IMG/VR virus record: IMGVR_UViG_3300039313_000009
Origin: a virus
Lineage: Duplodnaviria; Heunggongvirae; Uroviricota; Caudoviricetes
Strand: one strand, 5' to 3'
DNA length: 10,948 bases
In this document: piece after piece, positions 1 through 10,948 of the stretch
Numbering within the stretch: the first letter of the stretch is position 1
Layout: the number at the start of each line of letters is the position of its first letter
The notes under the pieces: generated by a model
What the model was told of the DNA's origin: nothing
Seen by the model: only the letters and a program-made list of their open reading frames with translations
The model's database searches: none
Program-made: the position numbers and the translations under genes

Positions 1-94
1 CAAGGCATTTACGGGAGAAAAAATCGGCTCAAACATGAAGAAATGAAATGACTGAGTCAGCCGAGAAGAATTTCCCCGCTTATTCGCACCTTCC
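1..94 (+). mobile_element. IS5-type insertion sequence, terminal 94 bp of the transposase-distal end (terminal inverted repeat at 79..94); element body lies upstream of the window
   Basis: Bases 1..94 match from memory the 3' end of IS5, ending in cttattcgcaccttcc (reverse complement of the IS5 terminal repeat GGAAGGTGCGAATAAG). Bases 20..94 are a perfect reverse complement of 10874..10948. The flanking tetranucleotide CTAG (95..98) fits the IS5 YTAR target preference. Confidence 0.8.
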
Positions 95-111
95 CTAGAG
101 GCGGACGTTTT

Positions 112-1848
112 GTGGCAGAAGCTGTCGTTAAAGCTTTCAGCAGTGCGATCAAAGAAGGTTTTATCGAATATGAAAAACCATTCCTGATTGAGAGTGTTAC
201 GGATATCATAGGATCTGAGAGTGTTCAGGAATGTTTAAAATACCTTTCCGAACATGATAAGGTATTGACTATTTTCTTTGATCAGTTCGAAGAAGTCTTT
301 ATGAAAGAGGAACTATTCGGGCTATTTAAAGAATTTGAACGATTCGCACTCGATGTCTCGGCACTACAAAGCAATTTAGTTGTAGGGTTCTCATGGAGAA
401 CTGGTATTACTTTAGGGGATGAAAATCCAGCGTACTCAATGTGGAATCGGCTAAAAGATTATAGGGTTGAAAAGAAACTTGAGCCTTTTGATCTAAAAGA
501 TTCATCTAAATTAATTAATAGTTTCGAGCTAAATACAGGGTTTAAATTAAATAAACCTTTACGCACGCGTCTTATTCAGCAAGCTCAAGGTTATCCATGG
601 TTATTGAAAAAGCTTTGTATTCATGTATTCAAAAAACTAAAAGGAGGTATCTCACAGGATCAAATGTTGGTTAGTCAACTACAGATCTCAAATTTATTTC
701 ATGAGGATTTAGATAGGCCTGAAAAACAAAATTCATGTTTAAAATTTGTGGCAAAGAACTCTCCGATTAGTCAATATGAAGTTACTAAAGAGTTTGGGAG
801 TGATACTGTTTTAGAGCTAATTTCAGATAGGATGGTAATTAAAACAGGTGAAAAATTATCAGTGTATTGGGACGTTTTTCGAGATTACTTGAAAGGAAAT
901 GACCTTCCAGTTATACCATGGTCATATATGCCATCAACATCTCCGAAAATGGTTTTGTTAATTCTTGATGTTGTAAACTCGTTCAAAACCATTAGCTTGG
1001 ATGAACTGCAAACTAAACTAAAATATAGTCGGGGAACATTAATAAATGTTTTAATGGATTTGCAGTATTTTGTTCTCATAGACAGAGATTTAAATGGGAA
1101 TATAGTTTGTAAACAGACTATCACAAATGTCCCTGAGTTTCTTCGTGAGCATTTTAAGAGTCATAGTGTTTTGTTAGAATTGGCAGAGAATATTGTTGAT
1201 GCCGATTTAAGAAGAGTTCCTATCGATAAGTATGAATCTATAATAGCCCATACTTATAAGAATAAAGACGGTGGTTATCCTAAGTCTTATAGTTCAAAAT
1301 TATTGGCTTGGTTACAATTTACGGGGCTGATAGCGGTTATCGGGAAATCTGTGGTTATATATGATGGCGAGTTGTTTTCCCCAGCATTTGGGGCGATTGA
1401 TCTAGATAAAAGAGGGGCACGCAATAGAAGAGGATCACTTTTCTTAGCTGCTACTTCGCCAGAAAAAACACTCGAAGTTGCCGAGTATCTGTGCGCCAAT
1501 AAAAAAATGAGCCATTCATTCATTCAGGCGAATAAACATAGGAATGCAGTGCAGGATTTAATTTCTTTAGGTTTTTGTTCTCGACAAGATGATGGTGTGG
1601 TGATAAATAATAAAATAGAAGTTATATTAGAAAGCATCAGCCTTGAAAGGGCTTTAGCTAGGTTAGTCACTGAATCTCCAGCTATCAAAATATTAAATGC
1701 TTATGTAAATAAATTTGGCGATGATGATAAGAAAATGATGGGGGCAGCACTAGCAAAAGAACTTGAGAGAACATGGACACCTGCATCTACTACTAGATAT
1801 ATTTATGCACTAATGAGATATCGAAATTTCGCATTGGAAACTTTATAA
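112..1848 (+). CDS. STAND/AAA+-like NTPase, 5'-truncated fragment (IS5-disrupted; probably a pseudogene); winged-helix-like C-terminal region
   Basis: 578-aa ORF with Walker-B-like VLTIFFDQFEE near its start and a GxP-like QGYPWLL motif further on, but no P-loop anywhere. The reading frame stays open upstream of the GTG at 112 right through the IS5 junction (first in-frame stop at 49..51), so the P-loop region is expected to have been removed by the insertion. Stop TAA at 1846..1848. Confidence 0.5.
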   Translation: MAEAVVKAFSSAIKEGFIEYEKPFLIESVTDIIGSESVQECLKYLSEHDKVLTIFFDQFEEVFMKEELFGLFKEFERFALDVSALQSNLVVGFSWRTGITLGDENPAYSMWNRLKDYRVEKKLEPFDLKDSSKLINSFELNTGFKLNKPLRTRLIQQAQGYPWLLKKLCIHVFKKLKGGISQDQMLVSQLQISNLFHEDLDRPEKQNSCLKFVAKNSPISQYEVTKEFGSDTVLELISDRMVIKTGEKLSVYWDVFRDYLKGNDLPVIPWSYMPSTSPKMVLLILDVVNSFKTISLDELQTKLKYSRGTLINVLMDLQYFVLIDRDLNGNIVCKQTITNVPEFLREHFKSHSVLLELAENIVDADLRRVPIDKYESIIAHTYKNKDGGYPKSYSSKLLAWLQFTGLIAVIGKSVVIYDGELFSPAFGAIDLDKRGARNRRGSLFLAATSPEKTLEVAEYLCANKKMSHSFIQANKHRNAVQDLISLGFCSRQDDGVVINNKIEVILESISLERALARLVTESPAIKILNAYVNKFGDDDKKMMGAALAKELERTWTPASTTRYIYALMRYRNFALETL

Positions 1849-1857
1849 TTATTAAAT

Positions 1858-1877
1858 CATAGGGCGAAAGCCCTATG
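1858..1877. terminator. Bidirectional hairpin between convergent genes (NTPase fragment and integrase)
   Basis: Perfect 8-bp stem catagggc / gccctatg with gaaa loop, followed by a T-rich tract on the plus strand; it overlaps the integrase stop codon. Confidence 0.55.
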
Positions 1878-3060
1878 ATTTTACTTTTATACCCCACCAT
1901 GACATCAATTCTCTGCGTTGTTCTAAATAAATAGAACGATTATACGCCCGCCGTACTTCATTTTTATCTATATGCGCTAAAGCTGATTCTATAATATCGG
2001 AATTAAAACCAGACTCGTTCAACGCTGTGCTAGCTATAGAACGAAGCCCATGAGCAACGAGTTTACCGCCATAACCAATCCTTTTAAGAGCAGCATTAGC
2101 AGTTTGGCTATTCATAGGTTGTTTAGGATCATTCCTGCTGGGAAAAACATGTTCTCGGTGAGCGCTAATTGGCTTCATTACATCCAGAATCTCTAATGCC
2201 TGTGGTGATAAAGGAACAATGTGTTCCCGCTTAGCTTTCATCCGTTCGGCTGGAATAGTCCAGAGCTTCGTATCGAGATCGATCTCTGCCCAACGGGCAC
2301 CAGAGGCCTCAGAAGGGCGCACGAGCGTCAGGAGTTGCCATTCAATGAGACAGCGAGTCGGAACAGACAGATTTGACATGACTAAAGAACGCATCAGCTT
2401 CGGCAATTCTTCTGGCCGCAGCGTCGGCATGTTTTGTTTTTTGGGCTTCTCAAAGGCCATTCCAATACCTGATGCTGGATTGGCATCAATCAGACCAGTG
2501 TTTACGGCATAAATCATTATCTCGTTAATACGCTGCACTAGTCGACGTACAGTCTCAAGCGCTCCACGAGCTTTGATTGGTTCCAATGCTTCAACTAATA
2601 TTCGGGCTTTAATTTGCTGAACGGGGATCTCACCGATGGCAGGGAATACATCTTTCTCCAATGAGCGCCAAATGTCTTTTGCGTAATCAGGGGTAACGCT
2701 TTTACTTTTGAGCTGGAACCAGTTAGCGGCGACCATTGAGAAAATACTGTCCAGAGCGATTTGCTGCTGTTCCTCTGCAACTTCGGCCTGAATTTGTGGG
2801 TCAATTCCGTTGGCTAACAAGGCAAGGTAATCCGCTCTTAACCCTCGGGCGTCAGCAAGTGAAAGGGCGGGGAAAGCACCAAGCCCCATCATTGTCCGCT
2901 GTTTTGTCGCTGGACGTTGATAACGGAAACGCCAGAGCTTTTTCCCGCTGGTTTTCACTATCAGGAAAAGGCCATCGCCATCATGCAGAGTTAGATCCTT
3001 CTCTAACGCTTTAGCGCGAAGAACTTCGGTGTTGGTAAGGGGGCGTGTTGTCCGTGCCAC
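1873..3060 (-). CDS. int: P4-type tyrosine integrase (IntA/CP4-57-like family)
   Basis: 395-aa ORF. N-terminus MARTTRPLT..DGDGLFL..SGKKLWRFRY is typical of P4-like integrases; C-terminus has HGLRS and ALAH..VRRAYNRS motifs consistent with the tyrosine-recombinase active site. It lies about 185 bp downstream of an ssrA 3'-end repeat in the same orientation, as for ssrA/tRNA-associated islands. Confidence 0.9.
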   Translation of the reverse strand: MARTTRPLTNTEVLRAKALEKDLTLHDGDGLFLIVKTSGKKLWRFRYQRPATKQRTMMGLGAFPALSLADARGLRADYLALLANGIDPQIQAEVAEEQQQIALDSIFSMVAANWFQLKSKSVTPDYAKDIWRSLEKDVFPAIGEIPVQQIKARILVEALEPIKARGALETVRRLVQRINEIMIYAVNTGLIDANPASGIGMAFEKPKKQNMPTLRPEELPKLMRSLVMSNLSVPTRCLIEWQLLTLVRPSEASGARWAEIDLDTKLWTIPAERMKAKREHIVPLSPQALEILDVMKPISAHREHVFPSRNDPKQPMNSQTANAALKRIGYGGKLVAHGLRSIASTALNESGFNSDIIESALAHIDKNEVRRAYNRSIYLEQRRELMSWWGIKVKS

Positions 3061-3083
3061 TGTGGCCGCTCCTTCATGAATTG

Positions 3084-3129
3084 GTATACGCTTTTAGGTA
3101 TACATCCTACCGTATACCTAAACGTATAC
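3084..3129. repeat. Array of four GTATAC(C) motifs with 12-14 bp periodicity, directly upstream of the P4-type integrase start; candidate arm-type or regulatory sites
   Basis: GTATAC at 3084, 3098, 3112 and 3124; the last two copies are CGTATACC within a near-direct repeat. Confidence 0.4.
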
Positions 3130-3172
3130 CAATAATCACCGGATTTAGCCGGATGTTCTCGGACAACGACAG

Positions 3173-3214
3173 ACACAAAAAAGCCCGCAGGGCTTGTGCC
3201 ATGCGGGCTTTCTG
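3173..3214 (-). terminator. Rho-independent terminator on the minus strand (GC hairpin followed by a U-run), between the ssrA-derived repeat and the integrase
   Basis: Plus-strand aagcccgcagggctt (3181..3195) and alternative pairing gcccgca / tgcgggc (3183..3189 with 3202..3208). On the minus strand the hairpin is followed by TTTTTTGTG (complement of 3173..3180). Confidence 0.5.
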
Positions 3215-3245
3215 TACTTCACCGGACGTATCCGGATCATGATTT

Positions 3246-3275
3246 GGTGGAGCTGGCGGGAGTTGAACCCGCGTT
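3246..3275 (-). other. Attachment-site repeat: the 3'-terminal ~30 nt of the tmRNA gene ssrA (T-arm, acceptor 3' strand and CCA), without the rest of the gene
   Basis: The reverse complement of 3246..3275 reads acgcgggttcaactcccgccagctccacca, matching from memory the 3' end of E. coli ssrA. Sequence beyond 3275 shows no tmRNA-like continuation, so this is a partial copy (att direct repeat), not a functional gene. Confidence 0.75.
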
Positions 3276-3330
3276 CTATTAATGGTAAATAACTGTAATT
3301 TATAGCTTTTATTTGAAGTAGATCACATGC

Positions 3331-3377
3331 GTATCCTTTGTGGATACTTGAGGTATATGTTATATATAAAACATATA
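3331..3377. promoter_or_regulatory. AT-rich promoter region of the DarT-like operon with two palindromes (candidate operators)
   Basis: gtatcc-N5-ggatac at 3331..3347 and tatatgtt-N8-aacatata at 3354..3377, sitting 25-70 bp upstream of the ATG at 3403 among TATA-like hexamers. Confidence 0.4.
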
Positions 3378-3402
3378 TTTACATGAAGTAAATGGATGTT
3401 TT

Positions 3403-4026
3403 ATGACAATACAGGAAATAATTCAGCAACGTAATATTCGTAGCTTGTTTCATTTTACACATAGCGATAATCTAACTTCCATTTTAGATAATGGCCTTAT
3501 GTCTCGTTCAGAACTTGATAATGAAAATAATGAATATAATTATAATGATGAAGAAAGGATTGATGGTCATCCAGATGCGATTTGTTTGTCCGTAAGTTAC
3601 CCTAATGCAAAAATGTTTTATAAATATAGATGTTTAAAGCCTGGGGGCTGGGTTATATTAGAAATCAATCCATCTGTTCTTTGGGCTAAGGATTGCGCTT
3701 TTTATCCTACCAACGCAGCTTCGAATAACGTTCGTTTTATAAATATTGATTTGATGAAAGGAGCTGAGGCATTTAGTGCTTTGTTTTCAGAGAATGTTTT
3801 TGGGATTCAGAGAGATGTAAACCTTCCAAGTGAGTATACGACGGATGTTCAAGCTGAAATACTGGTATTTGAAAAAATTCCTCCCTCATATATTATAAGC
3901 ACTTTTCACCCTAACAAAGAATCTGCTGAACATTTCAAGAGATTATATCCACAGACAATACAGAGATCTTATGATAATCTTAATGCTAGAACATTTTATT
4001 CTCAGAGGCATTATTATTTAGGATAA
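3403..4026 (+). CDS. darT: DarT-like DNA ADP-ribosyltransferase toxin (DUF4433-type)
   Basis: 207 aa. LFHFTHSDNLTSILDNGL (residues 15-32) parallels the recalled DarT N-terminal motif (for example LFHITHMDNLPSILTSGL); QAEILVF (150-156) parallels the catalytic-glutamate motif; central CAFYPTNAASNNVRF resembles the conserved mid-region. AT-rich codon usage unlike the flanking prophage genes. Confidence 0.7.
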   Translation: MTIQEIIQQRNIRSLFHFTHSDNLTSILDNGLMSRSELDNENNEYNYNDEERIDGHPDAICLSVSYPNAKMFYKYRCLKPGGWVILEINPSVLWAKDCAFYPTNAASNNVRFINIDLMKGAEAFSALFSENVFGIQRDVNLPSEYTTDVQAEILVFEKIPPSYIISTFHPNKESAEHFKRLYPQTIQRSYDNLNARTFYSQRHYYLG

Positions 4027-4029
4027 GTT

Positions 4030-4719
4030 ATGGCCGTTAGACCTGTTTTCGTCCCTACAAACGCAGGGAACTTACTATCGATCACGAAGGATGTGGATTT
4101 TCCTTGGGCTCCTGGTATGTCTAAAACGCAAAAGCAAAAATCGATCAGGGCGTTACATACAGCAGCGAATGAGCAGGGATTGAACTCTTTGTTGGAAATT
4201 TCTAGTAAATCCGAAGATGCGCTGGGGGTAGCACTTAGTGCATTTAATCTAAGAATAAAGACGAAAAGACTTGGGAAAGAGTTTACAGTTGAATCTGCAT
4301 TTCAAGCAAGTAAAGTATTTGAAATGGGAGGACCATATGTCGATATCTTAGATAAAAGCTCGATAGAAGCAAAAAAAGATATGAGATTAAAGGAATCTGG
4401 GGGATTAGTTAACTTCAAATTTTATAATACAATATGGCCCATTGTCCCCAGGACTGCTTTTTATGATTGGTTATATTTGAGTGCGCTCAATCAAAACAAA
4501 AATCTAGCACTCCATCTATTAAATTTTGATGGATTTACTGATATTGAATTTAATCCAGCGAAATCTATTAATTGCCAAGCCAGAGCAGCTGCACTTTTTG
4601 TCTCTTTAGTAAGACGAAATATGTTAGATGATGTTTTATCTTCAAAGGATGGTTTTTTATCAAAATTAGCATCTCATTATGGTGTTGAAAATTATTCTAT
4701 TCAACATACATTGATATGA
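4030..4719 (+). CDS. Operon partner of the DarT-like gene: NADAR-like (YbiA/DUF1768-type) candidate ADP-ribosyl hydrolase antitoxin; no macrodomain signature
   Basis: 229 aa. Translationally coupled (3-nt gap, AGGA Shine-Dalgarno overlapping the upstream stop). LSAF..KEFTVESAFQASKVF aligns by eye with the YbiA motif FSNF..WPTSEHYFQAQKF, followed by SSIEAKKDM versus SSPMVAARM and a W...L..LL region. No DarG-like glycine-rich macrodomain motifs are visible. Confidence 0.5.
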   Translation: MAVRPVFVPTNAGNLLSITKDVDFPWAPGMSKTQKQKSIRALHTAANEQGLNSLLEISSKSEDALGVALSAFNLRIKTKRLGKEFTVESAFQASKVFEMGGPYVDILDKSSIEAKKDMRLKESGGLVNFKFYNTIWPIVPRTAFYDWLYLSALNQNKNLALHLLNFDGFTDIEFNPAKSINCQARAAALFVSLVRRNMLDDVLSSKDGFLSKLASHYGVENYSIQHTLI

Positions 4720-4721
4720 AT

Positions 4722-4745
4722 AATGGCCTGTAAAGGCCATTTTTA
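4722..4745. terminator. Bidirectional terminator hairpin between the DarT-like operon and the convergent lambdoid integrase
   Basis: Stem aatggcct / aggccatt with gtaa loop, followed by TTTT on the plus strand. Confidence 0.6.
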
Positions 4746-4751
4746 TCTAAA

Positions 4752-5921
4752 TTAATATCTATTTTTTCTATTTAAAGATGTATTTCCATCATATTCTTTG
4801 AGGTATGAGCCATAATGTCTAAATAACATCTCTGGTCCTTTATGACCCATTTGAACCGCAAGCCAAAACAGGTTTGCTCCCCGGCTGATATGGCTGGTGG
4901 CGAATGTATGTCTGGTTTGATATGGGTTTCTGTAACGAATACCTGCTTTCCGCAATGTTGGCACCCATGCTTTTTTTCTAATTGCATCAGCACTTGCCCA
5001 AGGCTTATTGGTCTTTGGATCTTCAAAGACTGTAGCATCCTTCATGAATGTAAATGGCTTCTGATTTATCAGCGCCAACATTGCATCTTCTGTCAGTTCA
5101 ACTTTACGAGTACCGGCTTTTGTCTTTGTTCCTTTGATAACACCGACAACACTTGCGCTCTGGACATGGGCAGTTTTTCCAACAAAGTCGATATCACGCC
5201 ATCGAAGGGCACATAATTCAGAACTACGCAGGCCTGTATGTATAGCGAACCGGAACAGATTCTCCCATTGTTTGTTTCCGGCTGCTGCTAGTAATGCATC
5301 AACTTCTGCTGGTGATAGCGGATCAACCACGTAGCTGCTTTCTGCTTCTGACTTATCACTTTGGTAGCGCGAAGCAGTTACCAACGATACGGGGTTAATT
5401 TGAAGTACCCCATCGGTTACGGCTTCATCAAGTGCTGACCGCAGGAAAGATAACTGGTTGCGAATTGTTTTTAAGGTCGTTTTCTGGCTTTGAATCCACG
5501 CTTTCAGGATTGCTGGTGTTAATTCACTTGCAGGGCAAATGTGGAGTGAGGCTAACGCACTACGGCATTTTTTATAACCACCAATCGTAGATGGTGAAAG
5601 TTTTCTCGTTTCGCAGATTTCAAGGTATTCGTCCAGGTACATTTTTACCGTTTTGCCTGCAGCAGCATTACCAAAAATTTTCAAACGAGCAGAACGGGGA
5701 AAATATTCCGCATAAATGAATGTTCCCCTTTCGATCTTATTATGAATTTCGCCGAGTGTGCGCTCGGCGTATTTAATGTTCTTTGGTGTTACTTCCAGAT
5801 TGGAAAGAGGCTCACGACATCTAACTCCTTTGTAGGTGAAAGTTATATTGATCGTTTCGCCCTGGCGGTGTTTCCTGATTGTTACGCCGCGCGGTAGTTT
5901 GAGCAGTTTTGTCTGGCCCAT
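4752..5921 (-). CDS. int: Lambdoid-type tyrosine integrase with an N-terminal arm-binding domain
   Basis: 389 aa. C-terminal motifs TRHTFAT, MGH and FRHYGSYL fit the R-H-R-Y tyrosine-recombinase active site. The N-terminus (KLPRGVTIRKH..ITFTYKGVRCRE) is arm-binding-like. GAGG Shine-Dalgarno 8 nt upstream; its 5' end overlaps the xis-like gene. Confidence 0.9.
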   Translation of the reverse strand: MGQTKLLKLPRGVTIRKHRQGETINITFTYKGVRCREPLSNLEVTPKNIKYAERTLGEIHNKIERGTFIYAEYFPRSARLKIFGNAAAGKTVKMYLDEYLEICETRKLSPSTIGGYKKCRSALASLHICPASELTPAILKAWIQSQKTTLKTIRNQLSFLRSALDEAVTDGVLQINPVSLVTASRYQSDKSEAESSYVVDPLSPAEVDALLAAAGNKQWENLFRFAIHTGLRSSELCALRWRDIDFVGKTAHVQSASVVGVIKGTKTKAGTRKVELTEDAMLALINQKPFTFMKDATVFEDPKTNKPWASADAIRKKAWVPTLRKAGIRYRNPYQTRHTFATSHISRGANLFWLAVQMGHKGPEMLFRHYGSYLKEYDGNTSLNRKNRY

Positions 5922-6088
5922 TTTGCAACCTCACTAAGATCAATCCACCTCTCCTTAACGCCTTCAACCTTTAAAACCTGAACACCTTCACGCCAAACAC
6001 CGCGCTGTACACGTTTGTTTATTGCTTCAGGAGTTTCGCCAGTTTCTTTGCAATAAGTTGAGATTGGAACACAATCGAGGTTCAGCAT
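5882..6088 (-). CDS. xis: Excisionase-like small DNA-binding protein (recombination directionality factor); start reassigned to ATG 6088 (the ORF track begins at GTG 6100)
   Basis: About 68 aa, immediately upstream of and overlapping the integrase 5' end, as is typical for xis-int pairs. GGAG Shine-Dalgarno 7 nt upstream of ATG 6088. Basic, helix-turn-helix-like composition. Confidence 0.55.
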   Translation of the reverse strand: MLNLDCVPISTYCKETGETPEAINKRVQRGVWREGVQVLKVEGVKERWIDLSEVAKWARQNCSNYRAA

Positions 6089-6147
6089 ATGTTTCTCCAC
6101 TTAGCCCGCTGCACACGGGCAGTAATATCAAATTCCAGTCCTGATAA

Positions 6148-6363
6148 TTAATTTTGTTCCCTGGTTGCTACCTGTTTTATTGGCCTGATGCTGTCCAGTA
6201 GCAGACGGCGACGCATGTTAGGTGCCCCCCAACGGTAACCAGTCTTTTTGTCGTAGGATTCACAACGTCCGGCAACCCAGGACGTTTCAGTGGAATGTAA
6301 TTTCATCCGCTTTTCACCGTCTCGGGTGATAACAATTCCTGTATGAGTTTTTATCACGCTCAT
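6148..6363 (-). CDS. Small hypothetical phage protein (71 aa) in the early-left operon
   Basis: ATG at 6363 overlaps the upstream gene stop (ATGA overlap); same-strand operon context. No recognisable motif. Confidence 0.4.
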   Translation of the reverse strand: MSVIKTHTGIVITRDGEKRMKLHSTETSWVAGRCESYDKKTGYRWGAPNMRRRLLLDSIRPIKQVATREQN

Positions 6364-6722
6364 TTCTTAGTCTCTGGTGCTTTCGGCATTACTGCCCAGT
6401 GAGTGATATTGACGTTTTCAAGGTCCCCGACCTGAAATGTCCACTGCCATTCTCCGGTTTCTTTTTGTCCCCAGGTGTACCAGAGAGAACGCCAGCCAAT
6501 CAGCCAGCCTTCTCCGTTGGCATCAAATAACAGAACACTTTCATTTGCTGGTGGCAGTTCAGCTGACACTGGTATTATTTTGCTTTCCAGTGCCGCACAT
6601 TTAGCTTCAAGCGCGTCGAATTTACGTACCAGGTACTCAGCATTTGTTTCGTTCACTTTCAGATCTCGCGGTACACATTTCCCGCGAAGAAACCCTTCCA
6701 TTTCGAAAACATTTATGCGCAT
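6360..6722 (-). CDS. yfdS: yfdS-like lambdoid prophage protein (120 aa; DUF551-type, family recalled from memory)
   Basis: 120-aa ORF with a Trp-rich C-terminus (GEWQWTF..THWAVMP). GGAG Shine-Dalgarno 9 nt upstream of ATG 6722. Gene order and sizes mirror the yfdP-Q-R-S module (120/274/178/120 aa) of E. coli CPS-53, as recalled. Confidence 0.5.
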   Translation of the reverse strand: MRINVFEMEGFLRGKCVPRDLKVNETNAEYLVRKFDALEAKCAALESKIIPVSAELPPANESVLLFDANGEGWLIGWRSLWYTWGQKETGEWQWTFQVGDLENVNITHWAVMPKAPETKK

Positions 6723-7249
6723 TTGCGTAACTCCGATAATTCGTTAAAGCGTTCCATAAACATCCCGTAGGCATGGCCTGGAGCCAGTGGAATCACGTTG
6801 AACATCTCTGTTGCCGGGATACCTTCCAGCACAGGCCAGAAAGAGCCATCATCAAGCCCGAGATCGCGGCGTTCGGTTGCCAGCATGATGAGATCGGCAT
6901 ATTTCACGGGCGTACTCATAACTGGGGGTAACCCGTATTTCTCACGGATTACGGCGTCTATTTTTTCTTCCATCCGTTTATAGTCAGGAAGAAGGCGTTT
7001 CAGTGGAGCGGGGATGTCCTGGCAATATGCTTCTGTTGCATCATGCATTAACGCTTCAAAAGCAAATTCCTGCGGTACCAGCTGGCTGCAAAGCACCGCA
7101 TGTTGGGCGACGCTGTAGAAGTGTGAAAGATGCCCTGCAAAGCGACAGATATTTGAAAGGGAAACCGCGATATCGTTAATAACGATGTCGTCTTTATTTA
7201 TCTTGTCATAATAAAAATGCTTCCCGGAAAAAGTTTTAATAAATGACAT
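6713..7249 (-). CDS. yfdR: HD-domain phosphohydrolase, yfdR-like 5'-deoxynucleotidase; start reassigned to ATG 7249
   Basis: 178 aa from MSFIKTF. GGAG Shine-Dalgarno 6 nt upstream of ATG 7249. H..HD-type metal-binding residues (AGHLSH, ALMHDATEAY). The 38-codon extension in the ORF track (to 7363) has no ribosome-binding site. Confidence 0.6.
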   Translation of the reverse strand: MSFIKTFSGKHFYYDKINKDDIVINDIAVSLSNICRFAGHLSHFYSVAQHAVLCSQLVPQEFAFEALMHDATEAYCQDIPAPLKRLLPDYKRMEEKIDAVIREKYGLPPVMSTPVKYADLIMLATERRDLGLDDGSFWPVLEGIPATEMFNVIPLAPGHAYGMFMERFNELSELRKCA

Positions 7250-7343
7250 TTTGTTCTCCTCGTTATGTGCGCTGCACCGCACTGAATTTTGGCAAAAGGA
7301 AGCCCTCACCACCCGGCGATTATTGAGTAAATTATGTTTCCAT

Positions 7344-7365
7344 AAATGCCCCCGCAGGGGCATTT
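7344..7365. other. Perfect 9-bp GC-rich hairpin in the yfdQ-like/yfdR-like intergenic spacer
   Basis: aaatgcccc-cgca-ggggcattt; no flanking U-run on either strand, so not a canonical intrinsic terminator. Confidence 0.4.
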
Positions 7366-7377
7366 GCAGTAATGAAA

Positions 7378-8202
7378 TCAGGCGGTGAAAGTCCCAATAA
7401 AGGTTTCTACTTTGCTGTCCTTGAATTTCTCAACAAGCAGATCACGAAATTCGTTAGCCATTTCTTCCTGCACGGCCTCCAGCTGAATAATGCGCAGAAC
7501 CAGTACAGGACGATCGCCAGTGATAATGCTGAGGCGTAATTTAAACGGACGTTCTTTCAGACCTTCAAACGGAACGCATTTAAATTCAAATGCCACTGGC
7601 ATAATGTCTTTGGTCTTCGCTTCGACAGACTCCATCAGGGAGCGTTTGCCGCTGAAGTCATTATCTTCAAAATCAGCGGTCTGGTTTGCTTCAATCGTGA
7701 TTTTACGGACAGCCGCAGCCGCTTTTGTTGCCTGAATAGCGTCACCATTAGCATCAAAGCCCACAAGGTAGTCGGCCCAGTCTTCAATCCATTCTGCCAG
7801 TGACTTCTGGGAATGACGCTCGCCATTAACAGACAACAGAGCAGAGAACGGTGCTGTCTTTTTCAGTTTGAGAGTGGAGGTGTTATCTGCGTGACCTGGT
7901 TCATCAATAGTACCCAGGTTAAGCACACTGACGGCACGCATATTATCGGCATCGATAAAGCAGCGGGTGCCTTCATCTGCAAGATCTTTAGAATAACGGG
8001 TAAAATCATCGATGCTGGCAGTGGAAAGTGCACCACGGAAACGGAAGCGATTTAAATTAAATTTTTCCAGATCATGAATGCGGAAATTCTCAGGCAATGC
8101 CACAGCATCGGCACCAATCTTACTGATAATTTCATTAACACCCTGAGCAGAAATAAGGGCATGGATTTGATTAATTGCGGTTGCGTCTAAGTTCTGAGAC
8201 AT
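7378..8202 (-). CDS. yfdQ: yfdQ-like lambdoid prophage protein (274 aa; DUF2303-type, family recalled from memory)
   Basis: 274-aa ORF with GAGGA Shine-Dalgarno 7 nt upstream of ATG 8202; position and size match yfdQ within the yfdP-Q-R-S module. Confidence 0.5.
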
Positions 8203-8267
8203 AATAAGTCCTCACTATATAAAGATATTCAGTGATGAGATAAATAATCAGTTTATTACGAACGATA

Positions 8268-8630
8268 TTAACGACCTGCTGCGCGGAGTTTTCCGTCAGG
8301 TTCACCGGCAAGAGTCAGTAATTGTCCCTGGTCTTCCTGCAGAATAGTCAGGCGACCACCGCGATTGACATACATCGGCGTTTCGGTGGTGTCTTCTTCG
8401 GAAATTTTCCCGCGGTTAGTTGGGCGAACATATGAGAGTTTGTGTTTGATTTTCACACGGTTCTCATCAAACGGTTCGATTTCCAGATTGAGTGAGACCT
8501 TCCCTTTGGTTTTCGTGTTCATCACACCGGAAGCGACCTCACTGAGAACTGCGCCGATTTTGGTTTCAAATACGCCGCCGTCCAGCTCCCCGATAAATGC
8601 CTGCACATCAGTACTGCGTTCGCTAGCCAT
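8268..8630 (-). CDS. yfdP: yfdP-like lambdoid prophage protein (120 aa); start reassigned to ATG 8630
   Basis: 120 aa from MASERSTDVQ. GAGGAG Shine-Dalgarno about 8 nt upstream of ATG 8630. The longer track ORF (to 8795) runs into the GC-rich block and is low-complexity. Confidence 0.5.
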   Translation of the reverse strand: MASERSTDVQAFIGELDGGVFETKIGAVLSEVASGVMNTKTKGKVSLNLEIEPFDENRVKIKHKLSYVRPTNRGKISEEDTTETPMYVNRGGRLTILQEDQGQLLTLAGEPDGKLRAAGR

Positions 8631-8650
8631 TTTGCTGCTCCTCATCATAT

Positions 8651-8900
8651 CGACCCTGCAAGGTCGGTTGGTTTCTCCACAAAACAGAGAAGAACACCTG
8701 CGGTGGCAGCCGCCCGGATGGATTGGGTTATGAGCCCGTCGTCCGGTGATGCTCTTCTCTGTTTTGCAAAAAAGGACGGTACCAGCCGGAAGCAAGGGTA
8801 CAAACTGGTACCGCCAGGACTACACACAGCATAAAGTTGTGGTGCCGGGTGCCTCCCGGTGCCTGGCGAAGGTTGCACACCAGGCGGGTGGGTATCCACA
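8651..8900. other. GC-rich, hairpin-dense non-coding block (candidate structured RNA, recombination site or gene remnant) in the divergent intergenic region
   Basis: 14-bp long-range inverted repeat caaaacagagaaga (8680..8693) / tcttctctgttttg (8754..8767) enclosing about 60 nt; hairpins cgacc..ggtcg (8651..8666), ccggg-tgcct-cccgg (8845..8859) and gcctgg-N13-ccaggc (8861..8885); GGTACC repeated at 8779 and 8807. Overlapping ORFs here are Pro/Gly/Arg-rich and look spurious. Confidence 0.35.
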
Positions 8901-9040
8901 GAAGGTCGACTGTCAGCCTCAACCTTAACCCGCGTGCGCTGAGCCGCATTCACCACAACGCTAAGGATTCTCTCTGGTTGAAAATACTTAGCTGTTATGT
9001 GCCTGCTTTTAGCCACATCAGGCGAGGTGGACCTGGTTAT

Positions 9041-9086
9041 TCCCCAACAACAAGGATTCGGTTAATCTGGATATCCCCAACAACAA
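9041..9086 (+). promoter_or_regulatory. Two perfect 13-bp direct repeats tccccaacaacaa upstream of the zinc-ribbon gene; candidate operator or iteron sites
   Basis: Copies at 9041..9053 and 9074..9086, ending 15 bp before the GTG at 9101. Confidence 0.4.
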
Positions 9087-9100
9087 TAAGAGTATTCAAT

Positions 9101-9616
9101 GTGATCGCTGAATTAACGGCAGCAATGACGGCTATTCGTGAAACAGCCCAGATTGCAAAACTAATGAACGAGGCAAAAACTCAAGCTGAAGTAAATGCGG
9201 CTATTGGTGAGCTGAACTCAAAGCTTGCGTCTATTCAGCGCGAATGCGTGTCTCTCGTTGAACTGGTGGGCTCTTATCAAGAAATAAATGCTTCTCTCAA
9301 AGCTAAAATTGCAGAATTCGAAAACTTTGAGGCTCAGACGGAAGGCTATATCCTTAACCAACTTGAGTCGGGTACTTTTGTATACTCGAAGGAGGTAATC
9401 GTGAACGGTGGCAGCATAACCATGCATCTTTGCCCAAAATGTTTTGGACAAAAGATAGTATCGATACTTCAACCATTCCCGGTTAGCGAAGATGAGCTTT
9501 TTCATAAAAGCAGGTGCCTCCACTGTGAAAATAAGTTTCTGATGAATAAAAATCCGGATTACGTATCGCCTCCATCCATTGAGGAGTTGTCCAGAAAACT
9601 TAACGGCAATCTGTAG
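9101..9616 (+). CDS. Hypothetical coiled-coil protein with a C-terminal CxxC..CxxC zinc-ribbon (about 164-171 aa); the start may instead be ATG 9125
   Basis: Open frame with GTG 9101 (AAGAG 8 nt upstream) and ATG 9125. N-terminal heptad-like, Ala/Glu/Lys-rich segment; C-terminal HLCPKCFGQ..SRCLHCENKF. Followed by a terminator. The 5' part of the track ORF (8837..9100) lies in the GC-rich block and is rejected. Confidence 0.45.
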   Translation: MIAELTAAMTAIRETAQIAKLMNEAKTQAEVNAAIGELNSKLASIQRECVSLVELVGSYQEINASLKAKIAEFENFEAQTEGYILNQLESGTFVYSKEVIVNGGSITMHLCPKCFGQKIVSILQPFPVSEDELFHKSRCLHCENKFLMNKNPDYVSPPSIEELSRKLNGNL

Positions 9617-9656
9617 ATTACTACTGTTGTGGATATCCAGATTGTTAAAGAGCTAA

Positions 9657-9678
9657 GCGTCCTGTAGGGCGCTTTTTT
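9657..9678 (+). terminator. Rho-independent terminator for the zinc-ribbon gene
   Basis: gcgtcc-tgta-gggcgc stem-loop (one G-U pair) followed by TTTTTT. Confidence 0.6.
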
Positions 9679-9763
9679 GTTGCTAACGAATCATCCGGTC
9701 ATTCATACGCCACCGGCGGCTACTTCGTGGGCGTCCTGCCTGTCCGTGATAGCTTACATTATG

Positions 9764-9815
9764 TTGCTACTTAAAGTAGCAAAAATCAACAACAAAAAGT
9801 AGATATTTGTTGTTG
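9764..9815. promoter_or_regulatory. Pair of palindromes in an AT-rich non-coding region; candidate protein-binding, centromere-like or origin-like sites
   Basis: 19-bp perfect palindrome ttgctactt-a-aagtagcaa (9764..9782) and caacaacaaa-N9-tttgttgttg (9787..9815); the CAACAACAA motif is shared with the repeats at 9041..9086. Confidence 0.35.
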
Positions 9816-9960
9816 TCTATGATTTTTCTATAATTAATTGAAAGTTAAATGTTTTTGCTGATTTACTATGCTGTAAACTGAAAATATCGCACGAAGTTGG
9901 AGTAGGTATTGAGCATAGTGAATTATGAGGAGGGAGTTTTTTATGAGATTAATCAGGGAG

Positions 9961-9993
9961 AAAGAAGAGTAAAGCCCGGTTATGCGGCCGGGC
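9961..9993 (-). terminator. Rho-independent terminator for the ParA-like gene
   Basis: gcccgg-N8-ccgggc hairpin (9974..9993) followed on the minus strand by a U-rich tract (complement of 9961..9973), 8 nt downstream of the stop at 10001..10003. Confidence 0.55.
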
Positions 9994-10000
9994 ACATGCA

Positions 10001-10846
10001 TTACTTTGTAAGTTCTAGAACTCGTTGAGCCAGCCCTTTAAATTGTTCGTTAAAGGCGTCTCTGCTTGATTTCATTGTATTTAAGGCATGCCCAAATTGC
10101 CCTGAATCGCGAATTTGCTGATCACTGATGGAGAAAACAGGTGTCGCTAGTTGTTGGCTTATTGCGATTAATGAGTTGAAATCGGAAATATGCGCAAGAT
10201 CATAGGCTGATAAATCTCCACTGACTGTTGTTTTGTTAATTGCATGTTGCACTTTATCTCGTGGAATTATGCAGGTAATTTTTTCTAGATTTGGCACTAA
10301 GATCGAATCAACAGCATCACGGATAGCTGCCATCCATTTTTCGAAAGATTTTACAGGTGCTCCTTTACGCGGCCTGTATCTCTGCTGAATCATACCTAGA
10401 AACTGCGGTGCATTTTTAATTGATTGTGAAGAGTTACCATCATTATTTTCTTTAAATAATGCTAATTCTTTGTGCCAGCGAGGTATATTTTTTGAGAGAG
10501 AGCGAATTGCTTGCCAGCAAAAAAAGTCTGGAGCTACAGGTACGATAAAATAGTCACTTGACATGAGAACTACTTCATTTAAACCTCCAACATTAGGGCT
10601 GAGATCATAAAGAATGTAATCAATATTATTCTTCATGGCGATTAGCTGTAATATTTTTGGCAGGTTCCCTGGTATATTTCTTGTAGCAGGAATACCAGCA
10701 GCAATTTTTAGAGAAACACTTATCTGTGAATCTAAGTCCGAAACATCTAAATGTCCGGGAAGAAGCAGAAGGTTTTCATGCAGTGTAGGGTGTAATTTTC
10801 CCGTTTCTTTTTCAAGGTATGCTTCAGGTTGTCCGCCATTAATCAA
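10001..10846 (-). CDS. ParA/MinD/Soj-superfamily ATPase, 5'-truncated fragment (IS5-disrupted; frame open to 10873; deviant Walker A missing)
   Basis: The segment DYILYDLSPNVGGLNEVVLMSSDYFIVPVAPDFF matches the ParA core (hydrophobic strand, Asp, then ...P...S/T...AL..AD..hhP). The track start is a TTG and the frame continues open into the IS5 junction; no KGGxGKT P-loop is present. Confidence 0.65.
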   Translation of the reverse strand: MINGGQPEAYLEKETGKLHPTLHENLLLLPGHLDVSDLDSQISVSLKIAAGIPATRNIPGNLPKILQLIAMKNNIDYILYDLSPNVGGLNEVVLMSSDYFIVPVAPDFFCWQAIRSLSKNIPRWHKELALFKENNDGNSSQSIKNAPQFLGMIQQRYRPRKGAPVKSFEKWMAAIRDAVDSILVPNLEKITCIIPRDKVQHAINKTTVSGDLSAYDLAHISDFNSLIAISQQLATPVFSISDQQIRDSGQFGHALNTMKSSRDAFNEQFKGLAQRVLELTK

Positions 10847-10873
10847 ATATTCTACAATAGGTCCAAGAGTTAA

Positions 10874-10948
10874 GGAAGGTGCGAATAAGCGGGGAAATTC
10901 TTCTCGGCTGACTCAGTCATTTCATTTCTTCATGTTTGAGCCGATTTT
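10874..10948 (-). mobile_element. IS5-type insertion sequence, terminal 75 bp of the transposase-distal end (terminal repeat at 10874..10889), inverted relative to the left copy; element body lies downstream of the window
   Basis: ggaaggtgcgaataagcgggg... at 10874 onward is the exact reverse complement of 20..94. The flanking tetranucleotide TTAA (10870..10873) fits the YTAR target preference. Confidence 0.8.

What the first reader, a model, noticed from the sequence alone, without database searches (positions are those of the whole stretch)
1..10948. Entire segment bracketed by two inverted IS5 copies, both cutting off the 5' end of an inward-reading NTPase gene
The first 94 bp and last 75 bp are perfect reverse complements and match the IS5 transposase-distal terminus, each flanked by a YTAR tetranucleotide (CTAG, TTAA). 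Both junctions interrupt open reading frames that continue without a start codon into the IS. The arrangement could be two independent insertions, a composite-transposon-like unit, or the product of IS5-mediated inversion of the enclosed ~10.8 kb.
Basis: seen in the sequence. Interest (0 to 1): 0.6.

Follow-up and report, generated by a model that had tools for sequence, protein, structure and literature searches.

The report
IS5-family insertions at both contig ends
Both ends of this E. coli fragment stop inside copies of a common jumping gene (IS5 family, probably ISKpn26) that landed separately in two accessory ATPase genes of a prophage and a phage satellite, which is ordinary; it is also unclear whether the two copies really lie 10.8 kb apart.

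Summary
Bases 1-94 and 10874-10948 are the same transposase-distal terminus of an IS5-family element, inverted, abutting CTAG and TTAA. They truncate an Mrr-nSTAND1 NTPase gene (first 329 codons missing) and a ParA-family gene (first 68 codons missing), so both lose their Walker A motif.

The left copy is a plain insertion. Contigs from the same samples carry psu, the missing 5' gene half and CTAG, followed by the other IS end, which is ISKpn26-type rather than IS5. Outer plus inner halves, minus one CTAG, rebuild the intact gene with no mismatches. That excludes unit (composite-transposon) movement. The outer junction of the right copy was not found.

The "bracket" itself is doubtful. The window joins the integrase arm of an ssrA-linked prophage/P4-satellite locus to the ParA arm of a prophage normally at argU. 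The join runs through a 2.56-kb module (6369-8929) present in up to seven places per E. coli genome. Other assemblies with the same two junctions place them on different contigs. No complete genome holds more than 65% of the window in one place.

The join is either an assembly artefact or a real inter-prophage recombinant. IS-mediated inversion cannot be tested. This is ordinary biology of low interest.

The parts
1..94 (+). Last 94 nt (transposase-distal, IRR end) of an IS5-family element. The transposase would read rightwards into the window. The window, and probably the contig, stops inside the IS.
   Evidence: Identical to the last 94 nt of K-12 IS5A and of an ISKpn26-like copy. This end occurs in 1869 of 5426 E. 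coli genomes, at up to 42 places per genome.
95..98 (.). CTAG, the inner copy of the 4-bp target duplication of the left IS.
   Evidence: The outer copy is seen in L023-L026 (...TCTGCTAG|GGAAGGTGCGAACAAGTTCC). The intact gene has one CTAG.
95..1848 (+). 3' remnant (from codon 330 to the stop) of a 913-aa Mrr_cat-nSTAND1 STAND NTPase gene. The nuclease domain and Walker A are missing. The gene is cargo of the psu-int hotspot of a P4-like satellite.
   Evidence: 100% identical to EC1722-1 L001 6001-7754. Pfam Mrr_cat 24-117 and nSTAND1 255-402 on the intact protein. Walker A at residue 294.
1873..3060 (-). P4-type tyrosine integrase (395 aa) of the satellite.
   Evidence: Pfam Arm-DNA-bind_3, Phage_int_M and Phage_integrase. 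It sits next to psu/delta/sid in relatives.
3245..3274 (-). Last 30 nt of ssrA (tmRNA): the attachment-site core between the satellite and the lambdoid prophage.
   Evidence: Alignment with L006, where ARAGORN calls the full tmRNA. Identity with the ssrA locus ends at 3274. Sub-threshold Rfam tmRNA hit at 3245-3325.
3403..4719 (+). DarT (3403-4026) and its NADAR antitoxin (4030-4719): a DarTG1 toxin-antitoxin/defence pair carried between the att core and the prophage integrase.
   Evidence: Pfam DarT 4e-23 and NADAR-DarT1 1.4e-89. PADLOC DarT. RefSeq annotation in relatives.
4752..6100 (-). Lambdoid prophage integrase (389 aa, 4752-5921) and a small overlapping ORF in the excisionase position (5882-6100).
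   Evidence: Pfam Arm-DNA-bind_2 and Phage_integrase. The small ORF has no Pfam hit, so 'excisionase' is inferred from position only.
6369..8929 (-). Early-region module (yfdS-like, yfdR, yfdQ, yfdP) shared at 98-100% between the ssrA-linked prophage (locus A) and the argU-linked prophage (locus B). The assembly path that links the two IS junctions runs through it.
   Evidence: B-type loci align from 6369 and A-type loci up to about 9030. Up to 7 places per genome; the best complete-genome identity to the window's haplotype is 98.4%. The other contigs show inconsistent mosaics.
7616..7767 (.). Interval in which the window switches from A-type alleles (as in ECONIH4) to canonical B-type alleles. 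It is either a crossover point or an assembly switch point.
   Evidence: Allele tables. Window 7616-10874 has no mismatch to CFS3273.
9101..9616 (+). 171-aa hypothetical gene of the B-type right arm, flanked by a 26-nt imperfect inverted repeat.
   Evidence: Annotated or called in CFS3273 and in L031-L040. No Pfam or PADLOC hit. Repeat I2 at 9064-9089 / 9618-9643.
10001..10873 (-). 3' remnant (from codon 69 to the stop) of a 358-aa orphan ParA-family ATPase gene that lies next to the prophage repressor. Walker A is missing.
   Evidence: Identical to ParA nt 205-1077 of CFS3273. Pfam AAA_31 and CbiA. Walker A at residue 11.
10870..10873 (.). TTAA, the presumed inner copy of the target duplication of the right IS.
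   Evidence: A single TTAA at this site in intact ParA. The outer copy was not observed.
10874..10948 (-). Last 75 nt (same IRR end) of a second IS5-family copy, inverted relative to the first. The transposase would read leftwards into the window.
   Evidence: Reverse complement identical to window 20-94 and to the IS5A/ISKpn26-like 3' ends.

Best explanation
Two separate, ordinary transposition events of a multi-copy IS5-family element (ISKpn26-type) hit YTAR targets in two accessory P-loop NTPase genes of integrated mobile elements.

The first event was at CTAG, in codon 330 of an Mrr-nuclease/STAND NTPase gene. That gene sits in the psu-int defence hotspot of a P4-like satellite integrated at ssrA. 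The second was at TTAA, at codon 69/70 of an orphan ParA-family gene next to the repressor of a lambdoid prophage. Each insertion separates the Walker A motif (and, for the first gene, the nuclease effector) from the rest of the protein, so both are null alleles.

The window ends inside the IS copies because the IS is repeated in the genome and short-read assembly stops there.

Shown: the identity of the termini; both insertion sites; the 4-bp duplication and contiguous outer half for the left copy; the loss of Walker A.

Inferred: that the right copy is equally simple; loss of function; and that the two copies probably lie in two different prophage loci (ssrA-linked and argU-linked). On that last point, the 10.8-kb 'bracket' would arise from an assembly path through the shared 2.56-kb yfdS-yfdP module. 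I rate this sub-claim at only about 55%.
For: Termini identical to IS5A and ISKpn26-like 3' ends.

The intact genes in IS-free genomes are 100% identical up to the junctions and carry a single CTAG/TTAA.

The predicted 339-aa read-through product of the outer-left junction exists exactly in the protein collection. Its contigs (L023-L026) come from samples that also hold the inner junctions. They show P4 core genes, psu, the nSTAND1 5' half and CTAG, then an ISKpn26-type IRL. Outer plus inner halves minus one CTAG equal the intact EC1722-1 gene with 0/2742 mismatches.

The IS end occurs at up to 42 places per genome.

For separate loci: L007 (a 68.7-kb SPAdes contig) and L008 carry the identical left junction but continue past about 9030 into a ParA-less repressor/cro arm. 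L012 carries the identical ParA junction and continues to intD, tRNA-Arg and fimZ. In MEGAHIT assemblies the contigs break at 6385-6511. No complete genome holds more than 65% of the window in one place. The window's haplotype in 6369-8929 occurs in none of the 3039 genomes that carry the module.
Against: The outer junction of the right copy was not found. The predicted 76-aa products are absent and the pattern scans were empty. A deletion or rearrangement outside that copy therefore cannot be excluded.

The window's shared-module haplotype is a clean single switch: A-type alleles to 7615, then canonical B-type alleles from 7616. The other assemblies of this lineage are messier mosaics. So the window could be the correctly phased contig of a genuine recombinant.

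The source assembly and assembler are unknown. The unequal 94/75-nt IS overhangs do not look like a fixed-k de Bruijn break.
Confidence: 0.8

Rival explanations
1. The contig is correct. In this strain a homologous crossover within yfdQ (window 7616-7767) between the inverted yfdS-yfdP modules of the ssrA-linked and argU-linked prophages inverted roughly half the chromosome. This brought the two previously distant IS-disrupted genes to within 10.8 kb, in inverted orientation.
For: The window shows a single A-type to B-type allele switch.

In EC1722-1 the two modules are on opposite strands, 2.42 Mb apart on a 5.04-Mb chromosome. In K-12, ssrA (2.755 Mb) and argU (0.565 Mb) have a midpoint of 1.66 Mb. 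From my own knowledge, dif lies near 1.59 Mb, so the inversion would be nearly symmetric about the ori-ter axis, the kind that is tolerated.

The geometry of such an inversion predicts exactly an A-left + B-right hybrid.
Against: No complete genome shows this hybrid. Two or three other assemblies with the same IS junctions keep the canonical arms. The haplotypes of the module disagree among all assemblies, which is typical of collapsed repeats. The reciprocal hybrid (B-left + A-right) was not looked for, because it cannot be looked up with these tools.
Confidence: 0.3
2. The contig is correct, and the segment has been, or can be, inverted by homologous recombination between the two inverted 1.2-kb IS copies.
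For: Two identical termini in inverted orientation. IS copies of 1.2 kb are adequate substrates for recombination (general knowledge).
Against: Inner junctions are unchanged by such an inversion, so the window carries no information on it. The hypothesis also needs the two copies to be 10.8 kb apart, which is itself doubtful. The interior is collinear with IS-free relatives on each arm.
Confidence: 0.05
3. The two IS copies and the enclosed DNA form a composite transposon that moved here as a unit.
For: Only the formal arrangement of two inverted IS copies around a cargo that includes DarTG.
Against: The left IS has its own CTAG duplication. Its outer flank is the exact continuation of the gene it interrupts, inside an otherwise intact P4-like satellite. 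Both inner flanks are collinear with IS-free genomes.
Confidence: 0.02

Closest known systems
IS5 / ISKpn26 (IS5 family, IS5 group) simple insertions in E. coli
   Same: The terminal sequence is identical. The terminal inverted repeats are imperfect (GGAAGGTGCGAACAAG / GGAAGGTGCGAATAAG). The 4-bp duplication is at a YTAR target (CTAG, shown on both sides of the left copy). The element is multi-copy in many E. coli genomes.
   Different: Nothing mechanistic differs. Neither insertion site occurs in any of 5426 complete genomes.
Defence hotspot between psu and int of P4-like satellites, with Mrr_cat-STAND NTPase cargo (Rousset et al. 2022, PMC9122126)
   Same: The disrupted gene lies between psu and the P4-type integrase. 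Its intact form has Mrr_cat plus a STAND (nSTAND1) NTPase domain, an architecture the paper lists for this hotspot.
   Different: Here the gene is broken by an IS. A 2026 survey (PMC13586616) reports that recognisable defence pseudogenes are rare in P4 loci (<1%). No anti-phage activity has been tested for this protein, and PADLOC does not recognise it.
Contig breaks at repeated IS elements, and collapsed prophage repeats, in short-read assemblies
   Same: Both ends stop inside a multi-copy IS. Sister assemblies stop 51-123 nt into the same IS. Contigs of sister assemblies break at the edges of the shared module, or carry mosaic haplotypes in it.
   Different: The IS overhangs in the window are unequal (94 and 75 nt). 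The window traverses the repeat where others stop. The assembler is unknown.
Large chromosomal inversions by recombination between homologous prophages placed symmetrically about the replication axis (general knowledge, e.g. in E. coli O157)
   Same: The two prophage modules are inverted, 98-100% identical over 2.56 kb, and sit at ssrA and argU.
   Different: There is no direct evidence that the inversion happened. Only one hybrid junction is seen, and only in this one contig.

Membership tests
IS5-family insertion sequence (IS5/ISKpn26 group) | Terminal sequence and imperfect 16-bp terminal inverted repeats | tested here: met
   94/94 and 75/75 nt are identical to the IS5A and ISKpn26-like 3' ends. 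IRL GGAAGGTGCGAACAAG against IRR GGAAGGTGCGAATAAG.
IS5-family insertion sequence (IS5/ISKpn26 group) | 4-bp target duplication at YTAR on both sides of the element | tested here: met
   Left copy: CTAG on the outer side (L023-L026) and the inner side (window 95-98), with exact reconstitution of the gene. Right copy: only the inner TTAA was seen; the outer side was not found.
IS5-family insertion sequence (IS5/ISKpn26 group) | DDE transposase gene between the ends | not testable with these tools
   The window holds only 94 and 75 nt of the element. A transposase is annotated in the reference copies, but no contig spans either of these two insertions.
Composite transposon | One target duplication at the outermost ends only, and flanks unrelated to the interior | tested here: not met
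   The left IS carries its own CTAG duplication. Its outer flank is the missing half of the interrupted gene.
P4-like satellite psu-int hotspot cargo | Gene located between psu and a P4-type integrase in an element with P4 core genes | tested here: met
   L001 and L023 carry primase, AlpA, Ash, sid, delta and psu, followed by the nSTAND1 gene and then the integrase at window 1873-3060.
STAND NTPase defence proteins (Avs/NLR-like) | N-terminal effector plus a central STAND P-loop NTPase | tested here: met
   The intact relative has Mrr_cat at 24-117 (32.1 bits, cutoff 21) and nSTAND1 at 255-402 (32 bits, cutoff 27.1), with Walker A at 294. The window copy lacks both the effector and Walker A.
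STAND NTPase defence proteins (Avs/NLR-like) | C-terminal sensor repeats and demonstrated anti-phage activity | not tested
   No Pfam or PADLOC family hits the C-terminal 500 residues. No structure was predicted and no experiment was done.
DarTG1 toxin-antitoxin / defence pair | DarT ADP-ribosyltransferase adjacent to a DarT1-associated NADAR antitoxin | tested here: met
   PF14487 at 4e-23 and PF22397 at 1.4e-89 on adjacent same-strand genes, 3403-4719.
ParA/MinD-type ATPase | Deviant Walker A (KGGxxK[ST]) P-loop fold, with a partner ParB or centromere for partition function | tested here: inconclusive
   The intact relative matches AAA_31 (2.2e-29) and CbiA, with KGGVSKT at residue 11. No ParB-like neighbour is present in CFS3273 or L031-L036. 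The fold is therefore met but the partition role is not supported.

The most novel reading that the evidence does not exclude
The contig is genuine. On this reading it records a crossover inside yfdQ between the ssrA- and argU-linked prophages, that is, an ori/ter-symmetric inversion of about half the chromosome. The inversion placed two IS-inactivated NTPase genes in inverted orientation around a 10.8-kb block carrying DarTG and two integrases, creating a potentially invertible or mobilisable IS-bounded defence segment.
Probability: 0.3. Interest if true: 0.3.

Novelty: already known. Interest (0 to 1): 0.12.

Why it matters
It matters little beyond bookkeeping. It is a worked example of a contig that looks "bracketed by inverted IS copies" only because short-read assembly stops at a multi-copy IS and may pass through a repeated prophage module.

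There are two minor points of biological interest. First, a lineage seen in several gut metagenomes has lost both a P4-hotspot Mrr-STAND NTPase and a prophage ParA-like ATPase to IS insertion, while other strains lost the same genes by nonsense or frameshift mutations. That is anecdotal, ascertainment-biased evidence against the view that defence genes in P4 hotspots are swapped but rarely pseudogenised. Second, if the contig is real, it marks a large inter-prophage inversion.

Tried and rejected
1. Searching complete E. coli genomes for either IS junction found none. Only IS-free alleles at 100% identity turned up.

2. A word-indexed homology search with the predicted truncated nSTAND1 product returned only distant proteins. 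The exact-sequence look-up succeeded instead.

3. Predicted outer-right products were all absent. These were ParA residues 1-69 plus IS read-through, tried with IS5, ISKpn26 and IRR-type ends and with alternative starts.

4. Short ParA N-terminal fragments that are present in the collection (P0035 and others) turned out to be contig-end or frameshift alleles, not IS junctions.

5. Pattern scans gave nothing relevant:
- the left junction in viral contigs had 0 hits;
- a degenerate pattern for both ParA junctions in metagenome contigs had 4 unrelated hits;
- a four-junction degenerate pattern in genome contigs had 11 unrelated hits in other genera.
The source contig was therefore not located in any collection.

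7. I tried to decide chimera versus real recombinant by counting haplotype switches across assemblies. The canonical, swapped and inverted genome models need 6, 5 and 5 switches, which does not discriminate.

8. The composite-transposon reading was rejected on the left-end duplication.

9. PADLOC gave no credible defence-family assignment for the nSTAND1 or ParA proteins.
Full report

Yes. Window 1-94 reads ...CGCTTATTCGCACCTTCC and window 10874-10948 reads GGAAGGTGCGAATAAGCG.... The repeat finder reports arms 20-97 / 10871-10948 at 99%. The 75 bases that belong to the IS are an exact reverse complement, which chance would give with a probability of about 1e-45.

Both ends are identical to the last 94/75 nt of K-12 IS5A (annotated mobile element). 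They are equally identical to an annotated "IS5-like element ISKpn26 family" copy. In that copy the transposase stops 146 bp before this terminus, so it is the transposase-distal end. In both copies the transposase would read into the window.

The flanking tetranucleotides are CTAG (95-98) and TTAA (10870-10873). The frames of the two flanking genes stay open across the junctions and hit stop codons inside the IS.

**2. What is interrupted?**

*Left gene.* Window 95-1848 is 100% identical to the 3' 1754 bp of a 2742-bp gene of E. coli EC1722-1 annotated "nSTAND1 domain-containing NTPase". The intact 913-aa protein has Mrr_cat (residues 24-117) and nSTAND1/AAA_16 (255-402). Its Walker A, GGSGNGKS, is at residue 294. 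The IS sits in codon 330, so the nuclease domain and the P-loop are cut off.

*Right gene.* Window 10001-10873 is identical to nt 205-1077 of a 1077-bp "ParA family protein" gene of strain CFS3273. That protein matches AAA_31/CbiA and has KGGVSKT at residue 11. The IS sits at codon 69/70.

**3. What is the segment?**

It is the junction of two integrated mobile elements.

- 95-3244 is the integrase end of a P4-like satellite. Relatives and the outer contig carry primase, AlpA, Ash, sid, delta and psu upstream. The NTPase gene lies between psu and the P4-type integrase at 1873-3060. This is the known P4 defence hotspot, for which Mrr_cat-STAND proteins are listed (PMC9122126).
- 3245-3274 is the last 30 nt of ssrA, the att core.
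- From 3275 onwards comes the integrase arm of a lambdoid prophage. It holds DarT and its NADAR antitoxin (3403-4719), a 389-aa integrase (4752-5921), small ORFs, and yfdS-like, yfdR, yfdQ and yfdP genes.
- After about 9030 the window follows a different right arm: a 171-aa gene and then the ParA remnant. In complete genomes this arm belongs to a prophage at argU (tRNA-Arg, intD, fimZ).

**4. Are these simple insertions?**

*Left copy: yes, demonstrated.* I predicted the product of the outer junction as nSTAND1 residues 1-330 followed by read-through of the other IS end. The version with an ISKpn26-type end exists exactly in the protein collection; the IS5-type version does not.

Its contigs come from ERZ918621, ERZ918646, ERZ27239429 and JGI 3300029073. 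The three ENA samples also hold one or both inner junctions. They read ...GTCCGTTCTGCTAG|GGAAGGTGCGAACAAGTTCCTGATATGAG.... The 121 IS bases match the ISKpn26-like copy at 121/121 and differ from IS5A at 22 positions.

The outer 992 bp plus window 99-1848 equals the intact EC1722-1 gene with 0/2742 mismatches. The upstream 6 kb is collinear with the P4-like satellite. So the left copy is a plain insertion with a CTAG duplication. This refutes movement of the segment as a composite transposon.

*Right copy: not settled.* The single TTAA in the intact gene and the exact identity up to it fit the same mechanism. But I could not find the outer junction. The predicted 76-aa products are absent, and the pattern scans of the metagenome and species-representative collections returned only unrelated IS junctions. 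A deletion or rearrangement outside the right copy is therefore not excluded.

**5. Is the segment really bracketed?**

This is the weak point.

- No complete E. coli genome (5426 searched) has either junction or more than 65% of the window in one place.
- The left junction occurs, base for base, in L007 (a 68.7-kb SPAdes contig) and L008. Both continue past about 9030 into a ParA-less arm with a zf-ClpX-like gene, an S24 repressor and cro. This is the arm seen in the complete genome ECONIH4.
- The right junction occurs in L012, which continues through yfdP-yfdT to intD, tRNA-Arg and fimZ. It also occurs in L013, L017, L018 and L020.
- In the MEGAHIT assembly ERZ918621 the left contig stops at window 6511 and the right contig starts at 6385. 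That is a 127-nt overlap, exactly where A-type and B-type loci become homologous.
- The shared module 6369-8929 is present in 3039 genomes at up to 7 places each. No genome matches the window's version better than 98.4%, although the flanks have 100% matches.

Allele tables show the window carrying A-type alleles (as in ECONIH4) up to 7615 and canonical B-type alleles from 7616. From there to 10874 it has no mismatch to CFS3273.

The other contigs of the same IS-bearing lineage are identical in the unique flanks, but each has a different mosaic within the module. L008 and L012 even share one mosaic. This is the signature of a repeat that assemblers do not phase. Counting switches under canonical, swapped or inverted genome models gives 6, 5 and 5, so the data do not decide.

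Two readings remain:

- (a) The window is a mis-join through the repeat, and the two IS copies lie in different prophages. These are about 2.2-2.4 Mb apart (EC1722-1 coordinates; K-12 ssrA at 2.755 Mb and argU at 0.565 Mb).
- (b) The window is the correct contig of a strain in which a crossover inside yfdQ between the two inverted modules inverted about half the chromosome. The geometry predicts exactly this hybrid. From general knowledge of where dif and oriC lie, the interval is nearly symmetric about the replication axis.

I put (a) at roughly 55%, (b) at about 30%, and the rest on other arrangements.

**6.

Recombination between the two inverted IS copies would leave both inner junctions unchanged, so the window cannot speak to it. 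It also presupposes that the copies are neighbours.

**7. Comparison with known systems, and novelty**

Everything here is of a known kind:

- an IS5-family element inserting at YTAR with a 4-bp duplication;
- a P4 hotspot carrying an Mrr-STAND NTPase;
- DarTG1 as prophage cargo;
- contigs ending in IS copies.

The only mild departure from expectation concerns pseudogenes. A recent survey finds recognisable defence pseudogenes rare in P4 hotspots (PMC13586616). Here the same gene is broken by an IS in one lineage and by nonsense mutations in others: C622T in L003/L004 and C679T in L005. ParA likewise carries a nonsense allele (L014), a 2-bp deletion (L015/L016) and a 1-bp insertion (L021). These alleles surfaced because I searched for the truncated product, so they say nothing about frequency.

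**8. Verdict**

The element is probably ISKpn26 rather than IS5. The physical linkage of the two copies is unproven. Interest is low.

Noticed in passing
window 3275-4751; L001 9181-11448: The slot between the ssrA att core and the lambdoid integrase holds DarT plus a NADAR antitoxin here and in ECONIH4. In EC1722-1 the same position holds an RloB-family protein plus an AAA ATPase. This looks like a cargo-swapping spot at the integrase end of this prophage family.
   Followed up: partly
window 9750-10873; L002 9632-10708; L037-L039: The ParA-family gene is a variable insert between the 171-aa gene and the prophage repressor. It is present in CFS3273 and L031-L036 and absent in L037-L039, where homology to the window stops at about 9743-9750. 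No ParB-like partner is nearby, and PADLOC gives only a weak P-loop hit to candidate PDC-M28B.
   Followed up: partly
L003/L004 (nt 622 of the gene), L005 (nt 679); L014, L015/L016, L021 (ParA nt ~197-240): Other strains carry independent inactivating alleles of both genes. The Mrr-nSTAND1 gene has two different nonsense mutations. ParA has a nonsense mutation, a 2-bp deletion and a 1-bp insertion. They were found because the look-up used the truncated product, so ascertainment is biased.
   Followed up: partly
window 9064-9089 and 9618-9643: A 26-nt imperfect inverted repeat (85% complementary) brackets the 171-aa hypothetical gene (9101-9616) almost exactly. Its meaning is unknown.
   Followed up: no
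window 8766-8989 (-) and 3177-3254 (-): There are sub-threshold Rfam hits. STnc100 sRNA scores 40.3 bits against a gathering score of 47, over the full model length, upstream of yfdP. A short fragment matches IsrM next to the ssrA att core.
   Followed up: no
window 6369-8929 versus L007, L008, L012, L013: Contigs from different samples are identical in the unique flanks, but each shows a different allele mosaic inside the shared module. L008 and L012, from one sample, carry the same mosaic at two loci. Assembled sequence of this module should not be trusted for phasing.
   Followed up: yes
window 1-94 and 10874-10948: In both copies the transposase is co-directional with the remnant of the gene it disrupts, so read-through transcription into the 3' remnants is possible. 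With two events this orientation match is not significant.
   Followed up: no
JGI sample 3300029073 (L026): This metagenome holds the outer-left junction. The degenerate scan of metagenome contigs found neither ParA junction there. Either the two insertions do not always co-occur, or those contigs are not in the collection.
   Followed up: no

What the first reader, a model, noticed from the sequence alone, without database searches (positions are those of the whole stretch)
95..1848. IS5-inactivated STAND-like NTPase as cargo of the P4-type island
The fragment has Walker-B-like and GxP-like motifs and a long winged-helix-like C-terminal region but no P-loop, and its frame is open into the IS. 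Single large STAND NTPases in P4-type islands are often anti-phage sensors, so this may be a defence gene knocked out by IS5.
Basis: inference. Interest (0 to 1): 0.5.

Follow-up and report, generated by a model that had tools for sequence, protein, structure and literature searches.

The report
IS5-broken NLR-like nuclease defence gene
This is the dead back two-thirds of a predicted phage-defence gene carried by a P4-type satellite, cut in half by an IS5 jumping element; the intact gene is already catalogued, so the case is ordinary.

Summary
Window 1-94 is the right end of an IS5-type element and 95-98 is its CTAG target. From base 95 the window is 100% identical to nt 989-2742 of a 2742-nt E. 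coli gene, WP_000113630 (913 aa). In related genomes that gene lies between psu and the integrase of a P4-like satellite at ssrA.

The intact protein has:
- an N-terminal Mrr-type PD-ExK nuclease;
- a STAND NTPase (Pfam nSTAND1/AAA_16) with Walker A at residues 296-302;
- a C-terminal array of winged-helix domains.

IS5 cuts at codon 330/331.

The exact protein is already listed as P4-hotspot system 13 by Rousset et al. [quoted passage not shown] I found no record that it was tested. It most likely works like the Avs proteins: ligand sensing, NTP-dependent oligomerisation, then nuclease activation. This step is inferred.

The same junction occurs in two other assemblies. At least three other independent lesions hit this gene (Q208*, Q227*, an IS1 truncation), plus one unresolved break at nt 610. 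53 of 54 complete genomes carry it intact. Low interest.

The parts
1..94 (+). Right end of an IS5-type insertion sequence (terminal inverted repeat at 79-94). The transposase gene would lie upstream, in the same orientation as the fragment.
   Evidence: 100% identical to 8212 places in E. coli genomes. In NZ_CP025913 this stretch lies directly after an IS5-family transposase CDS.
95..98 (.). CTAG, the IS5 target site (one copy of the presumed 4-bp duplication). It is the first four bases shared with the uninterrupted gene.
   Evidence: The alignment of window 1-160 with the intact STEC346 gene becomes identical from window 95.
95..1848 (+). 3' remnant (nt 989-2742; codons 331-913 plus stop) of the 913-aa Mrr-nuclease/STAND NTPase gene WP_000113630. 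It lacks a start, the nuclease and Walker A.
   Evidence: 100% identity, 0 mismatches. 54 of 5426 complete E. coli genomes carry the gene.
262..294 (+). Walker B strand and acidic residues (VLTIFFDQFEE, residues 386-396).
   Evidence: D392 Q393 F394 E395 E396 are invariant in 54 homologues. Strand E386-392 in the model.
589..597 (+). STAND GxP motif (G495-Y-P497) in the helical domain.
   Evidence: G495, P497 and W498 are invariant. Helix 497-512 in the model.
721..906 (+). First winged-helix domain (residues 539-600). It completes the NBD-HD-WHD module of the STAND NTPase.
   Evidence: Model secondary structure: H539-551, H556-563, H565-573, E577-580, E583-586. Y587 W588 D589 F591 are invariant.
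907..1845 (+). Presumed sensor (residues 601-913): three further winged-helix domains plus a terminal helical bundle. It is the least conserved part of the protein.
1854..1881 (+). 12-bp hairpin with a T-rich tail between the convergent remnant and the integrase gene (terminator-like).
1873..3060 (-). P4-type tyrosine integrase (395 aa, WP_000124712), the right border of the psu-int hotspot.
   Evidence: Pfam Arm-DNA-bind_3, Phage_int_M and Phage_integrase. Same gene next to ssrA in L001, L002 and L004.
3245..3274 (-). Last 30 nt of ssrA (tmRNA 3' end). This is an att-site copy that separates the P4-like satellite from a second integrated element.
   Evidence: Identity with the ssrA-bearing locus stops at window 3274. 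ARAGORN finds no complete tmRNA. ssrA lies at L001 12151-12513.
10874..10948 (-). Second IS5 right end, inverted relative to the first and preceded by TTAA. It bounds the window and truncates a ParA-like ORF.

Best explanation
Window 95-1848 is a non-functional 3' remnant of a single-gene, NLR-like (Avs-like) candidate phage-defence gene. That gene is the cargo of the psu-int hotspot of a P4-like satellite integrated at ssrA.

Shown: an IS5-type element inserted at a CTAG in codon 330/331, between Walker A and Walker B. This separates the N-terminal Mrr-type PD-ExK nuclease and the P-loop from the rest of the protein. The remnant carries no further mutation, so the insertion is recent.

Inferred, for the intact 913-aa protein: the C-terminal winged-helix array holds the protein autoinhibited until it binds a phage-derived ligand. 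The STAND NTPase then binds ATP and oligomerises. This brings the Mrr nuclease domains together, and they degrade DNA so that the infection aborts.

Inferred, for the remnant: it has no start codon context, no effector and no P-loop, so it cannot do this. The defence is lost in this strain.

Not resolved: whether codons 1-330 survive on the far side of the IS5.
For: Structure of the locus:
- The breakpoint is exactly at window 95, with 0 mismatches over 3180 nt to the intact locus.
- The IS5 identity rests.
- The intact gene lies between psu and int, next to ssrA.
- The same junction is present in two independent ENA assemblies.

Protein:
- Pfam Mrr_cat (residues 24-117), nSTAND1 (255-402) and AAA_16.
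- Invariant E54/D56/E71/K73, Walker A, Walker B and GxP in 54 homologues down to 28% identity.
- AF2 model with pLDDT 84.4 showing nuclease, NBD-HD-WHD and a winged-helix array.
- The best Foldseek PDB hit is Avs4 bound to a phage portal (8dgf_B, E 1.1e-10), followed by archaeal STAND-like ATPases, ORC/Cdc6, NOD2 and NLRP3.
- The sensor is the fastest-evolving part.

Literature:
- Seven of 19 systems tested from this hotspot defended against phage, including a TIR-STAND-TPR protein.
- The Mrr-STAND protein Avs8A cuts dsDNA when it binds capsid protein together with ATP (PMC12236752).
Against: - I found no experimental test of this protein. It is absent from Table S2 of PMC9122126, and the accession appears in no paper of the searched library.
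- It matches no PADLOC 2.0 defence model apart from a marginal P-loop match to DndF, and no solved structure by sequence.
- The Foldseek match to Avs4 has low TM scores (0.18 and 0.12).
- The sensor is not the TPR-type repeat usual in Avs proteins. It is about 310 aa of winged helices, so the ligand could be a nucleic acid rather than a protein.
- The N-terminal side of the IS5 lies outside the window, so 'simple insertion' is not shown.
Confidence: 0.8

Rival explanations
1. The intact protein is a restriction-type enzyme rather than an NLR-like sensor. Its winged-helix array binds foreign or modified DNA directly, the NTPase acts as a switch or motor, and the Mrr domain cuts that DNA without cell suicide. 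The window would still hold an IS5-killed copy.
For: - RefSeq names it 'restriction endonuclease' in most genomes.
- Mrr_cat is the catalytic domain of modification-dependent enzymes (Pfam).
Against: - The NTPase is STAND-type (nSTAND1, a GxP motif, NBD-HD-WHD), not a translocase.
- The winged-helix domains are near neutral in charge across the family.
- The sensor diverges faster than the enzyme core, as in immune receptors.
- The best fold match is Avs4.
Confidence: 0.12
2. The remnant is still expressed, from GTG 112 or by read-through from IS5. It would act on its own, for example as a ligand-binding decoy or a dominant-negative partner of an intact paralogue.
For: - The frame is open from window 52.
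- The transposase gene has the same orientation.
- The remnant has no secondary mutations, and gene callers annotate it as a 578-aa protein.
Against: - There is no promoter-like site in 1-112, and a TGA at 49-51 stops the frame coming out of IS5.
- Genomes carry one copy of the gene at most, so no intact partner is expected.
- The absence of further mutations is explained equally well by a recent insertion.
Confidence: 0.05
3. The junction is an assembly or chimera artefact, and the gene is intact in the real genome.
For: Both ends of the window stop inside IS5 copies, as happens with short-read contigs.
Against: - The IS end abuts the gene at a canonical CTAG target, with the complete terminal repeat.
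- The same junction appears in two other assemblies that end at different k-mer lengths, 55 and 51 nt.
Confidence: 0.02

Closest known systems
P4-hotspot system 13 of Rousset et al. 2022 (PMC9122126, Table S1B: 'AAA_35/Mrr_cat', NLR-like protein with an N-terminal endonuclease effector)
   Same: The protein sequence is the same (MARPLPLNKDLIV..., WP_000113630), it sits in the same psu-int position, and it carries the same predicted role.
   Different: The window holds only codons 331-913, cut by IS5. The catalogued system is intact. It was not among the 19 systems tested in that paper.
Avs4 / Avs3 (antiviral STAND proteins with an Mrr-like or Cap4-type nuclease; PDB 8DGF)
   Same: The order of domains is the same: nuclease, STAND NTPase, C-terminal sensor. 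Avs4 is the best Foldseek PDB hit, at E 1.1e-10.
   Different: Avs4 is 1534 aa with a large TPR-type sensor that binds the portal. This protein is 913 aa with about 310 aa of winged helices. There is 12% identity, low TM scores, and no PADLOC defence-model match.
Avs8 (PD-lambda-4A) of E. coli
   Same: It is an Mrr nuclease fused to a P-loop/STAND NTPase. It cuts dsDNA, in an ATP-dependent way, once its ligand is bound (PMC12236752).
   Different: Avs8 is a two-gene operon and senses HK97-fold capsid proteins. The protein studied here is a single gene, its ligand is unknown, and it shows no PADLOC hit.
TIR-STAND-TPR protein of the P4 hotspot (validated by Rousset et al. 2022)
   Same: It sits in the same hotspot, is also a single gene, and has the same effector-STAND-sensor logic.
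   Different: Its effector is TIR, not Mrr, and its sensor is TPR, not winged-helix. It has been shown to defend, whereas this protein has not.
Archaeal Walker-type ATPases PAB2304 and SSO1545 (PDB 2QEN, 2FNA)
   Same: They are the closest solved folds for the NTPase plus winged-helix core, at E 2.5e-8 and 2.2e-7 with target TM scores of 0.53 and 0.43.
   Different: They have no nuclease effector and no extended sensor. Their function is unknown, and no link to defence has been shown.

Membership tests
Avs / bacterial NLR-like antiviral STAND proteins | Tripartite architecture: N-terminal effector, central STAND NTPase, C-terminal sensor, all in one polypeptide | tested here: met
   In the intact homologue: Mrr_cat at 24-117, nSTAND1/AAA_16 at 255-402, and a C-terminal domain array at 601-913. 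The window fragment itself keeps only part of the NTPase plus the sensor.
Avs / bacterial NLR-like antiviral STAND proteins | STAND NTPase signature: Walker A, Walker B, a GxP motif in the helical domain, and a winged-helix domain after it | tested here: met
   S296-G-x-G-K-S-S302, D392-QFEE396 and G495-x-P497 are invariant in 54 homologues. NBD-HD-WHD is seen in the model. Walker A is missing from the window.
Avs / bacterial NLR-like antiviral STAND proteins | Sequence match to a described Avs or other defence family model (PADLOC 2.0) | tested here: not met
   Only a marginal DndF P-loop match, E 4e-4. The window fragment gives no match at all.
Avs / bacterial NLR-like antiviral STAND proteins | Large repeat-type (mostly TPR-like) sensor; at least 400 aa was required for the clustering of Lee et al. 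2026 | tested here: not met
   The sensor is about 310 aa: three winged-helix domains plus a helical bundle. This feature is typical of the family rather than strictly defining.
Avs / bacterial NLR-like antiviral STAND proteins | Protection against phage, and cell death triggered by a phage component | not testable with these tools
   I found no published test. The supplementary tables of PMC13581612 are not held.
Pfam nSTAND1 (PF20703) and Mrr_cat (PF04471) | Score above the curated gathering threshold | tested here: met
   Intact protein: nSTAND1 scores 32.0 against 27.1, and Mrr_cat scores 32.1 against 21. The window fragment alone scores for neither family.
Cargo of the P4-like satellite psu-int defence hotspot | Located between psu and the P4-type integrase of a satellite that also carries sid, delta, alpA and the primase | tested here: met
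   Met in the uninterrupted loci L001, L002, L010, L011 and L012. In the window only the integrase side is visible, because the psu side lies beyond the IS5.
IS5 insertion | IS5 terminal inverted repeat abutting a YTAR target, and identity to IS5 copies next to an IS5-family transposase | tested here: met
   The target duplication could not be checked, because the other junction lies outside the window.

The most novel reading that the evidence does not exclude
The family would be an Avs-like receptor with an unusual, compact sensor made of three winged-helix domains. It would detect something other than the core phage proteins sensed by TPR-type Avs proteins, for example a nucleic-acid structure or a small DNA-binding phage protein. 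Carrying it would be costly enough for it to be knocked out repeatedly: IS5, IS1, Q208*, Q227* and possibly a break at nt 610. That would run against the reported rarity of defence pseudogenes in P4 hotspots (PMC13586616).
Probability: 0.15. Interest if true: 0.55.

Novelty: already known. Interest (0 to 1): 0.2.

Why it matters
The practical value is annotation. The 578-aa ORF should be marked as an IS5-disrupted pseudogene of a P4-hotspot NLR-like nuclease, not as a protein, and the strain should be scored as lacking this defence.

Two modest leads go beyond that:
- WP_000113630 occurs in about 1% of complete E. coli genomes (54 of 5426), and Rousset et al. counted 97 occurrences among 5,251 psu-int loci in more than 20,000 E. 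coli genomes. It still appears untested, and it has a non-TPR winged-helix sensor whose ligand is unknown.
- At least four independent lesions of this one gene exist in public assemblies, and a fifth is unresolved. They offer natural loss-of-function alleles for comparing phage sensitivity or fitness cost.

Tried and rejected
- Domain searches of the fragment alone (Pfam, NCBIfam, PADLOC) gave nothing useful. The NTPase family became detectable only with the intact homologue.
- A sequence search of the PDB gave only marginal P-loop matches.
- I tried to place the protein among Avs7-24 of Lee et al. 2026. No supplementary tables are held for the paper or its preprint, so this stays open.
- The accession is cited in no paper of the searched library.
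- No complete E. coli genome has this IS5 junction. Scans of genome contigs found nothing, and metagenome contigs returned only the ENA contig already found. The far side of the IS5 therefore could not be recovered.
- The 26-nt sequence that precedes the gene at nt 610 in L013 matched nothing.
- I rejected the idea that shorter homologues (about 650 aa) are natural nuclease-less variants. In A. baumannii the Mrr part is a separate ORF directly upstream at the same locus, so the gene is split.
- I rejected the idea that the sensor module is shared with other effector architectures. All 125 clusters place it at residues of about 580-900 of proteins of about 900 aa, or are fragments.

Full report
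**The observation**

The window has an ORF at 112..1848 (+), 578 aa, starting at GTG. Its frame stays open upstream across base 95 until a TGA at 49-51.

Window 1-94 ends in ...CTTATTCGCACCTTCC and is followed by CTAG. These 94 bases are 100% identical to 8212 places in 1733 of 5426 complete E. coli genomes. In NZ_CP025913 they lie immediately after an IS5-family transposase CDS. This is therefore the right end of an IS5-type element, with its transposase gene in the same orientation as the ORF.

An alignment with an uninterrupted copy of the gene becomes identical exactly at window 95. Window 95-3274 matches E. coli STEC346 and EC1722-1 with no mismatch over 3180 nt.

**What the gene is**

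In STEC346 and EC1722-1 the gene is 2742 nt and encodes 913 aa (WP_000113630). It lies between psu and a P4-type integrase. The element also carries sid, an ogr/delta-like gene, an AlpA-type HTH regulator and a primase-helicase, and it is integrated at ssrA. The psu-int interval is the documented defence hotspot of P4-like satellites (PMC9122126).

The intact protein reaches the Pfam thresholds for Mrr_cat (residues 24-117) and nSTAND1 (255-402), and it also matches AAA_16.

Among 54 homologues of about 900 aa, down to 28% identity, the following residues are invariant. The homologues come from Serratia, Pantoea, Pectobacterium, Vibrio, Aeromonas, Acinetobacter and Desulfobacterales.
- The nuclease residues E54, D56, E71 and K73.
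- Walker A, S296-G-x-G-K-S-S302.
- Walker B, D392-QFEE396.
- The STAND GxP motif, G495-x-P497.

IS5 sits in codon 330/331. The window therefore keeps Walker B (262-294), GxP (589-597) and everything downstream. It lacks the nuclease and the P-loop.

**Structure**

An AlphaFold2 model built on the 54-sequence alignment has a mean pLDDT of 84.4. It shows these parts:
- a nuclease domain (1-145);
- a small beta-rich domain (156-208);
- a disordered acidic linker (209-254);
- an NBD-HD-WHD module (255-600);
- three further winged-helix domains and a terminal helical bundle (601-913).

The best Foldseek hit in the PDB is Avs4 bound to a phage portal (8dgf_B, E 1.1e-10, but with low TM scores). It is followed by the archaeal ATPases 2QEN and 2FNA, by ORC/Cdc6, and by NOD2 and NLRP3.

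This C-terminal module is the least conserved part of the protein and is near neutral in charge. It is found only at the same position in proteins of about 900 aa, in 125 clusters of a 1.84-billion-protein library.

**What is known about it**

The identical sequence is system 13 in Table S1B of Rousset et al. 2022. [quoted passage not shown] The main text mentions STAND proteins of the hotspot whose effector is Mrr_cat.

It does not appear in their table of tested systems, and its accession is cited nowhere else in the searched library. It matches no PADLOC 2.0 model except a marginal DndF P-loop hit, and no solved structure by sequence.

Lee et al. 2026 describe 90 sensor clusters and Avs7-24, including several E. 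coli representatives. Their supplementary tables are not held. I therefore cannot say whether this clade already carries an Avs number.

**How it most likely works**

By analogy with Avs3/4 and with Avs8A, I infer the following sequence. Avs8A is an Mrr-STAND protein that degrades dsDNA when it is bound to capsid protein and ATP (PMC12236752).
1. The winged-helix array keeps the protein autoinhibited until it binds a phage-derived ligand.
2. The NTPase then binds ATP and oligomerises.
3. The clustered Mrr domains cut DNA, which aborts the infection.

What is shown: the architecture, the conserved catalytic motifs, the hotspot position and the fold neighbours. What is inferred: the ligand, the oligomerisation, the nuclease activity and the defence itself.

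**State of the locus in the window**

The remnant has no promoter-like site ahead of GTG 112, no effector and no P-loop. I therefore regard it as dead. Because it carries no secondary mutation, the insertion is recent.

The same junction is present at the ends of two ENA contigs: ERZ1741830 NODE_29 (which is also OAUD01000029.1) and ERZ28565060 scaffold_190. The allele is therefore real and is shared by a lineage.

No complete E. coli genome has it. 53 of the 54 complete genomes with the gene carry it at full length.

The window's other end (10874-10948) is a second, inverted IS5 end that truncates a ParA-like gene. The window is thus an IS5-bounded segment, probably a whole short-read contig. 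Whether codons 1-330 survive beyond the IS5 cannot be decided.

**Other lesions of the same gene**

A look-up of the 578-aa product found further independent inactivations:
- Q208* (nt 622 C>T), in two assemblies;
- Q227* (nt 679 C>T);
- an IS1A truncation at nt 1195 in strain MB53, with loss of the rest of the satellite;
- a break at nt 610, preceded by 26 nt of unknown origin.

This look-up only detects lesions upstream of codon 336. The frequency is low, at 1 of 54 among complete genomes. A recent survey reports that defence pseudogenes are rare in P4 (PMC13586616), and these cases are among the exceptions.

**Verdict**

The object is an IS5-disrupted pseudogene of an already catalogued, apparently untested, NLR-like Mrr-nuclease gene of the P4 hotspot. 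It is ordinary as a finding. The intact family is a reasonable candidate for experimental testing because of its unusual winged-helix sensor.

Noticed in passing
window 10001-10948: A second IS5 right end (10874-10948) lies inverted relative to the one at 1-94 and is preceded by TTAA. It truncates a ParA-like ORF (10001-10873, minus strand) whose frame runs open into the IS. The window is an IS5-bounded 10.8-kb segment, so an inversion or a composite structure is possible.
   Followed up: partly
window 3403-4719: A DarT1 (3403-4026) and NADAR antitoxin (4030-4716) pair sits between the ssrA att copy (3245-3274) and a second integrase (4752-5921, minus strand) with an excisionase (5885-6100). 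In E. coli EC1722-1 the same slot holds RloB plus an AAA ATPase. This looks like a second variable cargo slot in a tandem island at ssrA.
   Followed up: partly
L010, L011, L012, L004, L013 (gene coordinates nt 610-1195): The same gene carries independent lesions in other strains: Q208* (nt 622 C>T), Q227* (nt 679 C>T), an IS1A truncation at nt 1195 with loss of the P4 core (strain MB53), and a break at nt 610.
   Followed up: yes
L013 1-26: The 26 nt GTGATCTCCTTTCATGAAAATACGCA that precede the gene at nt 610 match nothing in the fetched loci or in the species-representative genomes. Their origin is unresolved: an IS end, a rearrangement or an assembly artefact.
   Followed up: partly
L005 8001-10691; L008 4270-6959: In Acinetobacter baumannii the homologue is a lone insert between nrdAB and a tetR gene. 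It is either full length (896 aa) or split into an Mrr ORF (216 aa) plus an ATPase ORF (652 aa). The split falls in the region that is a disordered linker in the model.
   Followed up: partly
window 9030-9684: The window departs from the otherwise 99.5-99.7% identical ENA contigs L014 and L015 between about 9030 and 9684, and again after 9747. It carries an ORF of unknown function (9092-9613, phrog_1244), where those contigs have a ClpX-type zinc-finger gene and a LexA-like repressor/Cro module.
   Followed up: no
window 6716-7363 and 7381-8202: The second element carries prophage genes: a YfdR-type 5'-deoxynucleotidase (phrog_318), a DUF2303 protein (phrog_210) and a YfdS-like protein. The ORF listed at 6713..7363 is longer than the 178-aa gene called in related contigs, so its first start codon is probably not the one used.
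   Followed up: no

What the first reader, a model, noticed from the sequence alone, without database searches (positions are those of the whole stretch)
3246..3275. A single ssrA 3'-end repeat shared by two integrase-bearing elements
Only the last ~30 nt of tmRNA are present. On one side is a P4-type integrase in the position expected for an ssrA island; on the other, after a 1.3-kb cargo insert, is the 3' end of a lambdoid integrase. This looks like the internal junction of two elements integrated in tandem at ssrA, with the intact ssrA gene expected outside the window. Such arrays can mobilise cargo between elements.
Basis: partly seen in the sequence, partly recalled or inferred. Interest (0 to 1): 0.55.

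Follow-up and report, generated by a model that had tools for sequence, protein, structure and literature searches.

The report
Shared ssrA junction of two prophages
The 30-base piece of the tmRNA gene is the ordinary boundary left where a phiNP-like temperate phage integrated into the tmRNA gene in front of an already resident P4-like satellite, an arrangement that is common in E. coli and already well described.

Summary
Window 3245-3274 (- strand), one base off the stated coordinates, is an exact copy of the last 30 nt of E. coli ssrA, and the window contains no intact tmRNA gene.

The interpretation also holds. The fragment is the junction of two independent integrative elements:
- **Satellite side.** A rho-independent terminator, GGTATAC repeats and a P4-type integrase (62% identical to K-12 IntA) belong to a P4-like satellite. 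In 385 of 5426 complete E. coli genomes this same block is fused directly to an intact ssrA.
- **Phage side.** A DarT/NADAR (DarTG1) cassette, then an integrase and excisionase each 92% identical to those of Citrobacter phage phiNP. The experimentally mapped 25-bp att site of phiNP equals window 3245-3269.

In the two closest relatives the intact ssrA lies 31 and 41 kb away, at the far end of the prophage. Each element also occurs alone. The source genome itself was not found, so its own ssrA could not be checked.

Tandem arrays at the tmRNA gene, phiNP integration, P4-like satellites and DarTG1 are all published. The suggestion that the array moves cargo between elements has no support here. 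This is an ordinary, already known feature of low interest.

The parts
1..94 (.). Terminal 94 nt of an IS5 copy, ending in the inverted repeat ...CTTATTCGCACCTTCC, followed by the target CTAG. It interrupts the satellite's nSTAND1 NTPase gene.
   Evidence: Window 95-3274 is 100% identical to EC1722-1, but 1-94 is not. Bases 1-94 match 2316 plasmid records at up to 100% and lie just downstream of an annotated IS5 transposase. The reading frame has a stop before 112.
95..1848 (+). 3' part of an nSTAND1-domain NTPase gene (913 aa when intact). It is the cargo of the P4-like satellite between psu and int, here truncated by IS5.
   Evidence: It is identical to the annotated gene in EC1722-1. Precomputed Pfam hits on the intact protein are nSTAND1 and a weak Mrr_cat. 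GC is 0.353.
1873..3060 (-). P4-type tyrosine integrase of the satellite, a relative of IntA.
   Evidence: Pfam finds Arm-DNA-bind_3, Phage_int_M and Phage_integrase. NCBIfam PRK09692 scores 591 bits. It is 62% identical to K-12 IntA of CP4-57.
3083..3135 (.). Four GGTATAC/GTATACC repeats (two direct, two inverted) between the integrase start and the terminator. They are probably arm-type binding sites of the satellite integrase.
   Evidence: The sequence was read. The same motif pair lies at the satellite's far end in EC1722-1 (L003 6450-6475). Their function is inferred.
3177..3215 (-). Rho-independent terminator supplied by the satellite for the ssrA gene it rebuilt.
   Evidence: The terminator scan finds a stem plus T-run at 3195-3181. 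The region is 79% identical to the K-12 ssrA-intA spacer and identical in all genomes that carry this satellite.
3245..3274 (-). Displaced last 30 nt of ssrA, the shared att junction. Bases 3245-3269 are the 25-bp phiNP att core.
   Evidence: It matches ssrA 30/30. The phiNP attP/attB sequence TGGTGGAGCTGGCGGGAGTTGAACC is published in PMC6456863.
3275..4751 (+). Variable cargo slot of the phiNP-like prophage, between the att core and the integrase 3' end. GC is 0.337. A hairpin at 4722-4741 follows the cassette.
   Evidence: Identity with EC1722-1 stops exactly at 3274/3275 and resumes at 4775. Other phiNP-like phages carry other genes in this slot.
3403..4026 (+). DarT1 toxin, a DNA ADP-ribosyltransferase.
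   Evidence: Pfam DarT, E = 4e-23. PADLOC DarT. It is 98% identical to E. coli C7 DarT1.
4030..4719 (+). DarG1, the NADAR-family antitoxin.
   Evidence: Pfam NADAR-DarT1, E = 1.4e-89. It is 100% identical to the E. coli C7 NADAR.
4752..5921 (-). Integrase of the phiNP-like prophage. The gene is complete and its 3' end faces the att fragment.
   Evidence: Pfam finds Arm-DNA-bind_2 and Phage_integrase. It is 92% identical to phiNP Int.
5882..6100 (-). Excisionase of the phiNP-like prophage.
   Evidence: It is 92% identical to the annotated phiNP Xis.

Best explanation
The 30-nt ssrA fragment is an att junction shared by two independent integrative elements.

**Step 1, satellite integration.** A P4-like satellite integrated into the 3' end of ssrA using its P4-type tyrosine integrase. 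Its attP carried a replacement ssrA 3' end and its own terminator, so the gene stayed functional.

**Step 2, phage integration.** A phiNP-like temperate phage then recombined its 25-bp core with that rebuilt 3' end. The phage brought a fresh 3' end and a downstream arm with a terminator for the gene. The satellite-supplied 3' end was pushed about 30-40 kb downstream, where it now lies between the phage's integrase-proximal cargo (DarTG1) and the satellite's terminator and integrase.

**Consequence.** The fragment is at once the integrase-proximal junction of the phage and the ssrA-proximal junction of the satellite. Each integrase should still be able to excise its own element by recombining this copy with the other copy of its own core.

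**Shown or inferred.** The sequence identities, the layout, the independent occurrence of each element and the order of insertion are shown. Present-day excision activity in the source strain is inferred.
For: - **Exact match.** The fragment is a 30/30 match to ssrA and includes the published 25-bp phiNP att core.
- **Phage identity.** Int and Xis are each 92% identical to those of phiNP, which lysogenises E. coli K-12 at ssrA. K-12 already carries the P4-like CP4-57 at that site, so the same tandem has been made experimentally.
- **Satellite block.** The block from 2900 to 3274 is present in 441 of 5426 complete E. coli genomes. In 385 of them it is fused to an intact ssrA, and one of these is 100% identical to the reconstructed pre-insertion site.
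- **Intact ssrA in relatives.** It lies at the far end of the prophage, on the same strand, in AR_0369 and EC1722-1.
- **Third copy.** A degenerate ssrA fragment plus the native flank lies at the satellite's far end, next to ypjA, in EC1722-1.
- **Phage alone.** ECONIH4 carries the phage without the satellite.
- **Satellite behind other elements.** The same satellite block follows other upstream elements, and the length of the retained fragment depends on which one: 30-34 nt behind phiNP-like phages, 45 nt behind a P2/186-like prophage, about 10-15 nt behind an AlpA/H-NS island.
- **Sharp boundary.** Window 95-3274 is 100% identical to EC1722-1, and identity stops exactly at the inner edge of the fragment.
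Against: - The source genome was not found, so its intact ssrA, the far ends of both elements and their completeness are unknown.
- The satellite's cargo gene is cut by IS5, and the closest relative's prophage carries several IS insertions. Decay is therefore plausible.
- No conserved arm between the core and the phage integrase is recognisable across phiNP-like variants. How the integrase assembles on this side is not established.
Confidence: 0.9

Rival explanations
1. Fossil junction. The layout arose as described, but one or both elements are now immobile remnants, so the fragment is only a scar and no longer serves as an att site.
For: IS5 has disrupted the satellite's nSTAND1 gene. In AR_0369 the homologous prophage carries IS1 and IS4 insertions and a truncated terminase, and the satellite there has lost its primase end. 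In strain H2 only a remnant of the phage remains. The far-end ssrA fragments of the satellite are degenerate, with a 5-nt deletion.
Against: Within the window both integrase genes and the excisionase are intact ORFs, and the 25-bp core is perfect. EC1722-1 has an apparently complete prophage and satellite. phiNP itself is an active phage.
Confidence: 0.35
2. One composite island carrying two integrases that moves as a unit, rather than two separate elements.
For: The two integrase genes lie only 1.7 kb apart with one repeat between them. Excision between the outermost repeats is conceivable.
Against: Each half occurs alone or with other partners, and the breakpoints fall exactly at the fragment. 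The outermost repeat in a relative is degenerate within the phiNP core.
Confidence: 0.03
3. The 30-mer is a chance match, or an ssrA pseudogene truncated by a deletion or by insertion of the cargo.
For: No intact tmRNA gene is present in the window.
Against: The match is 30/30, in conserved synteny, with the published att core at its end. An intact ssrA is present elsewhere in the locus in relatives. All 5426 complete E. coli genomes matched the query whose second half is the ssrA body.
Confidence: 0.01

Closest known systems
Tandem arrays of integrative islands at tRNA/tmRNA genes (Islander, Hudson et al. 2015, PMC4383910; Williams 2003, 'Traffic at the tmRNA gene', cited there but not readable here)
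   Same: An intact target gene is followed by elements that each have their own tyrosine integrase and their own displaced 3' fragment. The tmRNA gene is reported as the most enriched target, and 125 tandems were found among 3919 islands. Different integrases leave fragments of different length, as seen.
   Different: Nothing of substance. Only the internal junction lies in the window; the two outer copies are seen in relatives only.
Citrobacter phage phiNP (Magaziner et al. 2019, PMC6456863; GenBank OR565852)
   Same: Int and Xis are 92% identical, the 25-bp att core is the same, and the order integrase - cargo - core is the same. Both carry a conserved downstream arm with a terminator on the other side of the core. 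phiNP integrated in K-12 produces the same tandem with a P4-like element.
   Different: The cargo in the slot differs: DarTG1 here, an AAA ATPase plus an unannotated ORF in phiNP. Int-xis DNA identity is only about 84%. The virion genes of the source phage lie outside the window.
CP4-57 of E. coli K-12 and P4-like satellites
   Same: The order is the ssrA 3' end, a terminator, then a P4-type integrase in the ssrA direction. The integrase is 62% identical to IntA and the spacer 79% identical. Relatives whose sequence is 100% identical to the window's satellite part carry psu, ogr/delta, sid, icd-like, derepression and primase genes.
   Different: It is a different integrase lineage from IntA. 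The psu-int slot holds an nSTAND1 NTPase, here broken by IS5. In the window only the integrase and the cargo fragment are visible.
DarTG1 toxin-antitoxin phage-defence system of E. coli C7 (Schuller et al. 2023, PMC11543638)
   Same: DarT1 is 98% and the NADAR antitoxin 100% identical. In strain C7 the operon sits in the same slot, between a phiNP-like integrase and the ssrA fragment.
   Different: There are five amino-acid differences in DarT1. Activity of this copy was not tested.

Membership tests
Tandem island array at a tDNA (Islander criteria) | Fragment identical to the 3' end of the target gene and in the same orientation as the intact gene | tested here: met
   The identity is 30/30. 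The fragment is on the same strand as the intact ssrA in AR_0369 and EC1722-1. Orientation in the source genome is inferred.
Tandem island array at a tDNA (Islander criteria) | Each element has its own integrase gene | tested here: met
   Two different tyrosine integrases, with distinct arm-binding domains (PF13356 versus PF12167), flank the fragment.
Tandem island array at a tDNA (Islander criteria) | Each element has its own displaced fragment, with an intact gene at the head of the array | tested here: inconclusive
   This is met in EC1722-1, which has an intact ssrA (L006 19999-20361), the fragment at L003 18151-18180 and a degenerate fragment near L003 6373-6400. The source genome was not available.
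phiNP-like temperate phage | Integrase and excisionase homologous to those of phiNP | tested here: met
   Both are 92% identical at the amino-acid level.
phiNP-like temperate phage | att core TGGTGGAGCTGGCGGGAGTTGAACC at the integrase-proximal end | tested here: met
   Window 3245-3269 is identical to the published 25-mer.
phiNP-like temperate phage | Myovirus virion module and an inducible, infectious phage | not testable with these tools
   The structural genes lie outside the window. Relatives have an HK97-type head and a sheathed tail. Induction needs an experiment.
P4-like satellite | P4-type integrase next to the att site | tested here: met
   Domain architecture and NCBIfam PRK09692; 62% identical to IntA.
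P4-like satellite | psu, delta/ogr, sid, epsilon/derepression and alpha primase genes | tested here: inconclusive
   These lie outside the window. They are present in EC1722-1 and other loci whose sequence is 100% identical to window 95-3274.
DarTG1 | DarT-family ADP-ribosyltransferase followed by a DarT1-associated NADAR antitoxin in one operon | tested here: met
   Pfam PF14487 and PF22397 are both above their cut-offs, and the genes are 3 nt apart. They are 98% and 100% identical to the characterised C7 proteins.
DarTG1 | Guanine ADP-ribosylation, its reversal, and phage defence | not testable with these tools
   These were shown for the C7 proteins in the literature and are inferred here from near-identity.

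The most novel reading that the evidence does not exclude
The most novel reading not excluded concerns the slot between the att core and the phiNP-like integrase. This slot could be an exchangeable defence-cassette site. Cassettes would be swapped by one integrase-mediated crossover at the shared ssrA core, between elements sitting in tandem at ssrA, plus one homologous crossover in the integrase 3' end. That would explain why cassette boundaries fall exactly at the core edge (3274/3275) and about 25 nt inside the integrase gene (about 4775).
Probability: 0.15. Interest if true: 0.4.

Novelty: already known. Interest (0 to 1): 0.12.

Why it matters
It matters little beyond correct annotation. 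It places the experimentally used DarTG1 system in the integrase-to-att cargo slot of a phiNP-like prophage at ssrA. It also illustrates how the tmRNA gene collects defence-carrying mobile elements in series. For a genome scan, the practical lesson is that a lone 3' tDNA fragment between two integrase genes is the expected signature of a tandem array, not an anomaly.

Tried and rejected
- **Source genome.** I looked for it so that its own ssrA could be read. No complete E. coli genome covers 80% or more of the window. An exact 49-mer across the fragment/cargo junction has no hit in the species-representative genomes. It has one hit in IMG/VR, which is only 97% identical and lacks the satellite.
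- **Integrase look-up.** An exact look-up of the satellite integrase returned nine contexts, none with the IS5 plus DarTG combination.
- **PADLOC.** It gave no hit for the NADAR antitoxin or the nSTAND1 fragment, and only a marginal DndF hit for the intact NTPase.
- **Arm-type sites of the phiNP-like integrase.** A k-mer search on the cargo side was mostly AT-rich noise. One 12-mer, and loosely similar ATACG-containing motifs 60-90 nt from the core, are suggestive only.
- **Rfam IsrM hit at 3177-3254.** It is not an IsrM gene. It scores 39 bits against a gathering score of 376 and aligns only the ssrA-derived 5' end and the terminator.
- **Literature.** Williams 2003 (PMC142792) is not held, and LeRoux et al. 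2022 was not found in the library.

Full report
**Observation.** Window 3245-3274 reads TGGTGGAGCTGGCGGGAGTTGAACCCGCGT. Its reverse complement is the last 30 nt of the annotated E. coli ssrA, a 30/30 match.

**Anatomy, read in the ssrA direction (the - strand).**
- Upstream of the fragment lie phage early genes (YfdP/Q/R-type), an excisionase (6100-5882) and a tyrosine integrase (5921-4752).
- Next, on the opposite strand, comes a low-GC (0.337) two-gene cassette: DarT (3403-4026) and a DarT1-associated NADAR antitoxin (4030-4719).
- Immediately after the fragment come a short spacer and a rho-independent terminator (stem and T-run at 3195-3181).
- Four GGTATAC/GTATACC repeats follow at 3083-3135.
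- Then comes a P4-type integrase (3060-1873; PF13356 + PF22022 + PF00589; NCBIfam PRK09692, 591 bits).
- Beyond it is the 3' part of an nSTAND1 NTPase gene (95-1848), cut at position 94/95 by an IS5 end with the usual CTAG target.

**The element on the integrase/terminator side.**
- The fragment-terminator-integrase layout mirrors ssrA-intA of K-12 CP4-57. The spacer is 79% identical and the integrase 62% identical.
- Window 95-3274 is 100% identical to E. coli EC1722-1. There the integrase belongs to a complete P4-like satellite with the nSTAND1 NTPase, psu, ogr/delta, sid, icd-like, derepression and primase genes.
- At the satellite's far end EC1722-1 has the same GTATACC motif pair, a degenerate ssrA fragment (TTCAAACTCCGCCAG-----CCAATCATGAT), and the flank that also follows the CP4-57 right end in K-12, next to ypjA.
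- Of 5426 complete E. coli genomes, 441 carry the block 2900-3274. A chimeric query joining that block to the ssrA body is covered in 385 of them. One (STEC346) is 100% identical, which is the pre-insertion state.
- The satellite therefore supplies its own ssrA 3' end and terminator, and the fragment in the window is that satellite-supplied end.

**The element on the cargo side.**
- The integrase and excisionase are each 92% identical to those of Citrobacter phage phiNP.
- The phiNP record ends, on the integrase/cargo side, with the ssrA 3' end.
- Its published, experimentally confirmed attP/attB is the 25-mer TGGTGGAGCTGGCGGGAGTTGAACC, which equals window 3245-3269.
- phiNP lysogenises E. coli K-12 at ssrA (PMC6456863). 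K-12 already has CP4-57 there, so the same kind of tandem has been made in the laboratory.
- In AR_0369, which shares the DarTG/satellite junction, and in EC1722-1 the prophage runs for 31 and 41 kb to an intact ssrA on the same strand, next to smpB.
- That ssrA is followed by an arm of about 170 bp with a terminator. The arm is conserved in the phiNP genome too, so it is phage-borne.

**The two elements are independent.**
- The DarTG-carrying phage occurs alone next to the native flank and ypjA in ECONIH4. It occurs next to a different P4-type-integrase island in strains H2 and C7.
- The identical satellite junction is found directly behind an intact ssrA, behind phiNP-like phages with other cargo, behind a P2/186-like prophage, and behind an AlpA/H-NS island.
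- The retained ssrA fragment is 30-34, 45 and about 10-15 nt long respectively in the last three cases. This fits different integrases cutting at different positions in the gene.
- Identity between the window and EC1722-1 stops exactly at 3274/3275 and resumes at 4775, inside the integrase 3' end.

**Mechanism.**
- *Shown:* the order of events was satellite first, then phage, because the fragment is followed by the satellite's terminator and not by the native flank.
- *Inferred from the tyrosine-integrase paradigm and the phiNP experiments:* the phage integrase recombined its 25-bp core with the rebuilt ssrA 3' end. This regenerated the gene with phage DNA and displaced the old end. Either element could excise by recombining its own pair of cores.
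- *Not established:* whether both are still active in the source strain. IS5 in the satellite cargo and IS-ridden relatives show that decay happens.

**Comparison with what is known.**
- Islander (PMC4383910) defines exactly this signature and resolves tandem arrays in which each island has its own integrase and fragment. It reports 125 tandems among 3919 islands and the tmRNA gene as the most enriched target.
- phiNP, P4-like satellites including CP4-57, and DarTG1 are all published.
- The DarT and NADAR proteins here are 98% and 100% identical to the E. coli C7 proteins used to define DarTG1 biochemistry. In C7 the operon sits in the same slot.

**What is not supported.** Nothing here shows cargo moving between the two elements. 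The cargo slot of phiNP-like phages is variable: DarTG1; RloB plus an AAA ATPase; a three-gene set including DUF4325; and an AAA ATPase in phiNP. That is variation among related phages, not exchange with the satellite.

**Limits.** The source genome was not found, so the intact ssrA and the outer repeats are inferred from close relatives.

**Verdict.** The feature is an ordinary, already described kind of junction and is of low interest.

Noticed in passing
window 1-94 and 95-1848: An IS5 end (terminal repeat, then a CTAG target) interrupts the nSTAND1-domain NTPase gene that fills the psu-int cargo slot of the P4-like satellite. The intact 913-aa protein has a weak Mrr_cat hit plus nSTAND1 and looks like a defence candidate. 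PADLOC has no model for it.
   Followed up: partly
window 3403-4719; L020 4243-5559: The cargo is DarTG1. DarT is 98% and the NADAR antitoxin 100% identical to the E. coli C7 proteins used in the published biochemistry. In C7 the operon lies in the same slot, between a phiNP-like integrase and the ssrA fragment, followed by a broken P4-type integrase.
   Followed up: yes
window 3275-4775; L003 18181-20460; L015 7762-9632; L009 31-2877: The stretch from the att core edge to about 25 nt inside the integrase 3' end is a variable cassette slot among phiNP-like prophages. It holds DarTG1, RloB plus an AAA ATPase, a three-gene set with DUF4325, or an AAA ATPase plus an unannotated ORF. There is no overall homology between the cassettes.
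   Followed up: partly
L002 10170-10343; L022 26-200; L005 1487-1650; L003 6233-6385: phiNP-like phages carry, on the far side of the core, a conserved arm of about 130-170 bp. It is homologous to the sequence that follows the last displaced ssrA fragment next to ypjA in K-12 and EC1722-1. Whether the phage copied the host flank or the host flank is an old phage arm is open.
   Followed up: partly
window 3328-3339 (inverted repeat 3330-3350); L002 10243-10254: The 12-mer TGCGTATCCTTT occurs about 55-65 nt from the core on the cargo side and about 90 nt from the ssrA end in the phage's other arm. Other cassette variants have loosely similar ATACG motifs 60-90 nt from the core. These may be arm-type integrase sites, but the statistics are weak.
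   Followed up: partly
window 3083-3135; L003 6450-6475: GGTATAC/GTATACC repeats flank both ends of the P4-like satellite. They are probably arm-type sites of its integrase.
   Followed up: partly
L003 6373-6400; L007 about 5995-6025; L001 20246-20275: Displaced ssrA fragments decay. The copies next to the native flank lack CTCCA in EC1722-1 and ECONIH4. The AR_0369 copy of the window's fragment lacks one A.
   Followed up: partly
L011 7405-9816; L012/L017/L018 9780-9830: The same satellite lies behind a P2/186-like prophage (a possible helper) with a 45-nt ssrA fragment. In other genomes it lies behind an AlpA/H-NS island with only about 10-15 nt of ssrA. At least three integrase specificities therefore use different positions in the ssrA 3' end.
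   Followed up: partly
window 3177-3254 (-) and 8766-8989 (-): Both are Rfam matches below threshold. IsrM (39 bits against a gathering score of 376) aligns only the ssrA-derived start and the terminator. STnc100 (40.3 bits against 47, E = 4.7e-6) lies in the phage early region and may be a real prophage sRNA homologue.
   Followed up: no
L002 4637-10109; L006 14793-19764: The ssrA-proximal end of the phiNP-like prophages in E. coli carries further accessory genes: a type II restriction endonuclease with a cytosine methyltransferase, a GIY-YIG protein, and an acyltransferase or ClpP-like protease.
   Followed up: no

What the first reader, a model, noticed from the sequence alone, without database searches (positions are those of the whole stretch)
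3403..4719. DarT-like ADP-ribosyltransferase with a non-macrodomain partner, lodged between a prophage integrase and its att repeat
The first gene carries the hallmark DarT (DUF4433) motifs (HFTHxDNLxSIL, the QAE catalytic-glutamate motif and the central FxxxNxAS motif), which in this family indicates a DNA-base ADP-ribosylating toxin. It is translationally coupled to a 229-aa partner that lacks the DarG macrodomain signature. The operon is markedly more AT-rich than the flanking prophage genes and occupies the integrase-to-att junction, a classic hotspot for anti-phage cargo. If the partner is a NADAR hydrolase this is a divergent DarT1-NADAR (DarTG1-type) module; if not, it is an unrecognised antitoxin architecture for DarT.
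Basis: partly seen in the sequence, partly recalled or inferred. Interest (0 to 1): 0.85.

Follow-up and report, generated by a model that had tools for sequence, protein, structure and literature searches.

The report
Known DarT1-NADAR (DarTG1) defence operon
This is the already well-studied E. coli DarTG1 toxin-antitoxin anti-phage system (a guanine ADP-ribosylating toxin and the NADAR enzyme that reverses it), carried as cargo at the end of a prophage, so it is real but ordinary.

Summary
Two tightly spaced genes sit at 3403-4026 and 4030-4719. Gene 1 matches Pfam DarT (E 4e-23). Gene 2 matches Pfam "DarT1-associated NADAR antitoxin" (E 1.4e-89) and has no macrodomain.

It is not a divergent or unrecognised architecture. 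It is the model system itself. The antitoxin is 229/229 identical to E. coli C7 NADAR. The toxin is 202/207 identical to E. coli C7 DarT1, whose crystal structures (8BAQ/8BAR/8BAS), guanine-N2 specificity, toxicity, rescue by NADAR and phage defence are published. Every residue mutated in that work is unchanged here. RefSeq already names both genes in 29 complete E. coli genomes.

The context claim also holds. The operon lies between a lambdoid-prophage integrase (4752-5921) and a 30-nt copy of the ssrA (tmRNA) 3' end (3245-3274), which is the att core. Its GC content is 34.6%, against 43-47% for its neighbours. In other E. coli genomes the same slot holds AbiL or uncharacterised gene sets, so it is a variable cargo slot.

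Verdict: already known, low interest. The minor leads are a rare toxin allele (G82, I115) and the other cargoes found in the slot.

The parts
3403..4026 (+). darT1: DarT1 toxin, a guanine-specific ssDNA ADP-ribosyltransferase (207 aa)
   Evidence: Pfam DarT PF14487, E 4e-23. PDB 8BAQ E. coli C7 DarT1, E 3e-137. 202/207 identical to the strain C7 gene product. Residues F18, D49, R52, D54, S63, M71, F72, N104 and E152 are conserved. All 30 columns that are invariant across 32-40% identical relatives are retained.
4019..4032 (+). Gene junction: AGGA (4019-4022) inside the end of darT1, TAA stop 4024-4026, 3-nt spacer, ATG 4030
   Evidence: Read directly from the sequence. Coupling is inferred, not tested.
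4030..4719 (+). NADAR antitoxin (DarG1), a guanine-ADP-ribose hydrolase (229 aa)
   Evidence: Pfam NADAR-DarT1 PF22397, E 1.4e-89. PDB 8BAT G. lovleyi NADAR, E 3.5e-71. 229/229 identical to E. coli C7 NADAR. E88, K95, K115, K116, R119, K121, D171, E173 and K178 are present.
4722..4741 (.). Hairpin plus T-run between the convergent NADAR and integrase genes; terminator-like
   Evidence: Terminator scan: 8-pair stem AATGGCCT/AGGCCATT followed by TTTAT. Consensus match only.
3275..3402 (+). AT-rich upstream region that travels with the operon; promoter not identified. Contains a palindrome at 3354-3375
   Evidence: Identical in strains H2 and C7 but unrelated in EC1722-1. No sigma-70-like site passed the scan here. 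Palindrome I11.
3245..3274 (-). 30-nt copy of the ssrA (tmRNA) 3' end: the att core marking the prophage boundary
   Evidence: Identical to the last 30 nt of ssrA of strain H2. Rfam tmRNA 3'-end alignment at high posterior probability. It is the only segment shared by all four genomes in alignment A2. The intact ssrA lies at the far end of the tandem array in strain H2.
4752..5921 (-). Tyrosine integrase of the lambdoid prophage that carries the operon
   Evidence: Pfam Arm-DNA-bind_2 and Phage_integrase. Annotated 'site-specific integrase' next to DarT1-NADAR in all listed genomes. The family is present in 396 complete E. coli genomes.
5882..6100 (-). Excisionase-like small ORF overlapping the start of the integrase gene
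   Evidence: ORF list. The equivalent gene in strain C7 is annotated as excisionase.
1873..3060 (-). P4-type integrase of a separate, neighbouring satellite integrated at the same ssrA site (not part of the operon's own element)
   Evidence: Pfam Arm-DNA-bind_3, Phage_int_M and Phage_integrase. NCBIfam PRK09692, 591 bits. Next to sid/delta/psu in EC1722-1.

Best explanation
The two genes are a DarTG1 (DarT1-NADAR) toxin-antitoxin anti-phage module, the same system as the published E. coli C7 model.

DarT1 uses NAD+ to attach ADP-ribose to the N2 amino group of guanine in single-stranded DNA, and this blocks replication. The co-expressed NADAR protein hydrolyses that linkage and so keeps the toxin harmless in uninfected cells. 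On infection by a sensitive phage such as RB69, toxin activity prevails. Phage DNA becomes ADP-ribosylated and no progeny are made.

The operon is accessory cargo of a lambdoid prophage integrated at the 3' end of ssrA. It occupies the slot between the att core and the integrase gene.

What is shown here: gene identity, conservation of all tested catalytic residues, operon layout and genomic placement. What is taken from the literature on the near-identical C7 proteins: chemistry, toxicity, neutralisation and defence. What is inferred: that this particular allele (G82, I115) is active, and that the operon is expressed from the prophage.
For: - Pfam DarT (82.6 bits) and NADAR-DarT1 (299.6 bits).
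- The toxin matches PDB 8BAQ/8BAR/8BAS 'E. coli C7 DarT1' at E 3e-137. The only active-site difference is the engineered E152A in the crystal construct.
- 202/207 and 229/229 identity to the strain C7 genes.
- All residues mutated in Schuller et al. 2023 are unchanged, in both proteins (residue list from PMC11543638).
- That paper reports three things for E. coli C7: DarT1 lethality rescued by the cognate NADAR, guanine-N2 ADP-ribosylation of ssDNA, and NADAR hydrolysis of the modification. It also states that C7 DarTG1 was the model used for phage defence.
- PMC11257639 reports about 5 orders of magnitude of protection by DarTG1 against RB69.
- RefSeq annotates the same pair in 29 complete E. 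coli genomes.
- The toxin-then-NADAR gene order is conserved in 32-40% identical relatives from other phyla.
- Placement at the att-int junction.
Against: Nothing contradicts it.

Caveats:
- The window's toxin carries G82 and I115, where the common RefSeq allele has D82 and L115. This exact allele was seen on only 6 contigs. Both positions vary in distant relatives, but activity of this allele has not been tested.
- No promoter was identified upstream.
- The operon was not found in any deposited phage genome, so carriage by an active phage is not shown.
- The primary defence paper (LeRoux et al. 2022) is not in the held library and is cited only through papers that cite it.
Confidence: 0.95

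Rival explanations
1. A decayed copy. The rare G82/I115 substitutions have attenuated or inactivated the toxin, leaving in effect an orphan NADAR antitoxin on a degrading prophage.
For: G82 replaces an acidic or polar residue next to the invariant W83, and this allele is rare: 6 contigs against hundreds for the antitoxin allele. The surrounding region is being eroded by IS5, with two genes truncated.
Against: The ORF is full length. All 30 family-invariant columns and all 9 experimentally tested active-site residues are intact. Positions 82 and 115 vary across the family (D/E/T at 82; I/L/A/K and others at 115). The antitoxin is perfectly conserved, as expected if the toxin is still dangerous.
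Confidence: 0.05
2. The module acts mainly as an addiction or stabilisation device for the prophage (post-segregational killing on loss), and phage defence is incidental.
For: It is a type II-like toxin-antitoxin pair located on a mobile element right beside the att and int genes.
Against: Published work on the same system shows strong, phage-specific defence, and phages encode dedicated counter-defences (AdfA, AdfN) against it. The same slot in a sister prophage carries AbiL, another defence system. The two roles are not mutually exclusive.
Confidence: 0.1
3. A DarT2-type thymidine-specific ADP-ribosyltransferase, as the RefSeq product name 'DarT ssDNA thymidine ADP-ribosyltransferase family protein' would suggest.
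For: The RefSeq and Pfam family names mention thymidine.
Against: The partner is NADAR, not a macrodomain DarG. The toxin scores only 28.5 bits against the NCBIfam toxin_DarT equivalog, whose cutoff is 150. The 98% identical C7 enzyme was shown structurally and biochemically to modify guanine N2. The name describes the family, not the specificity.
Confidence: 0.02

Closest known systems
E. coli C7 DarTG1 (DarT1-NADAR): Schuller et al. 2023, Mol Cell (PMC11543638; PDB 8BAQ/8BAR/8BAS); the phage-defence model of LeRoux et al. 2022 (cited there as ref. 28)
   Same: Same species, same operon and same genomic slot next to the same integrase family. The antitoxin is 100% identical and the toxin 98% identical. 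All catalytic residues are the same.
   Different: Five toxin substitutions relative to C7 (window residue first): Y47C, G82D, I115L, S189Y, F198L. Two of them, G82 and I115, also differ from the common RefSeq allele WP_016243807.1. The neighbouring elements differ: a P4-like satellite with an IS5-truncated nSTAND1 gene here, a different decayed integrase island in C7.
Geobacter lovleyi DarT1-NADAR (PDB 8BAT for the NADAR)
   Same: Same two-gene architecture and the same Pfam families. The NADAR aligns over residues 1-212 at E 3.5e-71.
   Different: A distant orthologue from another phylum, with much lower sequence identity.
DarTG2 (DarT2 with the macrodomain antitoxin DarG; Thermus aquaticus, Mycobacterium tuberculosis, EPEC)
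   Same: The toxin has the same ART fold family (Pfam DarT), and the logic of reversible ssDNA base ADP-ribosylation is the same.
   Different: In DarTG2 the antitoxin is a macrodomain and the target is thymidine N3. Here the antitoxin is NADAR and the target (shown for the 98% identical C7 enzyme) is guanine N2. The macrodomain test was not met and the toxin falls below the NCBIfam toxin_DarT cutoff.
Defence-cargo hotspots of temperate phages and satellites (for example the P2/P4 hotspots of Rousset et al. 2022, recalled from memory and not read here)
   Same: A fixed slot at the edge of an integrated element holds interchangeable defence genes: DarTG1, AbiL and others.
   Different: Here the slot is the ssrA-att to int junction of a lambdoid prophage family. 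I did not check whether this specific slot has been described.

Membership tests
DarTG1 (DarT1-NADAR toxin-antitoxin) | Toxin carries the DarT/DUF4433 ADP-ribosyltransferase domain | tested here: met
   PF14487, 82.6 bits against a cutoff of 22.5, covering profile positions 1-183 of 201. PADLOC DarT, 46.3 bits.
DarTG1 (DarT1-NADAR toxin-antitoxin) | DarT1 active-site residues, including the catalytic glutamate (E152) and the DarT1-specific aspartate/arginine pair (D54/R52) | tested here: met
   F18, D49, R52, D54, S63, M71, F72, N104 and E152 are all present. H17, N48, D49, R52, D54, N104 and Q150-A-E152 are invariant across distant relatives. The residue list comes from PMC11543638.
DarTG1 (DarT1-NADAR toxin-antitoxin) | Antitoxin is a single-domain NADAR of the DarT1-associated subfamily, not a macrodomain | tested here: met
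   PF22397, 299.6 bits against a cutoff of 27, covering profile positions 1-210 of 212, with no other domain found. 100% identical to C7 NADAR.
DarTG1 (DarT1-NADAR toxin-antitoxin) | NADAR catalytic residues | tested here: met
   E88, K95, K115, K116, R119, K121, D171, E173 and K178 are present. These are the positions mutated in PMC11543638.
DarTG1 (DarT1-NADAR toxin-antitoxin) | Bicistronic operon with the toxin gene immediately upstream of the antitoxin gene | tested here: met
   3-nt intergenic spacer. The same order is seen in Jeotgalibacillus, Vreelandella and Mucispirillum relatives, whose downstream ORFs score 227-310 bits against PF22397.
DarTG1 (DarT1-NADAR toxin-antitoxin) | Toxin is lethal or bacteriostatic and is neutralised by the cognate NADAR | not testable with these tools
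   Published for E. coli C7 proteins that are 98% and 100% identical (PMC11543638). Not tested for the G82/I115 allele.
DarTG1 (DarT1-NADAR toxin-antitoxin) | ADP-ribosylation of guanine N2 in ssDNA, reversed by NADAR | not testable with these tools
   Shown by crystal structures and assays for C7 DarT1 and NADAR (PMC11543638).
DarTG1 (DarT1-NADAR toxin-antitoxin) | Confers phage defence | not testable with these tools
   Reported for DarTG1 against RB69, about 5 logs (PMC11257639). C7 is named as the defence model in PMC11543638, citing LeRoux 2022.
DarTG2 (DarT2 with macrodomain DarG) | Antitoxin contains a macrodomain | tested here: not met
   No Macro family hit at E<=0.01 in Pfam. No PADLOC hit of any kind for gene 2.
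DarTG2 (DarT2 with macrodomain DarG) | Toxin reaches the NCBIfam toxin_DarT equivalog cutoff | tested here: not met
   NF048013: 28.5 bits against a cutoff of 150, with only residues 15-44 aligned.
Prophage cargo at an att-int junction | A duplicated host target sequence (att core) bounds the element next to the cargo, with a tyrosine integrase on the other side | tested here: met
   30-nt ssrA 3' core at 3245-3274. Integrase at 4752-5921. The flanks on the two sides of the core vary independently among genomes. In strain H2 an intact ssrA with the same core lies at the far end of the array.

The most novel reading that the evidence does not exclude
The operon itself is the known DarTG1. What the evidence leaves open concerns its location. 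The slot between the ssrA att core and the integrase of this lambdoid prophage family (396 of 5426 complete E. coli genomes) may be a cargo-exchange hotspot. If so, its other occupants would include defence systems not yet described. Those seen were a STAS-like three-gene set, a ParA-family three-gene set, a 577-aa AAA ATPase with a Dam methylase, and a single 259-aa protein. A second, weaker possibility is that the rare G82/I115 DarT1 allele alters sensitivity to phage inhibitors such as AdfA.
Probability: 0.3. Interest if true: 0.4.

Novelty: already known. Interest (0 to 1): 0.1.

Why it matters
It matters little for discovery. The toxin structure, its chemistry (guanine-N2 ADP-ribosylation), antitoxin function, phage defence and phage counter-defences have all been published for this very system from E. 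coli C7, and public annotation pipelines already name both genes.

The value of this check is mainly negative: the 0.85 score should be withdrawn.

Two small by-products remain. One is a clean description of the operon's position as the first cargo inside an ssrA-integrating prophage. The other is a short list of alternative cargoes in the same slot that could be screened for defence activity.

Tried and rejected
- I looked for the intact ssrA at the far end of the prophage in strain C7. There the prophage abuts torT, apparently through a rearrangement, so C7 could not show the second att copy. Strain H2 did show it.
- ARAGORN finds no tRNA or tmRNA in the window, because only 30 nt of ssrA are present. 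Rfam at the E-value threshold and a direct comparison found the fragment.
- A partial Rfam IsrM hit at 3177-3254 (39 bits against a gathering score of 376) is just the terminator hairpin and was dismissed.
- I first tried to identify the window-end repeats with the ISKpn26 copies in loci L001 and L004 and found no match. They are IS5 proper.
- The operon has no megablast match in 50,697 deposited phage genomes.
- The promoter scan gave no site in 3275-3402, and overall counts were at shuffle level.
- The primary defence paper (LeRoux 2022) could not be read by DOI or PMC id.
- Several loci were not exported to the Python sandbox, so those comparisons were done with the built-in aligners.
- The truncated ParA-like gene at the right end is only distantly related to the ParA-family cargo in RM13322 (27% identity over 106 aa), so there is no link between them.
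- I did not run structure prediction or the large protein-database searches. A crystal structure of a 98% identical protein and a 100% identical characterised antitoxin make them unnecessary.

Full report
**1. The observation**

The window contains two same-strand ORFs at 3403-4026 (207 aa) and 4030-4719 (229 aa). They are separated by a TAA stop, three bases and an ATG. An AGGA lies 7 nt upstream of that ATG, inside the end of gene 1.

- H17-F-T-H-S-D-N-L-T-S-I-L28
- Q150-A-E152
- F100-x-x-x-N104-A-A-S107

The operon's GC content is 34.6%. The integrases on either side are 47.1% and 43.5%, and the prophage early genes are 47.4% (profile).

**2. What the genes are**

Gene 1 matches Pfam DarT (PF14487) at E 4e-23. 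Gene 2 matches Pfam NADAR-DarT1 (PF22397, 'DarT1-associated NADAR antitoxin') at E 1.4e-89 over profile positions 1-210 of 212, and no macrodomain is found.

Against solved structures:
- Gene 1 hits only 'E. coli C7 DarT1' (8BAQ/8BAR/8BAS) at E 3e-137. The one active-site difference is the engineered E152A of the crystal construct.
- Gene 2 hits G. lovleyi NADAR (8BAT) at E 3.5e-71.

Against the strain C7 chromosome:
- The toxin is 202/207 identical and the antitoxin 229/229 identical.
- The toxin differences, window residue first, are Y47C, G82D, I115L, S189Y and F198L.
- Against the commoner RefSeq allele found in strains AR_0369 and H2, only G82D and I115L differ.

Megablast finds the operon in 29 of 5426 complete E. 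coli genomes. RefSeq annotates it there as 'DarT ssDNA thymidine ADP-ribosyltransferase family protein' plus 'DarT1-associated NADAR antitoxin family protein'.

**3. What is already published for this system**

Schuller et al. 2023 (PMC11543638) used E. coli C7 DarT1 and NADAR as their model. They report:
- DarT1 is lethal in E. coli and is rescued by the cognate NADAR.
- DarT1 ADP-ribosylates guanosines in ssDNA but not in dsDNA.
- Crystal structures of DarT1(E152A) show ADP-ribose linked to guanine N2.
- Alanine substitutions at F18, D49, R52, D54, S63, M71, F72, N104 and E152 impair the enzyme.
- NADAR hydrolyses the modification. The mutants tested were at E88, K95, K115, K116, R119, K121, D171, E173 and K178.

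All of these residues are unchanged in the window's proteins.

The same paper states that C7 DarTG1 was the representative used for phage-defence work, citing LeRoux et al. 2022. PMC11257639 reports that DarTG1 reduces RB69 plating by about five orders of magnitude, and that T-even phages counter it with AdfA and with an orphan NADAR, AdfN.

I could not read LeRoux et al. 2022 directly.

**4. Is this allele intact?**

The exact toxin sequence occurs on only 6 contigs in the large protein collection. The antitoxin sequence occurs on 634.

I aligned the toxin with six relatives of 32-40% identity, from Jeotgalibacillus, Vreelandella, Halomonas, a gammaproteobacterial MAG and Mucispirillum:
- Position 82 is D, E or T in these relatives.
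- Position 115 is also variable.
- The window protein retains all 30 invariant columns.

In the three relatives I examined, the ORF just downstream is also a NADAR-DarT1 protein, scoring 227-310 bits. I therefore infer that the allele is active. That is an inference, not a test.

**5. Context**

The stretch 3245-3274 on the minus strand is identical to the last 30 nt of ssrA and aligns to the 3' end of Rfam tmRNA. ARAGORN reports nothing because only this fragment is present.

I aligned 3061-3420 with three other genomes:
- The ssrA core is the only segment shared by all four.
- Left of the core, the window matches EC1722-1, which has the same P4-like satellite. It does not match H2 or C7.
- Right of the core, the window matches H2 and C7, which carry DarT1-NADAR. 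It does not match EC1722-1.

The core is therefore a true boundary between two independently acquired elements. DarT1-NADAR is the first cargo inside the lambdoid prophage, whose integrase (4752-5921) and excisionase-like gene (5882-6100) follow. In strain H2 the intact ssrA, with the same core, lies at the far end of a tandem array of integrated elements.

**6. The slot is variable**

This integrase family is present in 396 complete E. coli genomes. The contents of the slot between the ssrA core and the integrase in the genomes sampled were:

| Strain | Slot contents |
|---|---|
| Window, C7, AR_0369, H2 | DarT1-NADAR |
| EC1722-1 | AbiLi + AbiLii (PADLOC 336 and 100 bits) |
| Ec-042-T5-ESBL | 577-aa AAA ATPase + Dam methylase |
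| R10 | one 259-aa hypothetical protein |
| MS8345 | hypothetical + STAS-like + hypothetical |
| RM13322 | ParA-family protein + two hypotheticals |

This supports the 'cargo hotspot' remark and is the only mildly new lead. I did not check whether this specific slot has been described before.

**7. The rest of the window**

- Bases 1-97 and 10871-10948 are the same IS5 end in inverted orientation. The sequence is multi-copy, with 12 places in K-12 derivatives, and lies just past an IS5 transposase gene.
- The flanking tetranucleotides are CTAG and TTAA. From memory, these fit the YTAR target preference of IS5.
- The left IS5 truncates an Mrr_cat-nSTAND1 NTPase. Window 112-1848 equals residues 336-913 of the 913-aa protein of EC1722-1 (577/578 identical). 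In that strain the gene sits between psu and int of a P4-like satellite.
- The right IS5 truncates a ParA-family gene that is 358 aa long in IHE3034. There it lies next to a prophage repressor gene.

**8. Verdict**

This is a bona fide copy of the already characterised E. coli DarTG1 system.

- Novelty: already known.
- Interest: 0.1.
- Confidence that this is a DarTG1 module working as published: 0.95.

Noticed in passing
window 1-97 and 10871-10948: Both ends of the window are the same IS5 terminus in inverted orientation (78 nt, 99% complementary), abutting CTAG and TTAA. The 10.8-kb segment is therefore bracketed by two IS5 copies. This is probably why the contig ends here, and it could reflect two insertions or an IS5-mediated rearrangement.
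   Followed up: partly
window 98-1848 (+): The C-terminal 578 aa of a 913-aa Mrr_cat-nSTAND1 NTPase, truncated by IS5 (577/578 identical to residues 336-913 of WP_000113630.1 in EC1722-1). In EC1722-1 the intact gene sits between psu and int of a P4-like satellite, which is a defence-hotspot position. It has no convincing PADLOC hit, so it may be an uncharacterised STAND-type defence gene.
   Followed up: partly
window 3245-3274 to 4752; loci L005 6307-8258, L013 1706-4418, L014 3641-4420, L015 2899-4472, L016 2264-4186: The slot between the ssrA att core and this prophage integrase family holds different cargo in different E. coli genomes. Seen: DarTG1, AbiL, an AAA ATPase with a Dam methylase, a single 259-aa protein, a STAS-like three-gene set, and a ParA-family three-gene set. 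Several of these are unannotated candidates for defence systems.
   Followed up: partly
window 10001-10870 (-): A ParA-family (AAA_31) gene that has lost about 69 N-terminal codons to IS5. It is intact (358 aa) in 109 complete E. coli genomes. In IHE3034 it lies next to the repressor gene of a lambdoid prophage integrated beside a tRNA-Arg gene.
   Followed up: partly
window 1873-3274: Two mobile elements are integrated in tandem at ssrA: a P4-like satellite (integrase 1873-3060) and the lambdoid prophage. The ssrA fragment is followed on the satellite side by a strong terminator hairpin (3181-3211), which gave a spurious partial Rfam IsrM hit.
   Followed up: yes
window 3403-4026, codons 82 and 115: The DarT1 allele has G82 and I115 where the other E. 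coli genomes examined have D82 and L115. The exact protein is on only 6 contigs in the 15-billion-protein collection, while the antitoxin allele is on 634.
   Followed up: partly
locus L003 (strain C7, 2899000-2948000): In the reference strain C7 the DarTG1-bearing prophage ends next to torT, not next to ssrA, and carries the T3SS effector genes nleG and espJ. This suggests an inter-prophage rearrangement in that genome.
   Followed up: no
window 3354-3375: An AT-rich palindrome (TATATGTTATATATAAAACATA) lies about 30-50 nt upstream of the darT1 start codon. It could be an operator or part of the promoter. No sigma-70 consensus site was detected in the 128-nt upstream region.
   Followed up: no

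What the first reader, a model, noticed from the sequence alone, without database searches (positions are those of the whole stretch)
4030..4719. Candidate antitoxin has a NADAR/YbiA-like core instead of a macrodomain
By eye, LSAF..KEFTVESAFQASKVF..SSIEAKKDM aligns with the E. coli YbiA segments FSNF..WPTSEHYFQAQKF..SSPMVAARM (recalled from memory), placing the conserved Glu and Lys of the NADAR active site in register. NADAR domains have been reported to reverse guanine ADP-ribosylation by DarT1. This protein is longer (229 aa) with N- and C-terminal extensions, so it may be a distinct subfamily or carry an extra toxin-binding region.
Basis: partly seen in the sequence, partly recalled or inferred. 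Interest (0 to 1): 0.7.

Follow-up and report, generated by a model that had tools for sequence, protein, structure and literature searches.

The report
Known DarT1-associated NADAR antitoxin gene

The parts
3245..3325 (-). Partial tmRNA (ssrA) match. From memory, the core at 3245-3272 (tggtggagctggcgggagttgaacccgc on +) is the reverse complement of the ssrA 3' end. Interpreted as an att-site scar marking the end of the prophage that carries the toxin-antitoxin pair.
   Evidence: Rfam tmRNA RF00023, 22.6 bits, E = 6.4e-06, below the gathering score; sequence read; most E. coli matches begin at 3252; ypjA lies directly to the left in strain ECONIH4.
3403..4026 (+). darT1: a 207-aa DNA ADP-ribosyltransferase toxin, guanine-specific according to the literature. 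R52, D54 and E152 are intact.
   Evidence: Pfam PF14487 DarT E = 4e-23; PDB 8baq E. coli C7 DarT1 E = 3e-137, differing at 5 natural positions plus the engineered E152A; residues checked.
4030..4719 (+). nadar (darG1): a 229-aa DarT1-associated NADAR antitoxin. This is the finding.
4030..4209 (+). N-terminal extension to the YbiA fold (residues ~1-60; beta1 2-9, beta2 17-24, alpha1 32-47). The literature proposes it as an ssDNA-binding surface.
   Evidence: Secondary structure of the model; many invariant residues in this stretch (R4, P5, F24, W26, G29, Q34, K37, S38, H43); description of beta1-beta2-alpha1 in G. lovleyi NADAR (PMC11543638).
4210..4680 (+). YbiA-like catalytic core (residues ~61-217). 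It contains E88 (nt 4291-4293), K95 (4312-4314), K115 (4372-4374) and D171 (4540-4542).
4681..4716 (+). Short variable C-terminal tail whose last ~11 residues are predicted with low confidence. It is not an extra domain.
   Evidence: pLDDT < 50 for residues 219-229; mean identity 0.36 for residues 212-229 versus 0.66 for the core; lies outside the Pfam model.
4722..4741 (+). Terminator-like hairpin (8-bp stem followed by a T run) starting 3 nt after the nadar stop codon; the likely end of the operon.
   Evidence: Consensus scan. This is a pattern match only.
4752..5921 (-). Tyrosine integrase of the lambdoid (yfdP/Q/R-type) prophage. The toxin-antitoxin pair is cargo between this gene and the att scar.
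   Evidence: Pfam Arm-DNA-bind_2 plus Phage_integrase; same gene order in AR_0369 and ECONIH4.
1873..3060 (-). Integrase of a neighbouring P4-like satellite. This is context, not part of the system.
   Evidence: Pfam Arm-DNA-bind_3, Phage_int_M and Phage_integrase; psu and delta genes lie upstream in AR_0369 and EC1722-1.

Best explanation
The ORF at 4030..4719 encodes the NADAR antitoxin (DarG1) of a DarT1-NADAR (DarTG1) toxin-antitoxin and phage-defence module. The module is carried as cargo at the integrase-proximal end of a lambdoid prophage inserted at ssrA in E. coli. According to the literature, DarT1 (3403..4026) transfers ADP-ribose from NAD+ onto the N2 amino group of guanine in ssDNA and so blocks replication. 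The NADAR protein is an ADP-ribosyl-glycohydrolase that cleaves this linkage, using E88 and D171 around the distal ribose and K95 on the phosphates. It therefore neutralises the toxin by erasing its product rather than by binding it, which makes it a type IV antitoxin. Shown here: family membership, fold, catalytic residues, operon structure and conservation. Taken from the literature for the near-identical E. coli C7 protein: the enzymatic activity, rescue of toxicity and loss of rescue in mutants. Inferred: that this particular allele behaves the same way.
Against: Nothing substantive. No experiment has been done on this exact allele. Its DarT1 differs from the crystallised C7 protein at 5 natural positions, and the darG1 primer published for C7 differs by one synonymous base, so the window is not strain C7 itself. 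PADLOC v2.0.0 and NCBIfam 20.0 have no model that hits the antitoxin, but that is a gap in those libraries and not contrary evidence.
Confidence: 0.95

Rival explanations
1. The antitoxin works mainly by sequestration, as a type II antitoxin: the N-terminal extension or the C-terminal tail binds DarT1 and blocks it, and catalysis is secondary.
For: The protein has a conserved ~60-residue N-terminal extension absent from YbiA. K115 is needed for rescue in vivo but not for catalysis in vitro, and the K95R mutant is active in vitro but does not rescue, so the authors leave open a contribution beyond hydrolysis (PMC11543638). YbiA and phage NADARs are active in vitro but do not rescue DarT1 toxicity (PMC11125620).
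Against: Bacterial two-hybrid shows no DarG1-DarT1 association (PMC11257639). Catalytic mutants E88Q and D171A/N lose rescue. Non-cognate NADARs rescue DarT1 from other species. The extension carries a conserved positive groove that the authors propose for ssDNA binding. The last ~11 residues of the C-terminal tail are low-confidence and the tail is poorly conserved.
Confidence: 0.04
2. It is a housekeeping YbiA-type N-glycosidase, acting in riboflavin-intermediate detoxification or swarming, that merely happens to lie next to DarT.
Against: There is no hit to the YbiA family model PF08719 at E <= 1. The last-strand catalytic residue is Asp171 and not the YbiA-family Glu (PMC11125620). Adjacency to DarT is conserved across distant taxa. 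The pair is found in only 29 of 5,426 E. coli genomes, on a prophage, with low GC. E. coli already has a separate ybiA gene.
Confidence: 0.005
3. The pair is a decayed, non-functional remnant on a degraded prophage.
For: The neighbourhood contains frameshifted genes and IS elements in related genomes.
Against: Both ORFs are full length with every catalytic residue intact. The pair is >=95% identical in 29 genomes. An intact toxin gene with no working antitoxin would be lethal.
Confidence: 0.005

Closest known systems
E. coli C7 DarT1-NADAR (DarTG1; DarG1 antitoxin), Schuller et al. 2023 Mol Cell (PMC11543638)
   Same: Same length (229 aa). All nine published mutagenesis positions hold the same residues. 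The adjacent DarT1 is ~97% identical to PDB 8baq. The operon order and species are the same. For practical purposes it is the same system.
   Different: It is an allelic variant: 5 natural substitutions in DarT1 relative to the crystallised protein, and at least one synonymous difference from the published darG1 primer. I could not retrieve the C7 NADAR sequence itself, so exact identity of the antitoxin to C7 is untested.
Geobacter lovleyi NADAR, PDB 8BAT
   Different: A different host, with a variable C-terminal tail.
E. coli YbiA (PDB 2B3W; Pfam PF08719, the YbiA family of the NADAR superfamily)
   Different: There is no significant sequence similarity. YbiA lacks the N-terminal extension. 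YbiA has Glu in the last strand (E125) where this protein uses D171. YbiA does not rescue DarT1 toxicity in vivo. YbiA is a chromosomal housekeeping gene, not part of a toxin-antitoxin operon.
DarG of DarTG2 (macrodomain antitoxin)
   Same: The logic is the same: an enzymatic eraser of DarT-made DNA ADP-ribosylation, encoded next to darT.
   Different: The fold is unrelated (macrodomain versus NADAR). DarG removes thymine-N3 ADP-ribose where NADAR removes guanine-N2 ADP-ribose. DarG also has a C-terminal DarT2-binding domain, whereas NADAR is a single domain with no detected toxin binding.
Phage AdfN / T4 gp30.3-type NADARs
   Same: They belong to the NADAR superfamily and remove DarT1-made ADP-ribose from DNA. 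DarT-associated NADARs are their closest relatives (PMC11257639).
   Different: They lack the N-terminal extension, have His at the last-strand catalytic position, and cannot replace DarG1 as an antitoxin in uninfected cells.

Membership tests
DarT1-associated NADAR antitoxin (Pfam PF22397; BC4488-type clade of the NADAR superfamily) | Scores above the curated family cut-off over the full length of the model | tested here: met
   299.6 bits against a cut-off of 27, E = 1.4e-89, residues 2-211 on profile positions 1-210 of 212.
DarT1-associated NADAR antitoxin (Pfam PF22397; BC4488-type clade of the NADAR superfamily) | YbiA-like (NADAR) core fold | tested here: met
DarT1-associated NADAR antitoxin (Pfam PF22397; BC4488-type clade of the NADAR superfamily) | N-terminal beta1-beta2-alpha1 extension preceding the YbiA-like core | tested here: met
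   Strands at 2-9 and 17-24 and a helix at 32-47 in the model, with conserved residues in this stretch, matching the published description of 8BAT.
DarT1-associated NADAR antitoxin (Pfam PF22397; BC4488-type clade of the NADAR superfamily) | Catalytic Glu and Lys, an Asp (not Glu or His) at the last-strand position, and the clade-specific Lys115 | tested here: met
   E88, K95, D171 and K115 are present and invariant in 42 homologues. Their roles are defined in PMC11543638 and PMC11125620.
DarT1-associated NADAR antitoxin (Pfam PF22397; BC4488-type clade of the NADAR superfamily) | Encoded immediately downstream of a darT1 gene in one operon | tested here: met
   DarT1 at 3403..4026 and NADAR at 4030, on the same strand. 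The same adjacency is seen in Enterobacter, V. cholerae and another genome.
DarT1-associated NADAR antitoxin (Pfam PF22397; BC4488-type clade of the NADAR superfamily) | Hydrolyses guanine-N2-ADP-ribose on ssDNA and rescues cells from DarT1 | not testable with these tools
   Shown experimentally for E. coli C7 NADAR (PMC11543638). For this allele it is inferred.
YbiA family sensu stricto (Pfam PF08719) | Matches the PF08719 model | tested here: not met
   No PF08719 hit at E <= 1. BLASTP against YbiA finds nothing. hhalign of the two family profiles gives E = 0.21.
YbiA family sensu stricto (Pfam PF08719) | Conserved catalytic Glu in the last beta-strand (YbiA E125) | tested here: not met
   The functionally equivalent position is Asp171. 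The nearby E173 is dispensable according to PMC11543638.
DarG (DarTG2 macrodomain antitoxin) | N-terminal macrodomain plus a C-terminal DarT-binding domain | tested here: not met
   The only Pfam family hitting the protein at E <= 1 is PF22397, so no macrodomain family matches, and no macrodomain structure is among the top fold hits.

The most novel reading that the evidence does not exclude
The conserved N-terminal extension, together with K115, is what turns a generic guanine-ADPr hydrolase into an effective in-cell antitoxin. It might do this by targeting the enzyme to ssDNA at replication forks, or through transient contact with DarT1. This would explain why YbiA and phage NADARs are active in vitro but cannot rescue. 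The function of the extension is still described as unknown in the literature (PMC11257639), and my data (strong conservation and a confident fold) are compatible with this reading but do not test it.
Probability: 0.35. Interest if true: 0.4.

Novelty: already known. Interest (0 to 1): 0.08.

Why it matters
It matters mainly as a calibration result. A by-eye alignment that is statistically insignificant at the sequence level nevertheless picked out the right fold and two of the three catalytic residues of a published enzyme family. The locus is a textbook DarTG1 defence module, riding as cargo between the att site and the integrase of an ssrA-integrated prophage, next to a P4-like satellite that carries its own STAND-NTPase cargo. 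There is no new biology in the antitoxin itself. The open questions about this family are what the N-terminal extension does, what gives in-cell specificity, and how infection releases DarT1 from NADAR control. These are already recognised in the literature, and this window does not make them more testable.

Tried and rejected
(1) Direct sequence comparison with YbiA found nothing significant: BLASTP gave no alignment; hhalign of a 42-sequence NADAR-DarT1 profile against a 31-sequence YbiA profile gave E = 0.21, probability 0.28; and the gapless diagonal scan gave z = 0.7. Both profiles have low diversity (Neff ~2.5), so this is a weak test. More divergent sequences might bridge the two families, but structure made that unnecessary. 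(2) search for related loci with the single protein returned only two close Enterobacter loci, so I used the look-up of encoding contigs on distant homologues to check operon conservation. (3) ARAGORN found no tRNA or tmRNA gene; the att scar only appeared through the permissive Rfam scan. (4) The promoter scan of 3050-4800 was no better than shuffles (8 sites against 7.4 expected), so no promoter is claimed. (5) PADLOC and NCBIfam gave no hit for the antitoxin, which reflects gaps in those libraries. (6) I considered and rejected a macrodomain DarG, a housekeeping YbiA, a sequestering type II antitoxin and a pseudogene remnant; these are covered under the rival explanations.

Full report
OBSERVATION. 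The window contains an ORF at exactly 4030..4719 on the + strand, encoding 229 aa. The ORF starts 3 nt after the stop codon of a 207-aa ORF at 3403..4026 on the same strand. An AGGA Shine-Dalgarno-like motif lies inside the end of that upstream gene. A terminator-like hairpin at 4722..4741 follows the ORF.

WHAT IT IS. The protein matches Pfam PF22397, "DarT1-associated NADAR antitoxin", end to end: E = 1.4e-89 and 299.6 bits against a cut-off of 27. It also matches the crystallised Geobacter lovleyi NADAR, PDB 8BAT, at E = 3.5e-71. The upstream protein matches Pfam DarT (E = 4e-23). It is nearly identical to crystallised E. coli C7 DarT1 (8baq, E = 3e-137), differing at five natural positions plus the engineered E152A. 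The DarT1 residues R52, D54 and E152 are intact.

A protein 100% identical to the antitoxin is already in public databases under the name "DarT1-associated NADAR antitoxin family protein". The family has more than 6,000 clusters at 90% identity. The pair is present at >=95% identity in 29 of 5,426 complete E. coli genomes, where RefSeq labels the antitoxin either with that name or with the older name DUF6977.

Segments 1 and 2 lie on one gapless diagonal at offset +40. This places S70/F72 on YbiA S30/F32, E88 on E48 and K95 on K55. That diagonal is the best-scoring of all diagonals in a profile-profile scan, and it is the only stretch hhalign aligns.

It also agrees with the published structure-based equivalences, C7 E88 = Pn E43 and K95 = Pn K50 (PMC11543638). 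I chained these to YbiA through the significant YbiA-8BAU phmmer alignment (E = 1.9e-12).

The sequence evidence on its own is not above chance. BLASTP finds nothing. hhalign gives E = 0.21. The best diagonal has z = 0.7, and 57 of 300 column shuffles reach its score.

The third segment (SSIEAKKDM on SSPMVAARM) uses offset +41. The published K115 = Pn K75 equivalence, together, implies offset +40, which also pairs A114-A74, K116-R76 and R119-R79. That segment is therefore probably shifted by one residue. This is an inference, because I could not run a residue-level superposition.

MECHANISM. Schuller et al. 2023 (PMC11543638) report four relevant results. DarT1 links ADP-ribose to the N2 amino group of guanine in ssDNA. 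E. coli C7 NADAR (229 aa) hydrolyses this bond and rescues cells from DarT1. E88Q, K95A and D171A/N abolish activity and rescue. K115 is needed for rescue but not for catalysis.

All nine residues they mutated (E88, K95, K115, K116, R119, K121, D171, E173, K178) are present at the same positions here. E88, K95, K115, R119 and D171 are invariant in 42 homologues down to 55% identity.

The N-terminal extension appears in the model as strands 2-9 and 17-24 and a helix 32-47. It matches the beta1-beta2-alpha1 extension described for 8BAT, which the authors propose forms a positively charged ssDNA groove. The "C-terminal extension" is only a poorly conserved tail (residues 212-229 average 36% identity) whose last ~11 residues (219-229) have pLDDT < 50.

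Bacterial two-hybrid found no DarG1-DarT1 association, and the authors classify DarG1 as a type IV antitoxin (PMC11257639). Non-cognate NADARs also rescue DarT1.

MEMBERSHIP. Every sequence, structure and context feature of the DarT1-associated NADAR family is met. Only enzymatic activity cannot be tested here. [quoted passage not shown] It is not a macrodomain DarG either, since PF22397 is its only Pfam hit at E <= 1. Operon adjacency to DarT is conserved in two Enterobacter loci, three Vibrio cholerae contexts and a 7-Mb genome.

CONTEXT. The pair lies in a low-GC stretch, 32-39% against 45-50% in the flanks. On one side is a fragment of tmRNA (ssrA) at about 3245-3325 on the minus strand (Rfam partial hit; sequence). 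On the other is the integrase (4752..5921) of a lambdoid prophage carrying yfdP/Q/R-type genes. In most genomes the match begins at 3252, inside that fragment, and in strain ECONIH4 the chromosomal gene ypjA lies directly to the left. The pair is therefore cargo at the integrase-proximal end of an ssrA-integrated prophage.

To the left in this window is a P4-like satellite: its integrase at 1873..3060, plus the C-terminal part of an nSTAND1 NTPase in its psu-int slot. In strain EC1722-1 the same att-int slot of the prophage holds an AAA ATPase plus an RloB-family protein in place of DarT1-NADAR, so the slot carries variable cargo.

VERDICT. Novelty: already known. Interest: low.

Noticed in passing
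window 1..1848 (+): The ORF running in from the left edge is the C-terminal part of a ~913-aa 'nSTAND1 domain-containing NTPase' (WP_000113630.1 in strain EC1722-1). It lies between psu and the integrase of a P4-like satellite, which I recall as a known defence-cargo hotspot of such satellites. Strain AR_0369 has a different gene in that slot. The part inside the window has no significant Pfam or PADLOC hit.
   Followed up: partly
window 3245..3325 (-): A partial tmRNA (ssrA) match lies here. From memory, the core at 3245-3272 is the reverse complement of the ssrA 3' end, which would make it an att scar between two mobile elements integrated in tandem (a P4-like satellite and a lambdoid prophage). 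ARAGORN did not report it. A weak partial IsrM hit lies next to it at 3177-3254.
   Followed up: partly
L004 4807..6758 (E. coli EC1722-1), equivalent to window ~3300..4750: The same slot between the att scar and the prophage integrase carries an AAA-family ATPase plus an RloB-family protein, which resembles an AbiL-type system from memory, in place of DarT1-NADAR. The slot therefore looks like an exchangeable defence-cargo position.
   Followed up: no
L002 and L003 (Enterobacter), 2365..3687: The antitoxin is much better conserved than the toxin: NADAR is 82% and 80% identical to the window protein, while the adjacent DarT1 is only 70.5% and 53% identical. The toxin may be diversifying faster. 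Pressure from phage anti-DarT proteins that bind DarT would be one possible cause, but I did not test this.
   Followed up: no
window 3403..4026 (+) and its RefSeq annotations: RefSeq names the toxin 'DarT ssDNA thymidine ADP-ribosyltransferase family protein', although DarT1 is guanine-specific according to PMC11543638. PADLOC-DB v2.0.0 and NCBIfam 20.0 have no model that hits the NADAR antitoxin, so tools relying on them would see an orphan DarT. Some genomes still use the older name DUF6977.
   Followed up: partly
L005-L007 (Vibrio cholerae): The V. cholerae DarT-NADAR pairs sit among DUF645 genes, acetyltransferases and other toxin-antitoxin cassettes (RelE/MqsA-like, TacA-like). That is a gene-cassette-array-like context (superintegron-like, from memory), unlike the prophage context in E. 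coli.
   Followed up: no
window 8766..8989 (-): A match to the sRNA family STnc100 (RF02076) scores 40.3 bits, below the gathering score of 47 (E = 4.7e-06). It lies in the GC-richer part of the prophage.
   Followed up: no
window 10001..10846 (-): This ORF carries an AAA_31 (ParA-like ATPase) domain (E = 3.9e-10) and lies in a lower-GC stretch at the right end of the window. The ORF as listed starts at TTG and may be longer or truncated.
   Followed up: no

What the first reader, a model, noticed from the sequence alone, without database searches (positions are those of the whole stretch)
8651..8900. GC-rich hairpin-dense block between divergent genes
About 250 bp of distinctly GC-rich DNA with a 14-bp long-range inverted repeat enclosing nested stem-loops and several further GC hairpins. 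The translations across it are low-complexity, so it is more likely a structured RNA, recombination site or decayed gene than a coding region.
Basis: seen in the sequence. Interest (0 to 1): 0.5.

Follow-up and report, generated by a model that had tools for sequence, protein, structure and literature searches.

The report
Prophage small RNA plus leader hairpin
The GC-rich block is a non-coding stretch in front of a prophage's leftward early genes, holding the end of a ~193-nt structured small RNA with its terminator and then a long conserved hairpin; relatives of this RNA (sRNA-17, STnc100/PasD) are already described, so it is real but mostly ordinary.

Summary
Positions 8651-8900 are GC-rich and fold far better than shuffles, and the helices are kept by compensatory changes in related phages.

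The RNA sense is the minus strand. The block holds parts of two units.
- **Small RNA (predicted 8960->8768, 193 nt).** It is a multi-helix domain closed by GUUGUGGUG/CACCACAAC and ends in a 13-bp intrinsic terminator with a U6 tract. It is the alternative allele of sRNA-17 of E. coli K1 RS218, which was mapped by RACE and Northern at the same locus upstream of yfdP. It is also a sub-threshold relative of Rfam STnc100 (40.3 bits against a cut-off of 47).
- **Leader of the yfdP-like gene.** A Y-shaped hairpin (8772->8674) and a small hairpin lie in front of the first gene of the yfdP-to-integrase operon of an SfV/ST64B/mEp460-like prophage.

My most likely mechanism is that leftward transcripts fold into the domain and mostly stop at the terminator. 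That would release the small RNA and keep the operon silent. Read-through transcripts would carry the hairpins as their 5' UTR.

I found no support for a decayed gene, a nut or put antitermination site, or a tRNA. The promoter and the function of the Y hairpin remain unknown.

Novelty is modest: a new member of a known kind. The family proved broad and modular, with apparent copies in phages lambda, P1 and Pseudomonas PMG1.

The parts
8954..8999 (-). Upstream hairpin P0a. Arms GCUAAGUAUUUUC/GAGAAUCCUUAGC, extended by CAUAAC (8999-8994) pairing with GUUGUG (8959-8954). It competes with helix P1 for the GUUGUG strand.
   Evidence: Inverted repeat I3. MFE of the long transcript. Isolated fold -14.7 kcal/mol, z = -4.0. 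The equivalent hairpin GGUAAGAGCA/UGCUCUUUCC in lambda, P1 and IMG/VR loci has different sequences but keeps the pairing.
8836..8960 (-). Structured domain of the predicted small RNA. P1 is GUUGUGGUG (8959-8951) with CACCACAAC (8844-8836). It contains internal hairpins and the invariant hairpin CCGGGAGGCACCCGG (8859-8845).
   Evidence: Rfam STnc100 full-length match 8989->8766, 40.3 bits, E = 4.7e-6. RNAalifold on 16 variants gives 24 pairs, 6 with both-side changes, in P1 and in GCGGGU/ACCCGC. Isolated fold -56.9 kcal/mol. The 5' 16 nt are identical to the RACE-mapped 5' end of sRNA-17.
8816..8835 (-). Single-stranded spacer UUUAUGCUGUGUGUAGUCCU between P1 and the terminator. This is a possible seed or Hfq-binding stretch, which is inference only.
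   Evidence: Unpaired in the folds. The motif GCUGUGUGUAGUC recurs in ST64B and other loci. It differs in the sRNA-17 allele.
8768..8815 (-). Intrinsic terminator: 13-bp stem (8815-8803 with 8787-8775) followed by U6 (8773-8768). This is the predicted 3' end of the small RNA.
   Evidence: Fold -20.5 kcal/mol, z = -3.4. The stem in ST64B has a different sequence but is fully complementary (GUCGGCGUC/GACGCCGAC), followed by U5. It matches the 3' end of sRNA-17 given by the authors' full-length primer. 111 of 173 family instances have a terminator-like site within 170 nt, against 78 of 600 random windows.
8674..8772 (-). Y-shaped leader hairpin (P0b). The base stem of about 24 bp is CAAAACAGAGAAGAGCAUCACCGG/CCGCAGGUGUUCUUCUCUGUUUUG. 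Apical hairpin 1 carries GGG-CUCAUAA-CCC (8737-8725). Apical hairpin 2 is variable. The tail is UGUGGAGAAAC.
   Evidence: Inverted repeat I1. Fold -50.0 kcal/mol, z = -7.15. 37 pairs, 10 with compensatory changes in 16 variants. Nearly always directly preceded by a terminator U-tract in 68 unique variants.
8651..8666 (-). Small hairpin just 5' of the Shine-Dalgarno sequence.
   Evidence: Fold -8.5 kcal/mol, not significant on its own (z = -1.4). ST64B and L228 have a different sequence that can also form a hairpin at the same place.
8268..8643 (-). Shine-Dalgarno GAGGAG (8643-8638) and the yfdP-like CDS (ATG 8630 to stop 8268), first gene of the leftward operon yfdP-yfdQ-yfdR-yfdS/T-like-integrase.
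   Evidence: Sequence. RefSeq annotation of an identical locus. phrog_204. Pfam hits for the downstream genes.

Best explanation
The block is non-coding and works as RNA read from the minus strand. It belongs to the leader of the leftward early operon (yfdP-like gene to integrase) of an SfV/ST64B/mEp460-type lambdoid prophage.

Leftward transcripts first fold into a multi-helix domain (8960->8836). They then meet a strong intrinsic terminator (8815->8768). Most stop there, which yields a discrete small RNA of about 193 nt. This RNA is the alternative allele of the experimentally mapped sRNA-17 and a divergent member of the STnc100/PasD group. Stopping there also keeps the yfdP-to-int operon silent in the lysogen. 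The minority of transcripts that read through carry the Y-shaped hairpin (8772->8674) and a small hairpin as the 5' UTR of yfdP.

Shown here: the structures, their covariation, the strand, the terminator architecture, the homology, and the locus identity with sRNA-17.

Taken from the literature on the sister allele: a 193-nt RNA exists and yfdP is essentially off in wild type.

Inferred: that this allele is expressed the same way; that the terminator acts as the gate; and that the Y hairpin acts on processing, stability or translation of the read-through mRNA.
For: - **Structure above chance, and stronger on the minus strand.** Shown.
- **Covariation.** Compensatory changes support P1/P3 of the domain and the Y hairpin. 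The U-tract and the G-U pairs fit only the minus strand.
- **Rfam.** STnc100 aligns over the full model at E = 4.7e-6. SfV, ST64B and P1 copies score similarly.
- **Functional phages.** The region is 95-100% identical in functional phages, including PhiR49_1, SfV, SfIV and SfII. It always lies upstream of the yfdP homologue.
- **sRNA-17 (PMC7719688).** RACE and Northern define a 193-nt RNA. The authors' primers place it from CGTTGTGGTGAATGCG... to ...GGTACCGCTCTTTT in the mEp460-type allele of this locus. The window allele shares the first 16 nt, the P1 3' arm and the terminator, and is predicted at 193 nt.
- **yfdP silent in wild type.** In that paper yfdP had 0.49 reads in wild type and 47 after the sRNA body was replaced by a cat cassette. 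yfdR also rose.
- **Terminator linkage.** Family members are followed by terminators far more often than random sequence.
Against: - **No expression data.** There are none for this allele.
- **No promoter found.** No sigma-70-like promoter lies upstream on the minus strand. The upstream sequence differs from the sRNA-17 allele. A plus-strand gene (9101-9616) sits between the block and the nearest candidate leftward promoter region near 9760. So the origin of the transcript is unknown.
- **Below the Rfam cut-off.** The match scores 40.3 against the curated 47.
- **Ambiguous yfdP result.** The increase in the published mutant may simply be read-through from the inserted cat cassette.
- **No read-through mechanism.** Nothing here shows how RNA polymerase passes the terminator during induction.
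- **Y hairpin untested.** Its function has not been examined.
Confidence: 0.65

Rival explanations
1. The region is mainly a cis-acting leader module rather than a small-RNA gene. The structured domain and the P0-type hairpins would control passage of RNA polymerase or processing of the operon transcript. Examples are an RNA antiterminator acting like HK022 put, an RNase III or RNase P processing site, or a switch using the mutually exclusive pairings of GUUGUG with the upstream CAUAAC or the downstream CACAAC. The 193-nt RNA would then be a by-product.
For: - Modules of this family lie inside operons without obvious promoters. Examples are the lambda late leader after tR', the P1 ban-operon leader between tRNAs and tciA, and the PMG1 late region upstream of a tRNA and the holins.
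- They occur in tandem.
- In the P1 module both the upstream and the downstream partner of the GUUGCG strand changed with it.
- The full-length MFE forms P0a rather than P1, while the RNA starting at 8960 forms P1.
- The Y hairpin has about 24 bp of near-perfect duplex, which is long enough for RNase III (established knowledge, not tested here).
Against: - No similarity to HK022 put, and no boxA, boxB or ops.
- The boxA-like TGCUCUUUCC of relatives is one strand of a covarying helix.
- The sister allele accumulates as a discrete terminated RNA in a lysogen.
- In lambda the copy lies after tR', where Q already provides antitermination.
- No assay of processing or antitermination is available.
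Confidence: 0.18
2. The hairpins are tRNA-like mimics. The GGG-CUCAUAA-CCC hairpin of the Y element would copy the anticodon arm of initiator tRNA-fMet. It could bind a partner that reads that arm, such as the 30S P site with IF3, MetRS, or an anticodon nuclease as a decoy. Alternatively, P1 plus the adjacent CCGGG hairpin would mimic an acceptor/T-arm minihelix that RNase P cuts to make the 5' end.
For: - The Y hairpin shares 14 nt with E. coli metY (CGGGCTCATAACCC).
- The motif GGG-NUCAUAN-CCC-AAUC recurs at the tip of P0-type hairpins in other scaffolds, including P1, L129, L008, L020 and L039.
- One P1 module carries a true T-arm sequence, GGGUUCGAAUCCC.
- The 3' strand of the hairpin runs straight into the 3' strand of P1, as in tRNA, and the mapped 5' end of sRNA-17 lies at the base of P1.
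- P1/P7 C4 RNA and P4 CI RNA are known RNase P substrates (my knowledge; not tested here).
Against: - ARAGORN finds no tRNA.
- Natural variants have CUCAUUA or CUCAUUC, with a pyrimidine at the position of purine 37.
- With the stem constraint and all tRNAs considered, a match of this size is not clearly beyond chance (my estimate).
- P1 plus the hairpin is 14 bp, not the 12 bp of a tRNA minihelix.
- No binding or cleavage data exist.
Confidence: 0.07
3. It is a decayed protein-coding gene, as the RefSeq pipeline suggests.
For: PGAP annotates a frameshifted 'hypothetical protein' at window 8645-8956 on the minus strand. ORF translations hit PHROG families of unknown function: phrog_33599 at E = 4e-15 and phrog_3651 at E = 1e-30.
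Against: - The ORFs differ in strand, position and length among window, mEp460 and ST64B.
- Relatives differ by 1-nt and 20-nt indels.
- Substitutions are compensatory in RNA helices.
- No Pfam search was run on these ORFs; the only family evidence is the PHROG hits above. Those hits are to families of unknown function and are most simply translations of the same conserved DNA annotated in other phages.
Confidence: 0.03
4. It is a DNA-level site: a recombination linker between phage modules, or an operator or attachment-type sequence.
For: Allele boundaries fall at the conserved flanks, the first 16 nt and the terminator, so interiors are exchanged as cassettes. TCCCCAACAACAA repeats lie nearby at 9041 and 9074.
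Against: Conservation follows base pairing, including G-U pairs that would be mismatches on the other strand. The integrase and the att remnant are more than 3 kb away. The repeats lie outside the block.
Confidence: 0.04

Closest known systems
sRNA-17 of E. coli K1 RS218 (Front Microbiol 2020, PMC7719688)
   Same: It occupies the same locus, immediately upstream of yfdP in an mEp460/SfV-type prophage. It has the same first 16 nt (CGUUGUGGUGAAUGCG), the same closing strand CACCACAAC, and nearly the same terminator. Its length (193 nt) equals the predicted length here.
   Different: The interior of about 110 nt is a different cassette, with only 117 of 204 aligned columns identical overall. The spacer before the terminator differs. 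The upstream sequence containing the reported ArcA-bound promoter is not present here. Rfam STnc100 detects the window allele but not the sRNA-17 allele. The original authors reported no Rfam homologue.
Rfam RF02076 STnc100, with PasD said to share its ancestry (bioRxiv 10.64898/2026.05.13.724894)
   Same: It is a prophage-borne RNA of about 200 nt. It has a closing helix next to GGUGAAU, several internal hairpins, the invariant CACCGGGAGGCACCCGGCACC hairpin, and a 3' intrinsic terminator. The full model aligns.
   Different: The score of 40.3 bits is below the curated 47. The classical members begin GCAUGGUGAAUCCCCC. They lie in the late region near Q, stx, esterase and lysis genes. The window copy lies in the early-left leader, is preceded by a P0 hairpin, and has another interior.
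Promoter-proximal terminated leader RNAs of lambdoid phages (lambda 6S RNA ending at tR'; lambda pL leader with tL terminators)
   Same: A short structured RNA ends at an intrinsic terminator in front of a phage operon that must stay silent in the lysogen. This is established lambda biology. A degenerate copy of the module lies just after lambda tR'.
   Different: No Q-binding or pause element, N, nut, boxA or boxB could be identified here. Whether any antiterminator acts at this terminator is unknown.
HK022 put antiterminator RNA
   Same: Both are structured RNAs in an early leader of a lambdoid phage that has no recognisable N/nut system. This is a resemblance in setting only.
   Different: There is no sequence similarity to the HK022 pL-nun region. 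put is about 70 nt with two stem-loops (PMC9378689). This element is a multi-branch domain of about 125 nt plus a terminator.

Membership tests
Rfam RF02076 STnc100 | Covariance-model score at or above the curated gathering score (47 bits) | tested here: not met
   40.3 bits, E = 4.7e-6, model positions 1-206 of 206, window 8989->8766 minus strand.
Rfam RF02076 STnc100 | Closing helix next to GGUGAAU, the 3' hairpin CCGGGAGGCACCCGG, and a terminal stem-loop with a U-tract | tested here: met
   Alignment to the model; folds; covariation of the closing helix.
Rfam RF02076 STnc100 | Accumulates as a discrete small RNA | not testable with these tools
   No expression data for this allele. It has been shown only for the sister allele sRNA-17.
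sRNA-17 (E. coli K1) | Located directly upstream of yfdP in an mEp460/SfV-like prophage, on the same strand as yfdP | tested here: met
   Alignment of window, SfV, ST64B and mEp460; annotations; the authors' primers match the mEp460 sequence.
sRNA-17 (E. coli K1) | Same 5' end sequence and same terminator/3' end | tested here: met
   The first 16 nt are identical, and the terminator arm and loop are nearly identical. Predicted length is 193 nt against 193 nt.
sRNA-17 (E. coli K1) | Sequence identity over the body of the RNA | tested here: not met
   The interior is not alignable; 117 of 204 columns are identical overall, nearly all at the two ends.
sRNA-17 (E. coli K1) | ArcA-bound promoter fragment directly upstream | tested here: not met
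   The upstream sequence differs from mEp460/RS218 beyond about 10 nt. No sigma-70-like site was found on the minus strand.
Intrinsic (Rho-independent) terminator | G+C-rich stem immediately followed by a U-tract on the transcribed strand, kept in relatives | tested here: met
   13-bp stem, -20.5 kcal/mol, U6. ST64B has a different but fully complementary stem plus U5. The simple scanner missed it because the loop exceeds 8 nt.
HK022 put RNA | Sequence or structure similarity to putL/putR (two stem-loops, about 70 nt) | tested here: not met
   Only chance 8-14-mers against HK022 22-32 kb. The architecture is different.
Lambda-type nut site or RfaH ops | Single-stranded boxA (CGCUCUUA/UGCUCUUU) followed by a boxB hairpin, or ops GGCGGUAG | tested here: not met
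   No match in the window RNA. The boxA-like strand of relatives is paired in a covarying hairpin.
tRNA / tRNA-like | Cloverleaf recognised by a tRNA finder | tested here: not met
   ARAGORN finds 0 genes. There is only a 14-nt identity to the metY anticodon arm.
Protein-coding gene (intact or decayed) | An ORF conserved in frame among relatives | tested here: not met
   ORFs differ among window, mEp460 and ST64B. Indels are not multiples of three. The PHROG hits are to families of unknown function.

The most novel reading that the evidence does not exclude
The block would be one instance of a widespread, modular phage RNA system. The repeating unit is a long P0 hairpin, then a domain closed by GUUGUGGUG/CACCACAAC (or a covarying equivalent), often followed by a terminator. 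Apparent units occur singly or in tandem in the leaders of phage operons, including the lambda late leader, the P1 ban operon, Stx-phage late regions and Pseudomonas D3-like phages. In this reading the system works in cis as an RNA gate or processing punctuation for phage transcripts. It might use the mutually exclusive CACAAC/GUUGUG pairings and tRNA-like hairpin tips such as the initiator-tRNA-like GGG-CUCAUAA-CCC. It would not be a set of unrelated trans-acting small RNAs.
Probability: 0.15. Interest if true: 0.75.

Novelty: new member of a known kind. Interest (0 to 1): 0.35.

Why it matters
The element sits in front of the operon that ends in the prophage integrase, and 3008 of 5426 complete E. 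coli genomes carry a match to it. It therefore bears on how a very common prophage type keeps its early-left genes off, and on which small RNA it contributes to the host.

Practically, the region is mis-annotated as a frameshifted pseudogene or as small hypothetical ORFs in RefSeq and in phage records.

The analysis also links three literatures that have not been joined: sRNA-17, STnc100 and PasD. It shows that sRNA-17 has an alternative cassette allele. It also suggests that well-studied phages such as lambda and P1 carry unannotated relatives. If the family has a common cis function, that would be a new layer of phage transcript control, but this has not been shown.

Tried and rejected
- **nut site.** The family consensus upstream of the domain (TGCTCTTTCC) looks like rrn/lambda boxA. 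It turned out to be the 3' arm of a hairpin whose 5' arm (GGTAAGAGCA) covaries, and the window has no boxA at all.
- **HK022 put.** I located the pL-nun interval of HK022 and found no similarity.
- **RfaH ops.** GGCGGTACC in the terminator resembles ops, but it is not conserved in ST64B and does not match GGCGGTAG.
- **tRNA or tmRNA.** There is none in the block.
- **Own promoter.** No sigma-70-like site was found upstream on the minus strand, here or in mEp460. Hand inspection gave only poor candidates.
- **E. coli K-12 CPS-53 as a reference with expression data.** K-12 lacks the element; only about 25 nt before yfdP are shared.
- **Coding reading.** Rejected as described under the rival explanations.
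- **Loop-loop (kissing) pairing.** GGCUGAU and AUCAGC are complementary in the sRNA-17-type alleles, but only one co-varying case (L175) was found and no clear equivalent exists in the window's type. I left this as a lead.
- **Initiator-tRNA anticodon-arm mimicry.** The 14-nt identity is real, but natural variants break the purine-37 rule and the match is not clearly beyond chance.
- **RS218 genome.** The record was not in the collection, so I used mEp460 and the authors' primers instead.

Full report
**Where the block lies.** The window is from E. coli. The 467-bp interval 8633-9099 is 100% identical in many complete genomes, and 3008 of 5426 genomes hold a match. It is also 95-100% identical in functional temperate phages, including PhiR49_1, SfIV, SfV and SfII, and about 77% identical in Salmonella phage ST64B. 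To the left, all on the minus strand, lie a yfdP-like gene (ATG 8630), yfdQ (DUF2303), a yfdR-like HD hydrolase, a DUF551 protein, small ORFs and an integrase at 5921-4752. This is the leftward early operon of an SfV/ST64B/mEp460-type lambdoid prophage. To the right a plus-strand gene starts at GTG 9101 (phrog_1244, unknown function).

**Checking the observation.**
- GC content reaches 0.54-0.595 in 8601-8900.
- The long-range inverted repeat is present: 8680-8703 with 8743-8766, 24 nt, 83% complementary, with a perfect 14-bp run. Further GC hairpins lie nearby.
- The minus-strand RNA 9000->8655 folds at -147.1 kcal/mol (z = -6.27, 0 of 100 shuffles as good). The plus strand reaches only z = -3.0.

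The structured region, however, runs on to about 8999 and consists of separate units.

**Strand and anatomy.** Read on the minus strand, the region has five parts.
- **Hairpin P0a (8999->8954).**
- **Multi-helix domain (8960->8836).** It is closed by GUUGUGGUG/CACCACAAC and contains the hairpin CCGGGAGGCACCCGG.
- **Spacer of 20 nt.**
- **Intrinsic terminator.** A 13-bp stem followed by U6 (8815->8768; -20.5 kcal/mol).
- **Y-shaped hairpin (8772->8674; -50.0 kcal/mol, z = -7.15).** A small hairpin follows, then the Shine-Dalgarno sequence and the ATG of yfdP.

The U-tract follows the stem only on the minus strand.

**Comparative support.**
- An alignment of window, SfV, ST64B and mEp460 shows that the terminator stem of ST64B has a different sequence but is fully complementary. 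It also shows that the Y hairpin is the most conserved part of the whole interval.
- For 16 variants of the domain gathered from IMG/VR contigs, RNAalifold predicts 24 pairs, 6 of which have changes on both sides. Examples in the closing helix are U-A to C-G and G-C to A-U; an example in an internal helix is GCGGGU/ACCCGC changing to GCGGAA/UUCCGC.
- For 16 variants of the Y hairpin it predicts 37 pairs, 10 with compensatory changes, plus many G-U pairs that would be mismatches on the other strand.
- These sets were collected with exact-match seeds. The seeded segments themselves therefore say nothing about conservation, and the evidence comes from the unseeded helices.

**Not a gene.** RefSeq annotates a frameshifted hypothetical pseudogene at 8645-8956, and two ORF translations hit PHROG families of unknown function. 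However, the ORFs across the interval differ in strand, place and length among window, mEp460 and ST64B. The relatives also differ by 1-nt and 20-nt indels. The PHROG hits are most simply translations of the same conserved DNA annotated elsewhere.

**What it is related to.**
- **Rfam STnc100.** It aligns over its full length to 8989->8766 minus strand, at 40.3 bits and E = 4.7e-6, below the curated 47 bits. SfV, ST64B and one P1 copy behave the same way.
- **STnc100 and PasD in the literature.** STnc100 is a prophage RNA of unknown function. A 2026 preprint argues that it shares ancestry with the Hfq-associated EPEC sRNA PasD and places both in lambdoid late regions. Another paper finds a copy 75 nt downstream of stx2B.
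- **sRNA-17.** A literature search for yfdP found sRNA-17 of E. coli K1 RS218 (PMC7719688). It is a 193-nt RNA defined by 5'/3' RACE and Northern in an mEp460-like prophage. The authors' full-length and deletion primers place it from CGTTGTGGTGAATGCGCAGGCTGATG... to ...CTGGTACCGCTCTTTT. That is the mEp460 version of the very unit analysed here, directly upstream of the same terminator, Y hairpin and yfdP.
- **How the two alleles compare.** The window allele shares the first 16 nt, the closing strand and the terminator, but has a different interior cassette. Its predicted length, 8960->8768, is also 193 nt.
- **yfdP in that study.** yfdP had 0.49 reads in wild type and 47 after the RNA body was replaced by a cat cassette. 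yfdR also rose. This fits a silent operon behind a terminator, although read-through from the cassette is an equally simple reading.
- **Other notes.** The authors reported no Rfam homologue. Consistently, RF02076 does not detect their allele but does detect this one. E. coli K-12 CPS-53 lacks the element.

**Most likely mechanism.** Leftward transcripts fold into the domain and mostly terminate at 8768. This gives a stable small RNA of about 193 nt and insulates yfdP-to-int. Read-through transcripts carry the Y hairpin and the small hairpin as their 5' UTR.
- Shown here: the structures, strand, covariation, terminator architecture and locus identity.
- Borrowed from the sister allele: the existence of the RNA and the silence of yfdP.
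- Inferred: the gate function and any role of the Y hairpin.

**What remains open.**
- I could not find a promoter for this allele.
- The nearest candidate leftward promoter/operator region is near 9760-9820. It is followed by a leader segment nearly identical to the one just downstream of the cI terminator in ST64B. A plus-strand gene lies between it and the block.
- In the long transcript GUUGUG pairs with the upstream CAUAAC, forming P0a. In an RNA that starts at 8960 it closes P1. The 5' end may therefore be made by processing, but this is open.

**Rivals considered.**
- **Antitermination signal.** No similarity to HK022 put, and no boxA, boxB or ops. The boxA-like strand in relatives is part of a covarying hairpin.
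- **tRNA mimic.** This rests on a 14-nt identity between the tip of the Y hairpin and the anticodon arm of metY. Variants break the purine-37 rule, and ARAGORN finds nothing.
- **Decayed gene or DNA-level site.** Both are unlikely for the reasons above.

**The wider family (a by-product).**
- The members share conserved ends and highly variable interiors. They fall into at least three 5' types, and some contigs hold 2 to 4 copies.
- Of 173 unique instances, 111 have a terminator-like site within 170 nt downstream, against 78 of 600 random windows.
- By eye, related modules also appear in lambda between tR' and S, as three tandem modules in the P1 ban-operon leader overlapped by the doubtful ORFs plp and upl, and in Pseudomonas phage PMG1 upstream of a tRNA and the holins. 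Only the third P1 module was scored with a model (RF02076, 33.4 bits). The other copies are eye-level calls, not tested with a dedicated model.

**Verdict.** This is a real, conserved, non-coding RNA region. It is a new allele or member of a known kind (sRNA-17, STnc100/PasD) joined to an uncharacterised leader hairpin. Interest is modest for the block itself. It would be higher only if the family proves to have a common cis function.

Noticed in passing
window 3245-3325 (minus) and 3177-3254 (minus): A fragment matching only the 3' end of tmRNA (ssrA), plus its terminator (partial Rfam tmRNA and IsrM hits). It lies between two integrase genes at 1873-3060 and 4752-5921. This looks like an att remnant marking tandem mobile elements at ssrA.
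   Followed up: partly
window 3403-4719 (plus): A low-GC DarT (ssDNA ADP-ribosyltransferase) gene followed by a DarT1-associated NADAR antitoxin gene. They sit between the prophage integrase and the ssrA fragment, so they are probably defence or toxin-antitoxin cargo at the prophage end.
   Followed up: no
window 9041-9053, 9074-9086 and about 9787-9816, 9764-9782: The direct repeat TCCCCAACAACAA occurs twice, just upstream of the plus-strand gene. An inverted repeat CAACAACAAA...TTTGTTGTTG and the palindrome TTGCTACTTTAAGTAGCAA lie next to a CATAAT -10-like hexamer. These may be operators of one repressor and a leftward promoter. The following 55 nt (9743-9687) are nearly identical to the leader after the cI terminator of ST64B.
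   Followed up: partly
window 10001-10846 (minus): A ParA-like ATPase ORF (phrog_164) sits where related phages carry cI, so the immunity region of this prophage differs from PhiR49_1, SfV and mEp460.
   Followed up: no
L003 6985-7173, L005 5673-5861, L006 5732-5920: SfV, mEp460 and ST64B each carry isrK followed by a C4 antisense RNA, both above the Rfam cut-offs, in the rightward operon. This is a P1/P7-type immI-like module.
   Followed up: no
L204 (lambda) 956-977, 1139-1163, 1201-1260: Lambda appears to carry a degenerate copy of the P0 hairpin and the start of the domain (GTGCTCTTTCCGTTGTGCTGAAT) between tR' and S. The 6S leader itself begins with CGTTGTGGTAGTGAG, and CACAAC follows tR'. 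This was judged by eye only.
   Followed up: partly
L205 (phage P1) 2186-2890: Three tandem modules of the family lie in the ban-operon leader between tRNA-Thr and tciA. They are overlapped by the opposite-strand ORFs plp and upl, which may therefore be spurious. One P0 tip carries a true T-arm sequence, GGGTTCGAATCCC. RF02076 scores the third module at 33.4 bits.
   Followed up: partly
L350 (Pseudomonas phage PMG1) 1490-1620: This looks like a family member with a covarying closing helix (GGAGUG/CACUCC). It lies in the late region upstream of a tRNA and the holin genes and is annotated as a hypothetical protein. If so, the family extends beyond enterobacterial phages.
   Followed up: partly
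L005 (mEp460, sRNA-17 allele) and IMG/VR loci such as L175: In the sRNA-17-type alleles the loop of the 5' hairpin (GGCUGAU) is complementary to the loop of the 3' hairpin (AUCAGC). L175 has GGCGAU and AUCGCA, a matched one-base deletion. This could be a loop-loop contact, but there is only one covarying case.
   Followed up: partly
window 8725-8737 (minus); L129, L008, L020, L039, L205: The tip of the Y hairpin, GGG-CUCAUAA-CCC, is identical over 14 nt to the anticodon arm of initiator tRNA-fMet (metY). The motif GGG-NUCAUAN-CCC-AAUC recurs at the tip of P0-type hairpins in other scaffolds. Variants CUCAUUA and CUCAUUC also exist.
   Followed up: partly
window 8766-8670 compared with 8999-8945: The Y hairpin and its tail (CAAAAC-AG-AGAAGAGCAUC...GUUUUGUGGAGAAAC) resemble the P0 hairpin plus the domain start of full modules (CACAAC-AG-GUAAGAGCAUU...GUUGUGGUGAAUGC). 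The Y element may be a P0 hairpin followed by the stump of a second, lost domain.
   Followed up: partly

What the first reader, a model, noticed from the sequence alone, without database searches (positions are those of the whole stretch)
9041..9616. Coiled-coil zinc-ribbon protein with direct repeats in its promoter
A gene of about 170 aa combines an N-terminal coiled coil with a C-terminal CxxC..CxxC zinc ribbon and is preceded by two perfect 13-bp direct repeats whose CAACAACAA core recurs in the palindromes downstream of its terminator. I could not place it in any family; the repeats on both sides suggest it is regulated by, or itself binds, these sites.
Basis: partly seen in the sequence, partly recalled or inferred. 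Interest (0 to 1): 0.5.

Follow-up and report, generated by a model that had tools for sequence, protein, structure and literature searches.

The report
Rip1-family prophage defence gene cassette
The "coiled-coil zinc-ribbon" gene is a divergent member of the recently characterised Rip1 family of prophage anti-phage pore-forming proteins, and its repeats belong to a conserved cassette slot shared with many unrelated genes, not to a DNA-binding role of the protein.

Summary
ORF 9101-9616 encodes 171 aa with N-terminal long helices and an invariant CxxC...CxxC. It is preceded by two perfect 13-bp repeats whose core recurs downstream.

The protein is a homologue of Rip1 ("ring interacting pore 1", PDB 9oox; Patel et al., Nature 2026). 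A family profile matches it at E=1e-19, and Foldseek on a pLDDT-89.6 model gives probability 1.0. Rip1 is a prophage defence that assembles on the rings formed by an invading phage's small terminase or portal protein and makes a membrane pore. A DNA-binding role is therefore unlikely.

The repeats belong to a prophage cassette slot, not to this gene. The same leader and right flank enclose at least 19 unrelated, uncharacterised cargo types.

- A 26-nt inverted repeat brackets the ORF, and its arms co-vary between cargo types.
- A consensus rrn-type boxA lies on the opposite strand at 9642-9653.
- An STnc100-like sRNA lies at 8766-8989.

I infer that the repressor-controlled early-left promoter pL reads antisense through the cassette. 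This would silence Rip1 on induction. The boxA and the long-range stem may insulate that transcript; this part is a hypothesis.

The gene is a new member of a known kind. The slot architecture is the interesting lead.

The parts
9101..9616 (+). Rip1-family gene (171 aa; GTG start). It has N-terminal long helices and a C-terminal beta-rich Cys4 domain.
   Evidence: ORF and translation. phrog_1244 E=9e-60. Profile against PDB 9oox Rip1 E=1e-19. phmmer E=2.7e-7. AF2 pLDDT 89.6. Foldseek on 9oox_M E=9e-7, probability 1.0, TM 0.57/0.74. Invariant Cys4.
9041..9053 (+). Direct repeat copy 1 (TCCCCAACAACAA). It lies in the constant left flank of the slot, about where a -35 element would sit.
   Evidence: Conserved in all slot loci and in Klebsiella, Lelliottia and Edwardsiella leaders.
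9061..9066 (+). -10-like hexamer GTTAAT. This is the inferred cassette promoter; no transcription start data exist.
   Evidence: The same position reads TATAAT in L007, GATAAT in the Klebsiella phage and TAAAAT in HK620 and the Salmonella phage. The consensus scan found no canonical sigma-70 promoter.
9074..9086 (+). Direct repeat copy 2, directly upstream of the SD (AAGAG, 9088-9092). It is the last constant element before the variable cargo.
   Evidence: Sequences of different cargo types diverge right after CCCCAACAAC.
9064..9089 (.). Left arm of the 26-nt inverted repeat that brackets the cassette.
   Evidence: Covariation: (7 of 13 pairs changed on both sides, 93.5% of cells paired, 0 of 500 shuffles).
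9618..9643 (.). Right arm of the inverted repeat, between the stop codon and the terminator.
9642..9653 (-). rrn-type boxA (GCUCUUUAACAA) in the leftward transcript. In that transcript's direction it follows the hairpin.
   Evidence: single exact match in the window; single match in the 29-kb L001. Consensus UGCUCUUUA + ACAAU from PMC2724277. The EDL933 variant is a perfect UGCUCUUUAACAA.
9655..9680 (+). Intrinsic terminator of the cassette (stem 9655-9674 plus T-run). On the minus strand the same palindrome is a hairpin placed like rrn boxB, just 5' of boxA.
9001..9023 (.). Conserved stem-loop GCCTG-N13-CAGGC at the start of the conserved leader.
   Evidence: Read from the sequence. Conserved in HK620, Salmonella, Klebsiella, Edwardsiella and Lelliottia leaders. 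Function unknown.
8766..8989 (-). STnc100/PasD-like prophage sRNA, divergent from the Rip1 gene and downstream of it on the leftward transcript. RefSeq annotates a 'frameshifted hypothetical protein' over the same region in IHE3034.
   Evidence: RF02076 full-length match, 40.3 bits (gathering score 47), E=2.8e-7. Also found left of the slot in L005, L133 and L139. RefSeq annotation.
9758..9781 (-). Inferred early-left promoter pL: -10 CATAAT (9763 to 9758 on the minus strand) with operator TGCTACTTAAAGTAGCA (9765-9781).
   Evidence: The operator matches the two OR operators between cI and cro of the same immunity type (TGCTATTTTAAGTAGCA). In the ymfK-type prophage L005 the same position carries TTGACA-16-CATAAT on the minus strand. 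Inference only, no transcription start data.
9787..9815 (.). Palindrome CAACAACAAA-N9-TTTGTTGTTG in the immunity-specific operator region.
   Evidence: It is not part of the constant slot flank: other immunity types carry different sequence here.

Best explanation
The gene is a Rip1-family prophage defence gene. It sits as a self-contained cassette (own leader, own terminator) in a variable slot between the immunity region and the early-left operon of a lambdoid prophage, on the strand opposite to that operon.

By homology with Rip1 from phage HK446 and from a Pseudomonas aeruginosa prophage, I infer the following mechanism:
- The protein is made in the lysogen and is harmless on its own.
- When another phage reaches late morphogenesis, the C-terminal Cys4 domain binds the ring formed by that phage's small terminase or portal protein.
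- About twelve copies assemble around the ring.
- The N-terminal amphipathic helices form a pore in the inner membrane.
- The cell dies before progeny are completed (abortive infection).

The DNA repeats are features of the slot, not targets of the protein. Repeat 1 and repeat 2 flank a -10-like hexamer in a leader shared by many unrelated cargo genes. The inverted copy after the stop codon, together with the left arm, forms a covarying long-range inverted repeat.

I also infer that the repressor-controlled early-left promoter pL reads antisense through the cassette. On induction this would silence Rip1. The boxA on that transcript would protect the untranslated antisense stretch from Rho.

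Shown here: homology, fold, conserved Cys4, slot architecture, covariation, presence of boxA. Inferred: the trigger, pore formation, the direction and role of pL transcription, and the role of the stem.
For: Family membership:
- phrog_1244 at E=9e-60.
- A profile of 30 homologues hits PDB 9oox 'ring interacting pore 1' at E=1e-19 over 147 of 168 profile positions. The single sequence gives E=2.7e-7. BLASTP to the 9oox fragment gives 27% identity, E=6e-11.
- The AF2 model (pLDDT 89.6) matches 9oox chains L and M at Foldseek E=6e-7 and 9e-7, probability 1.0. The next hit is at E=0.16.
- The Cys4 motif is invariant in the family and aligned with that of Rip1.
- The family is large: 2,743 50%-identity clusters at E<=1e-3, nearly all of the 150 listed being 105-211 aa.

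Link to the characterised proteins:
[quoted passage not shown] That is where the review places Pseudomonas Rip1 (PMC13434031).
- Mechanism of Rip1.

Antisense placement:
- All six contexts examined place the gene on the strand opposite to the surrounding operon.

Slot:
- Identical flanks enclose at least 19 cargo 5' types in 120 IMG/VR loci, and further types in E. coli genomes.
- 702 of 5,426 complete E. coli genomes carry at least 80% of window 9020-9700, the gene with its immediate flanks.

Inverted-repeat covariation. boxA. pL and operator.
Against: - Identity to the characterised Rip1 is only about 27%, so trigger specificity and even the effector step could differ.
- The original Nature paper could not be read. 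The mechanism comes from a review, a meeting report and the PDB title.
- The amphipathic character of the N-terminal helices is moderate (muH 0.40-0.44), and no pore or oligomer was modelled.
- The consensus scan finds no canonical sigma-70 promoter for the gene.
- The transcription starts of the gene and of pL are inferred, not observed.
- Counting G.U wobbles does not show which strand's RNA the inverted repeat serves (9 against 7).
Confidence: 0.75

Rival explanations
1. One reading: the protein is a zinc-ribbon DNA-binding regulator that binds the CAACAACAA repeats on both sides of its own gene (autoregulation or operator looping).
For: - Zinc ribbons can bind nucleic acids.
- The repeats flank the gene and are conserved.
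- Both upstream copies change in concert between lineages, as expected for sites of a co-evolving binding factor.
Against: - The protein is homologous, at full length and in fold, to Rip1, whose C-terminal domain contacts the terminase ring.
- The same repeats precede unrelated cargo genes that lack this protein.
- DMS3 gp25 has no such repeats.
- HK620 hkaP keeps the upstream pair but has no downstream inverted copy.
- There are no hits to DNA-binding families.
Confidence: 0.04
2. The protein is a Rip1-fold relative but works differently. It could be a classical superinfection-exclusion or other lysogenic-conversion factor, as the HK620 hkaP annotation guessed, or it could sense a different phage assembly.
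For: - Only 27% identity to the characterised Rip1.
- HK620 hkaP is annotated 'putative superinfection exclusion protein'.
- The family is very diverse.
Against: - Helices, beta domain and Cys4 are conserved along the whole length.
- The antisense prophage placement is the same as for the Pseudomonas Rip1 position.
- Rip1 is already reported to respond to two different ring proteins, portal and small terminase, so divergence in trigger fits within the family.
Confidence: 0.12
3. The inverted repeats are terminal inverted repeats or recombination sites of small mobile cassettes moved by a trans-acting recombinase, not RNA elements.
For: - The arms sit exactly at the cargo boundaries and co-vary. 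Symmetric protein-binding ends also co-vary.
- Cargo diversity at one site is very high.
- The G.U count shows no RNA strand signature.
Against: - No recombinase or transposase is linked to the slot.
- No empty site and no inverted orientation were seen in about 130 loci.
- No clear target-site duplication.
- About 100 bp of conserved leader and about 90 bp of conserved right flank are enough for exchange by phage-encoded homologous recombination.
- The inverted repeat occurs together with boxA and is missing where an N gene lies upstream.
Confidence: 0.12

Closest known systems
Rip1 (ring interacting pore 1) of Escherichia phage HK446 and of a Pseudomonas aeruginosa prophage (PDB 9oox; Patel et al., Nature 2026)
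   Same: - Full-length sequence and fold homology.
- Similar size (164 against 171 aa).
- N-terminal long helices, then a beta-rich domain with the aligned CxxC...CxxC.
- Prophage-encoded single gene on the strand opposite to its neighbours.
   Different: - Only about 27% identity.
- Here the gene lies in the early-left/immunity region of a lambdoid prophage that appears to lack an N gene, not between the terminase genes.
- Trigger, oligomer and activity are untested for this subfamily.
HK620 HkaP, DMS3 gp25, D3112 orf25 (phrog_1244, annotated hypothetical)
   Same: - Same protein family (tblastn 28-29% identity, E=1e-10 to 3e-13).
- Antisense placement inside a phage operon.
- HK620 shares the upstream leader with two direct repeats.
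   Different: - No flanking inverted repeat or adjacent boxA.
- The HK620 repeats read CCCCTACAG.
- DMS3 has no recognisable leader.
Tab (JBD26 gp31), tail assembly blocker
   Same: [quoted passage not shown] It is a prophage defence that acts on late morphogenesis (PMC10884400).
   Different: It is an unrelated 83-aa protein. It blocks tail assembly through the tape measure protein and has a partner anti-Tab gene.
rrn leader antitermination and processing module (boxB hairpin, boxA, long-range RNase III stem around 16S rRNA)
   Same: On the leftward strand the order is hairpin, consensus boxA (GCUCUUUAACAA), then a 13-26 bp long-range stem enclosing 0.5-0.9 kb of untranslated RNA. The boxA consensus is from PMC2724277. 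The parallel with the 16S processing stem is from my own knowledge.
   Different: - This is a resemblance only. Nus-factor binding, Rho protection and RNase III cleavage are untested.
- The enclosed RNA is the antisense of a protein-coding cassette, not a structural RNA.
Lambda rexAB/sieB-type 'morons' and defence hotspots of prophages and satellites
   Same: Accessory genes with their own expression signals, expressed from the prophage near the immunity region. The cargo at a fixed position is highly variable.
   Different: The slot here is defined by short conserved non-coding flanks (leader; inverted repeat + boxA + hairpin), not by flanking core genes. Apart from Rip1, none of the seven cargo proteins tested matches PADLOC, and the only Pfam hit is a weak sub-threshold LprI match.

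Membership tests
Rip1 (ring interacting pore 1) family | Significant, near full-length sequence similarity to an experimentally characterised Rip1 | tested here: met
   Profile of 30 homologues against 9oox: E=1e-19, profile positions 5-151 against chain residues 15-160. Single sequence: E=2.7e-7. BLASTP: 27% identity, E=6e-11.
Rip1 (ring interacting pore 1) family | Same fold: N-terminal long helices followed by a compact beta-rich C-terminal domain | tested here: met
   AF2 model pLDDT 89.6. Foldseek against 9oox_L and 9oox_M: E=6e-7 and 9e-7, probability 1.0, TM up to 0.57 (query) and 0.74 (target). The next hit has E=0.16.
Rip1 (ring interacting pore 1) family | Conserved CxxC...CxxC in the C-terminal domain | tested here: met
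   C111, C114, C139 and C142 are invariant in 30 homologues. They align with LCAQC and RCHRC of Rip1.
Rip1 (ring interacting pore 1) family | Prophage-encoded stand-alone gene transcribed independently of, and opposite to, the surrounding phage operon | tested here: met
   Window and IHE3034, PhiR49_1, HK620, DMS3, Edwardsiella, Arsenophonus and Lelliottia.
Rip1 (ring interacting pore 1) family | Amphipathic N-terminal helix able to form the membrane pore | tested here: inconclusive
   The hydrophobic moment is 0.40-0.44 for the 18-residue windows starting at residues 7, 13 and 37. That is moderate. No transmembrane segment is present.
Rip1 (ring interacting pore 1) family | Assembly of about 12 copies around the small-terminase (11-mer) or portal ring, and activation by it | not testable with these tools
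   Known for Rip1 from PDB 9oox and PMC13434031 / PMC12908700. It needs co-expression, cryo-EM or multimer modelling.
Rip1 (ring interacting pore 1) family | Anti-phage (abortive infection) activity, with no toxicity when expressed alone | not testable with these tools
   It needs plating and survival assays.
rrn/nut-type boxA antitermination site | boxA consensus UGCUCUUUA (+ACAAU) on the transcribed strand | tested here: met
   GCTCTTTAACAA at 9642-9653 on the minus strand is the only match in the window and in the 29-kb L001. The EDL933 variant is a perfect TGCTCTTTAACAA. Consensus from PMC2724277.
rrn/nut-type boxA antitermination site | Located downstream of a promoter that transcribes that strand | tested here: inconclusive
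   There is a -10 CATAAT with a cI-type operator at 9758-9781. In L005 the same place carries a perfect TTGACA-16-CATAAT. No transcription start or RNA-seq data are available.
rrn/nut-type boxA antitermination site | Binds NusB/NusE and confers resistance to Rho | not testable with these tools
   It needs nusB, nusE and boxA mutants and bicyclomycin experiments.
   The same leader repeats and inverted-repeat flanks enclose at least 19 cargo 5' types; among those I translated are ECs1072-family proteins, an LprI-like secreted protein and membrane proteins.
   No Pfam or NCBIfam hit passes threshold. The best structural and sequence match is Rip1.

The most novel reading that the evidence does not exclude
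The slot may be a purpose-built insulator for antisense genes in lambdoid prophages that appear to lack an N gene.

On the early-left (pL) transcript, a hairpin and an rrn-type boxA would recruit the Nus factors. The covarying inverted repeat would then form a long-range stem that loops out, and possibly lets RNase III excise, the 0.5-0.9 kb untranslated antisense copy of whatever defence cassette sits there. This parallels the way the rrn leader handles 16S rRNA.

Such a device would let the phage swap defence genes freely without polar effects on its early operon. It would also switch the defence gene off on induction, and might feed production of the downstream STnc100-like sRNA.

A corollary is that the roughly 15 other uncharacterised cargo families in the slot are new single-gene anti-phage or lysogenic-conversion factors.
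Probability: 0.3. Interest if true: 0.65.

Novelty: new member of a known kind. Interest (0 to 1): 0.42.

Why it matters
The finding matters in three ways.
- It gives a mechanistic annotation. A "hypothetical protein" present in about 13% of complete E. coli genomes (702 of 5,426), including ExPEC, APEC and O157 strains, becomes a candidate abortive-infection pore that senses phage packaging rings. This bears on phage-therapy host range.
- It defines a short, searchable non-coding framework: leader ...CCCCAACAAC | cargo | CCAGATTGTTAAAGAGC + hairpin. This framework marks a hotspot that contains many uncharacterised single-gene cassettes, which are good candidates for new defence genes.
- If the boxA and long-range-stem model holds, it would show how prophages tolerate antisense accessory genes inside essential early operons.

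Tried and rejected
- Pfam, NCBIfam and PADLOC gave no significant hit for the protein; Pfam and NCBIfam returned only coiled-coil noise.
- The literature search for 'hkaP' returned only unrelated papers.
- Tab (JBD26 gp31) was considered because DMS3 gp25 occupies the same position. Tab is an unrelated 83-aa protein.
- The Rip1 primary paper (doi 10.1038/s41586-025-10075-1) is not in the held library, so the mechanism is taken from secondary sources.
- ParA as a functional partner was rejected. The same ParA and cI occur with a different cargo gene (L006), and the Rip1 homologue occurs next to cI without ParA (PhiR49_1).
- An invertible element was rejected. In about 130 loci the cargo start always follows the left arm, and no inverted orientation was seen.
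- A target-site duplication of the palindromic GGATATCC was rejected. Other cargo types carry arms such as GGATGACT/AGTCATCC, which are inverted and not direct.
- I counted G.U wobbles to find which strand's RNA forms the stem.
  - The extended arms gave 14 (minus strand) against 3 (plus strand). This count is confounded because the C/A-rich left arm is constrained.
  - The outer 13 bp gave 9 against 7, no bias.
- The consensus promoter scan found no sigma-70 promoter between 8600 and 10100.
- The Rfam scan found no known family for the leader or the inverted repeat.
Full report
**1. Observation**

The window carries TCCCCAACAACAA at 9041-9053 and 9074-9086, both perfect and 33 bp apart. A GTG-initiated ORF runs from 9101 to 9616 and encodes 171 aa. 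RefSeq annotates it identically as the hypothetical protein WP_000559922. An intrinsic terminator lies at 9655-9680. CAACAACAA recurs at 9787-9795 (+) and 9807-9815 (-), giving 5 matches in a 29-kb locus against 0.47 expected. In an alignment of 30 homologues, C111, C114, C139 and C142 are invariant. The AlphaFold2 model (mean pLDDT 89.6) has helices 2-23 and 28-79 followed by a beta-rich domain. The description is correct.

- A 26-nt inverted repeat (9064-9089 / 9618-9643, 85% complementary) brackets the ORF.
- A degenerate third repeat copy lies at 8953-8970.
- A boxA lies on the opposite strand.
- An sRNA-like element lies just upstream.

**2. Genomic context**

The stretch is 100% identical to lambdoid prophages of ExPEC and APEC strains such as IHE3034 and APEC O18. 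In IHE3034 the gene sits on the + strand. On one side is the early-left operon (yfdP, yfdQ, yfdR, yfdT; minus strand). On the other are a ParA-family ATPase and an XRE-type cI repressor (minus strand), with cro beyond. In the inducible phage PhiR49_1 the same gene (99.4% identical) lies directly next to cI, without ParA. In strain PK8275 the same ParA and cI occur with a different gene in this position. ParA is therefore not a partner.

The window itself is a mosaic. It also carries a second integrase and a DarT/NADAR pair. At least 80% of window 9020-9700, the gene with its immediate flanks, is found in 702 of 5,426 complete E. coli genomes.

**3. What the protein is**

Pfam, NCBIfam and PADLOC give nothing significant. 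PHROGs places the protein in phrog_1244, function unknown, at E=9e-60. tblastn against phage genomes finds HK620 and HK630 HkaP (HK620's copy is annotated "putative superinfection exclusion protein"). [quoted passage not shown]

The decisive result is structural and was then confirmed by sequence:
- Foldseek of the model against the PDB gives only two significant hits. Both are chains of 9oox, [quoted passage not shown] (E=6e-7 and 9e-7, probability 1.0, 28% identity). The next hit has E=0.16.
- A profile of the 30 homologues matches the Rip1 chain at E=1e-19 over nearly its full length, with the two CxxC motifs aligned.
- The single sequence gives E=2.7e-7.
- The Rip1 fragment is 27% identical to the window protein, 27% to HkaP and 31% to DMS3 gp25.

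An exhaustive profile search finds 2,743 clusters at 50% identity with E<=1e-3. Nearly all of the 150 listed are 105-211 aa.

**4. How Rip1 works (secondary sources; the Nature paper is not held)**

Rip1 stands for "ring interacting pore 1".
- It is not toxic alone.
- Escape mutations of Pseudomonas phages map to the portal protein. Those of E. coli phages map to the small terminase.
- Cryo-EM shows an 11-mer small-terminase ring surrounded by 12 Rip1 monomers. The C-terminal half contacts the ring and the N-terminal amphipathic helices form a pore.
- The complexes release dye from liposomes and make holes in cells, causing premature lysis.
- Relatives are widespread in proteobacterial prophages (PMC13434031; PMC12908700; PMC13601566).

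I therefore file the gene as a divergent Rip1-family member. The most likely mechanism is a ring-triggered pore that causes abortive infection. Homology, fold and context are shown. Trigger, oligomer and pore are inferred. The N-terminal helices are only moderately amphipathic (muH 0.40-0.44).

**5. The repeats belong to a slot, not to the gene**

A more sensitive blastn search of E. coli genomes with 9020-9700 finds many records. Where the gene itself is absent, the two ends still match (90-99% identity), around inserts that give total spans of 661-927 bp.

Reading those loci shows identical flanks around unrelated genes. The left flank reads ...GTTATTCCCCAACAACAAGGATTCGGTTAATCTGGATATCCCCAACAAC. 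The right flank reads CCAGATTGTTAAAGAGC plus the hairpin AAGCGTCCnnTAGGGCGCTTTTTT. The cargoes are:
- an ECs1072-family protein with a small antisense ORF;
- a 167-aa protein;
- a secreted LprI-like protein;
- membrane proteins with proline-rich mini-ORFs;
- several diverged Rip1 variants.

They contain at least 19 distinct cargo 5' types. None of the seven non-Rip1 cargo proteins I tested matches PADLOC, and the only Pfam hit is a weak sub-threshold LprI match.

Repeat copy 1 lies in the constant flank. Copy 2 is the last constant element before each cargo's ribosome-binding site. The protein is therefore not the likely ligand of the repeats.

**6. The leader**

The leader travels with Rip1 homologues well beyond E. 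coli. It consists of a stem-loop (GCCTG-N13-CAGGC, 9001-9023), repeat 1, a -10-like hexamer, repeat 2 and the SD. It is recognisable upstream of homologues in a Klebsiella phage, HK620, a Salmonella phage, Edwardsiella and Lelliottia.

The hexamer reads GTTAAT here, TATAAT in L007, GATAAT in Klebsiella, and TAAAAT in HK620 and Salmonella. This supports a real promoter with a non-canonical -35 overlapped by repeat 1, although the consensus scan finds none.

Both repeat copies change in concert: CCCCAACAAC in E. coli, CCCCTACAG in HK620 and Salmonella, CCCCAACAGC in Edwardsiella. This points to a shared ligand or pairing partner, which remains unknown. So "direct repeats in its promoter" is right, and regulation through them remains open.

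**7. The inverted repeat**

Every cargo type with a recognisable right flank has arms directly inside the constant flanks. The arms differ between cargo types in a compensatory way:
- GGATATCC / GGATATCC in most types;
- GGATGACT / AGTCATCC in L008 and L033;
- GTAACCCTC / GAGGGTTAC in L011, L013 and L086;
- CTGAAT / ATTCAG in L080;
- AACGAC / GTCGTT in the Klebsiella phage.

On an alignment of 20 junction pairs, 93.5% of cells form standard pairs. Seven of 13 pairs show changes on both sides. No shuffle out of 500 reaches the observed values, and sliding the partner by one to three columns drops pairing to 15-51%. HK620 hkaP and DMS3 gp25 have no such repeat.

**8. boxA and the antisense transcript**

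The constant right flank, read on the minus strand, is GCUCUUUAACAA. This is the rrn-type boxA (UGCUCUUUA) with its ACAAU spacer (PMC2724277). It is the only match in the window and in the 29-kb IHE3034 locus. The EDL933 variant is a perfect UGCUCUUUAACAA, preceded by a different hairpin.

About 110 bp further right lies a -10 CATAAT on the minus strand (9763 to 9758). It abuts TGCTACTTAAAGTAGCA (9765-9781), which matches the two operators between cI and cro of this immunity type. Prophages of the ymfK immunity type carry a perfect TTGACA-16-CATAAT at the same place.

I infer that this is pL. Its transcript would read, in order: hairpin, boxA, inverted-repeat arm, antisense cargo, inverted-repeat arm, STnc100-like RNA (8766-8989; RF02076, 40.3 bits, E=2.8e-7, below the gathering score), then yfdP and the genes beyond.

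boxA and the inverted repeat are present in prophages where I saw no N gene (E. coli, Klebsiella, Lelliottia). They are absent where an N gene lies upstream (HK620, Edwardsiella) and in late-operon copies (DMS3, Arsenophonus).

Ensemble folding predicts the long-range stem in the minus-strand RNA for all 16 cargo types tested, with 5.2-13.8 expected arm pairs and more than 9 in 13 of them. In the plus-strand RNA it forms well in only about 9 of 16. G.U counting does not discriminate the strands.

The order hairpin, boxA, long-range stem around about 0.6 kb of untranslated RNA resembles the rrn leader and the 16S processing stem (my own knowledge). I give the insulator idea a probability of about 0.3. 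A recombination-site reading of the arms remains a rival.

**9. Consequence for Rip1**

All six contexts examined place the gene antisense to a phage operon, either early-left or late. A plausible reason is that the prophage's own lytic transcription silences a protein that could otherwise be triggered by the phage's own terminase or portal rings. This is an inference.

**10. Verdict**

The DNA-binding interpretation is not supported. The promoter-repeat idea is partly supported.

The gene is a new, divergent member of a family characterised in 2026, so by itself it is ordinary. The leads worth following are the cassette slot with its covarying inverted repeat, the boxA, the neighbouring sRNA, and the many unknown cargo genes.

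Noticed in passing
window 9642-9653 (minus strand): A consensus rrn-type boxA (GCUCUUUAACAA) lies directly after a hairpin on the leftward strand. It is the only match in the window and in the 29-kb IHE3034 locus. It is conserved in all slot loci I read, with single-base variants in a few (for example GCTCTTTAAAAA in L011 and L139), and is a perfect UGCUCUUUAACAA in EDL933.
   Followed up: partly
window 9064-9089 / 9618-9643; loci L005-L012, L013-L132, L133, L139: This is a prophage cassette hotspot. Constant non-coding flanks enclose at least 19 unrelated cargo types, each bracketed by inverted-repeat arms that co-vary between cargo types (7 of 13 pairs changed on both sides).
   Followed up: yes
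window 8766-8989 (minus strand): A full-length match to the prophage sRNA family STnc100/PasD (RF02076, 40.3 bits, below the gathering score of 47, E=2.8e-7) ends in a terminator hairpin and U-run. RefSeq calls the region a 'frameshifted hypothetical protein'. Similar hits lie left of the slot in L005, L133 and L139.
   Followed up: partly
L139 (Lelliottia) 1883-2245: Sub-threshold DicF-like (33.8 bits) and STnc100-like (36.1 bits) matches and a tRNA match (38.2 bits, above its gathering score of 29) lie in a row downstream of the slot on the leftward strand. This suggests that early-left leaders of these prophages are processed into small RNAs.
   Followed up: no
window 3403-4026 and 4030-4719 (+), between integrases 1873-3060 (-) and 4752-5921 (-): A DarT ssDNA ADP-ribosyltransferase (PF14487, E=4e-23) and its NADAR-DarT1 antitoxin (PF22397, E=1e-89) sit between two tyrosine integrase genes. 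This is a second defence or toxin-antitoxin module at the prophage end, and suggests tandem integrated elements.
   Followed up: partly
window 10001-10948 (minus strand; continues beyond the window): A ParA-family ATPase (358 aa in IHE3034) lies downstream of cI, in the position where lambda carries rexAB. Only the N-terminal P-loop matches ParA/MinD models, and there is a weak PADLOC PDC-M28B hit (E=6e-9). It is independent of the Rip1 cassette.
   Followed up: partly
window 9807-9834 and 9943-9972 (+): A promoter-like TTGTTG-16-TATAAT faces rightwards out of the operator palindrome. Downstream, a 9-codon mini-ORF (MRLIREKEE) with a strong SD (GAGGAGGGAG) ends just before the ParA terminator hairpin (9974-9993).
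   Followed up: no
window 112-1848 (+): A 578-aa ORF at the left end of the window has no Pfam or PADLOC hit.
   Followed up: no
L007 2581-2665 and 3300-3354; L011 2581-2670: Membrane-protein cargoes in the slot are flanked by tiny ORFs with proline-rich tails (for example ...PAPIPEPKPEM and ...PRPSPPEPKPKSR). Their meaning is unknown.
   Followed up: no
window 9001-9092; L003 2880-2995; L134; L135: The two direct repeats of the leader change in concert between lineages (CCCCAACAAC, CCCCTACAG, CCCCAACAGC), while their spacing of about 33-34 bp and the -10-like hexamer between them are kept.
   Followed up: partly
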